DNA of 64,000 nucleotides from Alphaproteobacteria bacterium. Its GTDB lineage: Bacteria > Pseudomonadota > Alphaproteobacteria > Rs-D84. This document shows, piece by piece, positions 1 through 64,000 of this stretch. How positions within the stretch are numbered: position 1 is the first letter of the stretch; each line of letters starts with the position of its first letter. The stretch is taken from NCBI GenBank assembly GCA_009783145.1, contig WRHR01000005.1, positions 194 to 64,193 of the forward strand. The letters run 5' to 3'. Position numbers and translations under genes: made by a program. The notes under the pieces were generated by a model. It was not told where the DNA came from. It saw nothing but the letters and a program-made list of their open reading frames with translations, and searched no databases.

Positions 1-270
1 CAAAGCAAGACCTTCTATCATGTGTCCCGCAACAATGAGAGCTTCTCGCCCCTTTTTGGATAATATTAAGAAATATATAGCATCAGCAGAATTTGATAGA
101 TTGCAAAACATGTTCATATACATTCTTTGCAATGGAGTGCTTGCGGTTGTTGATTTACAAAGTTTTTTATAATACTTAGCTGATTCACCAACATCTTGAC
201 ATACCCTATCAAGCATATACTTTTGTGCTTTTAAAAACTCTTCGTCATATTTATCTTTTTTTGGGTTCAT
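1..270 (-). CDS. hypothetical protein, N-terminal part (continues beyond left edge)
   Basis: ATG at 270 with GGAG 6 nt upstream; frame open for 90 codons to position 1 (MNPKKDKYDEEFLKAQKYMLDRV...); not in ORF track because no stop in window; visibly AT-rich. Confidence 0.4.
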   Translation of the reverse strand, partial: MNPKKDKYDEEFLKAQKYMLDRVCQDVGESAKYYKKLCKSTTASTPLQRMYMNMFCNLSNSADAIYFLILSKKGREALIVAGHMIEGLAL

Positions 271-337
271 TTCATACTCCGTATATTCGTCTCATATTAT
301 AAAATAGAACTCGCAATTTTCAAGATTATATATTCAG

Positions 338-369
338 TTGCCCGTAGCTCAAGTGGATAGGGCAACCGA
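338..369 (+). pseudogene. tRNA 5' fragment (acceptor strand, D arm, 5' anticodon-stem strand only)
   Basis: TTGCCCG-TA-GCTC-AAGTGGATA-GGGC-A-ACCGA has canonical tRNA 5' layout; no anticodon loop or T arm follows. Confidence 0.35.
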
Positions 370-419
370 TAAGTCGACTATTTTATCCATGTTTTTCCCA
401 TATTTCTGCACAAGCGGAA

Positions 420-458
420 TTAGAAGACTCTTGCTCTATCCGATTGAGCTACCGGGAC
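420..458 (-). pseudogene. tRNA-Arg(TCT) 5' fragment ending at the anticodon loop
   Basis: Reverse complement reads GTCCCGG-TA-GCTC-AATCGGATA-GAGC-A-AGAGT-CTTCTAA; downstream sequence does not complete the anticodon stem and there is no T arm. Confidence 0.4.
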
Positions 459-546
459 ATATAGTTGAGATACAGCGGAATACAGCGAGATATTTTAAGC
501 AACTTACATATTTGCTACATAATTTTTGTAAATAAAATCTTTACAC

Positions 547-575
547 TTGCTAAATGATTGAATACACTCTATAAT
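547..575 (+). promoter_or_regulatory. sigma70-like promoter TTGCTA-17-TATAAT
   Basis: -35 at 547-552, 17-nt spacer, -10 at 570-575; would transcribe the tRNA 3' fragment and the CDS at 658. Confidence 0.4.
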
Positions 576-590
576 TTACAAGGCGGTCAA

Positions 591-639
591 AAGACTTCTA
601 ATCCGTAGGTCAGAGGTTCGAATCATCTCGGGCATGCCA
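591..639 (+). pseudogene. tRNA-Arg(TCT)-like 3' fragment (anticodon loop to CCA)
   Basis: CTTCTAA-TCCGT-AGGTC-AGAGG-TTCGAAT-CATCT-CGGGCAT-G-CCA; T loop canonical, T stem has one mismatch; no D arm upstream. Confidence 0.4.
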
Positions 640-657
640 AAAAGTTAAGGAGAAATT

Positions 658-1293
658 ATGGCAACTGGAATCATATATATTTTGACTAATGATGCTATGT
701 CCGGAATCATTAAAATCGGTATAACTACTGACCTTGAACAAAGAATGAAGACTCTTGATACAACAGGAGTTCCAATGCCTTTCCGTTGCCATTATGCAGT
801 CGAAGTGGATGGTTATGAAAAGAAGGAAAAACACATTCACGACGGATTCTCGGACCACCGAATACGACCGAATAGGGAATTCTTCAAACTATCCCCTGAA
901 CGTGCGGTTTCAATCCTTAAAATGCTTGATGGGCGCGAAATTGTGTCCAACAACGCAATGATCGGAGAAACCGGTGAAATTGAAGAAAATGAAAAAATAG
1001 AAAAAGAAATTCGCCGGGACAAATTCACTTTCTCTTCTGCCGATGTTCCGATTGGCGCGGAAATCATATTTACACGTGATGAAACAAAAAAATGTGTCGT
1101 CGCCAGCGACCAACAGGTCGAATATGAGGGCCGCAGATATTCAATATCCCCAATAGCGCTCCGTTTTCTGAAAGAAGCCGGGTATAACTGGAAATCGGCG
1201 CAAGGCGCAGCATTTTTTACCTATGAAGGCGAATTGCTTGCCGACCGCAGAGATAGGGTTGAAACAGAAAACTCAGAATGTGAAATCGGATAG
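658..1293 (+). CDS. T5orf172 / GIY-YIG-superfamily domain protein with uncharacterised C-terminal domain
   Basis: AAGGAG RBS 7 nt upstream; N-terminus GIIYILTN...IKIGIT...R...L......E..IH..F...R....EFF matches the T5orf172 (MUG113-like) pattern. Confidence 0.7.
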   Translation: MATGIIYILTNDAMSGIIKIGITTDLEQRMKTLDTTGVPMPFRCHYAVEVDGYEKKEKHIHDGFSDHRIRPNREFFKLSPERAVSILKMLDGREIVSNNAMIGETGEIEENEKIEKEIRRDKFTFSSADVPIGAEIIFTRDETKKCVVASDQQVEYEGRRYSISPIALRFLKEAGYNWKSAQGAAFFTYEGELLADRRDRVETENSECEIG

Positions 1294-1297
1294 TTTT

Positions 1298-1606
1298 TTA
1301 GAATAACTTCACGCCCTCGGCATGAAGGAGTTTTTTCTTTGTCTCTATACCGCCGGGGCCGGAATAGCCGCCAAGGGTTCCGTCTGTGCGTATTACTCTG
1401 TGGCATGGAACTTGCGGGGCCAACGGGTTTGCGCCCACTGCATTTGCGACCGCTCGCGTTGCGCTTGGGCGCCCTATTCTCCGTGCCAGTTCCGCATAGC
1501 TGATAACTTGCCCACGCGGGATATTCAGCAATTCGCGCCACACGGTTTTCTGAAATTGGGTGCCGGGTAATTTCTCAGAATTTATTTTAGCCAAATATTT
1601 TTCCAT
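1298..1606 (-). CDS. ogt: methylated-DNA--protein-cysteine methyltransferase (catalytic domain only)
   Basis: Active-site PCHRVI motif and preceding helix-turn-helix (ISYAELARRIG); 102 aa. Confidence 0.85.
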   Translation of the reverse strand: MEKYLAKINSEKLPGTQFQKTVWRELLNIPRGQVISYAELARRIGRPSATRAVANAVGANPLAPQVPCHRVIRTDGTLGGYSGPGGIETKKKLLHAEGVKLF

Positions 1607-2570
1607 AAATCACCTCGTCTATTTCCACCGTCCCGGATGCAAGCGACGCGTTATAATTCTCACGCGCGCGGTCATACGGAAGACGAATCATATCCCCGGG
1701 CTTTGCGCGCGCCGCGCGGATTGCTGCAACAAGAGCCGAGCAATCTTTCTTGAACTTATCCATATCCACAAGAATTTTCGGATCAATCGCAACGATTGCC
1801 GCGCCCCACTCCTTGTCATACGTTTTATTATCAATAAAAGCGCCGTTTGCCAGCGGGCCGGCAAGAAGTTCCGCCAGCATCGCAAAACCCGAAGCTTTGT
1901 ATGAATTCCCGAACGGGGCAAGCGCGCCGTCCTCTATAACGTCCGCAGGATTAGTAGTCGGGTTTCCGTCCTTGTCAAAGGCAATCCCTTCGGGAAGTTT
2001 TTCCCCGCGCGCGTTCGCTATGACGCAGCCATAGAATGTCATAGCCGAAGTGGCGGCGTCGAACACTATCGGATCGCTGGTCGTAGGAAAAGCATAGCCG
2101 ACCGGGTTAGTGCCGAAAATCGGATCAATCGAGCCGAAAGCAACTGCCGTCGAACTGGAGCGGCTGCACATTATGCCGATAAGGTCTTGCTTTGCAATCT
2201 GCTCGACATAATAGCTCTGCGCGCCGTTAGACGATCTGAAATTGTGCGCCGTCACTATGGAAACGCCGGCCTTCTTTGCCTTTTCTATCGCAATATCAGC
2301 TGCTTTTTGAGCAATAAGAATTCCCGGATTGCCCGCGCCATCAAGCAGTGCCGATACGGGGGTTTCCCGCTGAGCCTTAATTTCGCCAGTCGGTATGATA
2401 TCTTGGATGGGCGAACCGCCTGCAAGCTTGGCTATGCCTTGAGTCCCGATTCCTCCGCCGCACATTTCGGCGTAAATAAGATAATCGGCAATGACCTCTC
2501 GTTCCGCTGGTTTTAGATGAATAAAAAGCGGAATTATTTTAGCCTTGAGTTCCTGGATGGATATTTTCAT
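1587..2570 (-). CDS. Ldh_2 family (malate/L-lactate/sulfolactate-type) dehydrogenase
   Basis: FGTNPVGYAFP and HNFRSSNGAQSYY-type motifs of Ldh_2 family; ATG at 2570 preferred (AGAGAGG 8 nt upstream) over the TTG at 2588. Confidence 0.75.
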   Translation of the reverse strand: MKISIQELKAKIIPLFIHLKPAEREVIADYLIYAEMCGGGIGTQGIAKLAGGSPIQDIIPTGEIKAQRETPVSALLDGAGNPGILIAQKAADIAIEKAKKAGVSIVTAHNFRSSNGAQSYYVEQIAKQDLIGIMCSRSSSTAVAFGSIDPIFGTNPVGYAFPTTSDPIVFDAATSAMTFYGCVIANARGEKLPEGIAFDKDGNPTTNPADVIEDGALAPFGNSYKASGFAMLAELLAGPLANGAFIDNKTYDKEWGAAIVAIDPKILVDMDKFKKDCSALVAAIRAARAKPGDMIRLPYDRARENYNASLASGTVEIDEVIYGKIFG

Positions 2571-2592
2571 AAAGAAACCTCTCTTCAAAAAA

Positions 2593-3183
2593 TGTCAGAC
2601 GGGCCGTAAGCCGGATTCTGTTCTATGGCATAATTAATCTGTCGCGGCGGATTACTCCACCGGATCAAGCCCTCTACCCGCCCCCAACGCCAGGCGCGCT
2701 GGGGACCATGTGGAGAAAATATTGCGCGATTTGCGGCAGGGGATTTGAAGCAAGGACGAGGATTTTCGCGCAGACCGTATATTATACGGGCAAGCGGAAA
2801 TCCGAAGTTATTGATTCAAATACGCGCCGTCGCTTTGCGATGCAGCTAAAATCACCCATCGCTTTGTCAGATTGGCTCGATGTATAATATACATTTTCGC
2901 CAATCTTTCGCGCGCTGTGCGATTTTATCTCGCACAAATCGCGCAATATTTTCTCCACATGGCCCCTGGGGGCCTATTTGAAGTTGCACCACATAGAGAT
3001 TGCCCGTTTCACCCGCCTTCGCCAAGGCTACGGCGGGCAAGCCCGTCATGCCTTATTGAAGACGACTCCGTCTCTGTTGCTCTGATCGTCGGGTCGCCCC
3101 GCCGGGCCGTTAGCCCGTATGCTGCCTGGTGGTGTCCGGACTTTCCTCGCCATTTCTGGCGCTATGCCTCGCCCGTCTGACCG
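2593..3183 (-). ncRNA. rnpB: RNase P RNA (bacterial type A core) with large insertion
   Basis: Minus strand contains P4 5' strand GAGGAAAGTCCGGAC (about 3139-3153), P4 3' strand ACAGAATCCGGCTTA (about 2608-2622), P1 pairing GTCAGACGGGC/GCCCGTCTGAC (3171-3181 with 2594-2604), GCAACAGAGA, GGGTGAAAC, CAAATAGG and GGGTAGAGGGC blocks in canonical order. Confidence 0.85.
2706..2962. repeat. 257-nt insertion in rnpB bounded by 28-bp perfect inverted repeat
   Basis: 2706-2733 CCATGTGGAGAAAATATTGCGCGATTTG is the exact reverse complement of 2935-2962; interior holds AT-core palindromes CCGTATATTATACGG and ATGTATAATATACAT. Confidence 0.75.
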
Positions 3184-3235
3184 TTATAAAATACAGCAAA
3201 TTTTCCAAAAATCAATTGATTTTTTCCGCAATAAT

Positions 3236-4516
3236 ATGCACTATGCGTTTGTGTCATTAATTGCCCCAATCTTGAACGAATCCCAACTGCGCGCGTTCGC
3301 GGAGATTGAAAACAGCAACCGCAATATCCTGATTCTGGGGCAAGCCGGAACCGGCAAATCAACCTTTGTGAATTACCTTAAATCGGCCAGTAAAAAGCGT
3401 ATCATCTGCGCCTGCCCAACGGCCGTGTCCGCGCTGAATATCGGCGGGCAGACAATCCATTCCTTGTTCCAAATCCAGCCGCGCGACTTTGTCATGCCGG
3501 ATTTGTTAAAGCTGAAATCTCGCCCGCGAAACATCCTGAATGCCGCGGACTTGCTGATAATCGACGAGGTCTCGATGGTGTCGCCCGACATTCTGGACGC
3601 TATGGATATCCTTAGCCGCTGGGCGAGGAAAAATAACTTGCCCTTTGGCGGGCTGCAGGTCGTCGCAATCGGCGACTTGTTCCAATTGCCGCCTGTGATC
3701 ACCCGCGATGCCGAACAGTTCTATCTGGAATCGTACGGCATGCCGAACGCTTATTTCTTCGACGCGCACGCATACAAGCGCGCTGACTTTAATCGCGCCG
3801 ATTTCGACTTCGTCTATCGTCAAAGCGACGACAATCTGCTGCAGCATTTATTTGATTTAAGAACAGGCGCGGATATCGCGGAGGCGCTGAATTATTTCAA
3901 CAATTTAAAAATCGCGGATGCCGCAAAGCGTGAAAATGCCGTCATTATCACGCCTTTCCGCGCGGTCGCGGATAGAATAAATGCCGACCGCTTGGCGCAA
4001 ATTCCGGCGCCCGAGATAACTTACAAGGGCGAACTGACCGGAAACTTCAACGAAAAAGACGTTCCCGCGCCTATGAACCTGACCTTGAAAATCGGGGCGT
4101 TGGTCGTCTTCGTGAAAAACGGAAACGACTGGCACAACGGCAGCATGGGCATAGTTCGCGAATTGTCGCACAACTTGATAAAGGTCCAACTGCTGGGCGG
4201 CGAACTTGTCGATGTAAAGCCCGACAAATGGGAGAAAATGGAATACGAGCGCGATGAGAAAGACAAGCTGGTTGAAAACGAGGTCGGCAGCTATAAACAA
4301 TTCCCGCTGGCGCTGGGTTATGCGATGACCATTCACAAAGCGCAGGGAAAAACTTTGGATGCAGTCGTTGTGGATATCTCGCGCGGGGCGTTCGCGCACG
4401 GACAGACTTATGTTGCGCTGTCTCGCACGCGGCGCGCGGATGATATGCATATCGCCGCCCCGCTGCGCGGGCGAGATATAATTTTCGATAGACGCGTTTT
4501 GGAATTTGTGGGATAA
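3236..4516 (+). CDS. Pif1/RecD-like superfamily 1 DNA helicase
   Basis: Walker A GQAGTGKST, Walker B IIDEVSMV, GDLFQLPPV, C-terminal TIHKAQGKT...YVALSRTR; ORF-track start 3119 overlaps rnpB so ATG 3236 chosen. Confidence 0.8.
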   Translation: MHYAFVSLIAPILNESQLRAFAEIENSNRNILILGQAGTGKSTFVNYLKSASKKRIICACPTAVSALNIGGQTIHSLFQIQPRDFVMPDLLKLKSRPRNILNAADLLIIDEVSMVSPDILDAMDILSRWARKNNLPFGGLQVVAIGDLFQLPPVITRDAEQFYLESYGMPNAYFFDAHAYKRADFNRADFDFVYRQSDDNLLQHLFDLRTGADIAEALNYFNNLKIADAAKRENAVIITPFRAVADRINADRLAQIPAPEITYKGELTGNFNEKDVPAPMNLTLKIGALVVFVKNGNDWHNGSMGIVRELSHNLIKVQLLGGELVDVKPDKWEKMEYERDEKDKLVENEVGSYKQFPLALGYAMTIHKAQGKTLDAVVVDISRGAFAHGQTYVALSRTRRADDMHIAAPLRGRDIIFDRRVLEFVG

Positions 4517-4528
4517 TCTCTCTGAGAG

Positions 4529-4879
4529 ATGAAATATTTGCGTCAGTTTATGATTATATTGATATTTGTCGCGCTGGGGGAAGCCGCCGCGGCCGTCATT
4601 CCATTGCCCATCGCGGGCAGTATTTATGGTTTAGTATTCTTATTATTGGGATTGCTATTAAAGTTCGTTCATTTATCCGATGTTGAAGACACCGCGGATT
4701 TCTTTCTGGCAATCTTACCCGTGATGTTTGTCGTTCCCGCTGTCGGAATTCTTAAAATCTGGGGCGATGTAAAAACTATTTGGCTGCCCGTGTTGGGCAT
4801 TATAGTTCTGACTTTCCTGGCGGCGATGGCATCAACTGGATGGGTCGCACAATGGCTGGCCGAGAGGCGTAAGAAATGA
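4529..4879 (+). CDS. CidA/LrgA family holin-like membrane protein
   Basis: 116 aa, four hydrophobic segments, translationally coupled (ATGA overlap) to LrgB-like gene. Confidence 0.75.
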   Translation: MKYLRQFMIILIFVALGEAAAAVIPLPIAGSIYGLVFLLLGLLLKFVHLSDVEDTADFFLAILPVMFVVPAVGILKIWGDVKTIWLPVLGIIVLTFLAAMASTGWVAQWLAERRKK

Positions 4880-5571
4880 TCCCGATCCTGACCAATACCA
4901 TTTATTTTGGATTCGCGCTGACATTATTGGTCTATTGGCTGTGCTGGGCGCTGCATCAGAAATTCCGCTCGCCGATTACGACGCCGCTGTTGGTCGCAAC
5001 CTTCGCGGTAATTGCGATTTTGCTGGTTTTTGATATTCCTTATGAGAGCTATAACCTGGGCGCGAAATATCTGGGATATTTTCTGATTCCGGCGACGGTT
5101 TGTTTTGCTGTGCCCATGTATCGCCAGATTCTGCTGTTGAAAGAAAATATGCGGCCGGTACTGATTTCGGTATTCATAGGCTGCGCGGTTTCGGTCTTGA
5201 CCGTGGTCGGGCTAACCTTTGCGTTCGGGCTGGATCAAGTAATCGCAAGGTCGCTGGCGCCCGTTTCCGTCACGACCGCGATAGCGATCGGTATAACCAA
5301 GGAGCTGGGCGGATGGGTAGCCCTGACGGTCTTTGCAGTGGTGATTACGGGGATTTTGGGCGCGGCGACTGGGGGATTGATATGCCGATGGCTCGGCATT
5401 AAAAATAAAATGGCGCAGGGGCTGGCAATTGGAAACTCATCGCATGCGATGGGCACGACCAAGGCGCTGGAAATGGGCGAAATCGAAGGCGCAACCGCAT
5501 CGCTGGCTATTCTGATTTCAGGGTTGATGACGGTTATACTGGGGCCGCTGATTATATGGCTGTTATTGTAA
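4876..5571 (+). CDS. LrgB/CidB family membrane protein
   Basis: 231-aa polytopic membrane protein, conserved pairing with LrgA-like gene. Confidence 0.75.
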   Translation: MIPILTNTIYFGFALTLLVYWLCWALHQKFRSPITTPLLVATFAVIAILLVFDIPYESYNLGAKYLGYFLIPATVCFAVPMYRQILLLKENMRPVLISVFIGCAVSVLTVVGLTFAFGLDQVIARSLAPVSVTTAIAIGITKELGGWVALTVFAVVITGILGAATGGLICRWLGIKNKMAQGLAIGNSSHAMGTTKALEMGEIEGATASLAILISGLMTVILGPLIIWLLL

Positions 5572-5601
5572 AAACAACGGGGGCGCGCCCCCGTTGTTTT
5601 T
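5571..5601. terminator. bidirectional rho-independent terminator
   Basis: AAAACAACGGGGGCGCGCCCCCGTTGTTTTT, GC stem flanked by A and T runs between convergent genes. Confidence 0.65.
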
Positions 5602-5872
5602 ACATTTTGGATTTTGTCCTATTGCTCCAATCTTTGTGCACTCCGCAAGCCTCGTAACAGTCTCGTTTTGCCTGCCATTCGGCATCAGATTTGGTTGCTT
5701 TTTCTTCGCGCGTGAATTTCGGGCAGTTATCCCTTATGCATTCTCTTTGCTGTTCGGTCAAGGACTCCCTCCAAGCGGATTTTCCGCTTGTTCCTTCGCC
5801 TGTGGCAAGCGCCGGCGCCATAACCGCGCCGCCGATCAACAACACAGTTGCAAACAATGTGATTTTCCTCAT
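5600..5872 (-). CDS. small secreted Cys-containing protein
   Basis: Signal peptide MRKITLFATVLLIGGAVMAPALA; 90 aa, 4 Cys. Confidence 0.5.
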   Translation of the reverse strand: MRKITLFATVLLIGGAVMAPALATGEGTSGKSAWRESLTEQQRECIRDNCPKFTREEKATKSDAEWQAKRDCYEACGVHKDWSNRTKSKM

Positions 5873-5945
5873 ATTCTCTCTCCTTTCTTTGACGACTTAT
5901 CGTCTGAAAAGATGATACCACGAGAGGCGCGCGTTTTATAATGGT

Positions 5946-6323
5946 TTATATTCCTTTCCCCATAACCACAGCGTCGATGCCGTCGTAGTATCTGGGGCGG
6001 ATTGAGATTTGCCTGTATCCGTTGCGCTCGTAAAGCTTGCGCGCGGTAGCGTTATTCGCGGCGACTTCCAGAAAGATTTTCTTTACCGATATTTCTTTTT
6101 CCATCAGCTGCAATAAAGCGTCGGCAACCCCTGCGCCGCGGTGTGCAGGATGCACGCCGATTGTGATTATCTCGCATTCGTCCGCAGCGCAGCGCCAGAC
6201 CACGAACCCATTGTCGCTTGCGATAATTTCAGCGCCGCCTCGCTGCAATGACGCGAATTCTTCCGCGTCCCATGGCTTGTTCGGAAAACAGAGCTTATGA
6301 AGATTTGCAAGTTGTTGGAACAT
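5946..6323 (-). CDS. rimI: ribosomal-protein-alanine N-acetyltransferase (GNAT)
   Basis: GNAT motif A VHPAHRGAGVADALL; classical position next to tsaB. Confidence 0.75.
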   Translation of the reverse strand: MFQQLANLHKLCFPNKPWDAEEFASLQRGGAEIIASDNGFVVWRCAADECEIITIGVHPAHRGAGVADALLQLMEKEISVKKIFLEVAANNATARKLYERNGYRQISIRPRYYDGIDAVVMGKGI

Positions 6324-6338
6324 TTTACAAACTTTTTG

Positions 6339-6455
6339 CCACTCCCGCTGGTTTGCTGGCCCCGGCGAAGGCCGGGGCGGGAGTGGGTCTTTAAAACCTT
6401 TGGCTCGCTTCGCTCGCGGTTTATGGGCCCTATTCCTGCCTACGCAGGAATGACA
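6339..6455. repeat. palindromic repeat family B, copy 1
   Basis: Shares core GGTCTTTAARACCTTTGGCTCGCTTCGCTCGCG..GGCCCTATT with 16621-16717; flanked by local hairpins CCACTCCCGC/GCGGGAGTGG and ATTCCTGC/GCAGGAAT. Confidence 0.65.
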
Positions 6456-6480
6456 AAAAATCTTTTTAAGATTTTTTGTT

Positions 6481-7014
6481 TTAATTTTTTATTTCTGCAT
6501 AACTCGGTCTTATATACAATGGAATCACTGGTTCTGCGGATGCAATCAATTTGCGCGCAATAACCGACATGCTATCCGCCAAGTCATACAGTTTATGTCC
6601 GACTGTTTTTGCATAATTAAATTGTTTTGTTTCTACTTCTTCAATAGTCATAATTTCGGGCGGCAAATCTTTTGCGCCGACAAAGAAATCTCCCTTGCCG
6701 GATTCAATTGCAACAAATGCATCCGGATCGCGTTCCAAATAAATCTCAAATTTATTGATTGAGACAACGGGAATATTCAGGCCCAATGCGATGCCTTTGG
6801 CATAAGCAATCCCCAAACGAATCCCGGTAAAACTGCCCGGGCCAACAACAATTCCGATTGTGGTAATATCGCGCCATGCCGCGCCGTTTTCATTCAGAAA
6901 TTTTTCCGTTTCCGTAGGCAGAGAAAGAGATTGCTTTTCAGTTTCAACAAATTTATATTTGCCGTCCAATACAAGACCTATTCCCGAAGAAGATGTATCT
7001 ATAATTAAAATCAT
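6481..7014 (-). CDS. tsaB: tRNA threonylcarbamoyladenosine biosynthesis protein TsaB
   Basis: N-terminus ILIIDTSS, GPGSFTGIRLG motif; short form (177 aa). Confidence 0.8.
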   Translation of the reverse strand: MILIIDTSSSGIGLVLDGKYKFVETEKQSLSLPTETEKFLNENGAAWRDITTIGIVVGPGSFTGIRLGIAYAKGIALGLNIPVVSINKFEIYLERDPDAFVAIESGKGDFFVGAKDLPPEIMTIEEVETKQFNYAKTVGHKLYDLADSMSVIARKLIASAEPVIPLYIRPSYAEIKN

Positions 7015-8778
7015 TTATACTCTGGCCCCGGCGTTGAAGCCTATGCGTTTGGAGATTCCTGCGGATTTGCGAGCTTTCAGCAATTCATCTATTTTATTCG
7101 TAGTGAATTCTGTCGCTGTATCTTCGCCGCCGCCCAGCAATAACTCGCGCCGCAGCATTGCAGTTATGGAGCGCTGTAATTCCCTGACGCCCTGCTCTGC
7201 TGTGTAGTTGCGGATGATATGACGCAGCGCTTCATCGTTGATTTTTATATTTTCCGCATTCCAGCCCGCGTCTTTTGCCGCGCGCTTTATTAAATGCTCG
7301 CGAGCAATATTCAATTTTTCCTCTTCCGAATATCCCGGAATTTCAATAATTTCCATTCTATCTTTTAATGCCGGAGACATATTCAGAGTATTCGCCGTTG
7401 CGATAAACACTACATTGCCCAGGTCAAAATCAACCTCCAAATAATGGTCGCGGAAGCTTTTATTCTGTTCCGGGTCCAGGACTTCCAACAGGGCGCTTTC
7501 CGGATCGCCGCGATGGTCACGGCCCATTTTATCAATCTCGTCCAACACAATCACCGGATTATTCGCGCCGCATCTTTTCAGCGCATCCATAATGCGTCCC
7601 GGCTGGGACCCGATATAAGTCTTGCGATGCCCGCGAAAGTGCGCTTCATCCGATACTCCGCCCAGTGAAATTCTATGATATTTGCGCCCCAGTGCCTTGG
7701 CCACGGATTTGCCGAGACTCGTCTTACCAACACCAGGCGCGCCAACCAAGCACAATATAGTGCCCGAGATATTTCCCGTTTTGCGCATCACCGCGATGTG
7801 TTCCAGAATTCTTTCTTTTATCGGCTGCATTCCGGAATGCTCGGCATCCAGCGCCACGCGTGCCGCGGTCAAATCAATTTTCGCCTTATCCGATTTATCC
7901 CATGGCATTGACAGCAGCTCGTCCAAATAAGTTTTCAACACCGCGCCTTCGGTGCTCATCGCGTTATGGCCGCGCATTCTGCGCCATTCGGACATTGCTT
8001 TGTCTTTCGCCTCTTTCGGCATTGCAGAATTTTCAATCCTGCGCTTTAAACTTTCCGTGTCCATTTCATCGCTGTCTTCGCCCAGCTCTTTCTGAATTGC
8101 TTTCAGCTTTTCCTGCAAGACTATATTGCGATGCCCGCCATCCATTTGCTGTTGCACGCGCTTGGAAATCGATGCGTCTATCTTCGCGATTTCCGCCATC
8201 ACTCCGATCTGTTCCAAAATCAGCACCAGCTTTTCGCGATATGTCCGCGCGCTCAGTATCCTAACCGCCGCCTCGGTCTCCATATTGGTCATCTGAATAA
8301 CGGCATCTATGAACGCCGGCATCGGATAGTTCTGGATTATCGCGTTCAGCTTGTCCATTCTGAACTTTCTCGGCAGCGCCAGAGCCGGCAATTCCGCTGC
8401 AACTTTGTCTCGCAGCGCGGCCGTTTGCTCGAAATTACTGTCATCTATAAAGGGCAGCTCGGCCGGAATACCTGAAAACAAGCCGTCCTCTACCGAAATA
8501 TCGGAAATCGAAACCGCCGCCTTAGTCTGGACTATCGTATGTATGGAGTTATCCGGAAGCCGCAATATCTGAATCACGTCCGCCAGGGTCCCGGTATCGT
8601 ACAGCTCTTCCGGCGCGACCGGATAGTTCCATTTGTGCTGAGGCGCGATTATCACGCGGCGGTTCGCGGCGACGGCCGCCTCCATACACGCGACGGAAAT
8701 CTGGTTATCAAGATAAATCGGAACGGTCAGGCCCGGCTGGACCACCAAATCCTTTAAGGGTAAAATGAATTCTTTCAT
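7015..8778 (-). CDS. Lon-like AAA+ ATPase (LON N-domain + AAA+ module, no S16 protease domain)
   Basis: N-terminal LPLKDLVVQPGLTVPIYL, Walker A GAPGVGKTS, Walker B VIVLDEIDK, Lon-type sensor region; ORF stops right after the AAA+ alpha-subdomain and abuts tsaB start with no gap. Confidence 0.8.
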   Translation of the reverse strand: MKEFILPLKDLVVQPGLTVPIYLDNQISVACMEAAVAANRRVIIAPQHKWNYPVAPEELYDTGTLADVIQILRLPDNSIHTIVQTKAAVSISDISVEDGLFSGIPAELPFIDDSNFEQTAALRDKVAAELPALALPRKFRMDKLNAIIQNYPMPAFIDAVIQMTNMETEAAVRILSARTYREKLVLILEQIGVMAEIAKIDASISKRVQQQMDGGHRNIVLQEKLKAIQKELGEDSDEMDTESLKRRIENSAMPKEAKDKAMSEWRRMRGHNAMSTEGAVLKTYLDELLSMPWDKSDKAKIDLTAARVALDAEHSGMQPIKERILEHIAVMRKTGNISGTILCLVGAPGVGKTSLGKSVAKALGRKYHRISLGGVSDEAHFRGHRKTYIGSQPGRIMDALKRCGANNPVIVLDEIDKMGRDHRGDPESALLEVLDPEQNKSFRDHYLEVDFDLGNVVFIATANTLNMSPALKDRMEIIEIPGYSEEEKLNIAREHLIKRAAKDAGWNAENIKINDEALRHIIRNYTAEQGVRELQRSITAMLRRELLLGGGEDTATEFTTNKIDELLKARKSAGISKRIGFNAGARV

Positions 8779-8823
8779 AGCAAGATATAATATAGAGTAT
8801 TTCTGGGAATAGTCAATAGTCAT

Positions 8824-8850
8824 TAAAAAAACCCGCTTGCGCGGGAATTT
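8824..8850 (-). terminator. rho-independent terminator
   Basis: Minus strand AAATTCCCGCGCAAGCGGGTTTTTTT directly after stop of 8851-9102. Confidence 0.6.
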
Positions 8851-9102
8851 CTAACGACGGTAATTGTTATATCCGCCTTGGTCGCGGTTTCCGGACGCCG
8901 ACCTCTTTGAAAGATAGCGCGCCGCGATAATCGCCAGCCATCCGAAAGGCAGCAATATCCACATAAACAAGTTATATTCCGGTATGCCCCCGCGCGGAAG
9001 CTGTACAAGAATCGCGTATAAAGACCACAAGGCTTGTATGGTAAATGAAATATAGATCAATCCGAACATTCCGTTGAAAAATATTGATTTGATTTTGTTC
9101 AT
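8851..9102 (-). CDS. small membrane protein
   Basis: 83 aa, two hydrophobic helices, basic C-terminal tail. Confidence 0.5.
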   Translation of the reverse strand: MNKIKSIFFNGMFGLIYISFTIQALWSLYAILVQLPRGGIPEYNLFMWILLPFGWLAIIAARYLSKRSASGNRDQGGYNNYRR

Positions 9103-9140
9103 CTTCTCATTCCTTTGTTATTGTTATACAATTTATAAGT

Positions 9141-9718
9141 GCCGGATTCTGGTGCCAGGCTCCGGCGGGCCCCGCATAAGCTAAGCGGGCGTTGCGACAA
9201 TTGCCGCGCGCGCCCTTGTGCCCTTAGGCAGCCAATGCAAGGCGAACATTGCTGTTCGCAGCGATTCTATCGCCATTCAGTTTTTTTCAGCCTTTTTCGG
9301 GAGCAACCCCGGACGCACTCTTTATCTTTCAGCCATTGTCGAGCCTGGTTCACCCCCATGCGCGGCTGCGCCGCGAGAGTGGCGCAAATGCTTCGCATTT
9401 GCTAGAGTAAAGATTCTTCGGCTGCGCCGAAAAATCAGAGTATTCGCTCGCTTCGCTCGCAGAGTAGGAGAGTAAGAGAGTAAAAGAGTAAAAGAGCATC
9501 TAAAACTCTACTACTCTCTTACTCTGCAAATGCGAAGCATTTGCGCTACTCTGCCGGCGAAGCCGGCGTCACTCTGCGCGCGAAGCGCGCGCTACTCTCA
9601 TCCACCATTTCCTATTGCGCCGCAGGCGCAATAGGAAATGGTGGAGGTGCCGGGTACCGCCCCCGGGTCCAAAAAGCCTATTGCATAAAGCATTCAGCAT
9701 CGTCTTCCCCGAAGGGAC
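9141..9718 (-). ncRNA. ssrA: two-piece (circularly permuted) tmRNA gene
   Basis: Acceptor piece ends ...GGACCCGGGGGCGGTACCCGGCACCTCCACCA (CCA at 9639). Coding piece starts GGGGGTGAACCAGGCTCGAC at 9357. GGGGGTG pairs 7/7 with CACCTCC including G3:U70. Tag frame GCT GCG AAC AGC AAT GTT CGC CTT GCA TTG GCT GCC TAA = AANSNVRLALAA. Confidence 0.8.
9358..9638. repeat. ~280-nt tmRNA intervening segment built of AGAGTANN octamers and GCGAAGC-centred mini-hairpins
   Basis: AGAGTAGG AGAGTAAG AGAGTAAA AGAGTAAA on one side and TACTCT units on the other, interspersed with GCAAATGC-GAAG-CATTTGC, GCCGGCGAAGCCGGC, GCGCGCGAAGCGCGCGC, CGCTCGCTTCGCTCGC. Confidence 0.75.
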
Positions 9719-9724
9719 TTACTA

Positions 9725-9752
9725 ATTATAAGGGAAATTTATGAAAAATCAA
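9725..9752 (-). promoter_or_regulatory. sigma70-like promoter TTGATT-16-TATAAT for ssrA
   Basis: Minus strand -35 at 9752-9747, -10 at 9730-9725; predicted start gives an acceptor piece of about 80 nt. Confidence 0.45.
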
Positions 9753-10051
9753 GCGCCTTGCTTTTTCGCCGCAGCCAATGCCGCGCGCAAGGATTTCTCG
9801 GCCAAAACCCGGATTTTCGGCGCAAATGCCCGCATATTCATCGCGTCTGCCACAGAATTCGCGAAAAGCTCTGCTATATAATTAACCTGAGTCGGCGCAA
9901 TCACGAAGACTTCACTGGAAATCTGTTCGGGCCGCAACTTCAATGCGCCCCCCTTCGCTGAAGCTATGGGGGGCAGGCCCGGGGTCGGCCTGTCCGCCGG
10001 AGCCTTGGCGTAGGCGGATTTTTTTATGATGTCTTCTATTGAATTTTCCAT
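9749..10051 (-). CDS. hypothetical protein containing two copies of the GC-hairpin insert
   Basis: 100-aa ORF divergent from secA; residues YAKAPADRPTPGLPPIASAKGG are encoded by hairpin copies at 9948-9973 and 9993-10018. Confidence 0.45.
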   Translation of the reverse strand: MENSIEDIIKKSAYAKAPADRPTPGLPPIASAKGGALKLRPEQISSEVFVIAPTQVNYIAELFANSVADAMNMRAFAPKIRVLAEKSLRAALAAAKKQGA

Positions 10052-10149
10052 ATCCTGGACTATAACATAGCCAAAGGAAGATTTCCATAAATTTATTTGA
10101 CCGCAGCCTGGTTTTTCGCTATGCTCGGCCCTGCAAAAAGGATTTATTT

Positions 10150-12774
10150 ATGATTCAAAGAGCTATTAGTAGAGTTTTAAGGAAAGTTTTGGGTTCCGCA
10201 AACGACCGCGTTGTGCGTTCTTATGACAAAATCGTATCCATAATCAATGATTTAGAGCCGAAATACCACGCAATGTCCGACGAACAGCTGCGCGCGGTAA
10301 CCACCCAATTGCGCCAGAGACTTAGCGACGGGGCCAGCGAGAGAGACATTCGTCCCGACGCTTTCGCCGCCGTGCGCGAGGCCTCGATCCGAACGCTGGG
10401 GATGCGGCACTTCAATGTCCAGCTTATCGGCGGCATGGTCTTGAACAACGGCCAGATTACCGAAATGAAGACCGGCGAAGGAAAAACCCTGGTCGCGACG
10501 CTGGCGCTATATTTGAAAGCCCTGCACGGAAAAGGAGCGCACCTGATTACGGTCAACGACTATCTTGCGTCGCGCGACGCCAATTGGATGGGTGCTATTT
10601 ACAAGTTCCTGGGTTTAACCGTCGGCATTATCCAGCACGATATGACGGACGAGGAGCGCCGCGAGGCATACGCCTGCGACATCACATACGTGACTAATTC
10701 CGAGCTGGGATTCGACTATCTGCGCGACAATATGAAATTCAGCAAGGACCAGCAGGTCTTGCGCCCGTTCTTTTACGGCATCGTCGACGAGGTCGACAGT
10801 ATTCTGATCGACGAGGCGCGCACTCCTCTCATCATTTCCGGACCCGCCGAAGACACCAGCGAGCTTTATAACGCCGTCGACGCGATCGTTGCGAAGTTCT
10901 CGCCCGACGATTATAAAAAAGATGAAAAAGACCGCCATGTCACCCTTACCGACTGCGGCACGGATACGGCAACCGCTATGCTGGCCGAGGCGGGCCTGCT
11001 GACCGGCACAAACCTTTACGCGCCGGAAAACGCCATGCTGGTGATGCATATCCAGCAAGCATTATTGGCTCATCACCTGTTCAAGAAGGAAGTGAATTAC
11101 GTCGTCCGCGGCGGCGAAGTTCTTATCGTCGACGAATTCACCGGGCGCGTTATGACCGGGCGCCGCTTCAGCAAAGGCTTGCACCAGGCGCTGGAGGCCA
11201 AGGAGCATGTAAAGATTCAGCCGGAAAATCAGACCGTATCCAGCATTTCCTATCAGAACCTGTTCCGCCTGTATCCGAAATTGGCGGGTATGACCGGCAC
11301 CGCTATGACCGAAGCCGTGGAATTCGAAGAGATTTACAAGCTGCGCGTCGTATCCATTCCCACTAACCGCCCCGTCGTTCGCGTCGATCATCACGATGAG
11401 ATCTATCGAAACAAGCAGGAAAAATTCGACGCTATAATCGAACAGCTGCGTGATTGCCAGACGCGCAAACAGCCCGTCTTGGTCGGCACGGTATCTATCG
11501 AAAAATCGGAAGAGCTGGCCGAGATTGTTGAGAAACGACTCAAAATCAAGCCCGCCGTCCTTAACGCTAAGCATCACGAATCCGAAGCGAGAATCGTTGC
11601 GCAGGCCGGCGTCCCGGGCCGCATTACCATTGCCACGAACATGGCCGGCCGCGGAACCGATATCAAGCTGGGGGGAAATGCCGAGGAGCTGATTGCGGCG
11701 CTGGACGCGGATGCGCCGGACTTTGAAAAAAAGAAAAAAGAAATTTATGAAAAAATCGAAGCCGACAAAAAAACCGTTCTGGATGCCGGCGGCCTGTACG
11801 TAATCGGAACCGAACGGCACGAGTCCCGCCGCATCGACAACCAGTTGCGCGGACGATCCGGACGCCAGGGCGATCCCGGCGATTCAAAATTCTTCCTTGC
11901 GCTGGACGACGACTTGATGCGCATCTTCGGCGCGGCGCGCCTGGACGGAATGCTGATGACCTTGGGCCTTAAACCGGGAGAAGCCATAAAGCATCCTTGG
12001 ATCACCAAAGCCTTGGAAAAAGCGCAAAAGCGCGTTGAAGCCCGCTATTTCGAATCCCGCAAAGAACTGCTGAAATACGACAATGTTATGAACGACCAAA
12101 GAAACGTGGTGTACAAGCAGCGCGATGATTTGATGACCAGCGATGACTTGACAGGGTTGGCGAAAGAACTGCTGGCGGACGTCGTGGAAAATATTGCGGA
12201 GATGAACATTCCGGAAAAAACGCGACCGGAAGATTGGAACATCGCCGGCATTCATGATGCTATGCAGCGCGTGTTCGGAATGGATATCACGGACCTTGAT
12301 TCTTGGAAGACCGACGAATCCATCACGGAGCAAAAAGCCTATGAATCCCTGCTGCGCCTTGCGCAGAACCGCTATGACCACCAGGCAGAGAGATACGGGC
12401 CCGAGCTGATGCAGACCGCGCAGAAACAAATGATGCTGTCGGCGCTGGACAATACCTGGCGCAAGCACTTACAAGCTATGGACATGCTGCAATCGGGCAT
12501 CGGGCTGCGCGGGTACGCTCAGAAAAATCCGCTTTACGAATATAAGCGCGAAGCGTTCGAATTATTCCGCGGGATGATGAATAACTTCAAGTCAATGTCG
12601 ATGGCATATCTGTGCCGGATGGAATTGTCGCGCGACGATATCGATGCGACCAAGCGCGAGCATGAAGAGCGCGACGCGACGCTGAACACCGCCCCCGGCA
12701 CCACGAACCGCAATGCGCTGTGCCCCTGCGGCAGCGGCCTTAAATACAAGCATTGCTGCGGGAAGCTGAAGTAA
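10150..12774 (+). CDS. secA: preprotein translocase ATPase SecA
   Basis: 874 aa; MKTGEGKT, VDEVDSILIDEARTPLIISG, TNMAGRGTDI, C-terminal zinc motif CPCGSGLKYKHCCG. Confidence 0.97.
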   Translation: MIQRAISRVLRKVLGSANDRVVRSYDKIVSIINDLEPKYHAMSDEQLRAVTTQLRQRLSDGASERDIRPDAFAAVREASIRTLGMRHFNVQLIGGMVLNNGQITEMKTGEGKTLVATLALYLKALHGKGAHLITVNDYLASRDANWMGAIYKFLGLTVGIIQHDMTDEERREAYACDITYVTNSELGFDYLRDNMKFSKDQQVLRPFFYGIVDEVDSILIDEARTPLIISGPAEDTSELYNAVDAIVAKFSPDDYKKDEKDRHVTLTDCGTDTATAMLAEAGLLTGTNLYAPENAMLVMHIQQALLAHHLFKKEVNYVVRGGEVLIVDEFTGRVMTGRRFSKGLHQALEAKEHVKIQPENQTVSSISYQNLFRLYPKLAGMTGTAMTEAVEFEEIYKLRVVSIPTNRPVVRVDHHDEIYRNKQEKFDAIIEQLRDCQTRKQPVLVGTVSIEKSEELAEIVEKRLKIKPAVLNAKHHESEARIVAQAGVPGRITIATNMAGRGTDIKLGGNAEELIAALDADAPDFEKKKKEIYEKIEADKKTVLDAGGLYVIGTERHESRRIDNQLRGRSGRQGDPGDSKFFLALDDDLMRIFGAARLDGMLMTLGLKPGEAIKHPWITKALEKAQKRVEARYFESRKELLKYDNVMNDQRNVVYKQRDDLMTSDDLTGLAKELLADVVENIAEMNIPEKTRPEDWNIAGIHDAMQRVFGMDITDLDSWKTDESITEQKAYESLLRLAQNRYDHQAERYGPELMQTAQKQMMLSALDNTWRKHLQAMDMLQSGIGLRGYAQKNPLYEYKREAFELFRGMMNNFKSMSMAYLCRMELSRDDIDATKREHEERDATLNTAPGTTNRNALCPCGSGLKYKHCCGKLK

Positions 12775-12800
12775 AAAAATCCGGCGCTGCCGGATTTTTA
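12775..12800 (+). terminator. rho-independent terminator after secA
   Basis: AAAAATCCGGCGCTGCCGGATTTTT. Confidence 0.65.
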
Positions 12801-12920
12801 AATTAGCGATTAGCAATTATCAATTAGCGGTTAAACGCAACATAAACATTGTCCATTATAATGGACATCGTTATTCACACACTCTAAATCGCTAATCGCT
12901 AATTGATAATTGCTAATTTA
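12801..12920. repeat. heptamer-arm hairpin element H1 with TGTCCATTATAATGGACA core
   Basis: Left arm ATTAGCG ATTAGCA ATTATCA ATTAGCG (12802-12829), core palindrome 12850-12867, right arm CGCTAAT CGCTAAT TGATAAT TGCTAAT (12889-12916); right arm runs into dnaE stop codon. Confidence 0.8.
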
Positions 12921-15900
12921 TTCTATCGTAACTCTCACCCCAAGCGCGGAAAGGTCGTCCGCGATTGTTGGTGTCAGAGCCACAGCGCGGGGCAATGCCA
13001 ATGTCGTCGCCTTACCGTTCGCGCCAATGCTCAGAAATACCTTCGCCCTTCCGTTCGGCAGCGAATCTATCAATTGCTTTATATCCGCCAATCGCTCTTG
13101 CGCCTTCATCTCCAATGTAATTTTTTGCGCGACGGACGCTATCCACTGGGTCAATGGAATAACGCTGTCCACGAATAATGAAACTCTATCGTCGCGAACG
13201 TTTACCCTGCCCCGCAGCAAAACTATGCTCTCGTTCTGCAACACCTGCATAACGCCGTAAATCGTATCGCCGAAGCACACCGCGTCGACGCTGCCGGAAC
13301 TGTCCGCCGCATTGATGGACATCATTAATTTCCCCGTCTTGGTCGTGCGGCGGTTGAACGAGTTCACGCTGACCGCAATCATCACGTTTTCGCGGTCGCG
13401 CTTTGCGGGAAGCGTGGCGCTGGTCGTCAGCCTTTCTCGCTTTATCAGATTCTTGTACTGGTCCATCGGATGCGCCGAGATATAGAAGCCGACCGCGCTA
13501 AGCTCATTCTCCATTCTTTCGCCGAAGTTCCACGCCGGCGTCGCATTCATATTTTTTGCAAGTCTGTTTTCCGCTATGTCGTCCTGGGCGGTATTCGCGA
13601 ACAAGGAAAGAGAATTCGCGCTGTCTTTCTGCTTTGCCGCATAACCTAAAATCACGTCCGCGTTCATGAATATCTTCGCGCGGTTCGGCTCCAGCCCGTC
13701 CAGCGCGCCGACTTTCGCGAACGCTTCCAGCACTCGCTTGTTTATAATCCCTGCCGTGCGCTTCGCAAAATCCGTGATATTTTTGAACTTTCCATCAGCG
13801 TTTCGCTGGGCGATAATCGCGTCCGTCGCGACCTTGCCAATGCCCTTTATCGCGGCAAGCGCGAATATGATTTTATTGTCCCGCACCGTGAAAAGGCTTT
13901 CCGAAGAATTTATATCCGGCGGCAGAATTTCCAAACTAAAATTCGTTTTCGCGTCGTCCATATAAAGAGCTAGCTGGTCGGAATCATTCAGCTCCGACGA
14001 CATCGCCGCGGCCAGGAACTGGGCCGGATAATGAGCCTTAATATACGCGCATTGCGCCGCGATGACGGAATACGCGACCGAGTGCGATTTATTAAACGCG
14101 TATTCCGCGAACTTTATAAACTGAGTCCACAGAGCCTGGGCGTCGCCCAGCGACAAGGTTTTTTCCCGCTCGCACCCTTCGTAAAATTTCGGCTCCAGCT
14201 TGTCCAGCACTTCCTTGATTTTCTTGCCCATCGCCTTGCGGACGGTGTCGGATTCGCCCCGCGTGAATCCCGCCAGGGCGCGCACCAGCTGCATAACCTG
14301 CTCTTGATACACGATGATGCCGTATGTTTCTTTGAGTATTTCTTCCGCTTTTGGATGAGGATAGCTGACGTCTTCCTCGCCATGCATTCTGGCGATGTAT
14401 TGTGGAATGTACGCGATCGGCCCCGGGCGGTTCAAAGCGTTCAGCGCAACGATATTCGCAAAACTGGTGGGCTGCATCTTTTTCAAGGTCTGCTGAACGA
14501 ACGGGGCTTCGTATTGGAAAATTCCGATTGTCTTGCCGGCGCGCCACAGCTCGAAAGTCTTATCATCTTCCAGCGGAATCTTGTCCAGATCCAGATTCAC
14601 CCCAACCGTTTTCTTTACCAGCTCCACCGCGTATTTCAAAATAGCCAAGGTTTCCAAACCCAAAAAATCAAACTTTATCAGTCCCACGGATTCCAAATAA
14701 TGCCCGTCGAATTGACAAGACGGCATTTCGTTGGACGGGTCCCGATAAACCGGCGCGATCGCCGTCGTGGCGCGATCGCCGATAACCACTCCGCATGCGT
14801 GCTGGCCCAGATTGCGGAAGGCGCCTTCTATCTCCATCGATACATCTACGACTTTTTTAAGGTCGGCGTCGTTGTCCAGCGCTTCCTGAATATCATCAGA
14901 CTTTCGCACCGCGTCCGCGATTTTCTTCGCATCCATCGGTATCAATTTGGCGAATCTATCCGTCTTGGAATAAGGCATCCCGTAAACCCGCCCTATATCG
15001 CGTATCGCGCCGCGCGCCTGCAAGCTGCCGAAAGTGATAATCCTGCAAATATGGTCGGCGCCGTATCTCTTGCAAATATATTCCATCAGGCGCGGCAGGC
15101 CTTCGGGTTCGAAATCCACGTCAAAGTCCGGCATGGAAATTCGGTCTGGGTTTAAGAAACGCTCGAACAGCAAGCCATATGCCAGCGGATTCACATTCGT
15201 GATGCCCAGCGCCCACGAGACTACGCTGCCCGCGCCCGAACCGCGGCCCGGCCCCACCAGAACATCGTTCTTGCGGCACCAGCCTATGTAATCCGCGACT
15301 ATCAAGAAATACCCCGGAAAGCCCATCTTGATAATGACGTCACATTCAAATTCCAGTTGATCGAAGTATTGCTTTTGGTCGGCGTCCGGGATTTTTTCCT
15401 CGGCCATGCGCCGGTCCAGTCCAGCGCGCGCGTCATCGCGCAGCATCTGGCACTCGGCATCCAGATCATCGCCAAATTTGGGCAGCAAAGGCTTTGACCG
15501 AGTATTCACCATAAACGCGCAGCGGCGTGAAATCGCAACCGTGTTTTCAATCGCTTCGGGCAGGTCGCTGAAGATTTCCGCCATTTCATCGGGCGATTTG
15601 AAGTATTGCTCGGCATTTTTGCGCTTGCGGTCGGGATCTATGACCTTGGTCTGCTGCAGGACGCAACCCAGCGCGTCCGCCGCCTCATAATTATCTTGCG
15701 CCGCGAAGCACGCGTCGTTAGTCGCGACAATCGGAATGTTCATGCTTTGCGCCAGGCGCAGGAATTCGGGCTCCGTCTTGATTTCTTCTTCCAGGCCATG
15801 GCGCTGGATTTCCATATAAAACCGCCCTTCGCCAAGGCTACGGGCGGCAGGGCCGCCGCCGAAAATCTCCAGCAGGCGGCGCGCCAGCATTGAAGCAAAA

Positions 15901-16397
15901 TCCGGCTGGTTATTCAAAATCGCGCGCCCGACCGGCCCCGTATGCCCGCCCGACAGGCAGATTATGCCATCGCTGTGGCCCGCCAATTCATCAAAAGTTA
16001 TGAAAGCGCCCAAGTGCTGATTATCGCCGCGCATATACATCAGCGAGTTCAATTTGCACAGGTTGTTCCACCCTTGCTCGCTCTGCGCCAAAAGGACAAT
16101 CCCGGACAACTGGTCGGCGCGCAGGATTTTCGGGTCGACAGTCGCATGATGGTTTAAAGTCACCGTAATTCCGATAATCGGCTGAATTCCCGCAACGGAG
16201 GCGGCATCGGATAACTCCGCCGTGCCGGACATCAAGTTTGTGTCCGTGATGGCTACGGCCGGCATTCCGAATCCCTTGCAGAGTTTTACCAAGGTGACGC
16301 GATTTGGGTCTTTTTTGGGGTTGGCGTCGATGTAGAGCGTTCCTTCGCCTATGGAATACTTGGTATGCACGCGAAGATGAACGAATTGGCTGGCCAT
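12918..16397 (-). CDS. dnaE: DNA polymerase III alpha subunit
   Basis: PHP domain start FVHLRVHTKYSIGEG, full-length pol III alpha; ORF-track start 16505 reads through the tRNA so ATG 16397 chosen. Confidence 0.95.
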   Translation of the reverse strand: MASQFVHLRVHTKYSIGEGTLYIDANPKKDPNRVTLVKLCKGFGMPAVAITDTNLMSGTAELSDAASVAGIQPIIGITVTLNHHATVDPKILRADQLSGIVLLAQSEQGWNNLCKLNSLMYMRGDNQHLGAFITFDELAGHSDGIICLSGGHTGPVGRAILNNQPDFASMLARRLLEIFGGGPAARSLGEGRFYMEIQRHGLEEEIKTEPEFLRLAQSMNIPIVATNDACFAAQDNYEAADALGCVLQQTKVIDPDRKRKNAEQYFKSPDEMAEIFSDLPEAIENTVAISRRCAFMVNTRSKPLLPKFGDDLDAECQMLRDDARAGLDRRMAEEKIPDADQKQYFDQLEFECDVIIKMGFPGYFLIVADYIGWCRKNDVLVGPGRGSGAGSVVSWALGITNVNPLAYGLLFERFLNPDRISMPDFDVDFEPEGLPRLMEYICKRYGADHICRIITFGSLQARGAIRDIGRVYGMPYSKTDRFAKLIPMDAKKIADAVRKSDDIQEALDNDADLKKVVDVSMEIEGAFRNLGQHACGVVIGDRATTAIAPVYRDPSNEMPSCQFDGHYLESVGLIKFDFLGLETLAILKYAVELVKKTVGVNLDLDKIPLEDDKTFELWRAGKTIGIFQYEAPFVQQTLKKMQPTSFANIVALNALNRPGPIAYIPQYIARMHGEEDVSYPHPKAEEILKETYGIIVYQEQVMQLVRALAGFTRGESDTVRKAMGKKIKEVLDKLEPKFYEGCEREKTLSLGDAQALWTQFIKFAEYAFNKSHSVAYSVIAAQCAYIKAHYPAQFLAAAMSSELNDSDQLALYMDDAKTNFSLEILPPDINSSESLFTVRDNKIIFALAAIKGIGKVATDAIIAQRNADGKFKNITDFAKRTAGIINKRVLEAFAKVGALDGLEPNRAKIFMNADVILGYAAKQKDSANSLSLFANTAQDDIAENRLAKNMNATPAWNFGERMENELSAVGFYISAHPMDQYKNLIKRERLTTSATLPAKRDRENVMIAVSVNSFNRRTTKTGKLMMSINAADSSGSVDAVCFGDTIYGVMQVLQNESIVLLRGRVNVRDDRVSLFVDSVIPLTQWIASVAQKITLEMKAQERLADIKQLIDSLPNGRAKVFLSIGANGKATTLALPRAVALTPTIADDLSALGVRVTIE

Positions 16398-16471
16398 GCC
16401 TGTCTTATAGCCGAATTGGGAATCTTTTGCAAGGCGTTTGAAATTTTTTTTAAATTCTGGGGAACAAATTC

Positions 16472-16548
16472 TGGTGGGTCGGCAGGGACTCGAACCCCGG
16501 ACCAAAGCGTTATGAGCGCTCCGCTCTAACCAACTGAGCTACCGACCC
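16472..16548 (-). tRNA. tRNA with CAT anticodon (elongator Met or lysidine-modified Ile2; not initiator)
   Basis: Reverse complement GGGTCGG-TA-GCTC-AGTTGGTTA-GAGC-G-GAGCG-CTCATAA-CGCTT-TGGTC-CGGGG-TTCGAGT-CCCTG-CCGACCC-A-CCA; G1:C72 pair argues against initiator. Confidence 0.9.
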
Positions 16549-16559
16549 GATAGGTTTGG

Positions 16560-16587
16560 ATTATACAGATTTTTTCCTGAGTTTCAA
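16560..16587 (-). promoter_or_regulatory. sigma70-like promoter TTGAAA-16-TATAAT for the tRNA
   Basis: -35 at 16587-16582, -10 at 16565-16560, 11 nt before tRNA 5' end. Confidence 0.5.
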
Positions 16588-16620
16588 GTGGAAATATTTT
16601 ACAAAATCACAAAGTGATTT

Positions 16621-16717
16621 TGTCATTGCGGCGCAGGCCGCAATAGGGTCTTTAAGACCTTTGGCTCGCTTCGCTCGCGATTCCTAGGCCCTATTGCGGA
16701 CCAAGTCCGCAATGACA
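16621..16717. repeat. palindromic repeat family B, copy 2
   Basis: TGTCATTGCGG..CCGCAATAGGG-core-CCCTATTGCGG..CCGCAATGACA; core matches 6385-6435. Confidence 0.65.
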
Positions 16718-16774
16718 ATTTTCTTTCAGAAAATTGTGAAAAACAAAAAACGCCGCGGATGCGGCGGTTTTTTA

Positions 16775-18046
16775 TTATTTCATAACGCATTCTTGGAAGC
16801 TCTTCTTATCCAAAGAAGTTTGCGCGCAGGCCTCGAACTTCAAGCTGTCAATCACTGTAAGTTTCGCGCAATTAGTTTTACTTGAATCAAATCCGTCCCC
16901 CAGATATTGGCTTGAATCCTTGATATATCCCTGCAAACCGCATTTCACGCAGATATCTTCTATTATCTTTTGATATACCGAGCCATTTCCATGCGCCAAT
17001 GTCGGACAATACTCGGTAGTTGCATTAGTATGCGGTGCAATATATCCATGCCCAGCCGGCAGCGGTATCATGCATAGCGGGCCCCAGCCTTTGCGCCCGG
17101 TAACAGCTTTTTTGCCGGGTTCGCATTGCCTGCAGGTACTGCCGTCCATATATGCCCCGGGTGCCTTGCAAGTCGCTGGGTCCATTTGGCAATCGTTGAG
17201 GGCATCATTAACAATTTTACCCTGCTCGCTACAATCCACACACGATTGTACTCCGGCAACGGTCTTGATGTATTTATATGGCTTTTTGCATTGGTCTGGG
17301 TCAATCACACAGCTATTACCCCCCGCAGTCTTGAAGTTGGGCGGACAAACTTCACATTCCCCACCTATAACCTGACCGTTAGCGTCGGCACATTTTGCCG
17401 GGTCGGCCACACACGATTTACCATCTGAACTCAAAATTTTTGTGCCTTTGGGCTCTAAATCCGCGCATATGACGCACCCTGTGTTATTGGCATTAGGATA
17501 TCCTGTCGGTACTTTGCATGTAGATGGGTCAAATTTACATGTGTTGCTGGCACTGTCATATTTTGTTCCTTTCTTGCAGCTCCATGTCCAACCTTGGTCG
17601 CTCATACCTGTGTCAAGGGTGCTTATATCCGTCGGATGCTTTGATGAATAATTAGGATGTATCCAACCTTTTCCATCGGGGTACAGCATGCACTCGCTCC
17701 ATCTTCCGTCAGCCAATAACGACAGCCCTCCCGTAAACATAACAAAAAAACCGGAGGCGTTACTAACCCCGCACATGCTAAATTTAGGAAAAGTGCATTT
17801 GCTTTTTGACCATTTCTGGCTATAAAAATTCTTTGTTCCGTATGGCTTTTTGACAAGGTCATAATTTTCAGTATCTCTTTTGCAATTACACCCCCAGCCT
17901 TTGTTGCCATCTTGATTTGCTCGAGAAGCCGCCCAATGCCAACCGCCATCTTTCCAATTGTTATCCACGCTACATTTACCAAATGATTCCAGCGGGAGTG
18001 CCAACGCAACAAAAAATAATGTCAAAAAATATATGCATTTCTTCAT
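16775..18046 (-). CDS. secreted Cys-rich repeat protein
   Basis: Signal peptide MKKCIYFLTLFFVALALPLESFG; about 40 Cys; recurring module C-x-x-DP-x-x-C (TCKFDPSTC, SCVADPAKC, SCVIDPDQC, DCQMDPATC). Confidence 0.65.
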   Translation of the reverse strand: MKKCIYFLTLFFVALALPLESFGKCSVDNNWKDGGWHWAASRANQDGNKGWGCNCKRDTENYDLVKKPYGTKNFYSQKWSKSKCTFPKFSMCGVSNASGFFVMFTGGLSLLADGRWSECMLYPDGKGWIHPNYSSKHPTDISTLDTGMSDQGWTWSCKKGTKYDSASNTCKFDPSTCKVPTGYPNANNTGCVICADLEPKGTKILSSDGKSCVADPAKCADANGQVIGGECEVCPPNFKTAGGNSCVIDPDQCKKPYKYIKTVAGVQSCVDCSEQGKIVNDALNDCQMDPATCKAPGAYMDGSTCRQCEPGKKAVTGRKGWGPLCMIPLPAGHGYIAPHTNATTEYCPTLAHGNGSVYQKIIEDICVKCGLQGYIKDSSQYLGDGFDSSKTNCAKLTVIDSLKFEACAQTSLDKKSFQECVMK

Positions 18047-18059
18047 TTTTATTTGTCTT

Positions 18060-20660
18060 TTACTTTATGAAACATTGACCAGTAGAAGCCACCCAAGTTC
18101 CCCCCGGCAGTATCTTGCAAGCTTCTTGCGCATAGCTGCTGTCCAATATGCATCTTGTGCCCGAAGGATCCATATGCGCCAAACCTTGGCCGCCCACTAT
18201 CTCGTCCGCTATCTGGCACGAAACCATAACGGTATTAACCACGCACAGCCCCCAGCCGATAGACCTGTCCGTAGTTCCGCCGGACTGCGGTGAATCTGTC
18301 GCCCTGGCCGCATATTGAACCGACAAATCCTGCGCCGCGCGCGCGGCATTCGCCGGCGTCACGGCCCCGCGAGCCGCCACCGCGCCATATATTGGCTTAT
18401 TCACCATCGCCGCCCTTTCCGCAGCCTGGACGGCCATCGCCTCGTATTTATCCAGCCTTGCGACGCTTGCCCCTGTCTCCATCAGACCGGCGGCCCAAAG
18501 GCTTACCGTTTCTTTCAGCTTCGCCAAACCGCCATAGACTTGGCCGGCGAATACGGGCTCTATCTCCAACTTCCTGCTCTTGCTTTTGTTCGCGAGTTCC
18601 TGCGCGCTGTCCGGATGCATAATCCACACGCCGTTCAAATCATTGCATATATTCTGCAGCTGGTCGCCCAGCTCGGCCCGCAGGCTGTCCATAGCCTTTG
18701 TAACCGCGCTGATCGTGGCCGGATCCAAAGTCGCATCCGGATCGCCCAGGCAGAATGTTTTCGCATACGTCTGCAGGTTCGCTTCCAGCTTTCCCGGCGA
18801 AATCAGGCGGCAGCCGTACGGCACGCTGTTTTCCGAATCTCCGGACGCCGGCGCGCATATTTCTTCTATATAGCTTTCCAGCGCCGCGTCGCAGCCCTCG
18901 GCTATTCTGACCGTATCCACCGTGCTGACGAACGCCAGCAGCTCCTTCAAGCCGCACAGATTCGTCGCGGCGTCGCTGCTGCGCAGATTTCCGATAGTAT
19001 TCGAATCAACCTTTTTGCAGTTCATGTCGTTCGGGTTCGCGTACAAGTTCGCGCAAGCCGCAACCTTGTCCGCGCACATAGCGCGCGTTGCTCGCGCCCC
19101 GACCGCTCCGCTGCGCTGCGACGTGGTGTCATCGAAGTCCTTCAACTGGCCGCCGATCGTGTCATAACATTCCTTCATCGTCGTAACGCAGGTCATCTTG
19201 ATTTCTTCCAGCTTTCTGTCCTGGGCTTGGGCGATTTCTATCAAAGCCTGGCGCTTGAAGGCGTCCCAGACCGCGTTCGCGTCGTCTCGGCAGCTGTCCA
19301 AGGACTCCCGCGCGCGGTTCCTGAACGCATCCAGCCCGTTAAGAAAAGCCTTGTTCTCCGGCGCGTTCGGGTTCTCCAGCTTTATCTGGTTCGCCAGATT
19401 GAACAAAAGCGGGGAATAAATCGGCTCGCCCGTTGTCTGGTTGATATACAATCCCGTAAAGTCAAGGCATCTTTTGAAGTTCGGGCCGCAAGCGTATTCA
19501 TGCAATATATCCGCCTGCACTTTGCCTATGCACTCGTTAACGCTGGCCGAGTTATGCGTGCGGTACTCCTCTAATCTCGCGTCACGCAGCATTTTGTTCG
19601 CCTCGCGCACTTTCTGAGCGACCTGCTCTTTCATTCCGTCGATTTTCTTGGAATACGCCTGGCAGTCCTGGCTGATTACCAGACCATAAGCGCTGCGCAC
19701 CATCTGCAATGTCGCCGCATTCTCGCATTGTGCCTGCGCCATCGATGAGCATTGCCTGTCCACTTCGTCATACAGCGCCTTTCCTTCCAACGCCGTCAAA
19801 TCCTTGCCGCGCCCGCCGCCGCCGAACATATCGTCGCTGCCGCCGCCCCAAATATCATCTATCGCGCTGCCGAAATTCATCAAGTTGCTGAAATCCAATC
19901 TGGTCGGCTGCTGCGCCTGCGACGGCTTTTTCTTGCCGCTTAATAAGTCCCCGATTTCATCCAGCATTTTCGCCGCCGCGGACTTGTCCGTCCGCATCGC
20001 TGCCTCGCCCGCTGTGGCCGTCTGCATCGCGCCGACCTCGGCCGCCGTCAGGTTCACGGCCTCCAAATTATTATCGGCAAAGCTTTGCAGCATTGTTTTC
20101 GCTTGATCCAGCGCCGCTTCCATATCGCCGAAATCGCGGAATTTCTCCGAGCATATGCAGCGCCGGTACGTATCGTTCGCCGCCGCGCAGAACTGGTCCA
20201 TGCATGTATTATAAGCCTCGCGGCAATTGTTATATCCCGTGCCCAGCTTCGACAAGTCCCCGAATACCGCCGTCGCCGCCCTGGCCGGCGTTGCGGAGCG
20301 CGATACGCTTGCGCTGCGCGCAGACGACGCGGCAACCGGCGCCGTTGCCGAACGCGCGGCGACCGCGGACCTCGATTGCTGCGGCGGCGCAATTGCCGGA
20401 GTTCTGGCGCCGACCGTTGCAGAACGCGAAACCGTTCTTGTCGCCGCCGTCCGATTCGTAATTTCCGGCGCAGTTTTTTCCGCGCGCGGAGTCTGCGGCG
20501 CGGCGCGAACGCCGCGCGGGTTAGGCGCCCCCGCGCCGTAAGCAAAAGGCGCGCCAAGCACAAAACACAGGGCACCCGCCTTCGCTAGCAACCCTATGAA
20601 CTTCGTACTACGGACGATAGAGGCTACGGCGGGCAAGCAAGACACGGATAATTTCTTCAT
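18060..20660 (-). CDS. large secreted protein, Ala/Arg/Ser-rich N-region and Cys-containing body
   Basis: 866-aa ORF 13 nt upstream of the Cys-rich gene on the same strand; hydrophobic N-terminal segment GALCFVLGAPFAYG; no motif recognised. Confidence 0.6.
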   Translation of the reverse strand: MKKLSVSCLPAVASIVRSTKFIGLLAKAGALCFVLGAPFAYGAGAPNPRGVRAAPQTPRAEKTAPEITNRTAATRTVSRSATVGARTPAIAPPQQSRSAVAARSATAPVAASSARSASVSRSATPARAATAVFGDLSKLGTGYNNCREAYNTCMDQFCAAANDTYRRCICSEKFRDFGDMEAALDQAKTMLQSFADNNLEAVNLTAAEVGAMQTATAGEAAMRTDKSAAAKMLDEIGDLLSGKKKPSQAQQPTRLDFSNLMNFGSAIDDIWGGGSDDMFGGGGRGKDLTALEGKALYDEVDRQCSSMAQAQCENAATLQMVRSAYGLVISQDCQAYSKKIDGMKEQVAQKVREANKMLRDARLEEYRTHNSASVNECIGKVQADILHEYACGPNFKRCLDFTGLYINQTTGEPIYSPLLFNLANQIKLENPNAPENKAFLNGLDAFRNRARESLDSCRDDANAVWDAFKRQALIEIAQAQDRKLEEIKMTCVTTMKECYDTIGGQLKDFDDTTSQRSGAVGARATRAMCADKVAACANLYANPNDMNCKKVDSNTIGNLRSSDAATNLCGLKELLAFVSTVDTVRIAEGCDAALESYIEEICAPASGDSENSVPYGCRLISPGKLEANLQTYAKTFCLGDPDATLDPATISAVTKAMDSLRAELGDQLQNICNDLNGVWIMHPDSAQELANKSKSRKLEIEPVFAGQVYGGLAKLKETVSLWAAGLMETGASVARLDKYEAMAVQAAERAAMVNKPIYGAVAARGAVTPANAARAAQDLSVQYAARATDSPQSGGTTDRSIGWGLCVVNTVMVSCQIADEIVGGQGLAHMDPSGTRCILDSSYAQEACKILPGGTWVASTGQCFIK

Positions 20661-20690
20661 TCTTTACTTATTTTACCGATTTTTGAAAAT

Positions 20691-21968
20691 TTACGCAAGC
20701 AGATATTCTTTATCCGCGCCAACGATTTTCAAATCGCGCACCGTTCGCGAAGGAATCGGCGCTCCGCTTACCTTTACGGGGATGTCGTCGGGCGTGCGGC
20801 CTATGTTTTTTTCTTCCATCAAAACGCTGGTTGTTTTTCCTATTTGAGACTTCATGAATTCGCGTCGGTTTTGCTGCGCAAGTTCGTTTACAAGCTTTAC
20901 GCGGCGCTTTGATTCCGCGCGGTCCACCTGGTCCGGCATAGTCGCCGCCAAGGTGCCGGGCCTGGGCGAGAACGGAAACGCATGTATATGTATCGGCTTC
21001 AGCTCTTTTATAAGCGCGCAGGTTTCTTCAAACAACTCTGGCGACTCCCCCGGAAATCCGCAGATGATGTCCCAGGAAAAGGTAGGAGGTAGGAGGTAGG
21101 AGGTTGGAGGTGTCATAATTTTCCGCACAATTTCCGCATTATGCCGTCTGCCCATTGCAGAGAGTATTTTATCACTGCCGCTTTGCATTGAAAGATGCAA
21201 GTGCGCCAGCATTCGGGGGTCTCGCGACATCAGCTCGATAATCTTCGCGCATTCGGGGCTGGCCGGATCAACCGAGGACAAGCGCAGGCGCTGCAACTGG
21301 GGGATGTCGTCCAAAAGCCGCCGACACAGGTCGCCAAGCCCCCCGTCCGCGCGATATCCCGCTATATCAACGCCTGTCAAAACAACTTCGGTAAAGCCGT
21401 TCAGGGCCGCGGCGCGGGTTTCGGCCAGAATCCGCTCGTACGGGAAAGAGACGTTTTTCCCACGCAATTTGCTGACTATGCAATACGCGCAGCTGTGATT
21501 GCAGCCGTTCTGGATTTGGATAAAGGCTTTGGATAGCGTTGAGTGTTGAATGTTGAGCGTTGAATTATAAATTTCAGACTTAACTTCACATTTATACGCA
21601 TCAATGTTGAATTTATCCTTATTCGCCACCACTGCCGCGACGCCGGGGATTTTGGCATAGTCTTCGGGAGCGCGGGTCGCGGCGCAGCCCGTGATAAACA
21701 ATGGTACGCCCGGGTGCTCGCTCGGCTTCGCCTGCGCGCATCCTCCTAGTTGCTCGAACTTCGCTACGCTCGTTCTCGCATACTCGGATTCGCGAGCCAG
21801 CTTTCGGATTGCTTGACGGGATTGGCGCTCGGCCTCGGCCGTCACCGCGCAAGTGTTCACTATTATAGCATTTTTGACACCGGCGGCGATAAGCATAGAT
21901 TTGATTTTCTCCGCCTCGACCATATTCAGCCGGCAACCAAACGACAAAAATTTTACTTGATTTTCCAT
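20691..21968 (-). CDS. mtaB: MiaB/MtaB-family radical SAM methylthiotransferase
   Basis: N-terminal FGCRLN...NTCAVT, radical SAM CNHSCAYC, DIICGFPGE, C-terminal TRAM-like region; ATG 21968 chosen because the longer ORF overlaps rpoZ. Confidence 0.8.
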   Translation of the reverse strand: MENQVKFLSFGCRLNMVEAEKIKSMLIAAGVKNAIIVNTCAVTAEAERQSRQAIRKLARESEYARTSVAKFEQLGGCAQAKPSEHPGVPLFITGCAATRAPEDYAKIPGVAAVVANKDKFNIDAYKCEVKSEIYNSTLNIQHSTLSKAFIQIQNGCNHSCAYCIVSKLRGKNVSFPYERILAETRAAALNGFTEVVLTGVDIAGYRADGGLGDLCRRLLDDIPQLQRLRLSSVDPASPECAKIIELMSRDPRMLAHLHLSMQSGSDKILSAMGRRHNAEIVRKIMTPPTSYLLPPTFSWDIICGFPGESPELFEETCALIKELKPIHIHAFPFSPRPGTLAATMPDQVDRAESKRRVKLVNELAQQNRREFMKSQIGKTTSVLMEEKNIGRTPDDIPVKVSGAPIPSRTVRDLKIVGADKEYLLA

Positions 21969-22023
21969 ATATGTTGGGGCATTATAAGCTTCGCTAAAAA
22001 ACATTGCAACAAAGGATTTCCAC

Positions 22024-22416
22024 ATGGCGCGCATAACTAACAGCGATACTATGAAACATGTAGACAGCAAGTACGAGCTGAGCTCGCTGGCCACCCAGCG
22101 CGTCCGCGACCTGAACGGCGGCGCCGAGCCGGTAGTGCCCGCAAACGACGACAAGCCGACCGTGACGGCGCTGCGCGAAATCGCCAGCGGCAAGCTGGAT
22201 ATCGGCAACCTGCGCCATGAATTCGTGCAGTCCTACAAGTCCGTGCCGGTTGCGGATGATTCCGTTAACTCGGTCGAATCCCAGTCCGAAGACCCGCTGT
22301 TGAAAGAGCTGGACGCGGAATTGGAAAACACCCTTATCGAAAACCCGATAGCCGAGGAAGAGCTGGAAGAAGTGCTGGAAGATTCCCTGCCGGAAGAAGC
22401 GGACGACAAGGAATAA
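22024..22416 (+). CDS. rpoZ: RNA polymerase omega subunit (long form with acidic tail)
   Basis: SKYELSSLATQRVRDLNGG and ALREIASGKL motifs; 130 aa. Confidence 0.85.
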   Translation: MARITNSDTMKHVDSKYELSSLATQRVRDLNGGAEPVVPANDDKPTVTALREIASGKLDIGNLRHEFVQSYKSVPVADDSVNSVESQSEDPLLKELDAELENTLIENPIAEEELEEVLEDSLPEEADDKE

Positions 22417-22425
22417 TTTTTTCGA

Positions 22426-22513
22426 GGAGTCGTCGCATAGTGGTCTAGTGCGCTCGCTTGGAAAGCGAGTATACCGCAAGGTATCGAGAGTTCGAATCTC
22501 TCCGACTCCGCCA
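22426..22513 (+). tRNA. tRNA-Ser(GGA)
   Basis: GGAGTCG...CTCGC-TTGGAAA-GCGAG, long variable arm, TTCGAAT T loop, CGACTCC-G-CCA; 88 nt. Confidence 0.9.
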
Positions 22514-22540
22514 TAAATAAAAATTCACGGAGTAAAAGTT

Positions 22541-23074
22541 ATGACAGTCAAAATTACTTTTGAATCCCACTCGACAACTTTTGATAACGAAGAAGGCCGC
22601 GCCAGCGGTTGGTTTGATGCCGACCTTTCTCCGCTTGGCCTAAAACAATCGGAAGAACTGGGCGAACGCCGCCGCGACAAAGGTTATGCCGCCGTATTCT
22701 GCGCCGACCAGCAAAGAGCGTATAAGTCCGCCGCAATAGCTTTTGGGGATACCAATACTCCTATCATCGTAGACTCACGCCTGCGCGAATGCAACTATGG
22801 CGACTATAATATGGGCGACAAAAAATTCGTCGACGGGCAAAGGTTGGACCGCATAGAAACCCCATATCCGAACGGCGAATCCTATATGCAAACTCGCGCC
22901 CGCATGGTAGCGTTCTTGGAATATCTGAAGAAAAATTACGACGGGGAAAAGGTGCTTATCGTCGGCGCTCGCGCGACACAGTTCGGAATCCAGAATTTTA
23001 TTGAAGGCACGCCATATGAAGAGCTTGTCGTTGCTAAATTCACATGGCAACCTGGCTGGGAATATGAATTATAA
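22541..23074 (+). CDS. histidine phosphatase (phosphoglycerate mutase-like) family protein
   Basis: N-terminal FESHSTTFDNEEGR...SG, LSPLGLKQ, later RARATQ-type segment; 177 aa. Confidence 0.6.
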   Translation: MTVKITFESHSTTFDNEEGRASGWFDADLSPLGLKQSEELGERRRDKGYAAVFCADQQRAYKSAAIAFGDTNTPIIVDSRLRECNYGDYNMGDKKFVDGQRLDRIETPYPNGESYMQTRARMVAFLEYLKKNYDGEKVLIVGARATQFGIQNFIEGTPYEELVVAKFTWQPGWEYEL

Positions 23075-23082
23075 GCGTTATA

Positions 23083-23108
23083 ACCCCCGCGCCAAGCGCG
23101 GGGGTTTT
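23083..23108. terminator. bidirectional rho-independent terminator
   Basis: AACCCCCGCGCCAAGCGCGGGGGTTTT between convergent genes. Confidence 0.65.
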
Positions 23109-23126
23109 GTTTGCGTTTAAATCAAA

Positions 23127-23798
23127 TTAAAACGCATATCTTGCGCCCAGCAGGATTTCATGCGAAGTCAAATCGACCTTCGTATTAAACACCAATCCGT
23201 CCAATGCGTTATACCCATTCAGCGAGCCCTTGAACTGTCCATAGTTCGTATAGCGATAACCCGCGTCCAAATCCAGATGCGATGTCAGCGCATATGATAC
23301 GCCCAGCCCGAAGTTCCAATAGAAATTAGTCTCGGTTCCCTTGCCGTAAACGTCGTCGCTGTCCATCGTATAGCTTAGTCTGACCCAGCCGAGACCCGCG
23401 CCTATATAAGGCTTCAGTCCAACCCCGACCTTCAAATCATAGTATATATTCGCGCCGTACGAAAGCGGCCACATGTCGGCTTGCATTGTCAGCGCGGGAT
23501 TCGACTTGTTCGTGGTCGTGAATTTTGCTCTGGAATGAATTCCGAATTCCAGTTCGCCGCGGAACTCGCTCATAATACTGGCGGGATCGAATTGAATTCC
23601 GACCGCGGTGCGGCTGCCGATAGCCCAGTCGTTCTCCTCGGTTCCTTTGATGGTCACGTCGAAAACGGGCTCGTACTGAGTAAGGTTATTAAGTCTGAAA
23701 TGGCCATAGGCCAATTTTTCAGACACATACAATTGCGGCATTGCATTTGCCGTACCGGCAGTCAGAATGACCGCGGAAATGATGATTAGTTTCCTCAT
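23127..23798 (-). CDS. outer-membrane beta-barrel protein
   Basis: AGGAGG RBS, signal peptide MRKLIIISAVILTAGTANA, alternating beta-strand pattern, C-terminal GARYAF. Confidence 0.75.
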   Translation of the reverse strand: MRKLIIISAVILTAGTANAMPQLYVSEKLAYGHFRLNNLTQYEPVFDVTIKGTEENDWAIGSRTAVGIQFDPASIMSEFRGELEFGIHSRAKFTTTNKSNPALTMQADMWPLSYGANIYYDLKVGVGLKPYIGAGLGWVRLSYTMDSDDVYGKGTETNFYWNFGLGVSYALTSHLDLDAGYRYTNYGQFKGSLNGYNALDGLVFNTKVDLTSHEILLGARYAF

Positions 23799-23882
23799 TG
23801 GTTTCCTCCTTGTTGAAGACAACCAATAAAATAAACATCAAATCCGACAAAGTCATTAGGACAATGTTCTCAAATCGTGTAT

Positions 23883-24329
23883 TTATCTCCTGCCGCCGCC
23901 CATGCCGCCGTGGAACCCTCCGCCATGAAAGCCCATACCCATGCCGACCGCCGGAGGTCTGTTCATAATGCCGGATGCGCCGGCGCGATCGCCGGACCGG
24001 ACTTCTTCAAAGTCTCTTGCGTGATCCGTTCTATAGGCGCGCCGCTCGTCCGGGCTTAATCCATGCCAGCGGTCGCGCATATGCGGGTCGCGCCAGCCGT
24101 ACCGGTCGCCCGCCCAATAAAACACCGCGTCGCCGCAATCGCTGTCAAACTCGGAAACGTTAGTCAGCATGCAATCGCCCAGGTTATTCGTCTCGGCACA
24201 ATACTCGTCTATTTCCGGGCCGCACGCGTCGGCCCACGGATACAACCCCGCATCCACGCCCAAGAACGCGTGCGCCGTACCGGCGCAGAGTAGAAGAGCA
24301 AGAGAGTAAAAGAGTAAAAGTTTCTTCAT
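23883..24329 (-). CDS. secreted protein with Gly-rich C-terminus
   Basis: Signal peptide MKKLLLFYSLALLLCAGTAHA (hydrophobic core encoded by an AGAGTANN array), C-terminal GMGMGFHGGGFHGGMGGGRR. Confidence 0.5.
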   Translation of the reverse strand: MKKLLLFYSLALLLCAGTAHAFLGVDAGLYPWADACGPEIDEYCAETNNLGDCMLTNVSEFDSDCGDAVFYWAGDRYGWRDPHMRDRWHGLSPDERRAYRTDHARDFEEVRSGDRAGASGIMNRPPAVGMGMGFHGGGFHGGMGGGRR

Positions 24330-24399
24330 CGGAATTCCTTTTTTAAGTATTTTATGAGAAAAGAACAGATAATGCAGTAAGAAAAAAATCGGCCAATAT

Positions 24400-24623
24400 A
24401 ATGACTAATGACTAATGACTAATGACTAATGACTAATGACATGTCAACTGTCCGCGGTTGTCCAATATATTAGACAACCGATAACGGCCTTTGTTATATA
24501 GTCTTTTTCATCTTTGCTATTCTAGTATACTAGAATAGCAAAGATGAAACAAAATGTCCTTTATAAAGGACAAGCATTAGTATCCATTATCTATTATCCA
24601 TTGGTCATTAGTCATTAGTCATT
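24400..24623. repeat. heptamer-arm hairpin element H3 (AATGACT units) with three internal palindromes
   Basis: AATGACT x6 at 24400-24440; GGTCATTAGTCATTAGTCATT at 24603-24623; internal palindromes about 24467-24488, 24508-24547 (40 nt perfect) and 24555-24572 TGTCCTTTATAAAGGACA. Confidence 0.8.
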
Positions 24624-24624
24624 A

Positions 24625-24660
24625 AAAAATAAAACCGGCAAAAGCCGGTTTTATTTTTTC
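24625..24660 (-). terminator. rho-independent terminator after rplY
   Basis: AAAAAATAAAACCGGCAAAAGCCGGTTTTATTTTTT. Confidence 0.6.
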
Positions 24661-25343
24661 TTCGCGGCCGGTTTGGCGTCCTTTGCCGGAGCTGCCGCAG
24701 CCTTGGCCGGCGCAGCTTTCGCGCCCTTAGCCGGGGCCGCCGCAGCCGTCGCTGCCGCCGGCTTTGCAGCGTCCGCTTCCTCGGCCATCTTGCCGCCGAT
24801 AATCACGAATGCCAACCCTGCCTGGCGCAAGCCCAGTTCAACCCCTTTCGGCAGTTGCAACGCGCTTCCGTGCACCACGTCGCCGATCCCCAGCGCCGCC
24901 AGATCAACCGTGATTTTTTCCGGAATATCATCCACCTTTGCCACAATCGCCACTTTGCGCACCGCAAAGTTCAACGTTCCGCCCATTTTCAGGCCTTTCG
25001 CGGTTTCCGCATTCAGCAGCTCCAACGGCACGACCACGCCGACCGGTTTTGTTATGTCGATGCGCTTAAAGTCCGTATGGATTGGCGTATCGGAAACCGG
25101 ATGATACTGGATATCCATCAGCATCGCGTTTTCCGTGCCTTTTGGCGTTTCTATCTCGAACAACTTCGTTCGCAAGCCCGGTTTCTTGATGAGTTCGCCC
25201 CATTCCTTGCCGTCCAGCTCTATTGCGACGGGGGCCTTCTTGTCGCCGTAGATTACGGCGGGCACTTTCTTGTTGTTGCGGACTGAACGCGCGGCCCCCT
25301 TGCCGGCAACGTTCCGAATTCCTGCTTTGATTTTTATAGACAT
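24651..25343 (-). CDS. rplY: ribosomal protein L25 (Ctc form) with Ala/Lys-rich tail
   Basis: MSIKIKAGIRN...RSVRNNKKVPAVIYG; C-terminal AAKPAAATAAAAPAKGAKAAPAK; internal ATG 25343 chosen. Confidence 0.85.
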   Translation of the reverse strand: MSIKIKAGIRNVAGKGAARSVRNNKKVPAVIYGDKKAPVAIELDGKEWGELIKKPGLRTKLFEIETPKGTENAMLMDIQYHPVSDTPIHTDFKRIDITKPVGVVVPLELLNAETAKGLKMGGTLNFAVRKVAIVAKVDDIPEKITVDLAALGIGDVVHGSALQLPKGVELGLRQAGLAFVIIGGKMAEEADAAKPAAATAAAAPAKGAKAAPAKAAAAPAKDAKPAAKKK

Positions 25344-25453
25344 TTTTAATCCTTTGTTGTTATGCAGCCTCCAAGGGTGCTGCGCGGACGGCATTATTAC
25401 GCAGATTCCGCCAGAAATCAAGAAAAATATACTATATCGCAAAATGCAATACC

Positions 25454-25483
25454 TTTGCTATTCTAGTATACTAGAATGGCAAA
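25454..25483. promoter_or_regulatory. second copy of TTTGCTATTCTAGTATACTAGAATAGCAAA palindrome, candidate operator
   Basis: 29/30 identical to the centre of the 40-nt palindrome at 24508-24547; lies in the divergent rplY / carboxypeptidase promoter region. Confidence 0.4.
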
Positions 25484-25532
25484 TGAAAATGTATAATTGC
25501 ATATTTTGCATTTGTGGTATATAGTAAAAATT

Positions 25533-26747
25533 ATGAAGAAATTACTATCTCTTGCGCTTTGCCTTTTGCCTTTCGCGGCGAACGCCGAGTTCAAAACGAC
25601 CGCGCACAGTGCTTTTCTGATAGACCCGCAATCCGGGACGGAAATTGTTGCGAAAGAAGCCGACACTCTGATGCCGCCCAGCAGCATGCTGAAGCTGATG
25701 ACCCTTGCGGTTGTATTTGATGAGATCAAGGCGGGCAAGCTAAAACTGGACGAAAGGATTGTCGTGCCCGATGCTGCGGATTATAAGAATCCGACTTGGG
25801 CCACGGCCAGCAAGATTTGCCTGGTAAAAGGGCAGAAAATCTCCGTCCGCGATGCCGTCCTGGGCCTGATAGTAATGTCCGGCGGCGACGCTTGTGTCAC
25901 AATGGCCGAGAAAGTTGCCGGCAGCGAACCCGAGATGGTGCGGCGCATGACACAGCGCGCGCGCGAAATCGGAATGGCGCGCTCTACGTTCGGGAATGTC
26001 AGCGGTCTGCCCCATCCCGATAACTTGATGACCAGCCGCGAATTGGCGACATTGGCGCAATACTTCATAAATCGCCACGCGGATCTTTATCCGATGTTCG
26101 CAACAAAACGCTTTGAATTCAGCGAATATCAAACCGAGTGGTGCGCGGAATGGGGGCGGACCAAAACTCTGAATTATAACAAGCTGCTGTTTATCATGCC
26201 GGGCGCCGAGGGGCTGAAAACCGGAAATACGGCCGAGGGCGGGTACGGACTGGTCGCCAGCGCGACGCAAGGCGGACGGCGCCTTGTCGGCGTCATCAAC
26301 GGGTTCAAGGCAAAAAATCACGACGCTTTGGCGGCCGAGATGAAAAAGCTGTTGCAATACGGATTTACGGACACGATCAACAAAACTTTTTACAAGCCCG
26401 GCGATACCATTGTGGAAATTCCTGTATGGTACGGGCGCCGACCCTTTGCCGTCGCGACGGTTGAAAAGCCGTTCGTAATTACCTTACCTGTAGGGGCGAA
26501 ATATCTTTCGCCCCAGGGCGGAAAATATTCCGCCCCTACAAACACCGATAATATTCGCATTCTTGCGCGCTATGCGGAACCCCTGCCCGCCCCGATCCGC
26601 GCCGGGGATAAAATCGGGCTGATCATCGCACAGCAGGATGGGAAAGCCATCGCCAGCGCCGACCTGGTCGCGAAAGAACGCGTCGGTAAAGTCCAATTCT
26701 TCGCCCGCATTTGGAAAAATTTACAAGTGATTTTTGGAATAAAATAA
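25533..26747 (+). CDS. D-alanyl-D-alanine carboxypeptidase (S11, PBP5/6-like)
   Basis: Signal peptide MKKLLSLALCLLPFAANA, SxxK as SSMLKLMT, SGGDA (SxN-like) and KTGNT motifs. Confidence 0.85.
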   Translation: MKKLLSLALCLLPFAANAEFKTTAHSAFLIDPQSGTEIVAKEADTLMPPSSMLKLMTLAVVFDEIKAGKLKLDERIVVPDAADYKNPTWATASKICLVKGQKISVRDAVLGLIVMSGGDACVTMAEKVAGSEPEMVRRMTQRAREIGMARSTFGNVSGLPHPDNLMTSRELATLAQYFINRHADLYPMFATKRFEFSEYQTEWCAEWGRTKTLNYNKLLFIMPGAEGLKTGNTAEGGYGLVASATQGGRRLVGVINGFKAKNHDALAAEMKKLLQYGFTDTINKTFYKPGDTIVEIPVWYGRRPFAVATVEKPFVITLPVGAKYLSPQGGKYSAPTNTDNIRILARYAEPLPAPIRAGDKIGLIIAQQDGKAIASADLVAKERVGKVQFFARIWKNLQVIFGIK

Positions 26748-26770
26748 TCCCGCGCATCTGCGCGGGTTTT
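26746..26770. terminator. bidirectional rho-independent terminator
   Basis: AATCCCGCGCATCTGCGCGGGTTTT. Confidence 0.65.
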
Positions 26771-26771
26771 G

Positions 26772-27173
26772 TTATTTAACTCTGTTCCCAAGATGCCTTT
26801 GCACTTTGGCGGCAAATGTATTCATAGACGGGTCCGTATAAGTCCTTCTATCCAGATGAGCTTTGATTATCGCGACCAGCCCCCTTCCCAAAGCCTTCCC
26901 TTTTTCTTCTCCGACTTTTGCTGCGCGATCGCGTTCTTTTTTTGTCGCCATTTCGCCCCATATTGAACCGATTATATCCGCTTTGATTCCAGGAGCATTA
27001 AGATTTTTTAAGCCTTTCGGAACCATATATTTATTAGCGAAATTAATCACAACTTTAGTTGCTTTCACGGCGTCGAACGATTGAACGTGTAATCTTTTTT
27101 TAATATCGCCTTCGTTTTTCTTTACAAAAGCTGCAGCAGCTTCATTTAAAGTCATGACTTCTCCTTTTGACAA
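26772..27173 (-). CDS. hypothetical protein
   Basis: 133-aa ORF, basic, no motif recognised. Confidence 0.45.
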   Translation of the reverse strand: MSKGEVMTLNEAAAAFVKKNEGDIKKRLHVQSFDAVKATKVVINFANKYMVPKGLKNLNAPGIKADIIGSIWGEMATKKERDRAAKVGEEKGKALGRGLVAIIKAHLDRRTYTDPSMNTFAAKVQRHLGNRVK

Positions 27174-27228
27174 AATAAATTATACTTTATCTTGCGTCCA
27201 AAATCAAATGGTTTATAATGCCGAAACA

Positions 27229-28140
27229 ATGGCACAAAAGAAAACTTCATCTTCGTACAAATTCCCCGCGCCGATCGATAACGGCCAATTGATCGGGCAT
27301 CGCGCTGTTCGGCGCGCGTTTGATGAAGCCTGGGCGCGGCGTAACGAGTATCCCCTGCATCCCGTTTGGATGTTGGCCGGCGCGCGCGGCATCGGCAAGG
27401 CCACAATGGCCTATCAGATTGCTCACCAGGTTTACGGAAATATCGGCGACTTCTTCATAATCGATATGGAGCACAATATCGACAAAGACGGCCGTGCAAA
27501 AACCGACGGCAAGGTCATCAGCGTTTATACCGTCCGCGCAATGATTGAAAAAATGCAGCTTTCCAGCATGTCGGGGGGATGGCGCGTGGTTCTTATCGAC
27601 AGCGTGGACGAGCTGAACACCGCCGCAAGCAACGCGATTTTAAAGTTGCTGGAAGAGCCGCCTGCGAATACTCTGTTCTTGTTGGTTGTGCATCAGTTAA
27701 GCAACGTCTTGCCCACAATCCGCAGCCGCAGCCGCATTGAAAAAATGATGCCTCTGGGCATCTCCGAACTGCGCGAGCTGTGCGCGATGTTCTTGCCCGA
27801 AGAAGAAATCAGCACTGCTACTTTGAGACTCGCCAGCGGAAGCTTTGGAAAAATCGCGAACCTTAAAACTACCGGCGGAGATGATATTTATTCCGAACTG
27901 CTGGAGCTGTTGGAAAACCCGCGCGCGAATTCCGCAGACACGATGCGCCTGGCAAAGAAAATTGCGGCCGAGCCCGCCCTGCACGGAATCCTTTTGGATG
28001 CGATCGCTCACCTTGGCTTGGCGGATTTATATCCGACAGCGACGCGCGATATCGCGAGCATCAGCACAATTTATTTGGAACCCGAGATTGCGATTTTTAA
28101 AGTTATAAATGATATAAAAACTGGATTGCTTCGTCGCTAA
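27229..28140 (+). CDS. holB: DNA polymerase III delta prime subunit
   Basis: LAGARGIGKATMA Walker-like motif, ILKLLEEPP, SRSR sensor; start 27229 chosen because TTGCGT-16-TATAAT (27192-27219) sits just upstream; 27154/27208 remain possible. Confidence 0.75.
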   Translation: MAQKKTSSSYKFPAPIDNGQLIGHRAVRRAFDEAWARRNEYPLHPVWMLAGARGIGKATMAYQIAHQVYGNIGDFFIIDMEHNIDKDGRAKTDGKVISVYTVRAMIEKMQLSSMSGGWRVVLIDSVDELNTAASNAILKLLEEPPANTLFLLVVHQLSNVLPTIRSRSRIEKMMPLGISELRELCAMFLPEEEISTATLRLASGSFGKIANLKTTGGDDIYSELLELLENPRANSADTMRLAKKIAAEPALHGILLDAIAHLGLADLYPTATRDIASISTIYLEPEIAIFKVINDIKTGLLRR

Positions 28141-28234
28141 CGCTCCTCGCAATGACAATCAAGAGTATGTTCGGGGCACACAACCTAAAACAAATACCGA
28201 ATTGTCATTGCGAGGCGAAGCCGAAGCAATCCAG
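28121..28234. repeat. palindromic repeat family D, full copy
   Basis: Left arm CTGGATTGCTTCGTCGCTAACGCTCCTCGCAATGACAAT, right arm ATTGTCATTGCGAGGCGAAGCCGAAGCAATCCAG; right arm is the exact reverse complement of 42213-42246; left arm encodes the last residues and stop of holB. Confidence 0.75.
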
Positions 28235-28255
28235 TAAATAAAGAGATAAAGAGAA

Positions 28256-29029
28256 ATGTTCATAGATACACATTGCCACCTTACGAACAGATACATCCCC
28301 CTTTGCCAAGGCTCCGGGGGACAAGCGAAGAACGCGGACGAAGTAATTGCGCGCGCGGCCGCATCCGGCGTCGGAGCGCTGATTTGCGCTTGCGCGGAAC
28401 CGGGCGACTTTGAGTCCGCAATCGCGTTGGCTGAGAAGCACAAGAATGTTTTCGCGACAATCGGCATTCATCCCGACACTGCGGGGAAAGCAACGCCCGA
28501 TTACGGATATCTGTTGTCACACCCGAAAGTAGTCGGTGTCGGGGAAATCGGCCTTGATTATCACTACAACGCGGAAAATAAAAATCAGCAGATCGAATTA
28601 TTCCGCGCGCAATTGGAAATCGCCCGCTGCGCGAACCTGCCGATTGCCGTGCATTCCCGCGATGTCGAGGAAGATATCGCCGCGGCCCTGGACGGCTCGG
28701 TCGGCGGCGTCATGCACTGCTTTACGGGCAGTTGGGATTTTGCAGCAAAGATGCTGGACCAAGGCTTTTACTTTTCCGCCAGCGGAATAATTACTTTCAA
28801 AAACTCCAATGAATTGCGTGAAGTTTTCGCAAAAATTCCGCTGGACCGGATTGTTATTGAAACCGATGCGCCTTGGTGCGCGCCCGTTCCCTTTCGCGGA
28901 AAGCCTTGCGAGCCGGCAATGGTTGCCCAGACCGCGCGCGTCTTGGCCGAAACCCGGGGCTTGAATTTGCCGGAATTGGAGATTATATTAGAAGAGAATA
29001 CAAAACGGCTATACCCTAAATTAAAATGA
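28256..29029 (+). CDS. tatD: TatD family metal-dependent DNase/hydrolase
   Basis: FIDTHCHL, GEIGLDYHY, HSRD, HCFTG, ETDAPW motifs. Confidence 0.9.
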   Translation: MFIDTHCHLTNRYIPLCQGSGGQAKNADEVIARAAASGVGALICACAEPGDFESAIALAEKHKNVFATIGIHPDTAGKATPDYGYLLSHPKVVGVGEIGLDYHYNAENKNQQIELFRAQLEIARCANLPIAVHSRDVEEDIAAALDGSVGGVMHCFTGSWDFAAKMLDQGFYFSASGIITFKNSNELREVFAKIPLDRIVIETDAPWCAPVPFRGKPCEPAMVAQTARVLAETRGLNLPELEIILEENTKRLYPKLK

Positions 29030-29505
29030 CAAGAGCAATTATTAAATCTGGACAGGTTTCTGAAAATCGCAAAGCGCGGTTCAATTACTCTATCGAAGAC
29101 ACCATAGAGGCTGGCGTTTCGTTGACCGGCGCCGAGGTCAAATCTATCCGATACGGCCTGGTTACGATTGTCGACGGGTTCGTGTCGGCGCGCGATGGAA
29201 ACCTGGTCTTGAAAAACATCGTCGTCCAGCCACTGCCCACCGCCGCAAAGATCGTGCGCTTTGACGAGCGTCGCGGGCGCCAATTACTGCTTCATCAAAA
29301 TCAGATTAACCGCTTGATTGGAAAGCTGTCGGAAAAAGGTGCGACTATTGTCCCGCTGAAATTATATTTCAACTCGCGCGGGAAGCTGAAAGTTTTGCTG
29401 GGAATCGGATACGGCAAGAACCGCACCGACAAGCGCGAGACTATTAAACGCCGCGAATGGGATAAAGAAAAGAGTAGAATTATCAGAGGGAAGAATGTAA
29501 AATGA
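29026..29505 (+). CDS. smpB: SsrA-binding protein
   Basis: ENRKARFNY, GAEVKS, LLLHQ, YGKNRTDKRETIKRREW motifs. Confidence 0.9.
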   Translation: MTRAIIKSGQVSENRKARFNYSIEDTIEAGVSLTGAEVKSIRYGLVTIVDGFVSARDGNLVLKNIVVQPLPTAAKIVRFDERRGRQLLLHQNQINRLIGKLSEKGATIVPLKLYFNSRGKLKVLLGIGYGKNRTDKRETIKRREWDKEKSRIIRGKNVK

Positions 29506-29573
29506 ATTTACGATTTGCGATTTACGATTTGTTGGGAGTGAAATCGTAAATCGCAAATCGTAAATCGTAAATT
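29506..29573. repeat. heptamer-arm hairpin H4 (ATTTRCG units), no AT-rich core
   Basis: ATTTACG ATTTGCG ATTTACG ATTTG / loop TTGGGAGTG / AAATCGT AAATCGC AAATCGT AAATCGT; begins right after the smpB stop. Confidence 0.75.
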
Positions 29574-29590
29574 AAAAAAGGAGTACTCTC

Positions 29591-30145
29591 ATGTGGACAA
29601 CCATCGCAATAGTTGCAGTAATAATTTTATATATCGTCGCGGTTTATAACGGACTTGTCGCGCGGCGCGTGCAAGCTCGCGAGGCTTGGGCAACGATCGA
29701 TACTCAACTGAAACGCAGGTACGATTTGATTCCGAACCTGGTCAATGCCGTTAAAGGCGCGGCAAAGCACGAAAAAGGAACGCTTGAATCCGTAATTGCC
29801 GCGCGCGGGCAGGCGATGAGTGCCAGCGGCGTTGCAGACAAAAGCGTTGCGGAAAATCAACTGACCGGCGCTTTGAAGCATATTTTCGCGTTAAGCGAAA
29901 GCTATCCGGCCCTGCGCGCGAACGAGAACTTTCTGGAACTGCAGCAAGAGCTGACCGACACCGAAACGAAAATCCAGGCCGCGCGGCAATTCTACAACAC
30001 CGTCGTGATGAGCCTGAATACTCAGATCCAGCAATTCCCCAGCAGCATCGTCGCCAGCCTCTTCAAATTCGTGCCGGAAAAGTTTTTCGAGCTGGACGAG
30101 GAAGAGAAAGCCGCCGTCAAAAAAGCGCCCAAAGTTGAGTTCTGA
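29591..30145 (+). CDS. lemA: LemA family membrane protein
   Basis: N-terminal TM helix then YNGLV..R..V...W..ID.QLKRRYDLIPNLV pattern. Confidence 0.85.
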   Translation: MWTTIAIVAVIILYIVAVYNGLVARRVQAREAWATIDTQLKRRYDLIPNLVNAVKGAAKHEKGTLESVIAARGQAMSASGVADKSVAENQLTGALKHIFALSESYPALRANENFLELQQELTDTETKIQAARQFYNTVVMSLNTQIQQFPSSIVASLFKFVPEKFFELDEEEKAAVKKAPKVEF

Positions 30146-30147
30146 GC

Positions 30148-31068
30148 ATGAACAAAACTGTTTATGATCACATTCGCAGCAACAACAGGAAGACCGCTGC
30201 GTTGGTTGCGGCGTTTCCTTTGGTCTTTATTGCCTTGGTTTTTCTGTTTGTATGGATTGTCGCGCCGTTGGAGTTGGCGCTGGAAACGACCGCAATGGTT
30301 GCCGCGCCGACAATCGTTGCATGTTTGGTTTGGATGCTGATTTCTTGGGCTTTTGGTGATTCCATGATGCTATCATCCGCCGGCGCGAAAGAAATTCATG
30401 AAGACGAAAAAGAGTATAAGCAAATTTTCCGCAGCGTGGAAAATGTAGCCTTGGCCGCAGGATTGCCACGCCCCAGAGTTTATATAATTGAAGACGATTC
30501 TTTAAATGCCTTTGCGACCGGGCGCACTCCGAAAGACGCTTCTGTTGCCCTTACCCGCGGGATTATAAACAAGCTGGACCGGCTGGAACTGGAAGGAGTT
30601 ATTGCTCACGAGATGGCGCATATCGGCAATCGTGACATACGCCTTGATATGCTGCTGATTACCGGCGTTGGAGTTACAGTTTTCGCCGCGGATATAATTT
30701 TCCGCATGGCGCTGTCGGGGGGTGGCAAGCGTGACAGCAAGGATAATACCGCAGCGATTTTATTTATGGTTTGGGCTGCGTTTATGGTGTTTAATTTTTT
30801 GATTACCCCGTTGTTGCGCATGGCAATTTCCCGCAAACGCGAATTTGCGGCGGATGCCACCGGCGCGTTTATCACTCGCAATCCGGCCGCGCTGGCGTCC
30901 GCGCTGCGCAAGATTTCCAAGGACTGCCGAGTGGAAGTTTTGGACAAACGCAAATCAATGGCCGCAATGTGCATTGCGAATCCGCTTAGCACGCGCGAGT
31001 TTTTTTCCGAAGCATTCGCGACTCATCCAAAAACTGATGAGCGCATCCGCAGATTGGAATCTATGTAG
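30148..31068 (+). CDS. htpX: M48 family zinc metalloprotease HtpX-like
   Basis: HEMAHIGNRD zinc motif, four TM segments, EFAADATGA. Confidence 0.85.
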   Translation: MNKTVYDHIRSNNRKTAALVAAFPLVFIALVFLFVWIVAPLELALETTAMVAAPTIVACLVWMLISWAFGDSMMLSSAGAKEIHEDEKEYKQIFRSVENVALAAGLPRPRVYIIEDDSLNAFATGRTPKDASVALTRGIINKLDRLELEGVIAHEMAHIGNRDIRLDMLLITGVGVTVFAADIIFRMALSGGGKRDSKDNTAAILFMVWAAFMVFNFLITPLLRMAISRKREFAADATGAFITRNPAALASALRKISKDCRVEVLDKRKSMAAMCIANPLSTREFFSEAFATHPKTDERIRRLESM

Positions 31069-31081
31069 CCCAATAATTATC

Positions 31082-31110
31082 TTGACAAACGCTATATTGG
31101 GCGCTATATT
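31082..31110 (+). promoter_or_regulatory. promoter TTGACA-17-TATATT positioned for a leaderless transcript
   Basis: -10 ends 31110; ATG at 31118 is 8 nt downstream, no room for an SD. Confidence 0.45.
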
Positions 31111-31117
31111 TCTATAT

Positions 31118-31945
31118 ATGACTCAGAAATCTTTATCTTTGCCGGGAAACACTTTGGGCTGCCTCCTTGGGTTAAAAGGCGGATTGACCAAGCATCGCGC
31201 TGCCCTGCCCGAACTCCCGCCGGGGTCGCTGGATTTTATTCAAGAATGGATTCGCGTTTTGCTTGATGTTATAAAAAAATCGGGATATAAAAAGCACACA
31301 AATCTATACGGGCATTTAATCTTACTTCTCCGCGACCCGAAATATGTCGCGAACTTTATTGATTTTGCAGATATATCCCATCGCAGTTTTTACTATGCGC
31401 TCCGATTTGCAAATGCCTATAACTTCGCCGCGGATAAAATTAAACCCGAAGCGGATGTAGCGGATTTTGGCGCGGGATTCTCGCCTTTGCTGCCTTTGCT
31501 TAAACAAAACCATGGTAACATAAACAATTATTCATTGGACAGCAACAGCCTGATTCAAGATATCCGCAGCGATGTGCTGGCCAAATTGGGACTGCCACAA
31601 GAAAAGGCGTTTGACTGGCCACCGCAGAATGACATCTTTTTATCCCTTGGGACATTCGTTTATATACCCGAAGAGCAACAGAAAGAGCTTTTGGCAAAAG
31701 TCAATGAAAACTGCCGTGATTACTATATCGAGTTTGAGCTGAAAAAACCATCAACCGACAAGATACATGTCGAAAAGCAGCATGATAAATATTACCCGTT
31801 GGGAGCGGATGCAGTGAAACAAACTCTCTACAATTGCAATATCAAACTGATGTCAGACGAAGCGGAAGGAAACTCTATCGCGGCATACTCGCGATTGAAA
31901 AAAACACTGCCCCGCGCAACCGAAGCTTTTGTTTATAGCAGATAA
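31118..31945 (+). CDS. putative class I SAM-dependent methyltransferase
   Basis: VADFGAGFSPLLPLL resembles motif I (D/E-x-G-x-G); ORF-track start 30845 overlaps htpX so ATG 31118 chosen. Confidence 0.5.
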   Translation: MTQKSLSLPGNTLGCLLGLKGGLTKHRAALPELPPGSLDFIQEWIRVLLDVIKKSGYKKHTNLYGHLILLLRDPKYVANFIDFADISHRSFYYALRFANAYNFAADKIKPEADVADFGAGFSPLLPLLKQNHGNINNYSLDSNSLIQDIRSDVLAKLGLPQEKAFDWPPQNDIFLSLGTFVYIPEEQQKELLAKVNENCRDYYIEFELKKPSTDKIHVEKQHDKYYPLGADAVKQTLYNCNIKLMSDEAEGNSIAAYSRLKKTLPRATEAFVYSR

Positions 31946-31970
31946 TGAAATCCCGCAGAGGCGGGATTTT

Positions 31971-33473
31971 TTATTTCATCATCGGGAACAGGATTGTGTC
32001 GCGAAGGGTTGGCTGGTCGAAGATTATGCTTGCCAGGCGATCTACGCCGACCCCAACGCCCGAAATCGGCGGAAAGCCATGCTCCATCGCCCTTACGAAA
32101 TCATTATCCGGATTGAACGCTTCTTCCGCTCCTGCCGCTATATCCTTCGCCTGTTCCTCGAACGCCGCAAGCTGTTGTGTCGGATTTACCAGCTCGGAAT
32201 AACCCTTGCACATTTCCGCTCCGCTGGCCAGCAATTGAAACATATCTATTCTGCGTTCATCTTCGTCATTTCTGCGCGCCAGAGGCACCATATACGCCGG
32301 ATAGTTATACATAAACGTTGGCTGAATCAAGTCCGGACGGATTTTCTTTTTATAAACAAAATCCACTATCTCCGGGATGGATACGTAAGGCTCCAGCTCG
32401 TCGCGCGAGAACATCTTCCGGCTCAGCAGTTGCGAGCGCAATTTTTCCGCGTCGTCAAAGTCCAAGATATTGCACCCGAACAGCTCGTTCATTTTCGCCG
32501 TATAATCCAACTTTTCATAAGACGAAAAATCAAGCCTCAATCCCTGGTATTCAATCTGCAGAGTTCCGCGCAATGATTGAATCAGGTGCTGCACCAGCGC
32601 CCAGGTGAATTTTATATTATCGTTGAAATCCCAATACGCCGCATACCATTCCACCATCGTGAATTCCTGCAGATGCATCGCATCCATGCCTTCGTTGCGG
32701 AAATCCTTTGCAACCTCGAACACCCTGTCAAAGCCCGCGCCAATCGCCACCTTTAGCGGAAGCTCCGGCGAAATGCGAAGCTGAAAATCGGTATCCAGCG
32801 CGTTATGGTGCGTCGTAAAGGGGCGCGCCGCCGCGCCGCTGGCCACGTTCTGCAACACCGGCGTTTCGATTTCCATAAAGCCGTGCTTCCACATAAACTC
32901 GCGCCACAAGCGCGTCATTTGAAAGCGCCCCACAATCGCATCGCGCGATTCCTTGTTCGCAATCATGTCCAGATATCGCTGGCGATAGCGCGTTTCCGTG
33001 TCAGACAGCCCGTGAAACTTTTCCGGCAATGGACGCAGCGCCTTGGCCAAAATTTCATACCGCGAGACTTTGATTGTTAATTCTCCGGCGGTGGTGTGAT
33101 AAAGCTCGCCTTCTATACCGATAAAATCACCCATATCAACATTGGCTTTCATAAATTTGTACTGCTCTTCGCCCAGCTCTTCCCGCGACATTGAAAACTG
33201 GATTTCCCCGTCAATGTCATAAATCCGGCCAAACATCAATTTTCCCAGCCAGCGAAGCGCCGTTACGCGGCCCGGCACGCGAACTTTCGCCCCCCCCTTC
33301 GCCAAGGCTTCGGGGGGCAGGCCGTCTGCCAAAGCACGGGTCTCGGCGATTGTGCCTGTGCGTTCGTATCTGTCTTTCCAGACGACGCCGTCGCGCGCGC
33401 GGATGTTCTCCGCTTTCTGCAGGCGCGCTTCCAGCTCGTTAGTTGAAATCTGTGTGTTCGTCTGGTCTGACAT
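31971..33473 (-). CDS. lysS: lysyl-tRNA synthetase, class II
   Basis: OB-fold N-domain, class II motifs (FMEIETPVL, FRNEG, GVGVGVDRL). Confidence 0.95.
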   Translation of the reverse strand: MSDQTNTQISTNELEARLQKAENIRARDGVVWKDRYERTGTIAETRALADGLPPEALAKGGAKVRVPGRVTALRWLGKLMFGRIYDIDGEIQFSMSREELGEEQYKFMKANVDMGDFIGIEGELYHTTAGELTIKVSRYEILAKALRPLPEKFHGLSDTETRYRQRYLDMIANKESRDAIVGRFQMTRLWREFMWKHGFMEIETPVLQNVASGAAARPFTTHHNALDTDFQLRISPELPLKVAIGAGFDRVFEVAKDFRNEGMDAMHLQEFTMVEWYAAYWDFNDNIKFTWALVQHLIQSLRGTLQIEYQGLRLDFSSYEKLDYTAKMNELFGCNILDFDDAEKLRSQLLSRKMFSRDELEPYVSIPEIVDFVYKKKIRPDLIQPTFMYNYPAYMVPLARRNDEDERRIDMFQLLASGAEMCKGYSELVNPTQQLAAFEEQAKDIAAGAEEAFNPDNDFVRAMEHGFPPISGVGVGVDRLASIIFDQPTLRDTILFPMMK

Positions 33474-33611
33474 TATTTTTCCTTTTTATTAAAAACGGGC
33501 ACCAAAAGCGCCCGCAGAGTTTCTTCCTACGTGGCGCAGTTTAACTAAATTTTTTCGTTTGCCCCGACATAGCGTGTATTATGACTAATTTTTTAGAAAA
33601 GTCCAGCATTT

Positions 33612-34535
33612 TTATATTTTATCCGGCAATTTCAGCATTTCGCCCAGTTTAAAGTCCCATTCTTCCGGATGAAATTTCAGCAATCCGCTGCCGGGCGTGA
33701 AAGTCAATTCTCCGATTTTCAGCCCCGTTTTCAGCTTTATGATATTGATGCGCACCAGCGGGAACGGCTCGGCCAATTTTTTGCACAGTTCCAGCATTTC
33801 CTTGAATTCTTTGGGCTTTTTAATGTCGCCCGTAGAACGCCCCATATTTTTCTTGAAAGGCATCCGCTTGAAATTCAAATCAAACTCGTCCGATATATGA
33901 CGACCCTGTTCATCAAACCCGCGCAGCATTATCCATACGGGCTTTCCGTTAAAGCAAAAGAATTCGTACTCGGTGCCGCCCTTATCCATTTCCGGAATAT
34001 ACTTTTCGCATATTATCCGCGGCACGATATTCTTGTACCCCCATTCGAACCCGCGGAAATAGATATTTGCGGCCGGCCGCGTCCATTTCCTCAGTTTTTC
34101 GCGCGCCTTTGCAACATCCAAGTCCTTCTTTGACCGGCAGATTATATTCTGTTTGCAGCCCCAATTGACCTTTAGCACGAATTGTTCGGGCAGCTTATCA
34201 AAGTCTATCTCGTCCGCGCTGCGATATACGCCGATAAGATCGACTAGATACTGCGGGCCGACCGCGTCGGCGATATATTCCCTTGCGCGGTACTTGTCCG
34301 CGCACAAAGTAATCAAAGAATCATGATAGTAAAATTTCAGCCACTGGATTTTCTCGCTGTACGAACGCGGATTATCCAAATTCAAATCATATCCGTGCGC
34401 GCGGCGAAATCTATAGCCCAGGATGAATCTTATGTCCTTTTCGGGCAAGTTTTCATCGATGCGGCGCGCCCGCAGCCGAATATATTTTATAAAATCCGAC
34501 AAGCGGCGCAAAAACGAGGGCTTTTTGATTTGCAT
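33612..34535 (-). CDS. TupA-like ATP-grasp family protein
   Basis: KVNWGCKQNIIC, EYEFFCFNGKP, INIIKLKTGLKIGELTFTPGSG resemble the TupA-like ATP-grasp pattern; start 34535 or 34571. Confidence 0.55.
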   Translation of the reverse strand: MQIKKPSFLRRLSDFIKYIRLRARRIDENLPEKDIRFILGYRFRRAHGYDLNLDNPRSYSEKIQWLKFYYHDSLITLCADKYRAREYIADAVGPQYLVDLIGVYRSADEIDFDKLPEQFVLKVNWGCKQNIICRSKKDLDVAKAREKLRKWTRPAANIYFRGFEWGYKNIVPRIICEKYIPEMDKGGTEYEFFCFNGKPVWIMLRGFDEQGRHISDEFDLNFKRMPFKKNMGRSTGDIKKPKEFKEMLELCKKLAEPFPLVRINIIKLKTGLKIGELTFTPGSGLLKFHPEEWDFKLGEMLKLPDKI

Positions 34536-34672
34536 TGCAACTATTCCTATATTCCGCTCAATTAATAACATTAAAATTGCAAGGTAGCAAGGGTAAAGAA
34601 TTTGTACATTTGGCGAGTTTATTTAAAAAATACTTGCAATCGGCAAAAAACTGTGCAAAAATCCCAACCTGT

Positions 34673-34749
34673 GCGAGCGTAGCTCAGTTGGCTAGAGCGC
34701 AACCTTGCCAAGGTTGAGGTCGAGGGTTCGAGCCCCTTTGCTCGCACCA
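34673..34749 (+). tRNA. tRNA-Gly(GCC)
   Basis: GCGAGCG-TA-GCTC-AGTTGGCTA-GAGC-G-CAACC-TTGCCAA-GGTTG-AGGTC-GAGGG-TTCGAGC-CCCTT-TGCTCGC-A-CCA. Confidence 0.9.
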
Positions 34750-34880
34750 CACTTCGCGTCTGTGACGCTTCGTGTGGCTTCGCCACGCGAAATGCGGAGC
34801 AGCGAAGTCCAACGAAGCCTTGGCGAAGTTGGATGAACGCGAAGTAGTGCCACCCGTAGCCTTGGCGTAGGGTGGCGGAG
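34745..34880. repeat. tRNA-3'-flank repeat, copy 1 (with extra GC-hairpin module)
   Basis: CACCACACTTCGCGTCTGTGACGCTTCGTGTGG..CCACGCGAAATGCGGAGCAG..AACGCGAAGTAGTG..GCCTTGGCG; first 57 nt differ at only a few positions from 53508-53564. Confidence 0.8.
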
Positions 34881-34947
34881 CAGATTATGTGTTGAATTTC
34901 CAGCCATTTTGCTGGATTTTTTCATTTCGACAAAATCCGCAAATAAC

Positions 34948-34975
34948 TTGACAAATGGATATTTTGTTGTAGAAT
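34948..34975 (+). promoter_or_regulatory. promoter TTGACA-16-TAGAAT positioned for a leaderless transcript
   Basis: -10 ends 34975; ATG at 34982 lies exactly 7 nt downstream. Confidence 0.5.
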
Positions 34976-34981
34976 TGTCGC

Positions 34982-37555
34982 ATGTCGGCAAATCTGACCC
35001 AAAATTTTTCCAATTCCGATTCCGCCTTCGCCAAGGCTCCGGCGGACAAGACGCAGCGCAGCGAAGCCGCATTTGCGGCCGCGGTGCGCGACCTGTTGCT
35101 GTTCGGCGGCAGCACCAATCTATTTTCAGATCCCGGGAACCTGGTTTTGAACCTGCCCTATCGCTTTTTCGCGTACACCGCTCCCGCTTGGGCAAAAAAA
35201 GGCTTTTTCGACTTCCATTTTCCATTCCGCTTTTCAAAAGACGGCCCCTCGGAGTTCCTGGACGTTTTCTTCAACACTTTGCACAAAAAGCTGGAAGCCG
35301 TAAAAACGAACAGATTAAAAGCCGTATCTTTAAAAAACGACGCTTGGGAATTCGACGCCGTGTTGAAACTGCTCGCGCCGGAACTGGAATTCGCGGACCC
35401 TTCCGAGAAGCTGGACTTTCTAAAAAACCAATGCAGCCTTAAAGACGAGGGCCACGTTCAATTTGAAGACCAACAAATCTTTCTCTCGCGTTATGCGATG
35501 ATGCTGGTGGCGATAAATATCTCGGCCAGAAAAAACATGTCCAAGGCATTCCAGGACGATTTGAACTCCCCATTGTTCTCAGACGGAAACGACCCGGACG
35601 CCATGCAAAAATCAAAGGCCGACTTCGAATCCGAAATGCGCTTGAGATTCGCTTATTATTACTTCGCGCGTTCCGACATCAACAATGCCGATACGAAAAC
35701 GATCGTCGCCGAGATTTGGAATCATATTCGCGGAAAGCAGCTTAAGGAAGCATACGAATCCGCTATGGCAAAACTGGATTTTACGGCGAAGGCGTTATTA
35801 AGCCCCGAAGACAACAAGAAATTCTTCGGGTTGCTGGGAAAATTCAAGCTGGAATACATTTTCGACATCTTGTTTTCCAAGCGAAAGGGCGATTTCAAGA
35901 CGGAATTCGAAGACGCTTTGAACGACGCGGGCTATGTATTCGAACGGGGCAAATGGCGCAAAGGCAAAGACACGGCGGCGCAATATCCGGGCGGTACATT
36001 CTCGCCGCATATCGGATTTTTCCTTTGCCGGTGCATAAACGCATTCTGCGAATTCATCGAGCAGGAAAAAGAAAACTGTCCCGAAGACAATCGGCAGGAA
36101 TGGCTTGAATCGCTGGCGAAAAACTTCTTCACCGCGGTTCGAAACGAGTATGGCAAAGCGGATAAGGGCGTGGACTTCATCGCCGCGCCGAAATTCGTAA
36201 ACCAGCATCATAAAAACGCGCGCAAGCAAGCGGACGCGGCAGAGGCCGGCTCGGGGCGGACAATCGTCGATAAACTCAGCGGCGAAACGACGCGCGAATC
36301 CCCTGGTTTCATAGACTTGTGCAAATGGCAGACATTGTTCAGCAAAGACACCGAAGCCTGCCTGAATTACAGAAAAGGCGACGAGCGGACATTGGAAAAA
36401 CTGCACGCCCAATTCGCCGCCAATCCTTGTCAAGAAACAGCGGATGAAATCTATGAGGCGGAAAAGGACCTTATAGAACTAAATATGTCGATCTATGGGT
36501 GCAACTGCAACGCGTGGATAAGGATTCCTATGCTGGGACGCGACGGCAAGCCTGTGCCGCGTCCACTGATCGGCGACAAAAAACCCGTCAGAATCGAAAG
36601 TTTTCCGGAACCTGTCAAAAACACTCAGACGACCCTCTTCCCGTTTGTCGTTCCGTATGACATCGATGTCGGCCAAATAGAACTGCCAAATGAACCATTT
36701 GAAAAAATACTTGCCGATTTGCCGGAAATACATTATTCCACGGCAGAAAAATTCCACCGCTTCAAGAAAACGGAAAACGGCTGGCCGCGCATCAAGGACG
36801 GGAACTATGAATGCATCAACGAATTCCTGCATGAAGAATATAATCCGGAAACTTGGACGACTATGGACGGAAAACCGTCGAACACCGGACGCACAAGAAA
36901 GAACTGCAAGCTGAAATACTTTTTATTCGAATGGGATCATCTGGACCCGAAGGAGCAATATAAAAAACTTTTGGCATACGAAAAATATATCGAACGCGCG
37001 GTATGGTCGGCTGGGGAAAATGGTTCCATACATATCAAAATCAAAGCGCTGTATGAACCCATAGTTCTGGAAGAATATGATTGGTTGCGCAGGCATATGC
37101 TTATCAAATTTGGATTCTTTGACAGCGACCCGAATACAAAAGACAACAGCCGCTGCACGCGAGTGCCGAATGCGACAAGCCCAAATACCGGCAAGCCGCA
37201 GAAGTTATTGCATTACAATCCGGACGCATGTTTTTCCGAGAACTGGCGGCCGCTGTTTATGGCCGAAAGAAAAGAAGCCGAAAGGCAGAAAGCATTGGCA
37301 GCGCAACACAAAGCGTCCATGCTATATTATACCGCCGACTCGAACGACAAGTGGCGGAACTATTGGATTGACAGGACGAAAGAAGCGCGCGCAATGCTGA
37401 CGGAAGGAAACCGCACGGCCGCGCTTCCCAAGATAATCAATACCAGTGCAAGCAGCGTTCTCAGCGAGCAAGACTTTATTGATTTGCTAGGCGACCTATT
37501 GGAAAAAGACAATATCAATTATTTAAAAACTTTGTACAAGGCCAACACGCATTAA
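34982..37555 (+). CDS. large hypothetical protein with C-terminal AEP (primase-polymerase)-like motif set
   Basis: 857 aa; YFLFEWD (E650-x-D652), SAGENGSIHIKIK (S682-I-H684), FFDSD and RCTRVPNATSPNTGKPQ (from R724) in the order expected for AEP motifs I-III; N-terminal 600 aa unrecognised. Confidence 0.6.
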   Translation: MSANLTQNFSNSDSAFAKAPADKTQRSEAAFAAAVRDLLLFGGSTNLFSDPGNLVLNLPYRFFAYTAPAWAKKGFFDFHFPFRFSKDGPSEFLDVFFNTLHKKLEAVKTNRLKAVSLKNDAWEFDAVLKLLAPELEFADPSEKLDFLKNQCSLKDEGHVQFEDQQIFLSRYAMMLVAINISARKNMSKAFQDDLNSPLFSDGNDPDAMQKSKADFESEMRLRFAYYYFARSDINNADTKTIVAEIWNHIRGKQLKEAYESAMAKLDFTAKALLSPEDNKKFFGLLGKFKLEYIFDILFSKRKGDFKTEFEDALNDAGYVFERGKWRKGKDTAAQYPGGTFSPHIGFFLCRCINAFCEFIEQEKENCPEDNRQEWLESLAKNFFTAVRNEYGKADKGVDFIAAPKFVNQHHKNARKQADAAEAGSGRTIVDKLSGETTRESPGFIDLCKWQTLFSKDTEACLNYRKGDERTLEKLHAQFAANPCQETADEIYEAEKDLIELNMSIYGCNCNAWIRIPMLGRDGKPVPRPLIGDKKPVRIESFPEPVKNTQTTLFPFVVPYDIDVGQIELPNEPFEKILADLPEIHYSTAEKFHRFKKTENGWPRIKDGNYECINEFLHEEYNPETWTTMDGKPSNTGRTRKNCKLKYFLFEWDHLDPKEQYKKLLAYEKYIERAVWSAGENGSIHIKIKALYEPIVLEEYDWLRRHMLIKFGFFDSDPNTKDNSRCTRVPNATSPNTGKPQKLLHYNPDACFSENWRPLFMAERKEAERQKALAAQHKASMLYYTADSNDKWRNYWIDRTKEARAMLTEGNRTAALPKIINTSASSVLSEQDFIDLLGDLLEKDNINYLKTLYKANTH

Positions 37556-37579
37556 AAACGCGGCGTTCGCCGCGTTTTT

Positions 37580-37581
<2 letters not shown>
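37555..37581. terminator. bidirectional rho-independent terminator
   Basis: AAAAACGCGGCGTTCGCCGCGTTTTTTT between convergent genes. Confidence 0.7.
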
Positions 37582-40645
<3,064 letters not shown>

Positions 40646-40667
40646 TATTTAAATATCTTTACAATTT

Positions 40668-41225
40668 CTACCGCACCGGACAAACCGTTATTCCAATTTT
40701 CTTATCAATCTTAAAACGCCATAGTCCGGCCTCTTCCGCTTCCTTTATATGATTTGGAGAATCATCCATAACTATGAATTCGTCATTCGGATATTTTTCT
40801 TGTATTTCTTTATAAAAACCAAATTTCGATGTGAAAGGTGGAACAAAATCTATTGATGCGAATTTTCCAAATGTTTTGGTCAGAAACTTTTTATATCTTT
40901 CATTTGATTCAGGCGAATAGTCATTAGCCGAGCAGATATGAACCGGATAATCTTTCAAAAGCTGTTTTACATCTTGCACTGCGTCCGGCAGGAAAGGCGT
41001 TTTTATATGCTGGTCGGTTTCATAAAAACGCTTCATAAATCCTTCTTGTTTCGGCGTTAAACTATGATTTTTTAGTTTAAGTTTCACTGCCATAATCGCA
41101 AAATCGAACCAGGTCAGCCTGCCCGCCGCGATTTCTTCTTTGGCAAACCGTTTGAATTGCTTGGAATAATGCTCTTGCACAACACCGTTCAGGTCCAGAA
41201 TAATGCGAAGTTTCGGTTTAGTCAT
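40668..41225 (-). CDS. HAD-superfamily-like hydrolase
   Basis: ILDLNGV (motif I-like), SAN, VMDDSPNH (motif IV-like); ATGA overlap with era. Confidence 0.5.
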   Translation of the reverse strand: MTKPKLRIILDLNGVVQEHYSKQFKRFAKEEIAAGRLTWFDFAIMAVKLKLKNHSLTPKQEGFMKRFYETDQHIKTPFLPDAVQDVKQLLKDYPVHICSANDYSPESNERYKKFLTKTFGKFASIDFVPPFTSKFGFYKEIQEKYPNDEFIVMDDSPNHIKEAEEAGLWRFKIDKKIGITVCPVR

Positions 41226-42112
41226 TTCTTAAACTCCAATCCTTGTTCTTCATAATTCTCCCGCTTGTCTTCCCAATCCTTTTCCACGCGTACGAATAAG
41301 TGTAAGCGGGCATTCACGCCCCATTCGTCTTGTATTTCATGACGCGCGGCGGTGCCGATTTGTTTTAATTGAGCGCCGCCCTTGCCCACTACGATTTTTT
41401 TATGGTTTTCCGATGCGACGACGATTTTCTGATAGATATCCAGCACTCCGTCCGGAGCAGTTTCTACTTTCTCGGTCGCCACGAAAATATGATAAGGCAA
41501 TTCCTGATGCACGAACTTATACACTTTCTCACGCGTGATTTCCGCCAGCCACAATGTATCCGGCACATCCGTCTGATCATGCGGATCAAACAGATACGGG
41601 CCGGTCGGCATTACCGCGGCCAAGGACCCCAGCATAGGCGCGATTCCATCGTTTTTCAGCGCGGAAATCATGAAGATTTCTTTGAATATGCCCGCTTCCG
41701 ACAGCTCCGCCGCAATCGGCAAAAGTTTCGGCTTTGGCACCGCATCGGTTTTGTTTATTACGGCGAAAATGGACTCACCTTTCAACTTCGCGATTATGTC
41801 CCTGGTCGTTTTCGTAATCCCATGAGTCGCGTCAATCAGCAACAGCACCGCGTCCGAGTCCCCCAGCGCGTCAAAAGCCGCGCCCACCATAGCCCGATCC
41901 AGGCGCCGCGCGGGTTTAAACACCCCCGGAGTATCCACAAATATCAATTGCGCGTCACCAACCATCTTTACCGCACGCAGGCGCGTGCGCGTAGTTTGGA
42001 CCTTGTGCGACACTGCCGACACCTTGCGCCCCATAATCTGGTTCAACAAAGTGCTCTTTCCCGCGTTAGTCGGGCCAATAATCGCGACAAAGCCAGAATG
42101 TGTGTTTTTCAT
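41222..42112 (-). CDS. era: GTPase Era
   Basis: G1 GPTNAGKST, G3 DTPG, G4 NKTD, C-terminal KH domain VGKGG. Confidence 0.95.
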   Translation of the reverse strand: MKNTHSGFVAIIGPTNAGKSTLLNQIMGRKVSAVSHKVQTTRTRLRAVKMVGDAQLIFVDTPGVFKPARRLDRAMVGAAFDALGDSDAVLLLIDATHGITKTTRDIIAKLKGESIFAVINKTDAVPKPKLLPIAAELSEAGIFKEIFMISALKNDGIAPMLGSLAAVMPTGPYLFDPHDQTDVPDTLWLAEITREKVYKFVHQELPYHIFVATEKVETAPDGVLDIYQKIVVASENHKKIVVGKGGAQLKQIGTAARHEIQDEWGVNARLHLFVRVEKDWEDKRENYEEQGLEFKK

Positions 42113-42155
42113 AAAGGAAATGATAGCAGAGGAAAATTGGAAATAAAGAGAAAAA

Positions 42156-42286
42156 AATGACTAATGACCAATGACTAATTAATGGGTTCGCTTTCGCTCA
42201 CAAGTTCATCGACTGGATTGCTTCGGCTTCGCCTCGCAATGACAATTTAGCGTGGATTGGTAATTAGTCATTGGTCATTAGTCATT
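42156..42286. repeat. heptamer-arm hairpin H5 (AATGACT/AATGACC units) carrying a family D half-element as core
   Basis: 42156-42181 is the exact reverse complement of 42261-42286 (26 bp); interior 42213-42246 equals the family D arm. Confidence 0.8.
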
Positions 42287-42311
42287 AAAAAACGCCCTTT
42301 CGGGCGTTTTT
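42287..42311 (-). terminator. rho-independent terminator after rlpA
   Basis: AAAAAACGCCCTTTCGGGCGTTTTT. Confidence 0.6.
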
Positions 42312-43170
42312 AGATAGAATCGGCGTTTATCCATCTTCCGTCTTTCAACAAGCCCGGGGACATCGCTTCGTTATGGCGCAGCGTATCAATCGTCCTGCGC
42401 GCTGTCGGCGCGTCCAAGCCCACTACGCGGACTTTATGCATTCCGCCTTCGTTATCAACCCGGACATTGCCCAGATTGCTTATGCGGCGTGCAAGCGCCT
42501 GTGCGCTGTCTTCACTGTAAAACGCCGCTACCTGCACCGTGTACGGCCCAGTGCCGCCGGTTGCCGCCGGTTGAGGTTGCGGTGCCGGACGATATTCAGG
42601 CTCTTCCGCGGTCATTCCTCCCACACCAAGCGTTGCGTTCTTTACCGCCAAGCTCTGTTCCGCCAAGACCTGGACCTGGACCTTGGTCTGGCCCGTCATG
42701 CCCAGCTTTTTCGCCGCCGCGGTCGAAACGTCCATAATCCGAGAGTTCACGAACGGACCGCGGTTATTCACGCGCAGCACCGCCGAGTTGCCGTTATCCA
42801 GGTTAGTAACCCGCACGATCGACGGCAAAGGCAAGACCTTGGATGTGGCGACCAGTTGCTCCGAGTTGAAGACTTCGCCATTCGTCGTCTTCGTTCCGTT
42901 CAGGTCGTTCGGTATTATGCCCGCTATGCCCGTTTGATTATAGGACATATCTTCCATAGGCGTGTATTGTATGTCATCCACCTTGTACGCCGATCCGACA
43001 TGATACTTCGGCGCCGGCGCCAGCAGATACGAATTATTGTCGTAACTCGCGCCGCTTAGGCTTTCTTCGGTCATCTCGCCATAGCCGCCGTACTTGTCCT
43101 TGTTCGTGGTATCCGAGCAAGCGGCCAGCGCAAGCGGCAAAATTAAAAACGGTATATAATACAACTTCAT
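42310..43170 (-). CDS. rlpA: septal ring lytic transglycosylase RlpA family lipoprotein with C-terminal SPOR domain
   Basis: AGGAGG RBS, lipobox LALAAC, DPBB core (ATSKVLPLPSIVRVTNLDNGNSAVLRVNNRGPF), SPOR-like YTVQVAAFYSEDSAQALA. Confidence 0.85.
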   Translation of the reverse strand: MKLYYIPFLILPLALAACSDTTNKDKYGGYGEMTEESLSGASYDNNSYLLAPAPKYHVGSAYKVDDIQYTPMEDMSYNQTGIAGIIPNDLNGTKTTNGEVFNSEQLVATSKVLPLPSIVRVTNLDNGNSAVLRVNNRGPFVNSRIMDVSTAAAKKLGMTGQTKVQVQVLAEQSLAVKNATLGVGGMTAEEPEYRPAPQPQPAATGGTGPYTVQVAAFYSEDSAQALARRISNLGNVRVDNEGGMHKVRVVGLDAPTARRTIDTLRHNEAMSPGLLKDGRWINADSI

Positions 43171-43232
43171 GGATTTCCTCCTTCCATTCTTAACAAACAT
43201 TTTATCATAAAAAAAAGCGAGATGCAAACGGG

Positions 43233-43304
43233 AAAAGTAGAAAGTAGCAAGTAGAAAGTAGAAAATATATACCCCCTACTTCCTACTTTCTACTTGCTAC
43301 TTTT
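43233..43304. repeat. heptamer-arm hairpin H6 (GTAGAAA/GTAGCAA units)
   Basis: AGTAGCAAGTAGAAAGTAG in left arm pairs with CTACTTTCTACTTGCTACT in right arm; right arm covers the last four codons (KSSK) and stop of murJ. Confidence 0.75.
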
Positions 43305-44795
43305 ATTAATAATCCACGCGCACGGAAGATATAAAATCCCATACATTCCGATTGCCGCGAACAGCTTGAAGATATTATCGATCGGAACAAACCAGATCCC
43401 GACCGCCAGAACGGCGGAAAGCACCGCAAAGCCCGCCACCGCGCGCTTGGTTCCCGGCAGAATCCTGAACAAATCCCGTTTGCGGCATTCGCGCAGCAGC
43501 AACAGGTTCTTCACATAGCCCCCGACCACGATCCCGACAGGAATCGCAAGATACCCAATGAACGCGAACAGACCCAGATACAGCCCGCTGGATACAATCA
43601 GCCCAATCACCGAAGTTCGCACCGGAGTCTTTACATCTTGCGCCGCGTACAGAGTTTTGGAATAAATCTGACTTGTCGTCATTACCGGCAGAACCAGCGC
43701 TTGTATCATAATCGCCGCCGCAACCGCCAATGTGCTTTCATGAGTCCAGGCGCCATGCTCGAACAAAAACTGCATTATCGGCTTCGCCAATGCTATCAAC
43801 CCTGCCATACAAGGCAGCGTCAGCATCAGGCTTTGCCTCATCGCCGCGTTCTGCTGGACATACACACGCGTCATATTTTTTTCCGCCAGCGCATTCGAAA
43901 TGCTGGTCAGCAGCACCGTCCCCGCCGCAAGCCCTATGATGGCAAACGGCAGCTGCACCATCCGGTCGGAATAGAAAAGCCAGGTAACCGCGCCGGCTTG
44001 AAAGGACGCGACCATAGTCCCGATGATTATATTCAACTGATAAAATCCGCTGCCCACCAGCCCCACGCCCAGACGTCGGAATGCCGTCCTTATCTGACCG
44101 TTCCATTTCGGGCGCATCAGCCGCAGCCCGAACTTTCGCGCGCGCAGCCGCCCCCACAAGACCGACATTTGGACCACTCCCGACAGCACCACCGCCGCGG
44201 ACAGGATATACAGCGTGCCGGTTTCCGCATTCAGGCGCATGGCAAGCACCAGCGCCCCGATAGAAAACAAATTGAACAGCACGGGCATGCTCGCGACCAG
44301 GGCGAATTCGGAAAAAGCGTTCAATATACTGCCCAGAAATGCCGACCCGCATATGAAAATCAAATACAAGAACAGCCAGCGGCCGATTTCCACCGTCATC
44401 TGCATCTTGCCCGGATCGTCCGCGAATCCCGGCGCCAGAATCCAGATTATAATCGGCATCGCTATCAAGCCGATAATCGTAATCCCCAGCAAAACCGCCA
44501 TCAGCCAAGAAAAGAAATTATTGGCGAAACGTCCCGCGGCGTTTTCGTCGCCTTTTCTCTGCTGTGCAAACATCGGCACGAATACCGCGGACAGCGCGCC
44601 TTCTCCCAACAGATCGCGGAATAGATTCGGCAATTTAAACGCCGCAAGAAAAATATCGGACAGGCGCCCCGCCCCCAGCACGTTAGCAATCAGAACGTCG
44701 CGCACGAAACCCAGGATGCGGCTGACCGCCGTCCAGCCCCCTACTTTGAAAATATGTTTGCCAAGCTTCACGAAAGAGATTATACTTCCAAACAC
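43290..44795 (-). CDS. murJ: lipid II flippase MurJ
   Basis: 501-aa polytopic protein, N-terminal AVSRILGFVRDVLIANVLGAG signature. Confidence 0.9.
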   Translation of the reverse strand: MFGSIISFVKLGKHIFKVGGWTAVSRILGFVRDVLIANVLGAGRLSDIFLAAFKLPNLFRDLLGEGALSAVFVPMFAQQRKGDENAAGRFANNFFSWLMAVLLGITIIGLIAMPIIIWILAPGFADDPGKMQMTVEIGRWLFLYLIFICGSAFLGSILNAFSEFALVASMPVLFNLFSIGALVLAMRLNAETGTLYILSAAVVLSGVVQMSVLWGRLRARKFGLRLMRPKWNGQIRTAFRRLGVGLVGSGFYQLNIIIGTMVASFQAGAVTWLFYSDRMVQLPFAIIGLAAGTVLLTSISNALAEKNMTRVYVQQNAAMRQSLMLTLPCMAGLIALAKPIMQFLFEHGAWTHESTLAVAAAIMIQALVLPVMTTSQIYSKTLYAAQDVKTPVRTSVIGLIVSSGLYLGLFAFIGYLAIPVGIVVGGYVKNLLLLRECRKRDLFRILPGTKRAVAGFAVLSAVLAVGIWFVPIDNIFKLFAAIGMYGILYLPCAWIINKSSK

Positions 44796-44807
44796 GAAGG
44801 AAAATCT

Positions 44808-45524
44808 ATGAAAAAATTTGTGATGTTATCAATGTTGGCGGCGGTGCTTGCCGGGTGCGGCGGGACATCGACGGAGCCCGAGAAGACCTTGCCGGAAATT
44901 TATGAAACCGCTTATGCGAAGTTCAATAAAGAAAACTATAAGCAAGCCGCCGAGGAATTCATCAAAGCGGAATCGCAATTCCCAGCAAGCCCTTGGGCGT
45001 CCGACGCCCTGATTATGGCGGCTTATTCGCAATACCTGGACGGCGATTTCGCAGGCACTTTGCTGACGACCGACCGCTTTATGCGCTTTCACCCGGGACA
45101 CAACGATGTCGCGTATGTCCTGTACCTGCGCGGAATGAGCTATTACCGCCAAGTGTCCGATGTACGCCGCGAGCCCGGAATGTCCGCATACGCGCTGAAC
45201 ACTTTCCAGCAACTGGTTACCCGATTCCCGAACTCCCCGTATGCCGAAAACGCGCGCAATAAAATCATGATTCTGAAAAACTATATCGCCGGCAAGGTAA
45301 TGTATTCGGCGCGCCGCGATATGAATAAGAAAAACTGGACCAGCGCTATTAACCGCTTGCAATCGATCGTCACCGGAGGCCAGGAAACCGTTATGACGGC
45401 GGAAGCTATGTTCAGACTGACCGAGGCTTATACCGCCATCGGCATGTCCGAACAAGCCGCAGGATACGCCGAGATGTTAAAGTTGAACTTCCCCGATAAT
45501 GAATGGACAAAGAAGTTGAAATAA
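44808..45524 (+). CDS. bamD: outer membrane protein assembly factor BamD
   Basis: Lipobox LAGCGG, TPR-like repeats, YAENARNKI region. Confidence 0.85.
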   Translation: MKKFVMLSMLAAVLAGCGGTSTEPEKTLPEIYETAYAKFNKENYKQAAEEFIKAESQFPASPWASDALIMAAYSQYLDGDFAGTLLTTDRFMRFHPGHNDVAYVLYLRGMSYYRQVSDVRREPGMSAYALNTFQQLVTRFPNSPYAENARNKIMILKNYIAGKVMYSARRDMNKKNWTSAINRLQSIVTGGQETVMTAEAMFRLTEAYTAIGMSEQAAGYAEMLKLNFPDNEWTKKLK

Positions 45525-45614
45525 AAAATCCCGCCATTTGGCGGATTTTTTATTTGCAAGACATATTGACAAACGCCACTGACATGGTATTATTCCCCGA
45601 AAGAGACATTAATA

Positions 45615-46031
45615 ATGCCAGAAACAAAATGGTCTTGTGCGCAATGCGGTAAATGCTGTCAAGAAGCCGTGATATTTAATACCCGTCAAAAGGACGCGAT
45701 TTCTGCACGATATCCAGGTCTGAAATGGATTCATGCCATGGATGCCGAAGGTGACTCGTTTTATTACGAAGCTAAATCCTTTGCATTGGGCAAATGTCAG
45801 TTTCTGCGCCCAACCGTTGACGGAAAATACGAATGCGATGTTTATGACCTGCGCGGACCGGTATGCCACGCATTTGGCGACCACGAATACGTTTTGTATG
45901 TGTGCCATACAAACCCCAGGTTTGACCCAGATGAATACGAGGAAGAGAACATGCTGGTCGATATGAGGAACCCGGATGCATTGGCATGGTACAATCACGT
46001 TAACGAAACAATCCTGGGCAAATACAAATAA
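45615..46031 (+). CDS. YkgJ family (UPF0153) Cys-cluster protein
   Basis: CAQCGKCC motif near N-terminus plus downstream Cys pairs. Confidence 0.65.
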   Translation: MPETKWSCAQCGKCCQEAVIFNTRQKDAISARYPGLKWIHAMDAEGDSFYYEAKSFALGKCQFLRPTVDGKYECDVYDLRGPVCHAFGDHEYVLYVCHTNPRFDPDEYEEENMLVDMRNPDALAWYNHVNETILGKYK

Positions 46032-46057
46032 AAAATCCCGCTTTCGCGGGATTTTTT
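46030..46057. terminator. bidirectional rho-independent terminator
   Basis: AAAAAATCCCGCTTTCGCGGGATTTTTT. Confidence 0.7.
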
Positions 46058-46688
46058 ATCTGGAATAGAATTCAACGACCAGTTCCGGTTGCATTTGCAC
46101 CGGGTACGGAACGTCCGACAACTCCGGAATGCGTACGAATGTCGCGACGAAGTTCGTGCTGTCTACTTTCACATAGTCCGCAAACGGTCTTTCCGCCGAC
46201 TCCAGCGCAAGCACCACCAGCGGCATTTGCTTCGCTTTTTCGCCGACAGTAATCTCATCGCCTGGCTTTACCTGGTAAGACGAGATTTTCACTCTCTTTC
46301 CATTCACCAATACATGTCCGTGACTGACCAACTGGCGCGCGCTGAACACCGTCGGCGCCAATTTCGCGCGATATATCACCGCGTCCAGGCGGCGCTCCAG
46401 CAATCCGATCAGATTCTCGGAAGCGTTGCCTTTCATATTATTGGCTTCATCATAGTATTTATGGAATTTCTTTTCGCCGATGTTGCCGTAATAGCCCTTT
46501 AACATCTGCTTTGCCCTATGCTGTTTCGCATAGTCGGAGTTATTTCCGCCGCGGCTGGTCGGACCATGCTGGCCCGGCTTGTATTTTCTTTTATTAAACG
46601 GAGACTTCGCCTGACCCCACAGATTCACGCCCAAGCGGCGGGAGATCTTCAATTTTCTTGTGCTGCGCTTCGCGCCGTCACGTGCCAT
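46056..46688 (-). CDS. rpsD: ribosomal protein S4
   Basis: [13 protein letters not shown]4 RNA-binding domain [11 protein letters not shown]. Confidence 0.95.
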
Positions 46689-46854
46689 TTTTTATCCTTT
46701 TGGTTTTTCGGTGCCGGCATAATTGCAGAATCCTTATCGCGAATGAGACCAAAAGACATCATTGCTTAATCAGTTCTGGCGCGCCAGCGGGGCGTATATT
46801 ACAGGGAATTTTTGCGGAAGTCAAGAAAAAGGGCACAATTATGTGCCCTTACTA

Positions 46855-47166
46855 TTAATACGAAACGCAAGGTTTCTTGCATTCGCGCACTATGCGGGTT
46901 TCGGTCATGGTTCCGCGCGGCTCGTAAATCAGAACCGGCTGGTACACTTGATAATGTTCCGTGATTTCAGTATGAGTCTTCACACGGACCTGTTGGCCGC
47001 AGTTCTTTTTGCAAGGAACGTTCCAAGCAGGGTTGGCTTCGCGAACTTCGCGAACCGGATAATAGCCGCCGCGATAATCAGGCGTGGAATAATCCCAAGC
47101 CCCGTCACTGGCAGCCGCAGTGCCCATAATTCCAGCAAATACTGCAGATAAGATAACTTTCTTCAT
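46855..47166 (-). CDS. small secreted protein
   Basis: Signal peptide MKKVILSAVFAGIMGTAAA; 103 aa, 4 Cys. Confidence 0.5.
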   Translation of the reverse strand: MKKVILSAVFAGIMGTAAASDGAWDYSTPDYRGGYYPVREVREANPAWNVPCKKNCGQQVRVKTHTEITEHYQVYQPVLIYEPRGTMTETRIVRECKKPCVSY

Positions 47167-47281
47167 AGATAACTCCTTTAGGGTTGACAGAAATATAGCG
47201 CAAATTTTGGAGTTGTCAAGATTTATTTTGGGAGATAATTACAGGGGCGGGAAAACCCGCCCCCATAAACCAACAATCCAT

Positions 47282-49210
47282 TTATTTCATCACAAAATGC
47301 ACGTGGATTGACGGGCTTTTGCGATCGCCCAGCATCGGACGGATGACCTTTTTTACCGCCGCATCAACGGATTGCCGCAATGCATCCTGCGATTTTCGCT
47401 CCCCTTTGCCCAGGTCCTTTATCAGATTCGTGATTTCGATTTGGATTTGGCGCTTCGCGTAGCCCGTAGCGTCGGATTCGAACAATCCCGCGCTGGAGAC
47501 CTCGGGCACGTCTTTCAGGTATCCCCTTTTATCCACCGACAAGGTCACGAACACCGCTCCTTCGGTCGAAAGCTTTTTCCGGGTTTTCAGCACCGGATCG
47601 TCGCCGCTGCGCTCCGTTTCGCCTTCCATCACTATAAACCCGGCCTTGAAGCTTTCCGTCACATACGGCTCTTCGCCCTTGCGCAGCGCCACGATGTCGC
47701 CGTTATGCACCAGCATCATCGACTTGGCCCCGCCGCGCTCCATCGCCATCTTCGCGTTCAACATTTCCGTAACGTATTCGCCATGCATAGGGATGATTAC
47801 CTGCGGATGGACTATGTCATAGAACTTTTCATATTCCGGCCGGCCCGCGTGTCCGTTCGCGTGCAATTTCGCCGTGTCGAAAATGGTCTTCGTAGTAATG
47901 CCCATTTTCGCCAGCTTGTTATACAAGAACGATACCGCCGATTCCCGGCTGGGGATTATAATCGCGCTGAACACCACGGTATCCGTCGGCATCAGCTTCA
48001 GCTCTTTTACATGTCCGCGGCAAAGGCGCGTCAGCATGGCGTATTTCTCGCCCTGCGAGCCAGTCAGGTATATCGCCTGCTTTTCGGCCGGCAAGTCCTT
48101 GACCTCGCTGTGCAGCATTATATCTTTTGGCACATAGCCCAGCTCTATCCCCAGCTCGCGAAATTCCGGCAAGCCCACGAACGGCACGGGTTTGGGGTTG
48201 CTGCGCTCCTTTATGCAAGGCACGCGGCCGGCGGCCAATGCCGCCTTTGTGAATCCGTCCATGCGCGCCATACTGCGCGAGTATCCGGTGACCAGCACCC
48301 GCCCTGGAGCATTCTTCATTATATCTTCCAGAGTCTCGGCGACCTCCAGCTCCGTCGTCTGGACGGGTTGGCGCGTGATTTCCGTCGAATCATTGACGCA
48401 AGCCAGCAAGTCCGGATCGCTGCCTATCTCGCGCAATCTGGCGTAATTCGTCGGGCTTTCGATCGGAATCCCGTCGTTAAAGGTCCAGTCGCCGGTATGC
48501 AGTATTTTTCCCGCGCCGGTTTTTATCACCAGCATCTGCGCTTCGGGTATCGAATGGCTGACGTGAAAGTTTTCTATATCGAACGGGCCGACTTTGAACT
48601 GGGAGCCTTCGTGGTCTATGACAACGAAGTCGCTTGGCTTGTAATCGATTTCCAGCCCGTCGAATGTCCGCTTCATGAATTTTGCCACGAACCGAGTGCA
48701 ATAAATCGGGCACTTGAACTTGGGCCAGATATATTTAAGCGCGCCGACATGGTCTTCGTGTCCATGAGTGATAACTATTCCGACTATATCTTTCTTGCGC
48801 TTTTCCAAGTACTCCGTGTCGCTGTACTTCACGTCCTCGCCGCCGACATCCGCGTCCAAGAATCCCATTCCGCAATCGACGATCAGGTACTTGCCCTTGT
48901 ACTTATAGACGTACATATTCTGGCCGACGTGTTCCAGCCCGCCCATAGCGAAGAAGTAAATCACATCGTCGGGGTCGTCGGATTTTTGATTTACGATTTG
49001 CGATTTACGATTTGATTCCCCGGTTTTAGAGTTTTTAGTTTTTCCTTTGGCGATAGCAGCATCGGCGGCGGCAATCGCCACACCCTTGCCGTCATCCGAA
49101 AAAGGATCCGTAATATCCACATCGTCTTCCGTGTCATAATCGCCGTTATGCAAGAACGGCAAGTTGGCTATTTTGTCGTTCTCGTTTTTCTGTTTTTTAA
49201 GTTTTACCAT
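47282..49210 (-). CDS. rnj: ribonuclease J with ~85-aa N-terminal extension
   Basis: Metallo-beta-lactamase HGHEDHVGAL, beta-CASP region, RNase J C-terminal domain. Confidence 0.9.
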   Translation of the reverse strand: MVKLKKQKNENDKIANLPFLHNGDYDTEDDVDITDPFSDDGKGVAIAAADAAIAKGKTKNSKTGESNRKSQIVNQKSDDPDDVIYFFAMGGLEHVGQNMYVYKYKGKYLIVDCGMGFLDADVGGEDVKYSDTEYLEKRKKDIVGIVITHGHEDHVGALKYIWPKFKCPIYCTRFVAKFMKRTFDGLEIDYKPSDFVVIDHEGSQFKVGPFDIENFHVSHSIPEAQMLVIKTGAGKILHTGDWTFNDGIPIESPTNYARLREIGSDPDLLACVNDSTEITRQPVQTTELEVAETLEDIMKNAPGRVLVTGYSRSMARMDGFTKAALAAGRVPCIKERSNPKPVPFVGLPEFRELGIELGYVPKDIMLHSEVKDLPAEKQAIYLTGSQGEKYAMLTRLCRGHVKELKLMPTDTVVFSAIIIPSRESAVSFLYNKLAKMGITTKTIFDTAKLHANGHAGRPEYEKFYDIVHPQVIIPMHGEYVTEMLNAKMAMERGGAKSMMLVHNGDIVALRKGEEPYVTESFKAGFIVMEGETERSGDDPVLKTRKKLSTEGAVFVTLSVDKRGYLKDVPEVSSAGLFESDATGYAKRQIQIEITNLIKDLGKGERKSQDALRQSVDAAVKKVIRPMLGDRKSPSIHVHFVMK

Positions 49211-49335
49211 TTTATATTTTTCCTTTTTTGGTATTGAACATTACCCAAAGCGGGAAATTCATTGCGAATAAACAAACAAATTGAGTTTAGGAAATTTATT
49301 TGTAGTGAATCTCCGCCCTGGGCGGTACGAATGCA

Positions 49336-49364
49336 ATTCTACCATTCATTCGAAGCTGTGTCAA
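49336..49364 (-). promoter_or_regulatory. promoter TTGACA-17-TAGAAT upstream of rnj (5' UTR about 120 nt)
   Basis: -35 at 49364-49359, -10 at 49341-49336 on minus strand. Confidence 0.45.
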
Positions 49365-49389
49365 GAGGGACGGAATTCCGCCCCCACAA

Positions 49390-51150
49390 TCAGCCAATCG
49401 TCGCTTTTATACGGCGGACGCCGGCGGCGCTGGATTCTTCTTTTTGGATTTTGAATTTGCCCAAGTCGGCCGTATTCGCAGCATGCGGACCGCCGCAGAT
49501 TTCTTTCGAATAATCGCCTATCGTATAAACTTTTACCAGCTCGCCATATTTGCTTTCAAACACTCCCATAGCACCCGCCGCCTTGGCATCCGCGACCGTC
49601 ATTTCTTCGCACATCACCGGCAATCCGGCCGCGATTGCTTCATTAACTATTTGTTCCACTTGTGCCAGCTCTGCGGGTTCCATGCGCCGATCGAACGAAA
49701 AGTCAAAACGAAGGCGCTCGGCCGTGATATTCGCGCCTTTTTGAAAAACCGTATCGCCCAAGACCCTGCGCAATGCCGCCTGTAACAAATGCGCCGCGGT
49801 ATGCAGCTTTGTCGTTTCCTCGCTGTTATCGGCCAGGCCTCCTTTAAACTTATTTTCCGCCCCTGCCCTGGATTTTTCCTGATGCTCTGCATATAAACGA
49901 TGAAAGCCGTCCGTATCGACTTTGACACCGCGCTCGGTCGCCAGTTCCTGCGTGAATTCCAGCGGAAAGCCGTAAGTATCATAAAGCCGGAACGCGTCCG
50001 CCGCCGCCAGCTTTTTATCCGTCGCCGCGTCCAAGTATTTCGTTGCGATTTTCATCCCAGCGTCCAATGCCCGTCCGAACAATTCTTCCTCGCGATTCAG
50101 GTTCTTTATTATGAATTCCCGGTTGCGTTCCAATTCCGGATATACGTCCCTATAATTATCGACCACAACCTGCGCCACCGCCGACATAGCCTTTGCCGGA
50201 GCGCCCAGCCCGCTCAGATACCGATACGCCCTGCGAATCAGACGGCGCAATATATAGCCTTGATCCACATTCGACGGCATAATCCCCTTGTCGTCGCCAA
50301 GTATAAACGTCGAAGCCCGAAGGTGGTCGGCAACGATTCTGTATGCTTTGATATTAGGCTGGGCATATTTAGTTCCCGTCATCTCTTCTATTTTTTTAAT
50401 AATCGGCTGAAACAACTCCGTCTCGAAAACACTGGCCACGCCGTTCATCACGCAGAGCGTGCGTTCCAATCCCATTCCCGTATCAACATTTTGCTGTGAC
50501 AGGGGGGTATACTTGCCTTCCTTGTCCTTGTTATACTGCATAAAGACATTATTCCAGATTTCCAAATATTTGCCGCAGTTGCACGCCGGGCCGCAATCAG
50601 GTCCGCACTTTGGTTGGCCGTTGTCATAAAATATCTCTGTGTCCGGTCCGCAAGGCCCGGTTACCAGCCCCCACCAGTTTTCTTTTTTCGGATAAAAGAA
50701 AATACGCTCGTCCGGATAGCCCAGCGCGCGCCAAGCGTCCGCCGCCTCGTTATCGCGCGGAGCGTCCTGGTCCCCGGCAAAGCAAGTCACGGTTATTCTT
50801 TCCTGCGGGATTTTCAGGATTTGCGTCAAAAACTCGTGGCTGAACGCGATGGATTCTTTCTTGAAATAGTCCCCCAGAGACCAATTGCCCAGCATTTCAA
50901 AGAAGGTCAAATGACTGGCATCGCCGACTTCGTCGATATCGCCCGTGCGCAGGCACTTTTGAAAATCGACCAAACGGCGCCCCAACGGGTGTTTTTCTCC
51001 CAAAAGATACGGCAGCAGCGGATGCATGCCAGCCGTCGTGAAAAGTACTGACGGATCGTTTTCCGGCATCAAGGATGCCGACGGGATTTGTTTATGTCCG
51101 CGTTCGATGAAAAAATTTATAAAAAGCTGCCGCAGTTCGTTTGCTGTCAT
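49390..51150 (-). CDS. alaS: alanyl-tRNA synthetase, short form (586 aa)
   Basis: Class II catalytic core (FTTAGMHP, FEMLGNWS), editing-site HTAAHLL and CGGPH; ends right after AAGVRRIKA. Confidence 0.9.
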   Translation of the reverse strand: MTANELRQLFINFFIERGHKQIPSASLMPENDPSVLFTTAGMHPLLPYLLGEKHPLGRRLVDFQKCLRTGDIDEVGDASHLTFFEMLGNWSLGDYFKKESIAFSHEFLTQILKIPQERITVTCFAGDQDAPRDNEAADAWRALGYPDERIFFYPKKENWWGLVTGPCGPDTEIFYDNGQPKCGPDCGPACNCGKYLEIWNNVFMQYNKDKEGKYTPLSQQNVDTGMGLERTLCVMNGVASVFETELFQPIIKKIEEMTGTKYAQPNIKAYRIVADHLRASTFILGDDKGIMPSNVDQGYILRRLIRRAYRYLSGLGAPAKAMSAVAQVVVDNYRDVYPELERNREFIIKNLNREEELFGRALDAGMKIATKYLDAATDKKLAAADAFRLYDTYGFPLEFTQELATERGVKVDTDGFHRLYAEHQEKSRAGAENKFKGGLADNSEETTKLHTAAHLLQAALRRVLGDTVFQKGANITAERLRFDFSFDRRMEPAELAQVEQIVNEAIAAGLPVMCEEMTVADAKAAGAMGVFESKYGELVKVYTIGDYSKEICGGPHAANTADLGKFKIQKEESSAAGVRRIKATIG

Positions 51151-51195
51151 TTTTCTTTACCTTTTATTGTTCCGCGATTTTAAAACAACAAATTT

Positions 51196-51440
51196 CAAGT
51201 AGCAAGTAGAAAGTAGGAAGTAGGAGGTAGGAGGTAGGAAGTAGGAAGTAGGAGGTAGGAAGTAGGAAGTAGGAGGTAGGAGGTAGGAGGTAGGAGGTAT
51301 AAAAGGGCCGATAGTAATCTTTACCATACTAGTATGATAAGTATAAAATGCTTTGTTCGTTATATTCGTTATAATGGACATCATATTTATAACCTCCTAC
51401 TTCCTACTTCCTACCTCCTACTTCCTACTTTCTACTTCCT
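51196..51440. repeat. heptamer-arm hairpin H7 (GTAGGAA/GTAGGAG units), largest copy
   Basis: About 15 tandem GTAGNAR units at 51196-51300; complementary CCTCCTAC/TTCCTAC units at 51392-51440; interior has CATACTAGTATG palindrome (51325-51336) and core half-site GTTATAATGGACA (51368-51380). Confidence 0.8.
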
Positions 51441-51463
51441 ATCTTTTATGCTATAATTCAACT

Positions 51464-51949
51464 ATGAAGCCTGGATTGATGTTTCCCATTCTCGCCATTA
51501 TCGCGATTATTGTCGCGTCCAGTTTCGGGCTGCATATTTTCCCCACCGCGCCGATTCACAATCTCCCCGATTCGGCCCTTAACATCGCCCTGTTCGTCTG
51601 CCCGGAGGCGAACGAGACCTTTGACCTGATCGCGCAACAGCTATCTTATATCCAGGGCTCGCTGACTATCGTTTTCTTCTTCGTTTTCATGATATGGATC
51701 GCGATGCTGGGCTGGGCGCTGTATCAGAACCTGCTGCAGGATAAGTTTGTGGAGAAAAACTGGCAAAGCATTATGTTTCTGGGGAAAACTCTGTTCTGGA
51801 TAACGATAATCATCACGCTGCTGATGCACAGTCCGAACCACTTTCGGCGTGTGAATCTGCGCGGGGCGACCGGAGATTTCGTACTGTGCGAATCCAATAA
51901 TCCCGCATCCCGTCCGGTGCGCGCCGAGGCGGTATCCATAGCGCCTTAA
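51464..51949 (+). CDS. membrane protein
   Basis: Start moved to MKPGLMFPILAIIAIIV because upstream codons are translated heptamer repeats; three hydrophobic segments. Confidence 0.5.
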   Translation: MKPGLMFPILAIIAIIVASSFGLHIFPTAPIHNLPDSALNIALFVCPEANETFDLIAQQLSYIQGSLTIVFFFVFMIWIAMLGWALYQNLLQDKFVEKNWQSIMFLGKTLFWITIIITLLMHSPNHFRRVNLRGATGDFVLCESNNPASRPVRAEAVSIAP

Positions 51950-52042
51950 AAAAGCCCTTGACCTTTTCTCGCAAATTCTTCTATTATTTAAGCATACCAA
52001 GCAGATGCAAGGTAGGAATCAACCCTTCTAAAGGAGAAAAAT

Positions 52043-52315
52043 ATGAACAAAATGGAATTGATCGAAGCGATTGCTAACGAAACCGGCGCGACCAAAGCGA
52101 TGACCGGCGAATTTTTGGATGCGTTCCTCAACACCGTCACCAAAGTTCTGAAAAAGAAAGGCGAAGTCCGCCTGGTCGGATTCGGCACCTTTACAACCGC
52201 AAAGCGCAAAGCGACCACCGGCCGCAACCCGCAGACCGGCGCCGCCATCAAAATCCCGGCGTCGACCCAGCCGAAGTTCAAAGCTGGCAAAGCCTTGAAA
52301 GATGCGCTGAATTAA
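52043..52315 (+). CDS. hup: DNA-binding protein HU
   Basis: MNKMELIEAIA..., GFGTF, RKATTGRNPQTG, 90 aa. Confidence 0.95.
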   Translation: MNKMELIEAIANETGATKAMTGEFLDAFLNTVTKVLKKKGEVRLVGFGTFTTAKRKATTGRNPQTGAAIKIPASTQPKFKAGKALKDALN

Positions 52316-52330
52316 TAGCATCGTATTTTT

Positions 52331-52360
52331 AAAAAAACCGCCCGATCGGGCGGTTTTTTT
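52331..52360 (+). terminator. rho-independent terminator after hup
   Basis: AAAAAAACCGCCCGATCGGGCGGTTTTTTT. Confidence 0.7.
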
Positions 52361-52459
52361 GTTGTTCGCGATAACGGAAAATATTCCATCTGTACTTTTC
52401 TCCTTGCGAACTCTTGTATTTTCTAATATAATATTCTTACCAAACTAGGAGGAAATAAA

Positions 52460-52858
52460 ATGCCAATGAAAAAAACAACTAAAAAAACCGTCCACGCTAA
52501 AGCTCCGGCGGGCAAGGCGCCTGTGGCGGCAACGATGCCGGCCGCGCCAACCTGCGGATGCGGATGCCACGGCGGGCATTTCTGGAAAAAGCTGATAATC
52601 CTGATTATCGTTTTCGCGGCGGGCTTCGCGGTATGCAAATGCACCTGCCACCACAAGGGCTTTGAGGGCAAGCGCATGAATAAAGCCACGTTCGTGGACG
52701 GCTGTCTGGACTTGTCCAAAATAAACCGCCCGGCGATGGTTGAAAAAATGCTTCAGGCGGATCTGGACGGCGACGGCTGCATCACCAAGGAAGAACTGAA
52801 AGTCTTCTGGAAGGAAAAGCGCGGCATGGCCGATTCTGACACGGAAATCGAAGAATAA
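52460..52858 (+). CDS. membrane-anchored protein with one EF-hand-like loop
   Basis: DLDGDGCITKEEL matches the EF-hand calcium loop; CGCGCHGGH and CKCTCHH Cys/His clusters flank a TM helix. Confidence 0.55.
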   Translation: MPMKKTTKKTVHAKAPAGKAPVAATMPAAPTCGCGCHGGHFWKKLIILIIVFAAGFAVCKCTCHHKGFEGKRMNKATFVDGCLDLSKINRPAMVEKMLQADLDGDGCITKEELKVFWKEKRGMADSDTEIEE

Positions 52859-52886
52859 AAAATCCGCCGAACGGCGGATTTTTTTA
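52857..52886. terminator. bidirectional rho-independent terminator
   Basis: AAAAAATCCGCCGAACGGCGGATTTTTTT. Confidence 0.7.
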
Positions 52887-52908
52887 TAAGAATTTACTGC
52901 GCAAATTC

Positions 52909-53301
52909 TTAGGACGCTTTCTTCCAAAAACCCCAGCCGGATTTTTTATCGCCGTCATCGCGGCGCGGGCGGCGGTCGCCGTATCCGCGGTTTCCGTCGC
53001 GGTCGCCACGGTTTCCACGATCCCCGCGGTCCCCGAAAGACGAACGGCGATCTTGAAACGCCTTGGCGCTTGCCTCGTCGCGCTGGACCAATTTCAAAGT
53101 CGTGACCGACAGCTTGCCGTTGCGGACTTCATCATCAAACTCCACTACGTCGTTTTCGTTCAGGAACCTGATGTCCGCCGCGCGCAATGCGGACGAATGA
53201 ACGAACACGTCTTCCTTGTTTCCGGCCTCGTTAGCAGTATCCGGAGAAATAAACCCGAAACACTTTTTGCCGTTGTACCATTTTACTTTACCTGTACGCA
53301 T
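52909..53301 (-). CDS. cspA: cold-shock domain protein with Arg/Gly/Asp-rich tail
   Basis: GKVKWYNGKKCFGFISP (RNP1-like), VFVHSS (RNP2-like); tail DRGDRGNRGDRDGNRGYGDRRPRRDD; ATG 53301 chosen. Confidence 0.85.
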   Translation of the reverse strand: MRTGKVKWYNGKKCFGFISPDTANEAGNKEDVFVHSSALRAADIRFLNENDVVEFDDEVRNGKLSVTTLKLVQRDEASAKAFQDRRSSFGDRGDRGNRGDRDGNRGYGDRRPRRDDGDKKSGWGFWKKAS

Positions 53302-53436
53302 AACTTTACCTTTTTTTATGCTTGTTGCAGCTCGGCGACGCCGAACCTTTCGGCATTGTGCTATATGCGGTTCCACAAATCAAGAAAAATAAAATTGGGT
53401 TGCGTTTTGCCGCTGGGTATGTATAATTGCCCAGTT

Positions 53437-53512
53437 GCCGGTTTAGCTCATCTGGTAGAGCGGCTGATTTGTAATCAGCAGGTAGTTGGTTCGAGTCCGA
53501 CAACCGGCACCA
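53437..53512 (+). tRNA. tRNA-Thr(TGT)
   Basis: GCCGGTT-TA-GCTC-ATCTGGT-AGAGC-G-GCTGA-TTTGTAA-TCAGC-AGGTA-GTTGG-TTCGAGT-CCGAC-AACCGGC-A-CCA. Confidence 0.9.
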
Positions 53513-53625
53513 CACTTCGCGTCTGCGACGCTTCGTGTGGCAAGCCACGCGAAATGCGGAGCAGTGCAACGCGAAGTAGTGTCGCCCGAAGCCTTGGCGA
53601 AGGGGGACCGGCAAGCCACCAAAAA
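53508..53625. repeat. tRNA-3'-flank repeat, copy 2
   Basis: Same modules and order as 34745-34880, starting at the last acceptor-stem nucleotide of the tRNA. Confidence 0.8.
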
Positions 53626-53631
53626 TTACTT

Positions 53632-54465
53632 TTATTTCTTAAACAACAATATATACTCGTGTTTAAACACGTAATAGTCAGATGACAGTGCGCGATAGCG
53701 CCAAATATCGGTTTTCCCCTGTTTCGCCCGCGAACCGTCCATATTCTTGACCACTATGCTCTTCAGCGTCAGCCCCGCGTTCATGCACTCCTGCATGCAA
53801 TAGAAACCCAATGGCAGCCACCGGCCCCGCGCGTACTTATCCCCTATCACCACCGCCAGATGCCGGTCGTCCTCCAGCACTTCCATACAATTTCTGACCA
53901 CTTGGCCGAATTTTTCCACAAAGTCCGCCAATGTCTTCGCGTTGGATAAATCCGACGGCGCATCGCTGAACTTCAATATATCGAAATAAGGCGGATGAAG
54001 TATCACTAGCTGGACTTTCTCGCGGGCCTCATGGGCCAATCCTTCGCGCACCAGGTCGTACATTTCCGGCGCCGTGCTGTCCCCCGTCAGAAGCAATGAA
54101 AAAGTATTCTTCGGGCCGTCCAATGGCAAAGACGGCTGACCCAGCAGCCTTTGTCCTACATAATCAACTATATCCTGTTTTATATCGATCCCGATGAAAT
54201 TCCGACCCAATGTTTCGCACTCGTAAGCCGTGGTTCCGCCGCCCATAAACGGGTCAAGCACCGTATCGCCGGGCTTGGTAAATCTTTTTATAAACTGGCG
54301 CGGGATTTGCGGTATGAAATTTCCGTGGTATCCGCCTTCGTGTTTTCCGGAGTTGTCGCGCCTATCAATCAGCCACAGGCTGTCCGTTTCTATGTCGGAG
54401 AGAAGGCGCCATTCCTTCATATCAAAATCGTTGAACTTAGGCACAAGGGAAGTGTAAGACACCAA
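53632..54465 (-). CDS. N6/N4 DNA methyltransferase-like protein (orphan)
   Basis: YHGNFIPQIPRQFIKRFTKPGDTVLDPFMGGGTT (SAM-binding motif I block) followed about 80 aa later by ILHPPYF (motif IV). Confidence 0.7.
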   Translation of the reverse strand: MVSYTSLVPKFNDFDMKEWRLLSDIETDSLWLIDRRDNSGKHEGGYHGNFIPQIPRQFIKRFTKPGDTVLDPFMGGGTTAYECETLGRNFIGIDIKQDIVDYVGQRLLGQPSLPLDGPKNTFSLLLTGDSTAPEMYDLVREGLAHEAREKVQLVILHPPYFDILKFSDAPSDLSNAKTLADFVEKFGQVVRNCMEVLEDDRHLAVVIGDKYARGRWLPLGFYCMQECMNAGLTLKSIVVKNMDGSRAKQGKTDIWRYRALSSDYYVFKHEYILLFKK

Positions 54466-54515
54466 TTTTCAAAAGTCCAGTTTATTTTAAAGCGGATTTA
54501 TTATATAATAAAAGT

Positions 54516-55370
54516 ATGAAACGAGTTTTTCTCGCTGCTTTTTATTGCTTGTTTTTCGGCGGAGCCTTGGCCGTTGATTTTCCGGCAGTACAACAAGACA
54601 CCACGTTGCGCGCGGCGGGCTTTCCGGAATCGAAATTCGATTACTCATTCACCGAGCGGGTTGCCGCAATGCGTGAGGGCTACGCTCCGTTCGAAACCCA
54701 ATACGACGCCAACGGCAATTGCGTATCCGGATGCGCTTATCAGGGAATGAATATCGACACCGAAGCCCGGCGTCTGGAGCGCGACATCGCCATAACTCAG
54801 CAAAAAATAGCTGATTACCGCGCCTTGCACCCAGAGGTGTCGGGGTCGGCGCAAGAATATGCACAGCAACCGAACGTGACAACCGCACCGACACTTACAC
54901 CGGCACCAACAACGCCAACGGCGGCGGCGCGATGCCAGCCCCTGAATTCGGCGATTCCGAATCTGCAGACTATACCGCTGGGGCTGCCTTTATTGGGCGC
55001 GCCGCGGATTACATCCGGCTTTCAGCCGGCCAGAAAGAATCCCGTGGACGGTAAGGTTCGCGACCATAACGGCATCGATTTTGCCGCCCCACAGGGCACG
55101 CTGATCTTTTCGCCCGCAAGCGGAACCGCAGAGCGCGTGTTTCAGGACTCTGCCTGCGGCAAAGGCGTCATTATAAAGCACGGCGAGGGCTTTTCGACCC
55201 TTTACTGCCACTTGTCGGACAACAGCATAGTGCGCCAAGGCGAAGCGGTCGGCGCCGGGTGTCTTGTCGCAAAAACCGGAAATACGGGGCGGTCCACCGG
55301 CCCGCACTTGCACTATGGCATTTATCTGAACGGATTATTTGTTCCGCCGGAGAATTTTATTTCAAGGTAA
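54516..55370 (+). CDS. M23 family metallopeptidase
   Basis: Signal peptide; HNGIDFAAP and GNTGRSTGPHLHYGIY zinc-binding motifs. Confidence 0.85.
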   Translation: MKRVFLAAFYCLFFGGALAVDFPAVQQDTTLRAAGFPESKFDYSFTERVAAMREGYAPFETQYDANGNCVSGCAYQGMNIDTEARRLERDIAITQQKIADYRALHPEVSGSAQEYAQQPNVTTAPTLTPAPTTPTAAARCQPLNSAIPNLQTIPLGLPLLGAPRITSGFQPARKNPVDGKVRDHNGIDFAAPQGTLIFSPASGTAERVFQDSACGKGVIIKHGEGFSTLYCHLSDNSIVRQGEAVGAGCLVAKTGNTGRSTGPHLHYGIYLNGLFVPPENFISR

Positions 55371-55374
55371 GGTA

Positions 55375-55492
55375 TTCCCCTCCTGTGGAGGGGTGGATGC
55401 GAACGAAGTGAGCAGACGGGGTGGTTTGTTTAATGTTCATAGATTACAAGAACCACCCCGCCCCTTCGGGGCACCCCTCCACAGGAGGGGAA
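55375..55492. repeat. palindromic repeat family C, copy 1
   Basis: TTCCCCTCCTGTGGAGGGGTG ... AACCACCCCGCCCCTTCGGGGCACCCCTCCACAGGAGGGGAA; termini are inverted repeats. Confidence 0.75.
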
Positions 55493-55516
55493 CCGCGACT
55501 CCGCCGATATAGTTTA

Positions 55517-56146
55517 TTACTGTAAAATTTTAAGGAGTTCCGTTGCGGCGGCCGAGGTGGCGGATTTTTTTGACGCGCCCGACCCCAATGCGCTTTGCCC
55601 CAGCGCAGATACGCGTACTTTGAACACAGGGCTGTGCGATTTTCCGTCCTCGTCAATAAATTCATATTCCGGCAGCGCGCCGCCGCCGTTCTTCTGCACG
55701 AATTCCTGCAACGCCGTTTTGGAATCTTTTGGCGGAATCGCATCCCTTGCCGCCAGGTCGCGCCAGATTCGCGTCACTTCCGCGCTGGCCGCTGGAAATC
55801 CGCCGTCCAGAAATATCGCGCCCAAGACCGATTCCATCGCGTTTGCCGCGATGTGATTCATCTTGCCAGCGGTCATATGTCCGTGCCGGATTTTTTTATC
55901 AAAGCCCAGCTCTTTCGCAACCTCGGCCAGTGTTTCGGTAGAGACCAATACTGCATGGCGCCGCGCAAGGTCTCCCTCTGTCTCCGATGGAAACATTTCG
56001 TACAGCAGCGCGGCAACGGACAGGCCCAGTACGCGGTCGCCGATGAATTCCAGACGCTCGTTATTATTAACCGCATCCGCGCCGCTCTGCGTCAGCGCCA
56101 GCGCGAACAACTTTTCATCCACGAATTTGTATCTTAACTTCTTCAT
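55517..56146 (-). CDS. rnc: ribonuclease III
   Basis: ERLEFIGDRVLGL catalytic signature, C-terminal dsRBD; ATGA overlap with lepB stop. Confidence 0.95.
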   Translation of the reverse strand: MKKLRYKFVDEKLFALALTQSGADAVNNNERLEFIGDRVLGLSVAALLYEMFPSETEGDLARRHAVLVSTETLAEVAKELGFDKKIRHGHMTAGKMNHIAANAMESVLGAIFLDGGFPAASAEVTRIWRDLAARDAIPPKDSKTALQEFVQKNGGGALPEYEFIDEDGKSHSPVFKVRVSALGQSALGSGASKKSATSAAATELLKILQ

Positions 56147-57027
56147 TTGATACCCAGACCAAATCTGTCCCATCTCATCTTATCCAGCCAGTTCCACACC
56201 AGCGGCATCCATGAATAGTAATTGTGGCTGTACCACACGAACCAGACTTTGCCCATTATATTATCCCTTGGAACCATGCCCATTTCAGAACGGCTGTCCG
56301 CGGACCAGTCGCGGTCGTCGCCCATAAAGAAATAGTATCCTTCGGGCACCTTGAATAACTGCGTGTTATCATATCTTTCGTTGTCGCTGCGTTCTATAAT
56401 CTGATGTCTGGTGCCATCGGGCAGTACTTCCGTCCATTCGGTCAGCTCATCAATTCCGCCCTCGGCGCAAATCGGCGACATCATGCATTCTCTGCGCGTT
56501 TTGTACTCTATCGTATAGTTAAAGTTCGCGGGCTGGTTGTCTATGAACAGCTTATTGCCTTTAATAGAAATATCGCCCTTATAGAATCCCACGCTGCGGA
56601 TATCGGTCGGCAAGTGCGCGATTATATAGCGGCGCGGGTTTTCGCGTTCTGCCTGCTGCCCGTTTATATACAGCCGGCCGTTTATCATCTGCACCGTGTC
56701 GCCCGGCTTGCCTATCAATCTTTTCACATAATCCAGCGATTCATTCACCGGGTTGCGGAAGACTATGACGTCGCCCACCTTTGGCTCGGACGCCATAAAC
56801 CGACCGTTCCACAGGCGCCAGCTGCCGAACGGAAAGCTATACCTGCTGTATCCGTACGACCATTTCTGGATGAATATATGGTCGCCTACATGCAATGTCG
56901 GAATCATGCTGCCGGACGGGATATTAAAAGGCTCTAGCAGTAGGCTGCGGAAAATTATCGCGATAAGCCCCGCCCAAAATAAAGTATTGACCCATTCGCG
57001 CGTCGTGGATGTATATTTCTTTGCCAT
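56143..57027 (-). CDS. lepB: signal peptidase I
   Basis: IPSGSMIPTL (catalytic Ser), VKRLIG (catalytic Lys), GDDRDWSADSR. Confidence 0.95.
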   Translation of the reverse strand: MAKKYTSTTREWVNTLFWAGLIAIIFRSLLLEPFNIPSGSMIPTLHVGDHIFIQKWSYGYSRYSFPFGSWRLWNGRFMASEPKVGDVIVFRNPVNESLDYVKRLIGKPGDTVQMINGRLYINGQQAERENPRRYIIAHLPTDIRSVGFYKGDISIKGNKLFIDNQPANFNYTIEYKTRRECMMSPICAEGGIDELTEWTEVLPDGTRHQIIERSDNERYDNTQLFKVPEGYYFFMGDDRDWSADSRSEMGMVPRDNIMGKVWFVWYSHNYYSWMPLVWNWLDKMRWDRFGLGIK

Positions 57028-57118
57028 TTATGATCCTCTTTATATTTCGCCGGCATTTTAGCCCTTGAATTAAATCCGCGCAAGCTTTATTATTCCCGCG
57101 TTATAATCGGATGTAGGA

Positions 57119-58642
57119 ATGATTTCTTTGAACTCTTTGATTTTTAACGGGCTGGATGCAACGCGCATAGAAGTTCAGGTTCAGCTGGGCGGAATGGGCA
57201 AGCAAGAATTCAACATAATCGGACTTGCCGACCGCGCGGTCAAAGAGTCCGCCGAGCGCGTGCGCAACGCCATGATAGCGCTGAACCTTTCCATGCCCAG
57301 TAAGAAACTTACCGTGAATCTTGCGCCCAGCGACGTTGAAAAATCCGGCTCGCATTTCGATCTGCCGATACTTTGCGGAATTTTATGCGCCATGGGAATC
57401 TTGCCAGAAGAGGCTCTTTCAAAGTATGTGATAATGGGCGAGATAGGCCTGAACGGCGCGATTCAAAAATCAAACGGCATTCTGCCCGCCAGCGTTTGGG
57501 CGAACAAAAACGGACTTGGCATTATCTGTCCCGCGGAAAACGGGCCCGAAGCGCGTTGGGCCGGACACACGGACATTCTGGCGCCCGCGCATATTCTGGA
57601 CCTTATAAACCATTTTCGCGGAACGCAGGTTCTGCCCGTGCCAAGCGCAATGACGCCAAAACATAATGCCGCGGCAGCGGGAGATTTATCAGAAGTGCAC
57701 GGCCAGGCGGCCGCTAAACGAGCCTTGGAAATCGCGGCTGCAGGCGGGCACGCAATGCTGATGGTCGGACCGCCCGGCTCGGGTAAAACTATGCTGGCGT
57801 CGCGCTTGGCCGGAATTCTGCCGGAGATGACCCCCGGCGAAATTCTGGAAGCATCAATGATTTATTCGGTCGCGGGGCAATTGAACGCGCAATCCTTGGT
57901 CTCGGTGCGCCCGTTCCGCAGCGTGCATCATACGGCCAGCGCGGTCGCGCTGGCGGGCGGAGGAGCGGACGCAAAGCCCGGCGAGATTTCGCTGGCCCAT
58001 TCCGGGATTCTATTCTTGGACGAGCTGCCCGAGTTCCAACGCGGCACCCTGGAAATTCTGCGCCAGCCGATGGAGCTGGGTAAAATTATGATTTCGCGGG
58101 CAAAGCGCACCGTGGCCTATCCCGCGCGCTTTCAGCTGATTGCGGCGATGAACCCTTGCCCTTGCGGGCATCTTGGCAATGCGGCCCTGGCTTGCAGCAA
58201 AGCTCCCCGCTGCGCTGAAGCATATCAGAATAAAATTTCCGGGCCTCTGTTGGATCGCATAGATTTGCATGTCGATGTGGATGCGGTGAATCCTTGGGAA
58301 ATGTCGGCCGTCACCCCGGCGGAGGCCGGGGCGCGCGAATCCAGCGCGACTGTTCGTGCGCGCGTTGTCGCCGCGCGTGAAAAGCAGTTGCACCGCCAAG
58401 GAAAAATGAACGCTCATCTGGATGGAAAAGAACTTGACGCGGCCGTTGCGTTGAATACCGAACTGACCGAATTTCTGAACAATGCCGCCGAGAAAATGGG
58501 AATGTCTGCGCGCGGATACCAACGCATAAAACGCATCGCGCGCACTATCGCGGACTTGCGCGGAAGCGATGCGGTCGAAATGCCCGATCTGGCAGAAGCG
58601 ATTTCATACAGGCCCATCAAGCGTGGAAAATACGGGGTATAG
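57119..58642 (+). CDS. comM: YifB/ComM family Mg-chelatase-like ATPase
   Basis: Lon-protease-like N-domain, Walker A GPPGSGKT, Walker B FLDELPEF, C-terminal ChlI-associated domain. Confidence 0.9.
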   Translation: MISLNSLIFNGLDATRIEVQVQLGGMGKQEFNIIGLADRAVKESAERVRNAMIALNLSMPSKKLTVNLAPSDVEKSGSHFDLPILCGILCAMGILPEEALSKYVIMGEIGLNGAIQKSNGILPASVWANKNGLGIICPAENGPEARWAGHTDILAPAHILDLINHFRGTQVLPVPSAMTPKHNAAAAGDLSEVHGQAAAKRALEIAAAGGHAMLMVGPPGSGKTMLASRLAGILPEMTPGEILEASMIYSVAGQLNAQSLVSVRPFRSVHHTASAVALAGGGADAKPGEISLAHSGILFLDELPEFQRGTLEILRQPMELGKIMISRAKRTVAYPARFQLIAAMNPCPCGHLGNAALACSKAPRCAEAYQNKISGPLLDRIDLHVDVDAVNPWEMSAVTPAEAGARESSATVRARVVAAREKQLHRQGKMNAHLDGKELDAAVALNTELTEFLNNAAEKMGMSARGYQRIKRIARTIADLRGSDAVEMPDLAEAISYRPIKRGKYGV

Positions 58643-58646
58643 GGGA

Positions 58647-59615
58647 TTAAAATTCAAACCTGACCCCGACCATCGCGGTGCCGTAAAACACGTTATGCGC
58701 GCTGAAAATGTCCTTGGTCTTGTATCCCGTCACGCTCTCCACAGGCTCGTTATTAAGCGCCCACTTGATTTGCGGTATCCACATCAGCCTGAAACTCAAA
58801 TCCAAAAATATACTTTCCGCCAGGCCGTATGAAAAGCCCACCGCTCCCGACAGAGCCACATTATTGGTCGAAGTTTTGGAAGTGTAAAAAGTAAGCACTC
58901 CCGTTCCCAAATCCTCGCCGAAATCCTGCATCGACGCCTGGTCGGACAAGTCCCCGTAAAGGTCGATCAGATTCAGCACCGTCGTTGAATCCGCATAACC
59001 CAAACCAAAACCTAGATACGGGATAAACGCCTTTAACGGCTTGTACAGCCCGTCGAAGAAATCGTAATAGACCATCGCGGAATATACGTCCGTCGTAACA
59101 TTGGATTGGACGCCGGTGGATTCCACTTCTAACACATAGCCCTCCGTCGACACCACGTCGCCCCTGAACATCGGCAATGCGTTGTAATCAGACCTGGTTA
59201 TGCGGTCCCAGGACGCTTCCAGCCGCCACTGCGGCGAATACGGCAGAGTCAAGCCCACCGCGACGCCCCCGGCGAAAGAAAATGGCTGGAACTTCTTCGC
59301 CGCAGGCAAATCCCCAATATTAATCTGGCCGATGGGTATAAATCCGGCCTCGAGACATGGGAGGTACCCGCCGCACCAACTCTCCGTAAATACGCCTATG
59401 TCGGGGTCGTACCAATAGGGTTCCGGTATCAGCGAGCCCAAATCATTCTCGACCCTGCCCGTTCCAAAAGCCATCCCGCCGCGCGCCGTAATCGTTATCC
59501 GGCTTCCGTCGTCGCCCAAATACCCGCCCGGAGCATAGTATTCCCAGTTGGCTTGCGCAGGCGCAAGCCAGAGCATAGAGCACAGAGCACAGATAACAGA
59601 CTTTGTGAATTTCAT
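58647..59615 (-). CDS. outer-membrane beta-barrel protein
   Basis: Signal peptide MKFTKSVICALCSMLWLAPAQA, aromatic-rich alternating strands, C-terminal VGVRFEF. Confidence 0.7.
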   Translation of the reverse strand: MKFTKSVICALCSMLWLAPAQANWEYYAPGGYLGDDGSRITITARGGMAFGTGRVENDLGSLIPEPYWYDPDIGVFTESWCGGYLPCLEAGFIPIGQINIGDLPAAKKFQPFSFAGGVAVGLTLPYSPQWRLEASWDRITRSDYNALPMFRGDVVSTEGYVLEVESTGVQSNVTTDVYSAMVYYDFFDGLYKPLKAFIPYLGFGLGYADSTTVLNLIDLYGDLSDQASMQDFGEDLGTGVLTFYTSKTSTNNVALSGAVGFSYGLAESIFLDLSFRLMWIPQIKWALNNEPVESVTGYKTKDIFSAHNVFYGTAMVGVRFEF

Positions 59616-59670
59616 ATAGAATATTATATCATAAAAAGGAGTGAAATAAAAATGGGAATATAGGGATAGT

Positions 59671-59816
59671 GGCGGGGCGGTGTTCCCCTCCTGTGGAGGA
59701 GTGGCGCATCAGCGCCGGGGTAGTTCGGGTAATGTTCGTATATTGTTATAAATGCTCGCGCATTACACAAACCACCCCGCCCCTTCGGGGCACCCCTCCA
59801 CAGGAGGGGAACACCT
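59671..59816. repeat. palindromic repeat family C, copy 2
   Basis: GTGTTCCCCTCCTGTGGAGGAGTGG ... AACCACCCCGCCCCTTCGGGGCACCCCTCCACAGGAGGGGAACAC; 42-nt right block identical to copy 1. Confidence 0.75.
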
Positions 59817-59831
59817 CATCGCGAATTATGG

Positions 59832-61616
59832 TTAATTTTGCAAAAACCCGCCGGATTGCATTTTCCACAGCCGGGCATATATTCCGCCCTTTTTGCGCAG
59901 CAGCTGTTGGTGCGTGCCCTGCTCGGCTATATGCCCGTCCTCCATAACCACTATCCTGTCCATATGGCGCAACGTGGACAAGCGGTGCGCAATCGCAATA
60001 GTCGTGCGGCCATGCGACAATTCTTCGAACGATTTCTGGATTGCCGCCTCGGTCTCGGAGTCCAGAGCGCTGGTCGCCTCGTCCAATATCAATATCGGCG
60101 CGTCTTTCAAGAACGCCCTGGCGATCGCTATGCGCTGGCGCTGGCCGCCGGACAGTTTGATTCCGCGGTCGCCGACCAAGCTGTCATACTTCTTTTCCGT
60201 GTCCATTATAAACTTGTCAGCTTGAGCCTTCTTCGCTGCGTTGTGGATCTCTTTATCGCTTGCATCCGCGCGGCCATACCCTATGTTTTCTTTCAAGGTC
60301 CGATTGAACATAGTTGGTTCTTGCGGGATGAACGCGATATTTTCGCGCAAGGAATCCTGCGTAACCTCTCGTATACCCTGTCCGTCTATAAATATCGCGC
60401 CCTTGGTCGGGTCGTAAAACCGCATAAGCAGATTCACAAGCGTAGTCTTGCCCGCACCGGAACTGCCGACCAACCCAACCTTTTCGCCCGGTTTGATGTT
60501 CAAAGAAAAGTTATCCAGAACATTTTTGCGTTTGTATTTGAATGAAACGCTGCGTAATTCCACCGACCCACGAGGCACACGCAATGCCGGCGCATCCGGG
60601 GCATCTCGTACGTCTATCGGTTTAACCATTTCTTCGTAAGACTTTTGCGCGCTTCCGATAACGTCCACCACGTCAGGAATGCGTTGAACGATATTCGATA
60701 TAGCGCTGAGGACGCTGAAATAAACGGAAATTGTAAACACTATCTCGGATATTTTCATTTCGCCGGATACAAAAAGCACGACGCATAGATAATAAATCAC
60801 GCCCATCAGCAAAGTGTAAACAATTGACGGCAACGCCCAAAACCACCGCTGCATATAAGTCGCATATATGCGCTTGCCGACTTGTTCTGTCCGCGGCTTT
60901 TCCATGTGCCTCTTTTCAAAGTTCGCGCCGGCAAACAATTTAACTATGTTAAAATTCGATACGCTATCTATAAGCTTCCCCGACAAGGTTGACGACGAGT
61001 CCGCCGCATCCTTTGACGCTTTGTTCATAGGTTTTACGCGCGCCCAAGAATATGCAACGCGAAATGCCAAAGTACCGATTAATATCGCCGCAATCTTCCA
61101 ATTTATGCCCAGAACCAATCCCATATTCACGATCACGACTATGAGAGCCGCAAACATCAATAAAAAATCCCATAATGTCCGAAACCCACCGGACACATAA
61201 TTTATCTGCGTATTGATTTTACCGGGCATGCGCGCGGTGAAATATGACATGGATTGAGAATGAACATAATCGTTCAAAACCTCGGAAATGCGATTTTGTA
61301 TCCGTGGCTGCCAGCGACCCGATAATGTGGCGGAGGTTACTTCCAAAATATCACATACAAGAATTATTCCGACAATCAGCAAAATCGTCGGCAATGCGAA
61401 CGCGACAAAATTCATGCCGGGGAACATCGTCGTTTCAAATAACTGTATAAACCACCTTTCGGACAGAGGGCCAAATACGCCATACCCGACACGCATGGCA
61501 ATAAAAGTTATTGCCCATAAAATCAAGATGCGCGCGTAAGGCCGTGCGCCATAGCGTATATAAAACCCCAATAAAGTCTTGGGAAATTGCGAAGATTGCG
61601 TGTTGTTATCAGTCAT
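59832..61616 (-). CDS. ABC transporter, fused permease/ATPase (MsbA-like exporter)
   Basis: Six-TM domain, Walker A GSSGAGKTT, signature LSGGQRQR, Walker B ILILDEATS. Confidence 0.9.
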   Translation of the reverse strand: MTDNNTQSSQFPKTLLGFYIRYGARPYARILILWAITFIAMRVGYGVFGPLSERWFIQLFETTMFPGMNFVAFALPTILLIVGIILVCDILEVTSATLSGRWQPRIQNRISEVLNDYVHSQSMSYFTARMPGKINTQINYVSGGFRTLWDFLLMFAALIVVIVNMGLVLGINWKIAAILIGTLAFRVAYSWARVKPMNKASKDAADSSSTLSGKLIDSVSNFNIVKLFAGANFEKRHMEKPRTEQVGKRIYATYMQRWFWALPSIVYTLLMGVIYYLCVVLFVSGEMKISEIVFTISVYFSVLSAISNIVQRIPDVVDVIGSAQKSYEEMVKPIDVRDAPDAPALRVPRGSVELRSVSFKYKRKNVLDNFSLNIKPGEKVGLVGSSGAGKTTLVNLLMRFYDPTKGAIFIDGQGIREVTQDSLRENIAFIPQEPTMFNRTLKENIGYGRADASDKEIHNAAKKAQADKFIMDTEKKYDSLVGDRGIKLSGGQRQRIAIARAFLKDAPILILDEATSALDSETEAAIQKSFEELSHGRTTIAIAHRLSTLRHMDRIVVMEDGHIAEQGTHQQLLRKKGGIYARLWKMQSGGFLQN

Positions 61617-61713
61617 TGCGCGTAAGTCTTTATGATATTTGACGAACGCAACCATAGCATATAAACATCCGAAATCCAGCGCTTTTTTAATATTGACGAG
61701 AGTTTTGTTTATA

Positions 61714-63513
61714 TTACTTCACAATATCTTTGAAAATCTCTGCCGGCACGGTGCCGCCGGTTATTTTGCTATCCATCGGTGAATTGTCGTCATTTCCCGC
61801 CCAGACGCCCAATACCAAATCTTCAACCGCGCCCACAAACCAAGCGTCCCTATTATCATTGCTGGTGCCGGTTTTTCCCCCCAGTACGCCCGGCGCCGCG
61901 GCGCGCGCGCCAGTGCCGCCAGCTTTTATAACCGCGCCCATCAACTGATGCATTTCCGCAACGGTCTGCCAATCCAGCAGCTGTTCTGGCTGTGACGGAT
62001 TGCGTTCGTATAAGGTCTTTCCCGACGGCGTCATTATCTTTTCAATCCCGTACGGGCGCACCGTTCTTCCGTCGTTCCAAATCACCGCGTTCATCGCCGT
62101 CAATTCCAGCAGCGACATTTCGCACGCTCCCAGCACCGTCGAATACTCGCGCTTTAGCTTTGCCCCCACGCCCAGGCGCCCCGCCATTTTCAGTACCGCG
62201 CTTATCCCGTATTTCTCGGTCAATTTCAAAGGTACGGAATTCACGCTTTTTGCAAACGCCGTCGTCAGCGTTATGTCTCCATAATATTTCTCGTTGTAAT
62301 TCTTAGGCTTGTAATTTCCAATCGCAAAGCGGCTGTCATTCACTATATCGTCCGGGCTCATACCTTTTTCCAGCGCCACCAGATACACCACAGGCTTGAA
62401 CGCGCTTCCGGGCTGGCGCAGGGCGGTCGCGCGGTTGAACTGCGATTCCTGGTAATTGGTTCCGCCCACCATCGCGCGCACGGCCCCATCCGTCGTCATC
62501 GCGACAACCGCGCCTTGGCCCACGTTGCTGTCTTTCGCTTCCCTTACATGACGGCGCGTCACGGCCGCTGCATGCTCGTGCAAGTCCTGATCCAATGTAG
62601 TATACACCAGCAGGTCGCTGTCTATCTCGTCCCCCAAACGCGATGCGATTTCTTCGCTAACAAAGTCCGTCCAATACCTGAAGATATTCGTATCGGCCGG
62701 CGGCGTCACCGCATACAATTCTGTCGCCGCTTTGCGCGCCGCGTCCAAGGTTATATAATCCTGGCGCACCATTTCTTTCAGAATTATCCTTGCCCGCAAT
62801 ATATTCCTTTCCGAATTTCGAACAGGGCTGTACGCCGTAGGGGCCTTCAGCATCGCCGCAATCTGCGCGGACTCCGCAATCGTAAGCTCGTTCGCCGTCT
62901 TTTGAAACAAGTCGCGCGCCGCCGCATCGATTCCCCTCATCCCCCGCACCAGCGACACCCTGTTCATATACAAGTCCAAAATCTGCTCTTTCGTAAATTT
63001 GTTTTCCAGCCAGTATGAAAGTATGACTTCCTGGACCTTGCGTTTTACCGTCCTGGCCGGCGACAAGAAGATATTTTTCGCCGCCTGCTGCGTCAACGAC
63101 GATCCGCCCGCCGCAATACGCCCCGCCCGCAGATTGGAAACCAGCGCGCGCGTCGTTCCCCTGAAATCTATCGCGCCGTGATTGAAAAAACGCTTGTCCT
63201 CTATCGCTATTATCGCCTGCCACACGTGCGGCGGCAAGCCGGCAACCGATACCGGCGTTCCCATAATCTTATTATAGCTGCGTATTTCATAGCCGTCTTT
63301 ATCGATGAAAGTTATCGCGGGCGGCCTTGTCTCGCGCAGCATGGAATCCAACCCCGGCATCTGCAAAAACACTATCAAGACATACGCGGCGATTGCGGCC
63401 AGCCCCAGCAGCATCGCGGATATCAGCCAGGCGAGCGCCCGCCATTTCCAAGAAATAGGTTTCTTTTCTTCCGTTTTCTCTGTTGGAATATTTTTTTCCG
63501 GGGCTTCTTTCAT
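61714..63513 (-). CDS. mrcA: class A penicillin-binding protein (glycosyltransferase + transpeptidase)
   Basis: GT51 motifs EDKRFFNHGAIDFRG and RKVQE; transpeptidase SAFKP, SVN, KTGTS. Confidence 0.9.
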   Translation of the reverse strand: MKEAPEKNIPTEKTEEKKPISWKWRALAWLISAMLLGLAAIAAYVLIVFLQMPGLDSMLRETRPPAITFIDKDGYEIRSYNKIMGTPVSVAGLPPHVWQAIIAIEDKRFFNHGAIDFRGTTRALVSNLRAGRIAAGGSSLTQQAAKNIFLSPARTVKRKVQEVILSYWLENKFTKEQILDLYMNRVSLVRGMRGIDAAARDLFQKTANELTIAESAQIAAMLKAPTAYSPVRNSERNILRARIILKEMVRQDYITLDAARKAATELYAVTPPADTNIFRYWTDFVSEEIASRLGDEIDSDLLVYTTLDQDLHEHAAAVTRRHVREAKDSNVGQGAVVAMTTDGAVRAMVGGTNYQESQFNRATALRQPGSAFKPVVYLVALEKGMSPDDIVNDSRFAIGNYKPKNYNEKYYGDITLTTAFAKSVNSVPLKLTEKYGISAVLKMAGRLGVGAKLKREYSTVLGACEMSLLELTAMNAVIWNDGRTVRPYGIEKIMTPSGKTLYERNPSQPEQLLDWQTVAEMHQLMGAVIKAGGTGARAAAPGVLGGKTGTSNDNRDAWFVGAVEDLVLGVWAGNDDNSPMDSKITGGTVPAEIFKDIVK

Positions 63514-63570
63514 GCTTGAATTATATCATAAATTTGGTTATAATTCACGCATCATCACAAAGGAGAGGAG

Positions 63571-63757
63571 ATGAAAAAACTTGCTTTAATTGGAATTTTC
63601 GCACTGCTGCCGTTCGTGGCAAGTGCCGATGATGCTGCTCCGGTCGACACCGTCGAAGAAGTGGTCGTTGTGGAAACTGTCGAAGAATCCACCATCCAGG
63701 CTCCGGACGAAGCCGTCATCGTGGAAGAAGTTTCTTTCGAAGTCCCGGCCGAAGAAT

Positions 63758-63759
<2 letters not shown>
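63571..63759 (+). CDS. small acidic secreted protein
   Basis: GGAGAGGAG RBS; signal peptide MKKLALIGIFALLPFVASA; Glu/Val-rich mature part. Confidence 0.5.

Positions 63760-64000
<241 letters not shown>

What the first reader, a model, noticed from the sequence alone, without database searches (positions are those of the whole stretch)
20691..21968. mtaB is a hot spot with three separate repeat-derived in-frame insertions
Three insertions are visible:
1. 21715-21800 encodes SEYARTSVAKFEQLGGCAQAKPSEHPGV between the NTCAVT block and the ITGC block. It contains a GAGTA unit plus a GCGAG...CGAAG mini-hairpin like those in the ssrA spacer.
2. 21535-21566 is AGCGTTG AGTGTTG AATGTTG AGCGTTG, read as NSTLNIQHSTL.
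3. 21081-21112 is GGTAGGA x3 then GGTTGGA, read as [11 protein letters not shown] just before the conserved DIICGFPGE.

The third uses the same GTAGGAG unit family as elements H6 and H7. The frame stays intact throughout.
Basis: partly seen in the sequence, partly recalled or inferred. Interest (0 to 1): 0.65.

Follow-up and report, generated by a model that had tools for sequence, protein, structure and literature searches.

The report
Selfish repeats translated inside MtaB
A tRNA-modifying enzyme gene of an uncultured termite-gut bacterium has three pieces of repetitive DNA written into it without breaking the reading frame, which is one instance of a genome-wide habit resembling the palindromic elements found inside Rickettsia genes.

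Summary
All three sequence features are real, lie at the stated coordinates and are in frame. The gene (20691-21968, minus strand) is the genome's only mtaB and keeps all six cluster-binding cysteines.

- **Insertion 1** is a true 72-nt (24-codon) insertion, absent from 119 database orthologues and 12 relatives' genomes. It is not a patchwork of small motifs. It is a copy of a dispersed, gene-less element of about 76 nt, found in about 30 gut alphaproteobacterial MAGs. The element lands next to GAA, often in tRNA-gene fragments.
- **Insertion 2** is a decayed heptamer array. It adds no length compared with the closest relatives, and it sits in a hypervariable linker that carries other heptamer arrays in other lineages.
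- **Insertion 3** is a young (ACCTCCT)4.6 array, 6 codons longer than in genus relatives. At least five other lineages carry arrays of different units in this same loop.

"Hot spot" is only partly right. This 0.95-Mb genome has about 430 heptamer arrays. About 89 lie inside 57 long ORFs, including MutL, MnmG, PriA, UvrC and IF-2. mtaB is a permissive gene, not a special target.

Best reading: selfish repeats tolerated in two α→β loops and one interdomain linker, filtered by frame and stop-codon constraints. This is RPE-like, but a new variant.

The parts
20691..21968 (-). mtaB coding sequence, 425 aa. It has an N-terminal UPF0004 domain (Cys12, Cys40, Cys95), a radical-SAM core (Cys156, Cys160, Cys163) and a beta-rich C-terminal domain.
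   Evidence: ORF and translation. Pfam UPF0004 plus Radical_SAM. The best NCBIfam hit is TIGR01579 MtaB at 315 bits (cutoff 357), and TIGR00089 scores 285 against a cutoff of 251. The cysteines are invariant in 30 orthologues. The AF2 model has pLDDT 86.5. The top Foldseek hits are MtaB 9a6d_A and MiaB 7mjz, with TM about 0.8.
21720..21791 (-). Insertion 1: a 72-nt copy of a dispersed, gene-less element (GAATCCGAGTAT...GCGAAGCCGAGC). It is read as ESEYARTSVAKFEQLGGCAQAKPS. The next two codons are GAG CAC (21714-19), where the ancestral sequence was GAA AAY.
   Evidence: There is a 24-codon gap in all orthologues. The own genome has 4 other near-full copies and about 6 variants. Copies occur in 12 of 41 related genomes. 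There are 80 copies in 68 loci of about 30 MAGs.
21535..21566 (-). Segment 2: a decayed heptamer array (sense strand AATTCAA CGCTCAA CATTCAA CACTCAA CGCT). It fills the last ~11 codons of the linker between the UPF0004 and radical-SAM domains.
   Evidence: TRF. The linker is no longer than in relatives. P0003 has CTCCACA x4.3, P0008 has TTCCCTT x4.1 and G004 has ACTGCAA x4.4 at the same place. pLDDT is below 50 at residues 131-139.
21081..21112 (-). Segment 3: a young heptamer array, (ACCTCCT)4.6 on the sense strand, read as [11 protein letters not shown]. It lies in the loop between helix 278-285 and strand 296-303, just before the conserved FSWDIICGFPGE.
   Evidence: TRF score 57 with 96% matches. 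It is 6 codons longer than the conserved xNxIS/TF loop of genus relatives. It matches 31/32 nt to arrays in PriA and other ORFs. Other units occupy the same loop in P0003, P0008, P0019, G006/P0005 and P0014.
21981..22009 (-). Promoter-like site TTGCAA-17-TATAAT, 13 nt upstream of the mtaB start codon.
   Evidence: Consensus scan, 10 of 12 matches. This is a pattern match only.

Best explanation
The gene is the organism's single, functional-looking mtaB (ms2t6A tRNA methylthiotransferase). Two unrelated classes of selfish or repetitive DNA that litter this reduced genome have colonised it.

**Class A (insertion 1).** This is a non-autonomous element of about 76 nt with conserved ends: 5' GAATCCGAGTAT and 3' TACGAGGATACGCGCAG-hairpin-GAGC. 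It inserts next to a GAA. Here it landed at CGC|GAAAACCC, which is the same GAAAACC word it occupies in a tRNA-Ser anticodon-loop sequence in a sister species.

**Class B (segments 2 and 3).** These are tandem heptamer arrays of a nearly fixed size, about 4.5 units or 32 nt or 11 codons. They replace or extend short stretches of DNA.

Neither class is aimed at mtaB. What we see is what purifying selection lets through:
- net length divisible by three (72 nt against the family mode of 76);
- no stop codon in the frame or frames read;
- a location in the linker or in alpha-to-beta loops on the face of each domain away from the Fe-S clusters.

The repeats are then simply translated as extra loop residues.

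What is shown and what is inferred:
- Shown: repeat-family membership, absence from orthologues, recurrence at the same loops, the genome-wide pattern, and the stop-codon and length filters.
- Inferred: that the protein is made and active, that the loops are harmless, and the actual insertion chemistry, since no enzyme was identified.
For: Gene identity and intactness:
-.
- It is the sole mtaB; the paralogue C1:78759-80096 is MiaB (TIGR01574 405 bits against a cutoff of 355).
- A MiaB/MtaB-family match at E <= 1e-30 is present in all 25 genomes searched. An MtaB-type orthologue with clearly higher identity than the MiaB paralogue is present in the same-family relatives.

Insertion 1:
- Unique 24-codon gap.
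- Dispersed family.
- Modal length is 76 nt and only 2 of 80 copies are 72 nt.
- The family's majority GAATAAC would give TAA in the mtaB frame, and it does terminate MtaB in species G002, where a copy sits at the gene's 3' end. The window copy has GAGCAAC, like two intergenic copies in the same genome.
- GAA flanks almost all copies, and the GAAAACC target is shared with the tRNA-Ser copy.
- No recurrent neighbouring enzyme gene was found.

Heptamer arrays:
- 428 period-7 arrays against 26 in a shuffled genome.
- Median 4.4 copies.
- 89 arrays lie inside 57 long ORFs, including MutL, MnmG, UvrC, PriA, Der, MurG and IF-2.
- Units that are stop-free on both strands make up 45/89 inside ORFs against 53/279 elsewhere (Fisher p = 2e-8).
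- Different units occupy the same two MtaB loops in P0003, P0008, P0019, G006, G004 and P0014. These lineages are scattered among array-free relatives that keep a conserved loop.

Structure:
- Insertion 1 spans residues 60-83 between helix 44-74 and strand 90-94 (pLDDT 55-68).
- The linker at 131-139 has pLDDT below 50.
- Segment 3 lies between helix 278-285 and strand 296-303.
Against: - There is no expression or protein evidence. No RNA run holds the gene.
- The DNA runs gave no strain-level information, so neutrality and activity are inferred only.
- TIGR01579 stays below its curated cutoff even after insertion 1 is removed in silico (334 bits against 357). The exact substrate assignment therefore rests on best hit, fold and the annotations of orthologues.
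- Insertion 1 does not fold significantly better than shuffles (z = -0.8), so it is not a classical palindromic element.
- Different units recur at exactly the same loop boundaries. This could reflect an active targeting or rewriting process rather than pure selection on random insertions.
- Within this genome, a gene carrying two unpaired arrays plus a class-A element is unexpected under a uniform model. P(>=2 arrays) is 0.011 per gene, and only 2 of about 11 class-A copies are in ORFs. mtaB may therefore be more than averagely prone or tolerant.
- Gene calls for the census were greedy longest ORFs, not a gene finder.
Confidence: 0.75

Rival explanations
1. An active, templated 'array-writing' or gene-conversion process targets pre-existing arrays or particular DNA structures. 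It repeatedly overwrites the same ~11-codon stretches with whichever heptamer family is currently dominant in each genome. On this reading, recurrence at the two MtaB loops reflects homing and unit turnover, not independent random insertions filtered by selection.
For: - Arrays have a nearly fixed size and phase, for example (ACCTCCT)4+ACCT in mtaB, PriA, C14 and C19.
- The window and P0003 both carry arrays at both loops. Their linker units are related (CACTCAA and CACTCCA) but their loop-3 units are unrelated (ACCTCCT and ACTGACG).
- Array ends coincide within about 3 nt of the conserved LSKAF and FSWD blocks in three lineages.
- Segment 2 adds no length.
- The window's loop-3 array is 96% regular, although the proteins are only 75% identical. 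It is therefore recent or homogenised.
Against: - Array-free relatives keep a conserved xNxIS/TF loop, so arrays are derived and patchy.
- Net length changes of +18, +18, +6, +21 and +21 nt look like insertions rather than pure overwriting.
- No candidate enzyme was found.
- Coincident boundaries are also what selection on conserved flanking residues would produce.
Confidence: 0.3
2. The inserted loops are adaptive. They give MtaB a new interaction surface or regulation, or the heptamer tracts act as slippage-prone contingency (phase-variation) sites.
For: - The frame is preserved at all three sites.
- The same loops are occupied in several lineages.
- Heptamer tracts can in principle change by units (7 nt) and shift the frame.
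Against: - The sequences are not conserved between lineages. Units differ and insertion 1 is unique.
- The same repeat families are mostly intergenic and occur in dozens of unrelated housekeeping genes.
- Model confidence in the inserts is low.
- No unit-number variants were found in the databases. The 90% cluster holds only two start-codon versions of the same protein.
- A housekeeping tRNA-modification gene is an unlikely contingency locus.
Confidence: 0.08
3. The gene is a decaying pseudogene, or the insertions are assembly artefacts of a metagenome bin.
For: - The genome is a 24-contig MAG.
- Repeats are classic places for mis-assembly.
- The TIGR01579 score is below its cutoff.
Against: - The ORF is open for 425 aa with all invariant catalytic residues.
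- Synteny with rpoZ is conserved in a relative.
- Two runs hold 100% of the sampled 31-mers of the gene, although they may not be independent.
- Equivalent in-frame arrays occur in independently assembled relatives.
- There is no second mtaB that could have taken over.
Confidence: 0.03

Closest known systems
Rickettsia palindromic elements (RPE) inserted in frame in protein-coding genes (Ogata et al. 2000/2002, as summarised in PMC10969869)
   Same: - Short, gene-less, dispersed repeats in a reduced alphaproteobacterial genome.
- Many copies lie in frame inside unrelated housekeeping genes and are translated as extra surface segments compatible with the fold (for the literature; here).
   Different: - RPEs are palindromic elements of about 100-150 bp in ten families with conserved peptides.
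- Here, insertion 1 is about 76 nt and is not a significant palindrome.
- Segments 2 and 3 are tandem heptamer arrays with no fixed sequence.
- No sequence relationship to RPEs was tested.
Bacterial heptamer tandem arrays: cyanobacterial STRR heptanucleotides, Xanthomonas GGGAATC and Nostoc GGGGA(C/T)T repeats (PMC4692102), and Beggiatoaceae TAACTGA repeats (PMC4679880)
   Same: - A 7-nt unit.
- A strong bias to about four units.
- Frequent convergent (inverted) pairs.
- Hundreds of copies per genome (here).
   Different: [quoted passage not shown]
- Here there are about a dozen major units, mostly A/T-rich.
- About a quarter of the arrays lie inside long ORFs.
- Orthologous loops carry different units in different lineages.
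Intragenic MITE/REP-type elements (ERIC, BOX and others) that make in-frame fusions (review PMC10969869)
   Same: Insertion 1 is a short, non-autonomous, multi-copy element with conserved ends and a short flanking repeat (GAA). It is occasionally found inside ORFs.
   Different: - No terminal inverted repeats.
- No identified transposase or autonomous partner.
- A marked association with partial duplicates of tRNA genes, at D-, anticodon- and T-loop GAA sites.
MtaB / MiaB / RimO radical-SAM methylthiotransferases (structures 7MJV-7MJZ, 4JC0; model 9A6D)
   Same: Same three-domain architecture and cysteine motifs. Foldseek TM is about 0.8.
   Different: This copy carries 24 extra residues in the N-terminal domain and repeat-derived linker and loop sequences. 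It scores below the MtaB equivalog cutoff.

Membership tests
MtaB (TIGR01579) within the MiaB/RimO methylthiotransferases | N-terminal UPF0004 domain with three conserved Cys for the auxiliary 4Fe-4S cluster | tested here: met
   Pfam PF00919 at residues 5-66. Cys12, Cys40 and Cys95 are invariant in 30 orthologues.
MtaB (TIGR01579) within the MiaB/RimO methylthiotransferases | Radical-SAM CxxxCxxC motif and core | tested here: met
   PF04055 at residues 150-319. Cys156, Cys160 and Cys163 are invariant.
MtaB (TIGR01579) within the MiaB/RimO methylthiotransferases | Score above the curated equivalog cutoff, which distinguishes MtaB from MiaB and RimO | tested here: inconclusive
   TIGR01579 is the best hit but scores 315 bits, or 334 without insertion 1, against a cutoff of 357. 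The subfamily model TIGR00089 passes (285 against 251). MiaB and RimO models score far lower. A separate true MiaB exists in the genome.
MtaB (TIGR01579) within the MiaB/RimO methylthiotransferases | Overall fold with a C-terminal TRAM-like domain | tested here: met
   AF2 model pLDDT 86.5 with a beta-rich C-terminus at 379-424. The top Foldseek hits are MtaB 9a6d_A (E 1e-34) and MiaB 7mjz. Pfam TRAM itself was not detected.
RPE-like in-frame selfish elements | Multi-copy dispersed family, with copies both intergenic and in frame in ORFs | tested here: met
   Insertion-1 family. Heptamer arrays.
RPE-like in-frame selfish elements | Palindromic (hairpin-forming) sequence | tested here: not met
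   Insertion 1 has z = -0.8 against shuffles, and other copies are no better. The two mtaB arrays have no inverted partner in the gene. Elsewhere in the genome arrays do form inverted pairs.
RPE-like in-frame selfish elements | Sequence homology to RPE-1 to RPE-10 | not tested
   No RPE reference sequences were compared.
Heptamer tandem arrays (STRR / Xanthomonas type) | 7-nt unit in tandem, typically about 4 units | tested here: met
   Period 7 with 4.6 and 4.0 copies. The genome median is 4.4.
Heptamer tandem arrays (STRR / Xanthomonas type) | G-rich unit able to form G-quadruplexes; avoidance of coding regions | tested here: not met
   Units are 61% A+T overall. 89 of 368 arrays lie inside long ORFs.
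MITE (miniature inverted-repeat transposable element) | Terminal inverted repeats, a target-site duplication and a related autonomous IS | tested here: inconclusive
   GAA is present at both ends of nearly all copies and may be a 3-bp duplication. The ends are not inverted repeats of each other. No associated gene was found near 80 copies.

The most novel reading that the evidence does not exclude
Two undescribed processes may be at work in these gut alphaproteobacteria.

(1) A heptamer 'array writer' lays down modules of about 32 nt with an arbitrary 7-nt unit and repeatedly rewrites the same sites. As a result, orthologous protein loops such as the two in MtaB carry a different unit in each lineage.

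(2) A 72-80-nt element inserts at GAA words that mimic tRNA D-, anticodon- and T-loops. In tRNA genes it is always accompanied by a partial duplication that keeps an intact tRNA. Its landing in mtaB at GAAAACC would be an off-target hit on a tRNA-loop look-alike.
Probability: 0.3. Interest if true: 0.75.

Novelty: new variant of a known kind. Interest (0 to 1): 0.5.

Why it matters
The finding shows, within one well-understood enzyme, how far a protein can absorb selfish DNA. A 24-residue insert sits between two ligands of an Fe-S cluster, and two loops have been rewritten as periodic peptides, while every catalytic residue is kept.

MtaB orthologues from many lineages carry different heptamer units at the same two loops. 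The gene is therefore a convenient natural experiment. It can separate selection for tolerant sites from an active site-directed rewriting mechanism, a question that has stayed open for bacterial heptamer repeats since the cyanobacterial STRR sequences were described.

There is also a practical lesson for annotation. Curated equivalog models miss such genes, and repeat-derived loops can be mistaken for lineage-specific domains.

Tried and rejected
- **Reads.** The remainder returned only foreign contigs sharing the 60-nt core of insertion 1, so it gave no strain or copy-number information.
- **RNA.** No RNA run holds the gene.
- **Strain variants.** The 90% protein cluster holds only two start-codon variants.
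- **Rfam.** A search on eight element-bearing loci gave only tRNAs, plus sub-threshold hits to RtT (E 0.18) and Clostridiales-1 (E 0.016-0.9). None is usable.
- **Folding.** Insertion 1 as DNA is not more stable than shuffles, so the 'palindromic element' label was rejected for it.
- **ssrA spacer.** Similarity to insertion 1 is not significant beyond shared short motifs.
- **Mobilising gene.** A search next to 80 copies found only housekeeping neighbours such as Rho and SSB.
- **Intron idea.** I tested whether the element interrupts otherwise complete tRNA genes. Excising it creates no new tRNA call, and the host fragments are partial duplicates beside an intact gene.
- **Inverted repeat.** A 17-nt inverted match between insertion 1 and 21274-21290 falls in the conserved RLRLSSxDP codons and was dismissed as chance.
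- **Paper search.** A search for heptamer repeats in Alphaproteobacteria found nothing relevant.
Full report
**The gene**

The window's minus strand carries an open 425-codon frame from 21968 to 20691.
- Pfam finds the UPF0004 and Radical_SAM domains.
- The best NCBIfam model is MtaB (TIGR01579) at 315 bits, below its cutoff of 357. The MiaB/RimO subfamily model passes.
- In an alignment with 29 orthologues (55-75% identity, all uncultured Alphaproteobacteria), the three N-terminal cysteines (12, 40, 95) and the CxxxCxxC motif (156, 160, 163) are invariant.
- An AlphaFold model built on that alignment has mean pLDDT 86.5. It superposes on the MtaB model 9A6D and on MiaB and RimO crystal structures with TM about 0.8.
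- The genome is a 947-kb, 24-contig, 50% G+C bin from termite gut. Its only other family member, at C1:78759-80096, is a bona fide MiaB (TIGR01574 405 bits against 355).
- All 25 genomes searched have a family match, and the same-family relatives have a clear MtaB orthologue.

So this is the sole, intact-looking mtaB.

**Insertion 1**

Every orthologue reads ...KLAREN-PG.... This holds for 29, 119 and 12 taken directly from relatives' genomes. The window has 24 extra codons there.

At the DNA level the ancestral CGY GAA AAY CCN has become CGC | GAA TCC GAG TAT ... CCG AGC | GAG CAC CCG. The net gain is 72 nt, at window 21720-21791.

This stretch is a copy of a dispersed element.
- Within the genome, BLAST finds near-full copies at C7:8352, C3:79147, C9:36219 and C6:8705. 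It also finds half a dozen variants that keep the ends (5' GAATCCGAGT, 3' TACGAGGATACGCGCAGACGCGAAGCGNCGAGC) around a different central hairpin.
- Twelve of 41 related genomes carry it, with 1-24 copies each.
- An exact-pattern scan of 185,000 species genomes finds 80 copies in 68 loci of about 30 MAGs. Nearly all are gut Alphaproteobacteria from termite, chicken ('Candidatus Enterousia'), buffalo and rabbit.
- Almost every copy is bounded by GAA on both sides.
- No gene recurs next to the copies, so the element is non-autonomous.
- It does not fold better than shuffled sequence.
- Its likeness to the repeats in the ssrA spacer is limited to GAGTA and GCGAAGC-type mini-hairpin motifs.

Three details explain why this copy survives in a gene.
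- The family's modal length is 76 nt. Only 2 of 80 copies are 72 nt, as the mtaB copy is.
- The majority variant GAATAAC would read TAA in the mtaB frame. The window copy has GAGCAAC, a variant also present in two intergenic copies of the same genome.
- In sister species G002, an independent copy sits at the very 3' end of mtaB. There its TAA does terminate the protein, giving the odd C-terminus EESEYMKSSVVMIE.

The second in-ORF copy in the window's genome, in a 717-aa ORF on C6, is read in the same frame (ESEYMRTS).

**Segments 2 and 3**

Both segments are period-7 tandem arrays, and both are beyond chance. A dinucleotide shuffle of the genome yields 26 weak period-7 arrays with a maximum score of 37. 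The real genome yields 428, of which 100 score at least 57.

*Segment 3.* This is (ACCTCCT)4.6 with one mismatch.
- It matches 31/32 nt to arrays in PriA and other ORFs, and it belongs to a family of about 50 arrays that includes the big hairpin at 51197-51441.
- Genus relatives have a conserved shorter loop (RKLA-ANPVS-FSWD), so the window has 6 extra codons.

*Segment 2.* This array is degenerate: 76-84% matches at period 7, and better as a 14-nt duplication.
- It does not lengthen the protein relative to its nearest relatives.
- It fills the last 11 codons of the hypervariable linker between the two domains.

**Recurrence in other lineages**

TRF on orthologous genes shows arrays of the same size at the same two places but with other units.

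| Lineage | Linker | Loop 3 |
|---|---|---|
| P0003 | CTCCACA x4.3 | ACTGACG x4.3 |
| P0008 | TTCCCTT x4.1 | TGTCACC x4.1 |
| G004 | ACTGCAA x4.4 | none |

By eye, G006 has a whole inverted pair (GGAGGTA / CCTACTT) in the linker and a decayed TCATCCN array in loop 3.

On a maximum-likelihood tree, the loop-3 arrays (window, P0003, P0005/G006, P0008, P0014, P0019) are scattered among array-free relatives that keep the xNxIS/TF loop. The arrays were therefore gained several times, or gained once and then rewritten.

Across 119 orthologues, insertions of five or more residues occur at only four places: the linker, the loop after VDIAGY, loop 3, and the window's unique site 1.

**Is mtaB a hot spot?**

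Within this genome, only moderately.
- Using greedy longest-ORF calls, 89 of 368 arrays lie well inside 57 of 586 ORFs of at least 600 nt, and 23 ORFs have two or more.
- MutL has five, and PriA, MnmG, UvrC and an AddB-like protein have three or more.
- mtaB ranks about 23rd by array density.
- A uniform model gives P = 0.011 for two arrays in a gene of this length and predicts about 7 such genes, against 23 observed.
- mtaB is, however, the only ORF seen with both element classes.

The arrays inside ORFs are filtered. A heptamer array is read in all three phases, so its unit must be stop-free.
- Units stop-free on both strands are 45/89 inside ORFs against 53/279 elsewhere (p = 2e-8).
- Units with stops on both strands are 4/89 against 106/279 (p = 4e-11).
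- The antisense of the mtaB units (TAGGAGG, TTGAGTG) contains stops. This explains why both arrays are solo arms in one orientation, with no inverted partner.

**Structure**

- Insertion 1 (residues 60-83) lies between helix 44-74 and strand 90-94 of the flavodoxin-like N-terminal domain, with pLDDT 55-68.
- Segment 2 lies in the disordered linker, with pLDDT below 50 at residues 131-139.
- Segment 3 lies between helix 278-285 and strand 296-303 of the radical-SAM barrel.

In both domains the cluster ligands sit at the C-terminal ends of strands. Alpha-to-beta loops are therefore on the opposite face. This last step is inference from topology, not a measured distance.

**Interpretation**

The best-supported account is that two kinds of selfish or repetitive DNA, abundant throughout this reduced genome, have entered mtaB. 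They persist where frame, stop-codon and structural constraints allow, and they are translated as extra loop residues.

This is functionally the RPE situation of Rickettsia. It differs in two ways.
- One element is a 76-nt GAA-associated element.
- The others are heptamer arrays like those of cyanobacteria and Xanthomonas. Unlike those, they are not G-rich, are common inside genes and differ in unit between orthologous sites.

Rival readings:
- An active rewriting process is the main rival and is not excluded.
- Adaptive or phase-variable roles are unlikely.
- Pseudogene or assembly-artefact explanations are also unlikely.

**Relative ages**

- Segment 3 is young, with 1 mismatch in 32 nt.
- Insertion 1 is intermediate, at about 92% identity to the nearest copy.
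- Segment 2 is old, shared in place and near-unit with P0003.

**Limits**

- There are no expression or strain data.
- ORF calls are heuristic.
- No enzyme was identified for either process.

Noticed in passing
L057-L064 (G002, G022, G013); own genome C7:8330-8600 and C9:36190-36400: Copies of the insertion-1 element sit inside partial duplicates of the neighbouring tRNA gene, always at a GAA.
- T-loop: TTC|GAATCC plus the 3' end and CCA, downstream of an intact tRNA-Arg, Pro, Ser or Gln.
- Anticodon loop: CTT|GAAAACC of tRNA-Ser(tga).
- D-loop: GGCG|GAATTGG of tRNA-Leu, upstream of the intact gene.

Excising the element does not create a new tRNA call. The mechanism that couples insertion to partial tRNA duplication is unexplained.
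   Followed up: partly
window 2591-3180 (-) and 9138-9756 (-): RNase P RNA spans 590 nt against a 367-position model. The two-piece alpha-tmRNA spans 619 nt against 355. Both structural RNA genes therefore also carry roughly 220-260 nt of inserted repeats, for example AGAGTAAG x4.5 and GCGAAGC mini-hairpins at 9440-9600.
   Followed up: partly
G002:C1:9171-9244 (L045, L015): In a same-genus species, an independent copy of the 76-nt element replaces the last codons of mtaB and supplies its stop codon (C-terminus EESEYMKSSVVMIE).
   Followed up: yes
own genome C7:8352-8475: One copy of the element is 124 nt long because about 50 nt (AACCGAGGGTCCCACAGGCGAGTGTAAGCGCAGCCAGTGGGCATGAGGAAGCG) are nested inside its 3' hairpin. 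Copies of 89-122 nt also occur in other MAGs.
   Followed up: no
own genome: MutL C3:3365-5182, PriA C11:1979-3151, MurG C2:87065-88144, IF-2 C4:33358-35742, UvrC C1:34092-36197: Inverted pairs of heptamer arrays are translated inside core genes, for example EVGGRRFEVGGKD...PPTSNL in MutL and DETRNAKRETR...RVSRLASRV in IF-2 and UvrC. The arm that would contain TAG (AGGTAGG) is replaced by AGGTTGG when it is read in that orientation.
   Followed up: partly
L095 (JAZRUS010000056.1, 'Eubacteriales bacterium' MAG): One exact match to the 5' end of the element lies in a MAG labelled Eubacteriales. This is either bin contamination or transfer outside the Alphaproteobacteria.
   Followed up: no
G013:C3:3113-4075 (L022): The mtaB orthologue of relative G013 has one in-frame TAA within the matched region. 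This could be a pseudogene or a sequencing error.
   Followed up: no
window 18060-20660 (-): Directly downstream of mtaB lies an 866-aa cysteine-rich secreted-looking protein with no family assignment attempted. A similar Cys-rich ORF (motif CYDAYFGCMDQFC) turned up near element copies in another MAG (L112).
   Followed up: no

What the first reader, a model, noticed from the sequence alone, without database searches (positions are those of the whole stretch)
34982..37555. 857-aa orphan protein with an AEP primase-polymerase-like motif set, next to tRNA-Gly
The C-terminal third contains, in canonical order, YFLFEWD (acidic pair), GENGSIHIKIK (SxH with a preceding glycine-rich turn), FFDSD and RCTRVPNATSPNTGKP. 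This resembles motifs I-III of archaeo-eukaryotic primase and prim-pol enzymes of plasmids and phages. The first ~600 aa match nothing I recognise. The gene follows a tRNA and its flank repeat, has a consensus promoter placed for a leaderless mRNA, and carries a GC hairpin insertion at codons 14-23. Speculation: a template-independent or slippage-prone polymerase is the kind of activity that could make tandem heptamer arms.
Basis: inference. Interest (0 to 1): 0.65.

Follow-up and report, generated by a model that had tools for sequence, protein, structure and literature searches.

The report
Novel-domain protein carrying swappable primase module
This gene of a tiny-genome termite-gut bacterium encodes a real AEP-type DNA primase fused to a large domain with no recognisable relatives, and related genomes keep that domain but swap in other, unrelated primase modules.

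Summary
The ORF and all four quoted motifs are real. The AEP reading is supported. In 24 divergent homologues E650, D652, S682, H684, D716 and R727 are invariant. The AlphaFold model of residues 570-857 (pLDDT 91.6) hits only AEP enzymes at the top: RepB' primase and cyanophage S-2L PrimPol. Homologues match PHROG 'DNA primase'. hhalign links the domain at 98% probability to a protein with the InversePrim domain order (PriCT, then AEP, then RepA-type helicase).

The protein is not an orphan. Residues 1-545 form a confident helical domain with no Pfam, PDB or viral-structure match. In the genomes sampled from this order it occurs only in one family of about 0.7-1.1 Mb Alphaproteobacteria, in 17 of 151 genomes. 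It always lies at the same locus, and some relatives have clean empty sites there.

Orthologues keep the N-domain but carry different primase modules: two AEP subtypes, Prim-Pol+PriCT_2, or a Toprim domain.

A TTGACA-16-TAnAAT promoter ending 6-7 nt before the start codon is conserved in 12 of 14 loci. dN/dS is 0.09-0.19. DnaA, DnaB and DnaG are all present, so this is an accessory primase.

Its biological role is unknown. The idea that it makes heptamer arms has no support.

The parts
34673..34749 (+). tRNA-Gly(GCC). It marks one edge of the variable slot that holds the gene. This ~130-nt segment is inverted here relative to all four relatives compared.
   Evidence: ARAGORN. tRNA positions in relatives. 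blastn orientation.
34948..34975 (+). Sigma-70-type promoter TTGACA-16-TAGAAT. The -10 box ends 6 nt before the ATG, so the mRNA is probably leaderless.
   Evidence: Scan gives 11 of 12 matches. The same TTGACA-16-TAnAAT ends 6-8 nt before the start in 12 of 14 orthologous loci. No RNA data were available.
34982..37555 (+). CDS of the 857-aa two-module protein: a novel N-domain plus an AEP primase with a helical bundle.
   Evidence: Contigs from two termite-gut metagenome runs are identical over 35021-37700. dN/dS between close homologues is 0.09-0.19.
34982..36616 (+). N-terminal domain (residues 1-545). It is mostly alpha-helical with small beta elements and was found only in this bacterial family. 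No sequence or structure relative is known.
   Evidence: AF2 pLDDT 80.9, pTM 0.79. Foldseek best E is 0.23 against PDB and 0.12 against BFVD. No Pfam, NCBIfam or PDB sequence hit. The HMM finds it only in family f1.
35020..35050 (+). In-frame copy of a dispersed ~30-nt GC-rich palindromic repeat (codons 14-23). It is absent from all homologues.
   Evidence: At least 20 other copies in the genome. Gap in homologues. pLDDT below 50 for residues 1-22.
35180..35257 (+). Second insertion specific to this protein (residues 67-92, APAWAKKGFFDFHFPFRFSKDGPSEF). It is unique in the genome and predicted to be disordered.
   Evidence: Gap in all 13 homologues. Single blastn hit to itself. pLDDT below 50 at residues 73-89.
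36617..36706 (+). Low-confidence linker (residues ~546-575). This is the junction at which C-terminal modules differ between orthologues.
   Evidence: pLDDT below 50 at 545-570. Domain identity matrices.
36707..37246 (+). AEP-superfamily primase catalytic domain (residues ~576-755).
   Evidence: AF2 pLDDT 91.6. Foldseek top hits are RepB' 3H20 (E 2e-4) and S-2L PrimPol 6ZP9 (E 2.2e-4, TMt 0.54), followed by CAPP, LigD-Pol and human PrimPol. hhalign 98%, E 2e-13 to P0150. 21 of 24 homologues hit phrog_2597 'DNA primase'.
36917..36937 (+). Motif I, YFLFEWD. E650 and D652 are the predicted metal ligands.
   Evidence: Invariant E and D in A3. E-x-D in all 13 AEP-type orthologues.
37013..37045 (+). 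Motif II, GENGSIHIKIK (S682, H684). It carries a 2-residue insertion relative to the family consensus SGNKSxH.
37115..37129 (+). Motif III, FFDSD. D716 is invariant.
37151..37198 (+). Arg-containing motif RCTRVPNATSPNTGKP. R727 is invariant and corresponds to 'motif IV' of the PrimPol-PV1 supergroup.
   Evidence: Motif IV is described in PMC5862659.
37247..37552 (+). Long tether helix plus C-terminal helical bundle (residues ~756-857), with a PriCT-like EGNRTxxL motif.
   Evidence: Helices at domain residues 187-287. RepB' aligns over 240 columns, which is longer than the ~180-residue catalytic domain. The PriCT_1 match is only weak: E 0.21 in one homologue.
37554..37579 (.). Bidirectional terminator-like hairpin (A5-CGCGGCG..CGCCGCG-T7) between the stop codons of this gene and the convergent 317-aa membrane-protein gene.
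   Evidence: Sequence. DNA fold -12.9 kcal/mol, z -3.5.

Best explanation
The gene encodes a functional accessory DNA primase, possibly a primase-polymerase.

**Shown or strongly supported**
- Residues ~576-755 form an AEP-superfamily catalytic domain. Its nearest relatives are phage primases of the PrimPol-PV1 supergroup (phrog_2597, InversePrim-type).
- The domain has a complete catalytic motif set: E650-x-D652, S682-x-H684, D716 and R727.
- A tether helix and a helical bundle follow (residues ~756-857), as in RepB'.
- Residues 1-545 form a large helical domain found only in one family of reduced-genome gut Alphaproteobacteria.

**Inferred mechanism**
- E650, D652 and D716 hold the two metal ions.
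- H684 and R727 bind the incoming nucleotide.
- The helical bundle helps hold the initiating nucleotide and template.
- The N-domain supplies targeting, to a DNA structure or to a partner protein. It is the constant part of the protein, whereas the priming module is interchangeable between orthologues: two AEP subtypes, Prim-Pol+PriCT_2, or Toprim.

**Context**
- The gene is a single transcription unit with a strong promoter placed for a leaderless mRNA.
- It occupies a presence/absence slot between tRNA-Gly and a conserved membrane-protein gene.
- It is dispensable. DnaA, DnaB and DnaG are present, and PriA is present though split by an insertion in this genome.
- It most likely derives from the replication module of a mobile element.
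For: **Catalytic domain**
- Motif residues are invariant across 24 divergent homologues and across 13 orthologues.
- The model has pLDDT 91.6. Its top Foldseek PDB hits are all AEP enzymes: RepB' at E 2e-4 and probability 1.0, and S-2L PrimPol at E 2.2e-4, TMt 0.54 and rmsd 3.5 A over 156 columns.
- 21 of 24 homologues match phrog_2597 'DNA primase', best E 1.4e-16.
- hhalign gives 98% probability and E 2e-13 to P0150, whose domain order is PriCT_2, AEP, AAA_25, with motifs I-IV aligned.
- Other distant homologues are fused to DUF5906/VapE, AAA_25 or PIF1-like helicases.
- Bridging homologues hit annotated 'DNA primase' genes of Paenibacillus, Bacillus and Flavonifractor phages.

**Module swapping**
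- P0027 (G013) carries Pfam Prim-Pol (1.8e-8), PriCT_2 (3e-20) and phrog_1156 at the same htpX-lysS locus.
- G003 and G016 carry a Toprim module: Toprim_3 at 8.8e-4 and phrog_239 primase/helicase at 1e-8.
- Identities are mosaic. L009 is ~60% identical to L003/L008 in the N-domain but ~23% in the C-domain. L010 and L011 are 56% identical in the N-domain but carry AEP versus Toprim.

**Functional constraint and expression signals**
- dN/dS is 0.09-0.19 in both domains.
- The promoter is conserved in 12 of 14 loci.

**Accessory status**
- The N-domain is in 17 of 151 family genomes.
- G007 and G020 have empty sites.
- dnaG, dnaA and dnaB are present.
Against: - No biochemical or expression data exist; only DNA runs were found.
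- The window protein itself hits no Pfam, PHROG or NCBIfam primase model. Its assignment rests on profiles built from homologues and on a predicted structure.
- Foldseek TM-scores are moderate (0.34-0.54).
- Motif II carries a 2-residue insertion (SAGENGSIH) not seen in homologues.
- The targeting role of the N-domain is pure inference.
- Some orthologues are split or frameshifted (G003, G032, L051). The gene is therefore sometimes decaying, or those assemblies contain errors.
Confidence: 0.78

Rival explanations
1. It is a conflict or defence (or counter-defence) protein. The variable N-domain senses an invader or a DNA structure, and the primase module makes aberrant primers or DNA as the effector.
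For: - Distribution within genera is patchy.
- The gene sits in a fixed presence/absence slot next to a tRNA, with other cargo in neighbouring genomes.
- dN is 4-10 times higher than in flanking genes.
- Catalytic modules are shuffled between orthologues.
- The gene has its own strong promoter.
Against: - PADLOC gives no credible hit for six family members: five have none and one has a single weak JetB match at E 0.023.
- It is a single gene with no conserved partner.
- Selection is clearly purifying, with no sign of pervasive positive selection.
- I know of no defence system built around an AEP or Toprim primase effector apart from CRISPR-associated Prim-Pols (own knowledge; PMC8211822 was listed).
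Confidence: 0.15
2. It is a back-up priming or replication-restart enzyme of the chromosome. It would reprime stalled forks in genomes whose restart machinery is eroding.
For: - priA is interrupted by an insertion of a few hundred bases near profile position 180 in G000, G002 and G013, all of which carry this gene.
- The genomes are strongly reduced, at 0.7-1.1 Mb.
- PrimPol-type repriming is an established role of AEPs in eukaryotes (own knowledge).
Against: - Many carriers have an intact priA: G001, G003, G006, G008, G009, G012 and G014.
- In G017 and G019, which lack the gene, priA is found only in pieces, in G019 on separate contigs of a fragmented assembly.
- Most family members lack the gene altogether.
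- A housekeeping partner interface would not be expected to diverge to 25-38% identity within a family.
Confidence: 0.12
3. It is a catalytically dead or decaying remnant of an integrated mobile element and has no present function.
For: - Its relatives are phage and MGE primases.
- Some copies are split.
- Loss is frequent.
Against: - All catalytic residues are invariant.
- dN/dS is 0.09-0.19.
- The promoter is conserved.
- The ORF is intact at ~700-940 aa in most carriers.
Confidence: 0.05
4. One reading: a slippage-prone or template-independent polymerase that generates the tandem-heptamer hairpin arms scattered through this genome.
For: The only support is co-occurrence in this genome of the gene and the many hairpin elements (notes; window hairpins). 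RepB', the best structural match, recognises hairpin ssi sites (own knowledge).
Against: - G007 lacks the gene but has a heptamer-arm hairpin (L047 1802-1891).
- No sequence or positional link between the gene and the hairpins was found.
Confidence: 0.03

Closest known systems
InversePrim / phrog_2597-type phage primases of the PrimPol-PV1 supergroup (Kazlauskas et al. 2018, PMC5862659)
   Same: The AEP catalytic core is homologous: hhalign 98%, E 2e-13 to a protein with the domain order PriCT_2, AEP, RepA-type helicase. It shares His in motif II, acidic motifs I and III, and the conserved motif IV Arg. Relatives are annotated 'DNA primase' in Firmicutes phages and prophages (paper read).
   Different: There is no helicase domain. 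The helical bundle follows the primase rather than preceding it. A ~545-aa unknown domain sits at the N-terminus. The gene is chromosomal, stands alone in an alphaproteobacterium, and is not inside a recognisable prophage.
RepB' primase of plasmid RSF1010 (PDB 3H20)
   Same: It is the best structural match (E 2e-4, probability 1.0, 240 aligned columns). Both have a catalytic AEP domain, a tether and a helix-bundle domain.
   Different: Sequence identity is 13%. RepB'-like enzymes have Gln instead of His in motif II (PMC5862659), whereas this protein has His. RepB' is about 320 aa with no large N-terminal domain, and it works with the plasmid proteins RepA and RepC.
Bifunctional Prim-Pol (Pfam PF09250) with PriCT_2, as in pRN1 ORF904-type and phage enzymes
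   Same: It belongs to the same superfamily and the same functional class. An orthologue of this gene (P0027, G013) carries exactly this module behind the same N-domain.
   Different: The window protein does not match PF09250. hhalign of its domain profile against P0027 finds nothing.
Primase-helicase fusion proteins of phages, plasmids and satellites (P4 alpha, D5-like, T7 gp4 type)
   Same: The logic is modular: a priming domain fused to a large partner domain, with AEP and Toprim primases displacing each other between relatives (own knowledge).
   Different: The partner domain here has no P-loop and no helicase fold. The primase is C-terminal.

Membership tests
AEP (archaeo-eukaryotic primase) superfamily | Motif I: a hydrophobic strand ending in two acidic metal ligands (DxD, DxE or ExD) | tested here: met
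   FLFE650WD652. The E and D are invariant in 24 homologues and in 13 orthologues. The motif lies at the end of a predicted strand.
AEP (archaeo-eukaryotic primase) superfamily | Motif II (sxH) and the motif III acidic residue | tested here: met
   S682, H684 and D716 are invariant.
AEP (archaeo-eukaryotic primase) superfamily | AEP catalytic fold | tested here: met
   The AF2 model has pLDDT 91.6. Five of the seven best Foldseek PDB hits, including the top five, are AEP enzymes, with the best at E 2e-4 and probability 1.0. TM-scores are only 0.34-0.54. This is a predicted structure, not an experimental one.
AEP (archaeo-eukaryotic primase) superfamily | De novo primer synthesis or polymerase activity | not testable with these tools
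   This needs biochemistry.
PrimPol-PV1 supergroup, InversePrim family (PMC5862659) | Sequence-profile relatedness; His in motif II; conserved Arg in motif IV | tested here: met
   hhalign 98%, E 2e-13 to P0150 with the motifs aligned. H684 and R727 are invariant.
PrimPol-PV1 supergroup, InversePrim family (PMC5862659) | Domain order: PriCT, then primase, then RepA-family helicase | tested here: not met
   No helicase or P-loop domain was found. The helical bundle follows the primase. The protein is therefore related to this family but is not a member by architecture.
Pfam Prim-Pol (PF09250) and VirE_N / BT4734-like (PF08800) | Match to the family HMM | tested here: not met
   hmmscan of the whole protein and of the C-domain returns no families, even at E up to 10.
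RepB' primase family (Pfam RepB_primase PF16793) | HMM match; Gln in motif II | tested here: not met
   The window protein has no hit, and only distant homologues match weakly (1.8e-3 and 0.094). Motif II has His, not Gln. The resemblance is structural only.
PriCT-1 / PriCT-2 helical domain | HMM match to the C-terminal helical bundle | tested here: inconclusive
   Only one homologue matches PriCT_1, at E 0.21. A helical bundle with an EGNR..L motif is predicted.
Known anti-phage defence systems (PADLOC-DB v2) | Match to any defence-protein model | tested here: not met
   Six family members were scanned. Five gave no hit, and one gave only a weak JetB match at E 0.023.
Bacterial DnaG replacement (sole replicative primase) | Absence of dnaG from the genome | tested here: not met
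   dnaG scores 421 bits, above its cut-off. dnaB and dnaA are also present.

The most novel reading that the evidence does not exclude
The ~545-aa N-domain is a new protein fold that defines a new class of helicase-independent priming factor. It would recognise a specific DNA structure or host or invader component and recruit whichever primase chemistry is attached (AEP, Prim-Pol or Toprim). That would make it either a minimal single-gene selfish or defence module, or a new route of replication initiation or restart in extremely reduced bacterial genomes.
Probability: 0.2. Interest if true: 0.8.

Novelty: new variant of a known kind. Interest (0 to 1): 0.58.

Why it matters
Bacteria are thought to rely on DnaG for chromosomal priming, and AEP primases in bacteria are regarded as near-exclusive cargo of mobile elements. 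Here an AEP primase sits as a stand-alone gene under purifying selection in sub-megabase genomes.

It is joined to a large domain that has no relative in Pfam, the PDB or the viral structure library. Orthologues at one locus replace the AEP with Prim-Pol or Toprim modules. That is a natural experiment showing the N-domain needs some priming activity, whichever enzyme supplies it. It is also a compact example of non-orthologous displacement of primases.

Identifying what the N-domain binds could reveal a new way of directing primer synthesis.

Tried and rejected
**Direct searches with the whole protein.** Pfam, NCBIfam, PHROGs and PDB sequences gave nothing. PDB profile searches with A1, A3 and A4 gave only noise.

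**Direct tblastn.** The C-domain and the N-domain against 50,697 phage records, and the whole protein against 72,556 plasmid records, gave no match. Only bridging homologues reach annotated phage primases.

**hhalign of the C-domain profile against the Prim-Pol orthologue P0027.** No relation was detected.

**N-domain.** Foldseek against PDB and BFVD gave no significant hit. Weak Bro-N-like fragments (probability 0.3-0.47) were rejected as noise. A member-wise Pfam scan gave no recurrent family. A sensitive HMM search found no relation to the helicase-type N-termini of other proteins that carry this AEP at the C-terminus.

**Replacement hypotheses.** A role as DnaG, DnaA or DnaB replacement is rejected because all three are present. 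The PriA-loss correlation is not consistent.

**Xenologous replacement versus fast evolution (G000 against G002).** This could not be decided, because dS is saturated in the flanking genes too.

**Other.** The search for related loci with A4 failed because no stretch was conserved enough. With A1 it returned only two MAG records titled 'Alphaproteobacteria bacterium'. No RNA-seq runs exist for testing the leaderless start. The 35050-to-37554 joint seen in the metagenome contigs has only 30 letters on its shorter side, which the tool flags as typical of repeats or other organisms, so I did not treat it as a real deletion.
Full report
**1. The observation**

The ORF at 34982-37555 (+) is real and encodes 857 aa. 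The four quoted motifs are at residues 646-652, 678-688, 712-716 and 724-739. tRNA-Gly(GCC) lies at 34673-34749.

The window comes from a 0.95-Mb, 24-contig genome that is 92% complete. It was assembled from termite-gut metagenomes. Contigs from two separate runs match 35021-37700 without a single difference.

The surrounding genes are housekeeping: smpB, lemA, htpX, lysS, tgt, queA, era, murJ.

**2. It is not an orphan**

The whole protein matches nothing in Pfam, NCBIfam, PHROGs or PDB sequences. Full-length homologues at 39-40% identity do exist. They sit in the same gene order, lysS - tRNA-Gly - gene - 317-aa membrane protein - tgt - queA - era, in other Alphaproteobacteria MAGs.

An exhaustive profile search found 274 proteins. 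About 20-30 of them cover the N-terminal ~550 residues. All the rest match only profile positions ~570-815.

**3. The C-terminal domain is an AEP primase**

Sequence conservation:
- An alignment of the window's residues 570-857 with 23 divergent homologues (18-56% identity) leaves N613, E650, D652, Q659, S676, S682, H684, D716 and R727 invariant.
- These correspond to AEP motif I (E-x-D), motif II (S-x-H), motif III (D) and the Arg of 'motif IV' described for the PrimPol-PV1 supergroup (PMC5862659).

Family links:
- 21 of the 24 sequences match phrog_2597 'DNA primase', best E 1.4e-16. The window's own sequence does not.
- More distant homologues carry this domain fused to D5-like (DUF5906/VapE), RepA-like (AAA_25) or PIF1-like helicases and to PriCT_2.
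- hhalign links the domain profile to P0150 at 98% probability, E 2e-13, with every motif aligned. P0150 has the domain order PriCT_2, AEP, AAA_25, which is the 'InversePrim' architecture of Kazlauskas et al..
- Bridging homologues hit annotated DNA primase genes of Paenibacillus, Bacillus and Flavonifractor phages, and primase-helicases of Streptococcus prophages.

Structure:
- AlphaFold2 on the 24-sequence alignment gives pLDDT 91.6.
- Foldseek against the PDB returns RepB' primase (3H20; E 2e-4, probability 1.0, 240 columns) and the AEP domain of cyanophage S-2L PrimPol (6ZP9; E 2.2e-4, TMt 0.54, rmsd 3.5 A). CAPP Prim-Pol and LigD polymerase follow directly, with human PrimPol, pRN1 and ASFV PrimPol further down the list.
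- After the catalytic core come a long helix and a helical bundle (domain residues 187-287). This resembles the RepB' tether and helix-bundle and the PriCT domains. The PriCT HMM evidence is weak, at E 0.21.

**4. The N-terminal domain is new**

Residues 1-545 model confidently (pLDDT 80.9, pTM 0.79) as a mainly helical domain with small beta elements. Low-confidence stretches coincide with two insertions unique to this protein and with the linker at 545-570.

- Foldseek finds nothing in the PDB (best E 0.23) or in BFVD (best E 0.12).
- No Pfam family recurs among 17 members.
- There is no P-loop.
- The domain HMM finds it in 17 of 151 sampled genomes of the same family, in 11 of 18 genera. 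It finds it in none of the other families of the order: 17 of 301 genomes hit, all within the one family.

**5. Modular primase swapping**

This is the most informative result. Orthologues keep the N-domain, the locus and the promoter, but they differ in the C-terminal module.

| C-terminal module | Genomes | Evidence |
|---|---|---|
| AEP described above | 13 |. These fall into two subtypes only ~23% identical to each other. |
| Pfam Prim-Pol (1.8e-8) + PriCT_2 (3e-20) + phrog_1156 | G013 (P0027) | Sits just downstream of htpX-lysS, with a tRNA and two extra genes between. |
| Toprim-type module (RPLYNLH...EGAKTADA...DAD) | G016, G003 | Toprim_3 at 8.8e-4; phrog_239 'DNA primase/helicase' at 1e-8. 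|

The identities are mosaic. L009 is ~60% identical to L003/L008 in the N-domain but ~23% in the C-domain. L010 and L011 share 56% in the N-domain yet carry AEP and Toprim respectively.

The N-domain therefore requires a priming activity of any chemistry. This independently supports reading the C-domain as a working primase.

**6. Locus and evolution**

- G007 and G020 have clean empty sites, with the membrane-protein gene, tRNA-Gly and lysS next to each other.
- G004 and G005 hold unrelated genes (Hsp70-like, methyltransferase, glycosyltransferase) between tRNA-Gly and lysS.
- In relatives the gene lies on the 5' side of tRNA-Gly. Only in this genome is the ~130-nt tRNA segment inverted, with an extra 319-aa ORF between it and lysS.
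- Between G000 and G002 the flanking proteins are 82-93% identical and this protein 46% (dN 0.49 against 0.05-0.13). dS is saturated throughout, so fast evolution and allele replacement cannot be told apart.
- In unsaturated pairs dN/dS is 0.09-0.19 in both domains, which is clearly purifying selection.
- A few copies are split or frameshifted: G003, G032 and L051.
- dnaG, dnaA and dnaB are all present in the genome. priA is also found but is split by an insertion. The protein is therefore accessory.

**7. Expression signals**

TTGACA-16-TAGAAT at 34948-34975 matches 11 of 12 positions. TTGACA-16-TAnAAT ending 6-8 nt before the start codon is present in 12 of 14 orthologous loci, including the most divergent ones. 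This is strong comparative support for a leaderless mRNA, but no RNA data exist.

A bidirectional terminator-like hairpin follows the stop codon.

**8. The insertions**

Codons 14-23 (35020-35050) are a copy of a ~30-nt GC-rich repeat with at least 20 other copies in the genome. The stretch is absent from all homologues.

A second insertion, residues 67-92, is unique in the genome.

**9. Biological role (inference)**

The best-supported reading is a primase derived from a mobile element and targeted by a lineage-specific domain.

| Role considered | Assessment |
|---|---|
| Conflict or defence | Fits the patchy, hotspot-bound, modular pattern. Lacks any credible PADLOC match and any partner gene. 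|
| Replication restart | Suggested by split priA in G000, G002 and G013. Contradicted by carriers with intact priA and by priA found only in pieces in two genomes that lack the gene. |
| Heptamer-arm synthesis | No support. A genome of the same genus that lacks the gene still has a heptamer-arm hairpin. |

**10. Verdict**

The 'orphan' label and the heptamer speculation are not.

The catalytic domain is a new member of a known superfamily. What is new is the architecture, the N-domain with no recognisable relatives, and the interchange of primase types at a single chromosomal locus.

Noticed in passing
G000 contig C11, about 1994-4036 (outside the window): priA is split into two same-frame ORFs, an open frame of at least 370 aa and another of ~393 aa, by an insertion of a few hundred bases that contains stop codons, near profile position 180. 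priA is also found in two pieces broken near the same position in G002 and G013, and only in pieces in the fragmented assemblies of G017 and G019. This could be a recurrent insertion of a mobile element or intron at one site of an essential helicase gene.
   Followed up: partly
window 34619-34749, compared with L001, L003, L047 and L048: The tRNA-Gly(GCC) segment, comprising the tRNA plus ~55 nt upstream, is inverted in this genome relative to all four relatives compared. Here it is followed by a repeat that also follows tRNA-Thr (window ~53513-53564, 92% identical over 53 nt).
   Followed up: partly
window 33612-34571 (-): A 319-aa ORF lies between lysS and tRNA-Gly. It is absent from that position in the relatives examined. 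In G004 and G005 the gap between lysS and tRNA-Gly instead holds an Hsp70-like gene, joined in G005 by methyltransferase-like and glycosyltransferase-like genes. The interval is a variable cargo slot.
   Followed up: partly
window 35020-50; the same genome at C1, C2, C3, C4, C6, C7, C8, C10, C14, C20 and elsewhere: A ~30-nt GC-rich palindromic repeat (core CCGCCTTCGCCAAGGCTCCGGCGG) has at least 20 further copies in the genome. At least four are in this window, near 3206, 10184, 28493 and 40427 in contig C5 coordinates, which run 193 ahead of window coordinates.
   Followed up: partly
window 37580-38533 (-): The convergent 317-aa membrane protein, which ends in CPRCGHTF, is conserved at 48-91% identity next to tgt in every relative examined, whether or not the primase gene is present. 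It is therefore not functionally tied to the primase gene.
   Followed up: partly
L012 1414-4139 (G003); L038 (G032); L051: Some orthologues are split. G003 has a 688-aa ORF plus a separate 188-aa Toprim ORF 93 nt downstream. G032 has 595-aa and 319-aa ORFs. L051 has a 72-aa N-terminal fragment followed by a 674-aa ORF. I did not resolve whether these are real frameshifts or assembly errors.
   Followed up: no
L047 1802-1891 (G007): A hairpin whose arms are tandem ~7-nt units (TTAGTGG/TTTGTGA...) occurs in a same-genus genome that lacks the primase gene. The heptamer-arm hairpin type is therefore not restricted to genomes that carry the gene.
   Followed up: partly
window 37554-37579: An A5-stem-T7 hairpin sits exactly between two convergent stop codons and looks like a bidirectional terminator. 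A 29-nt stretch 93% identical to it occurs in G002 at another intergenic site (L001 15143-15171).
   Followed up: no
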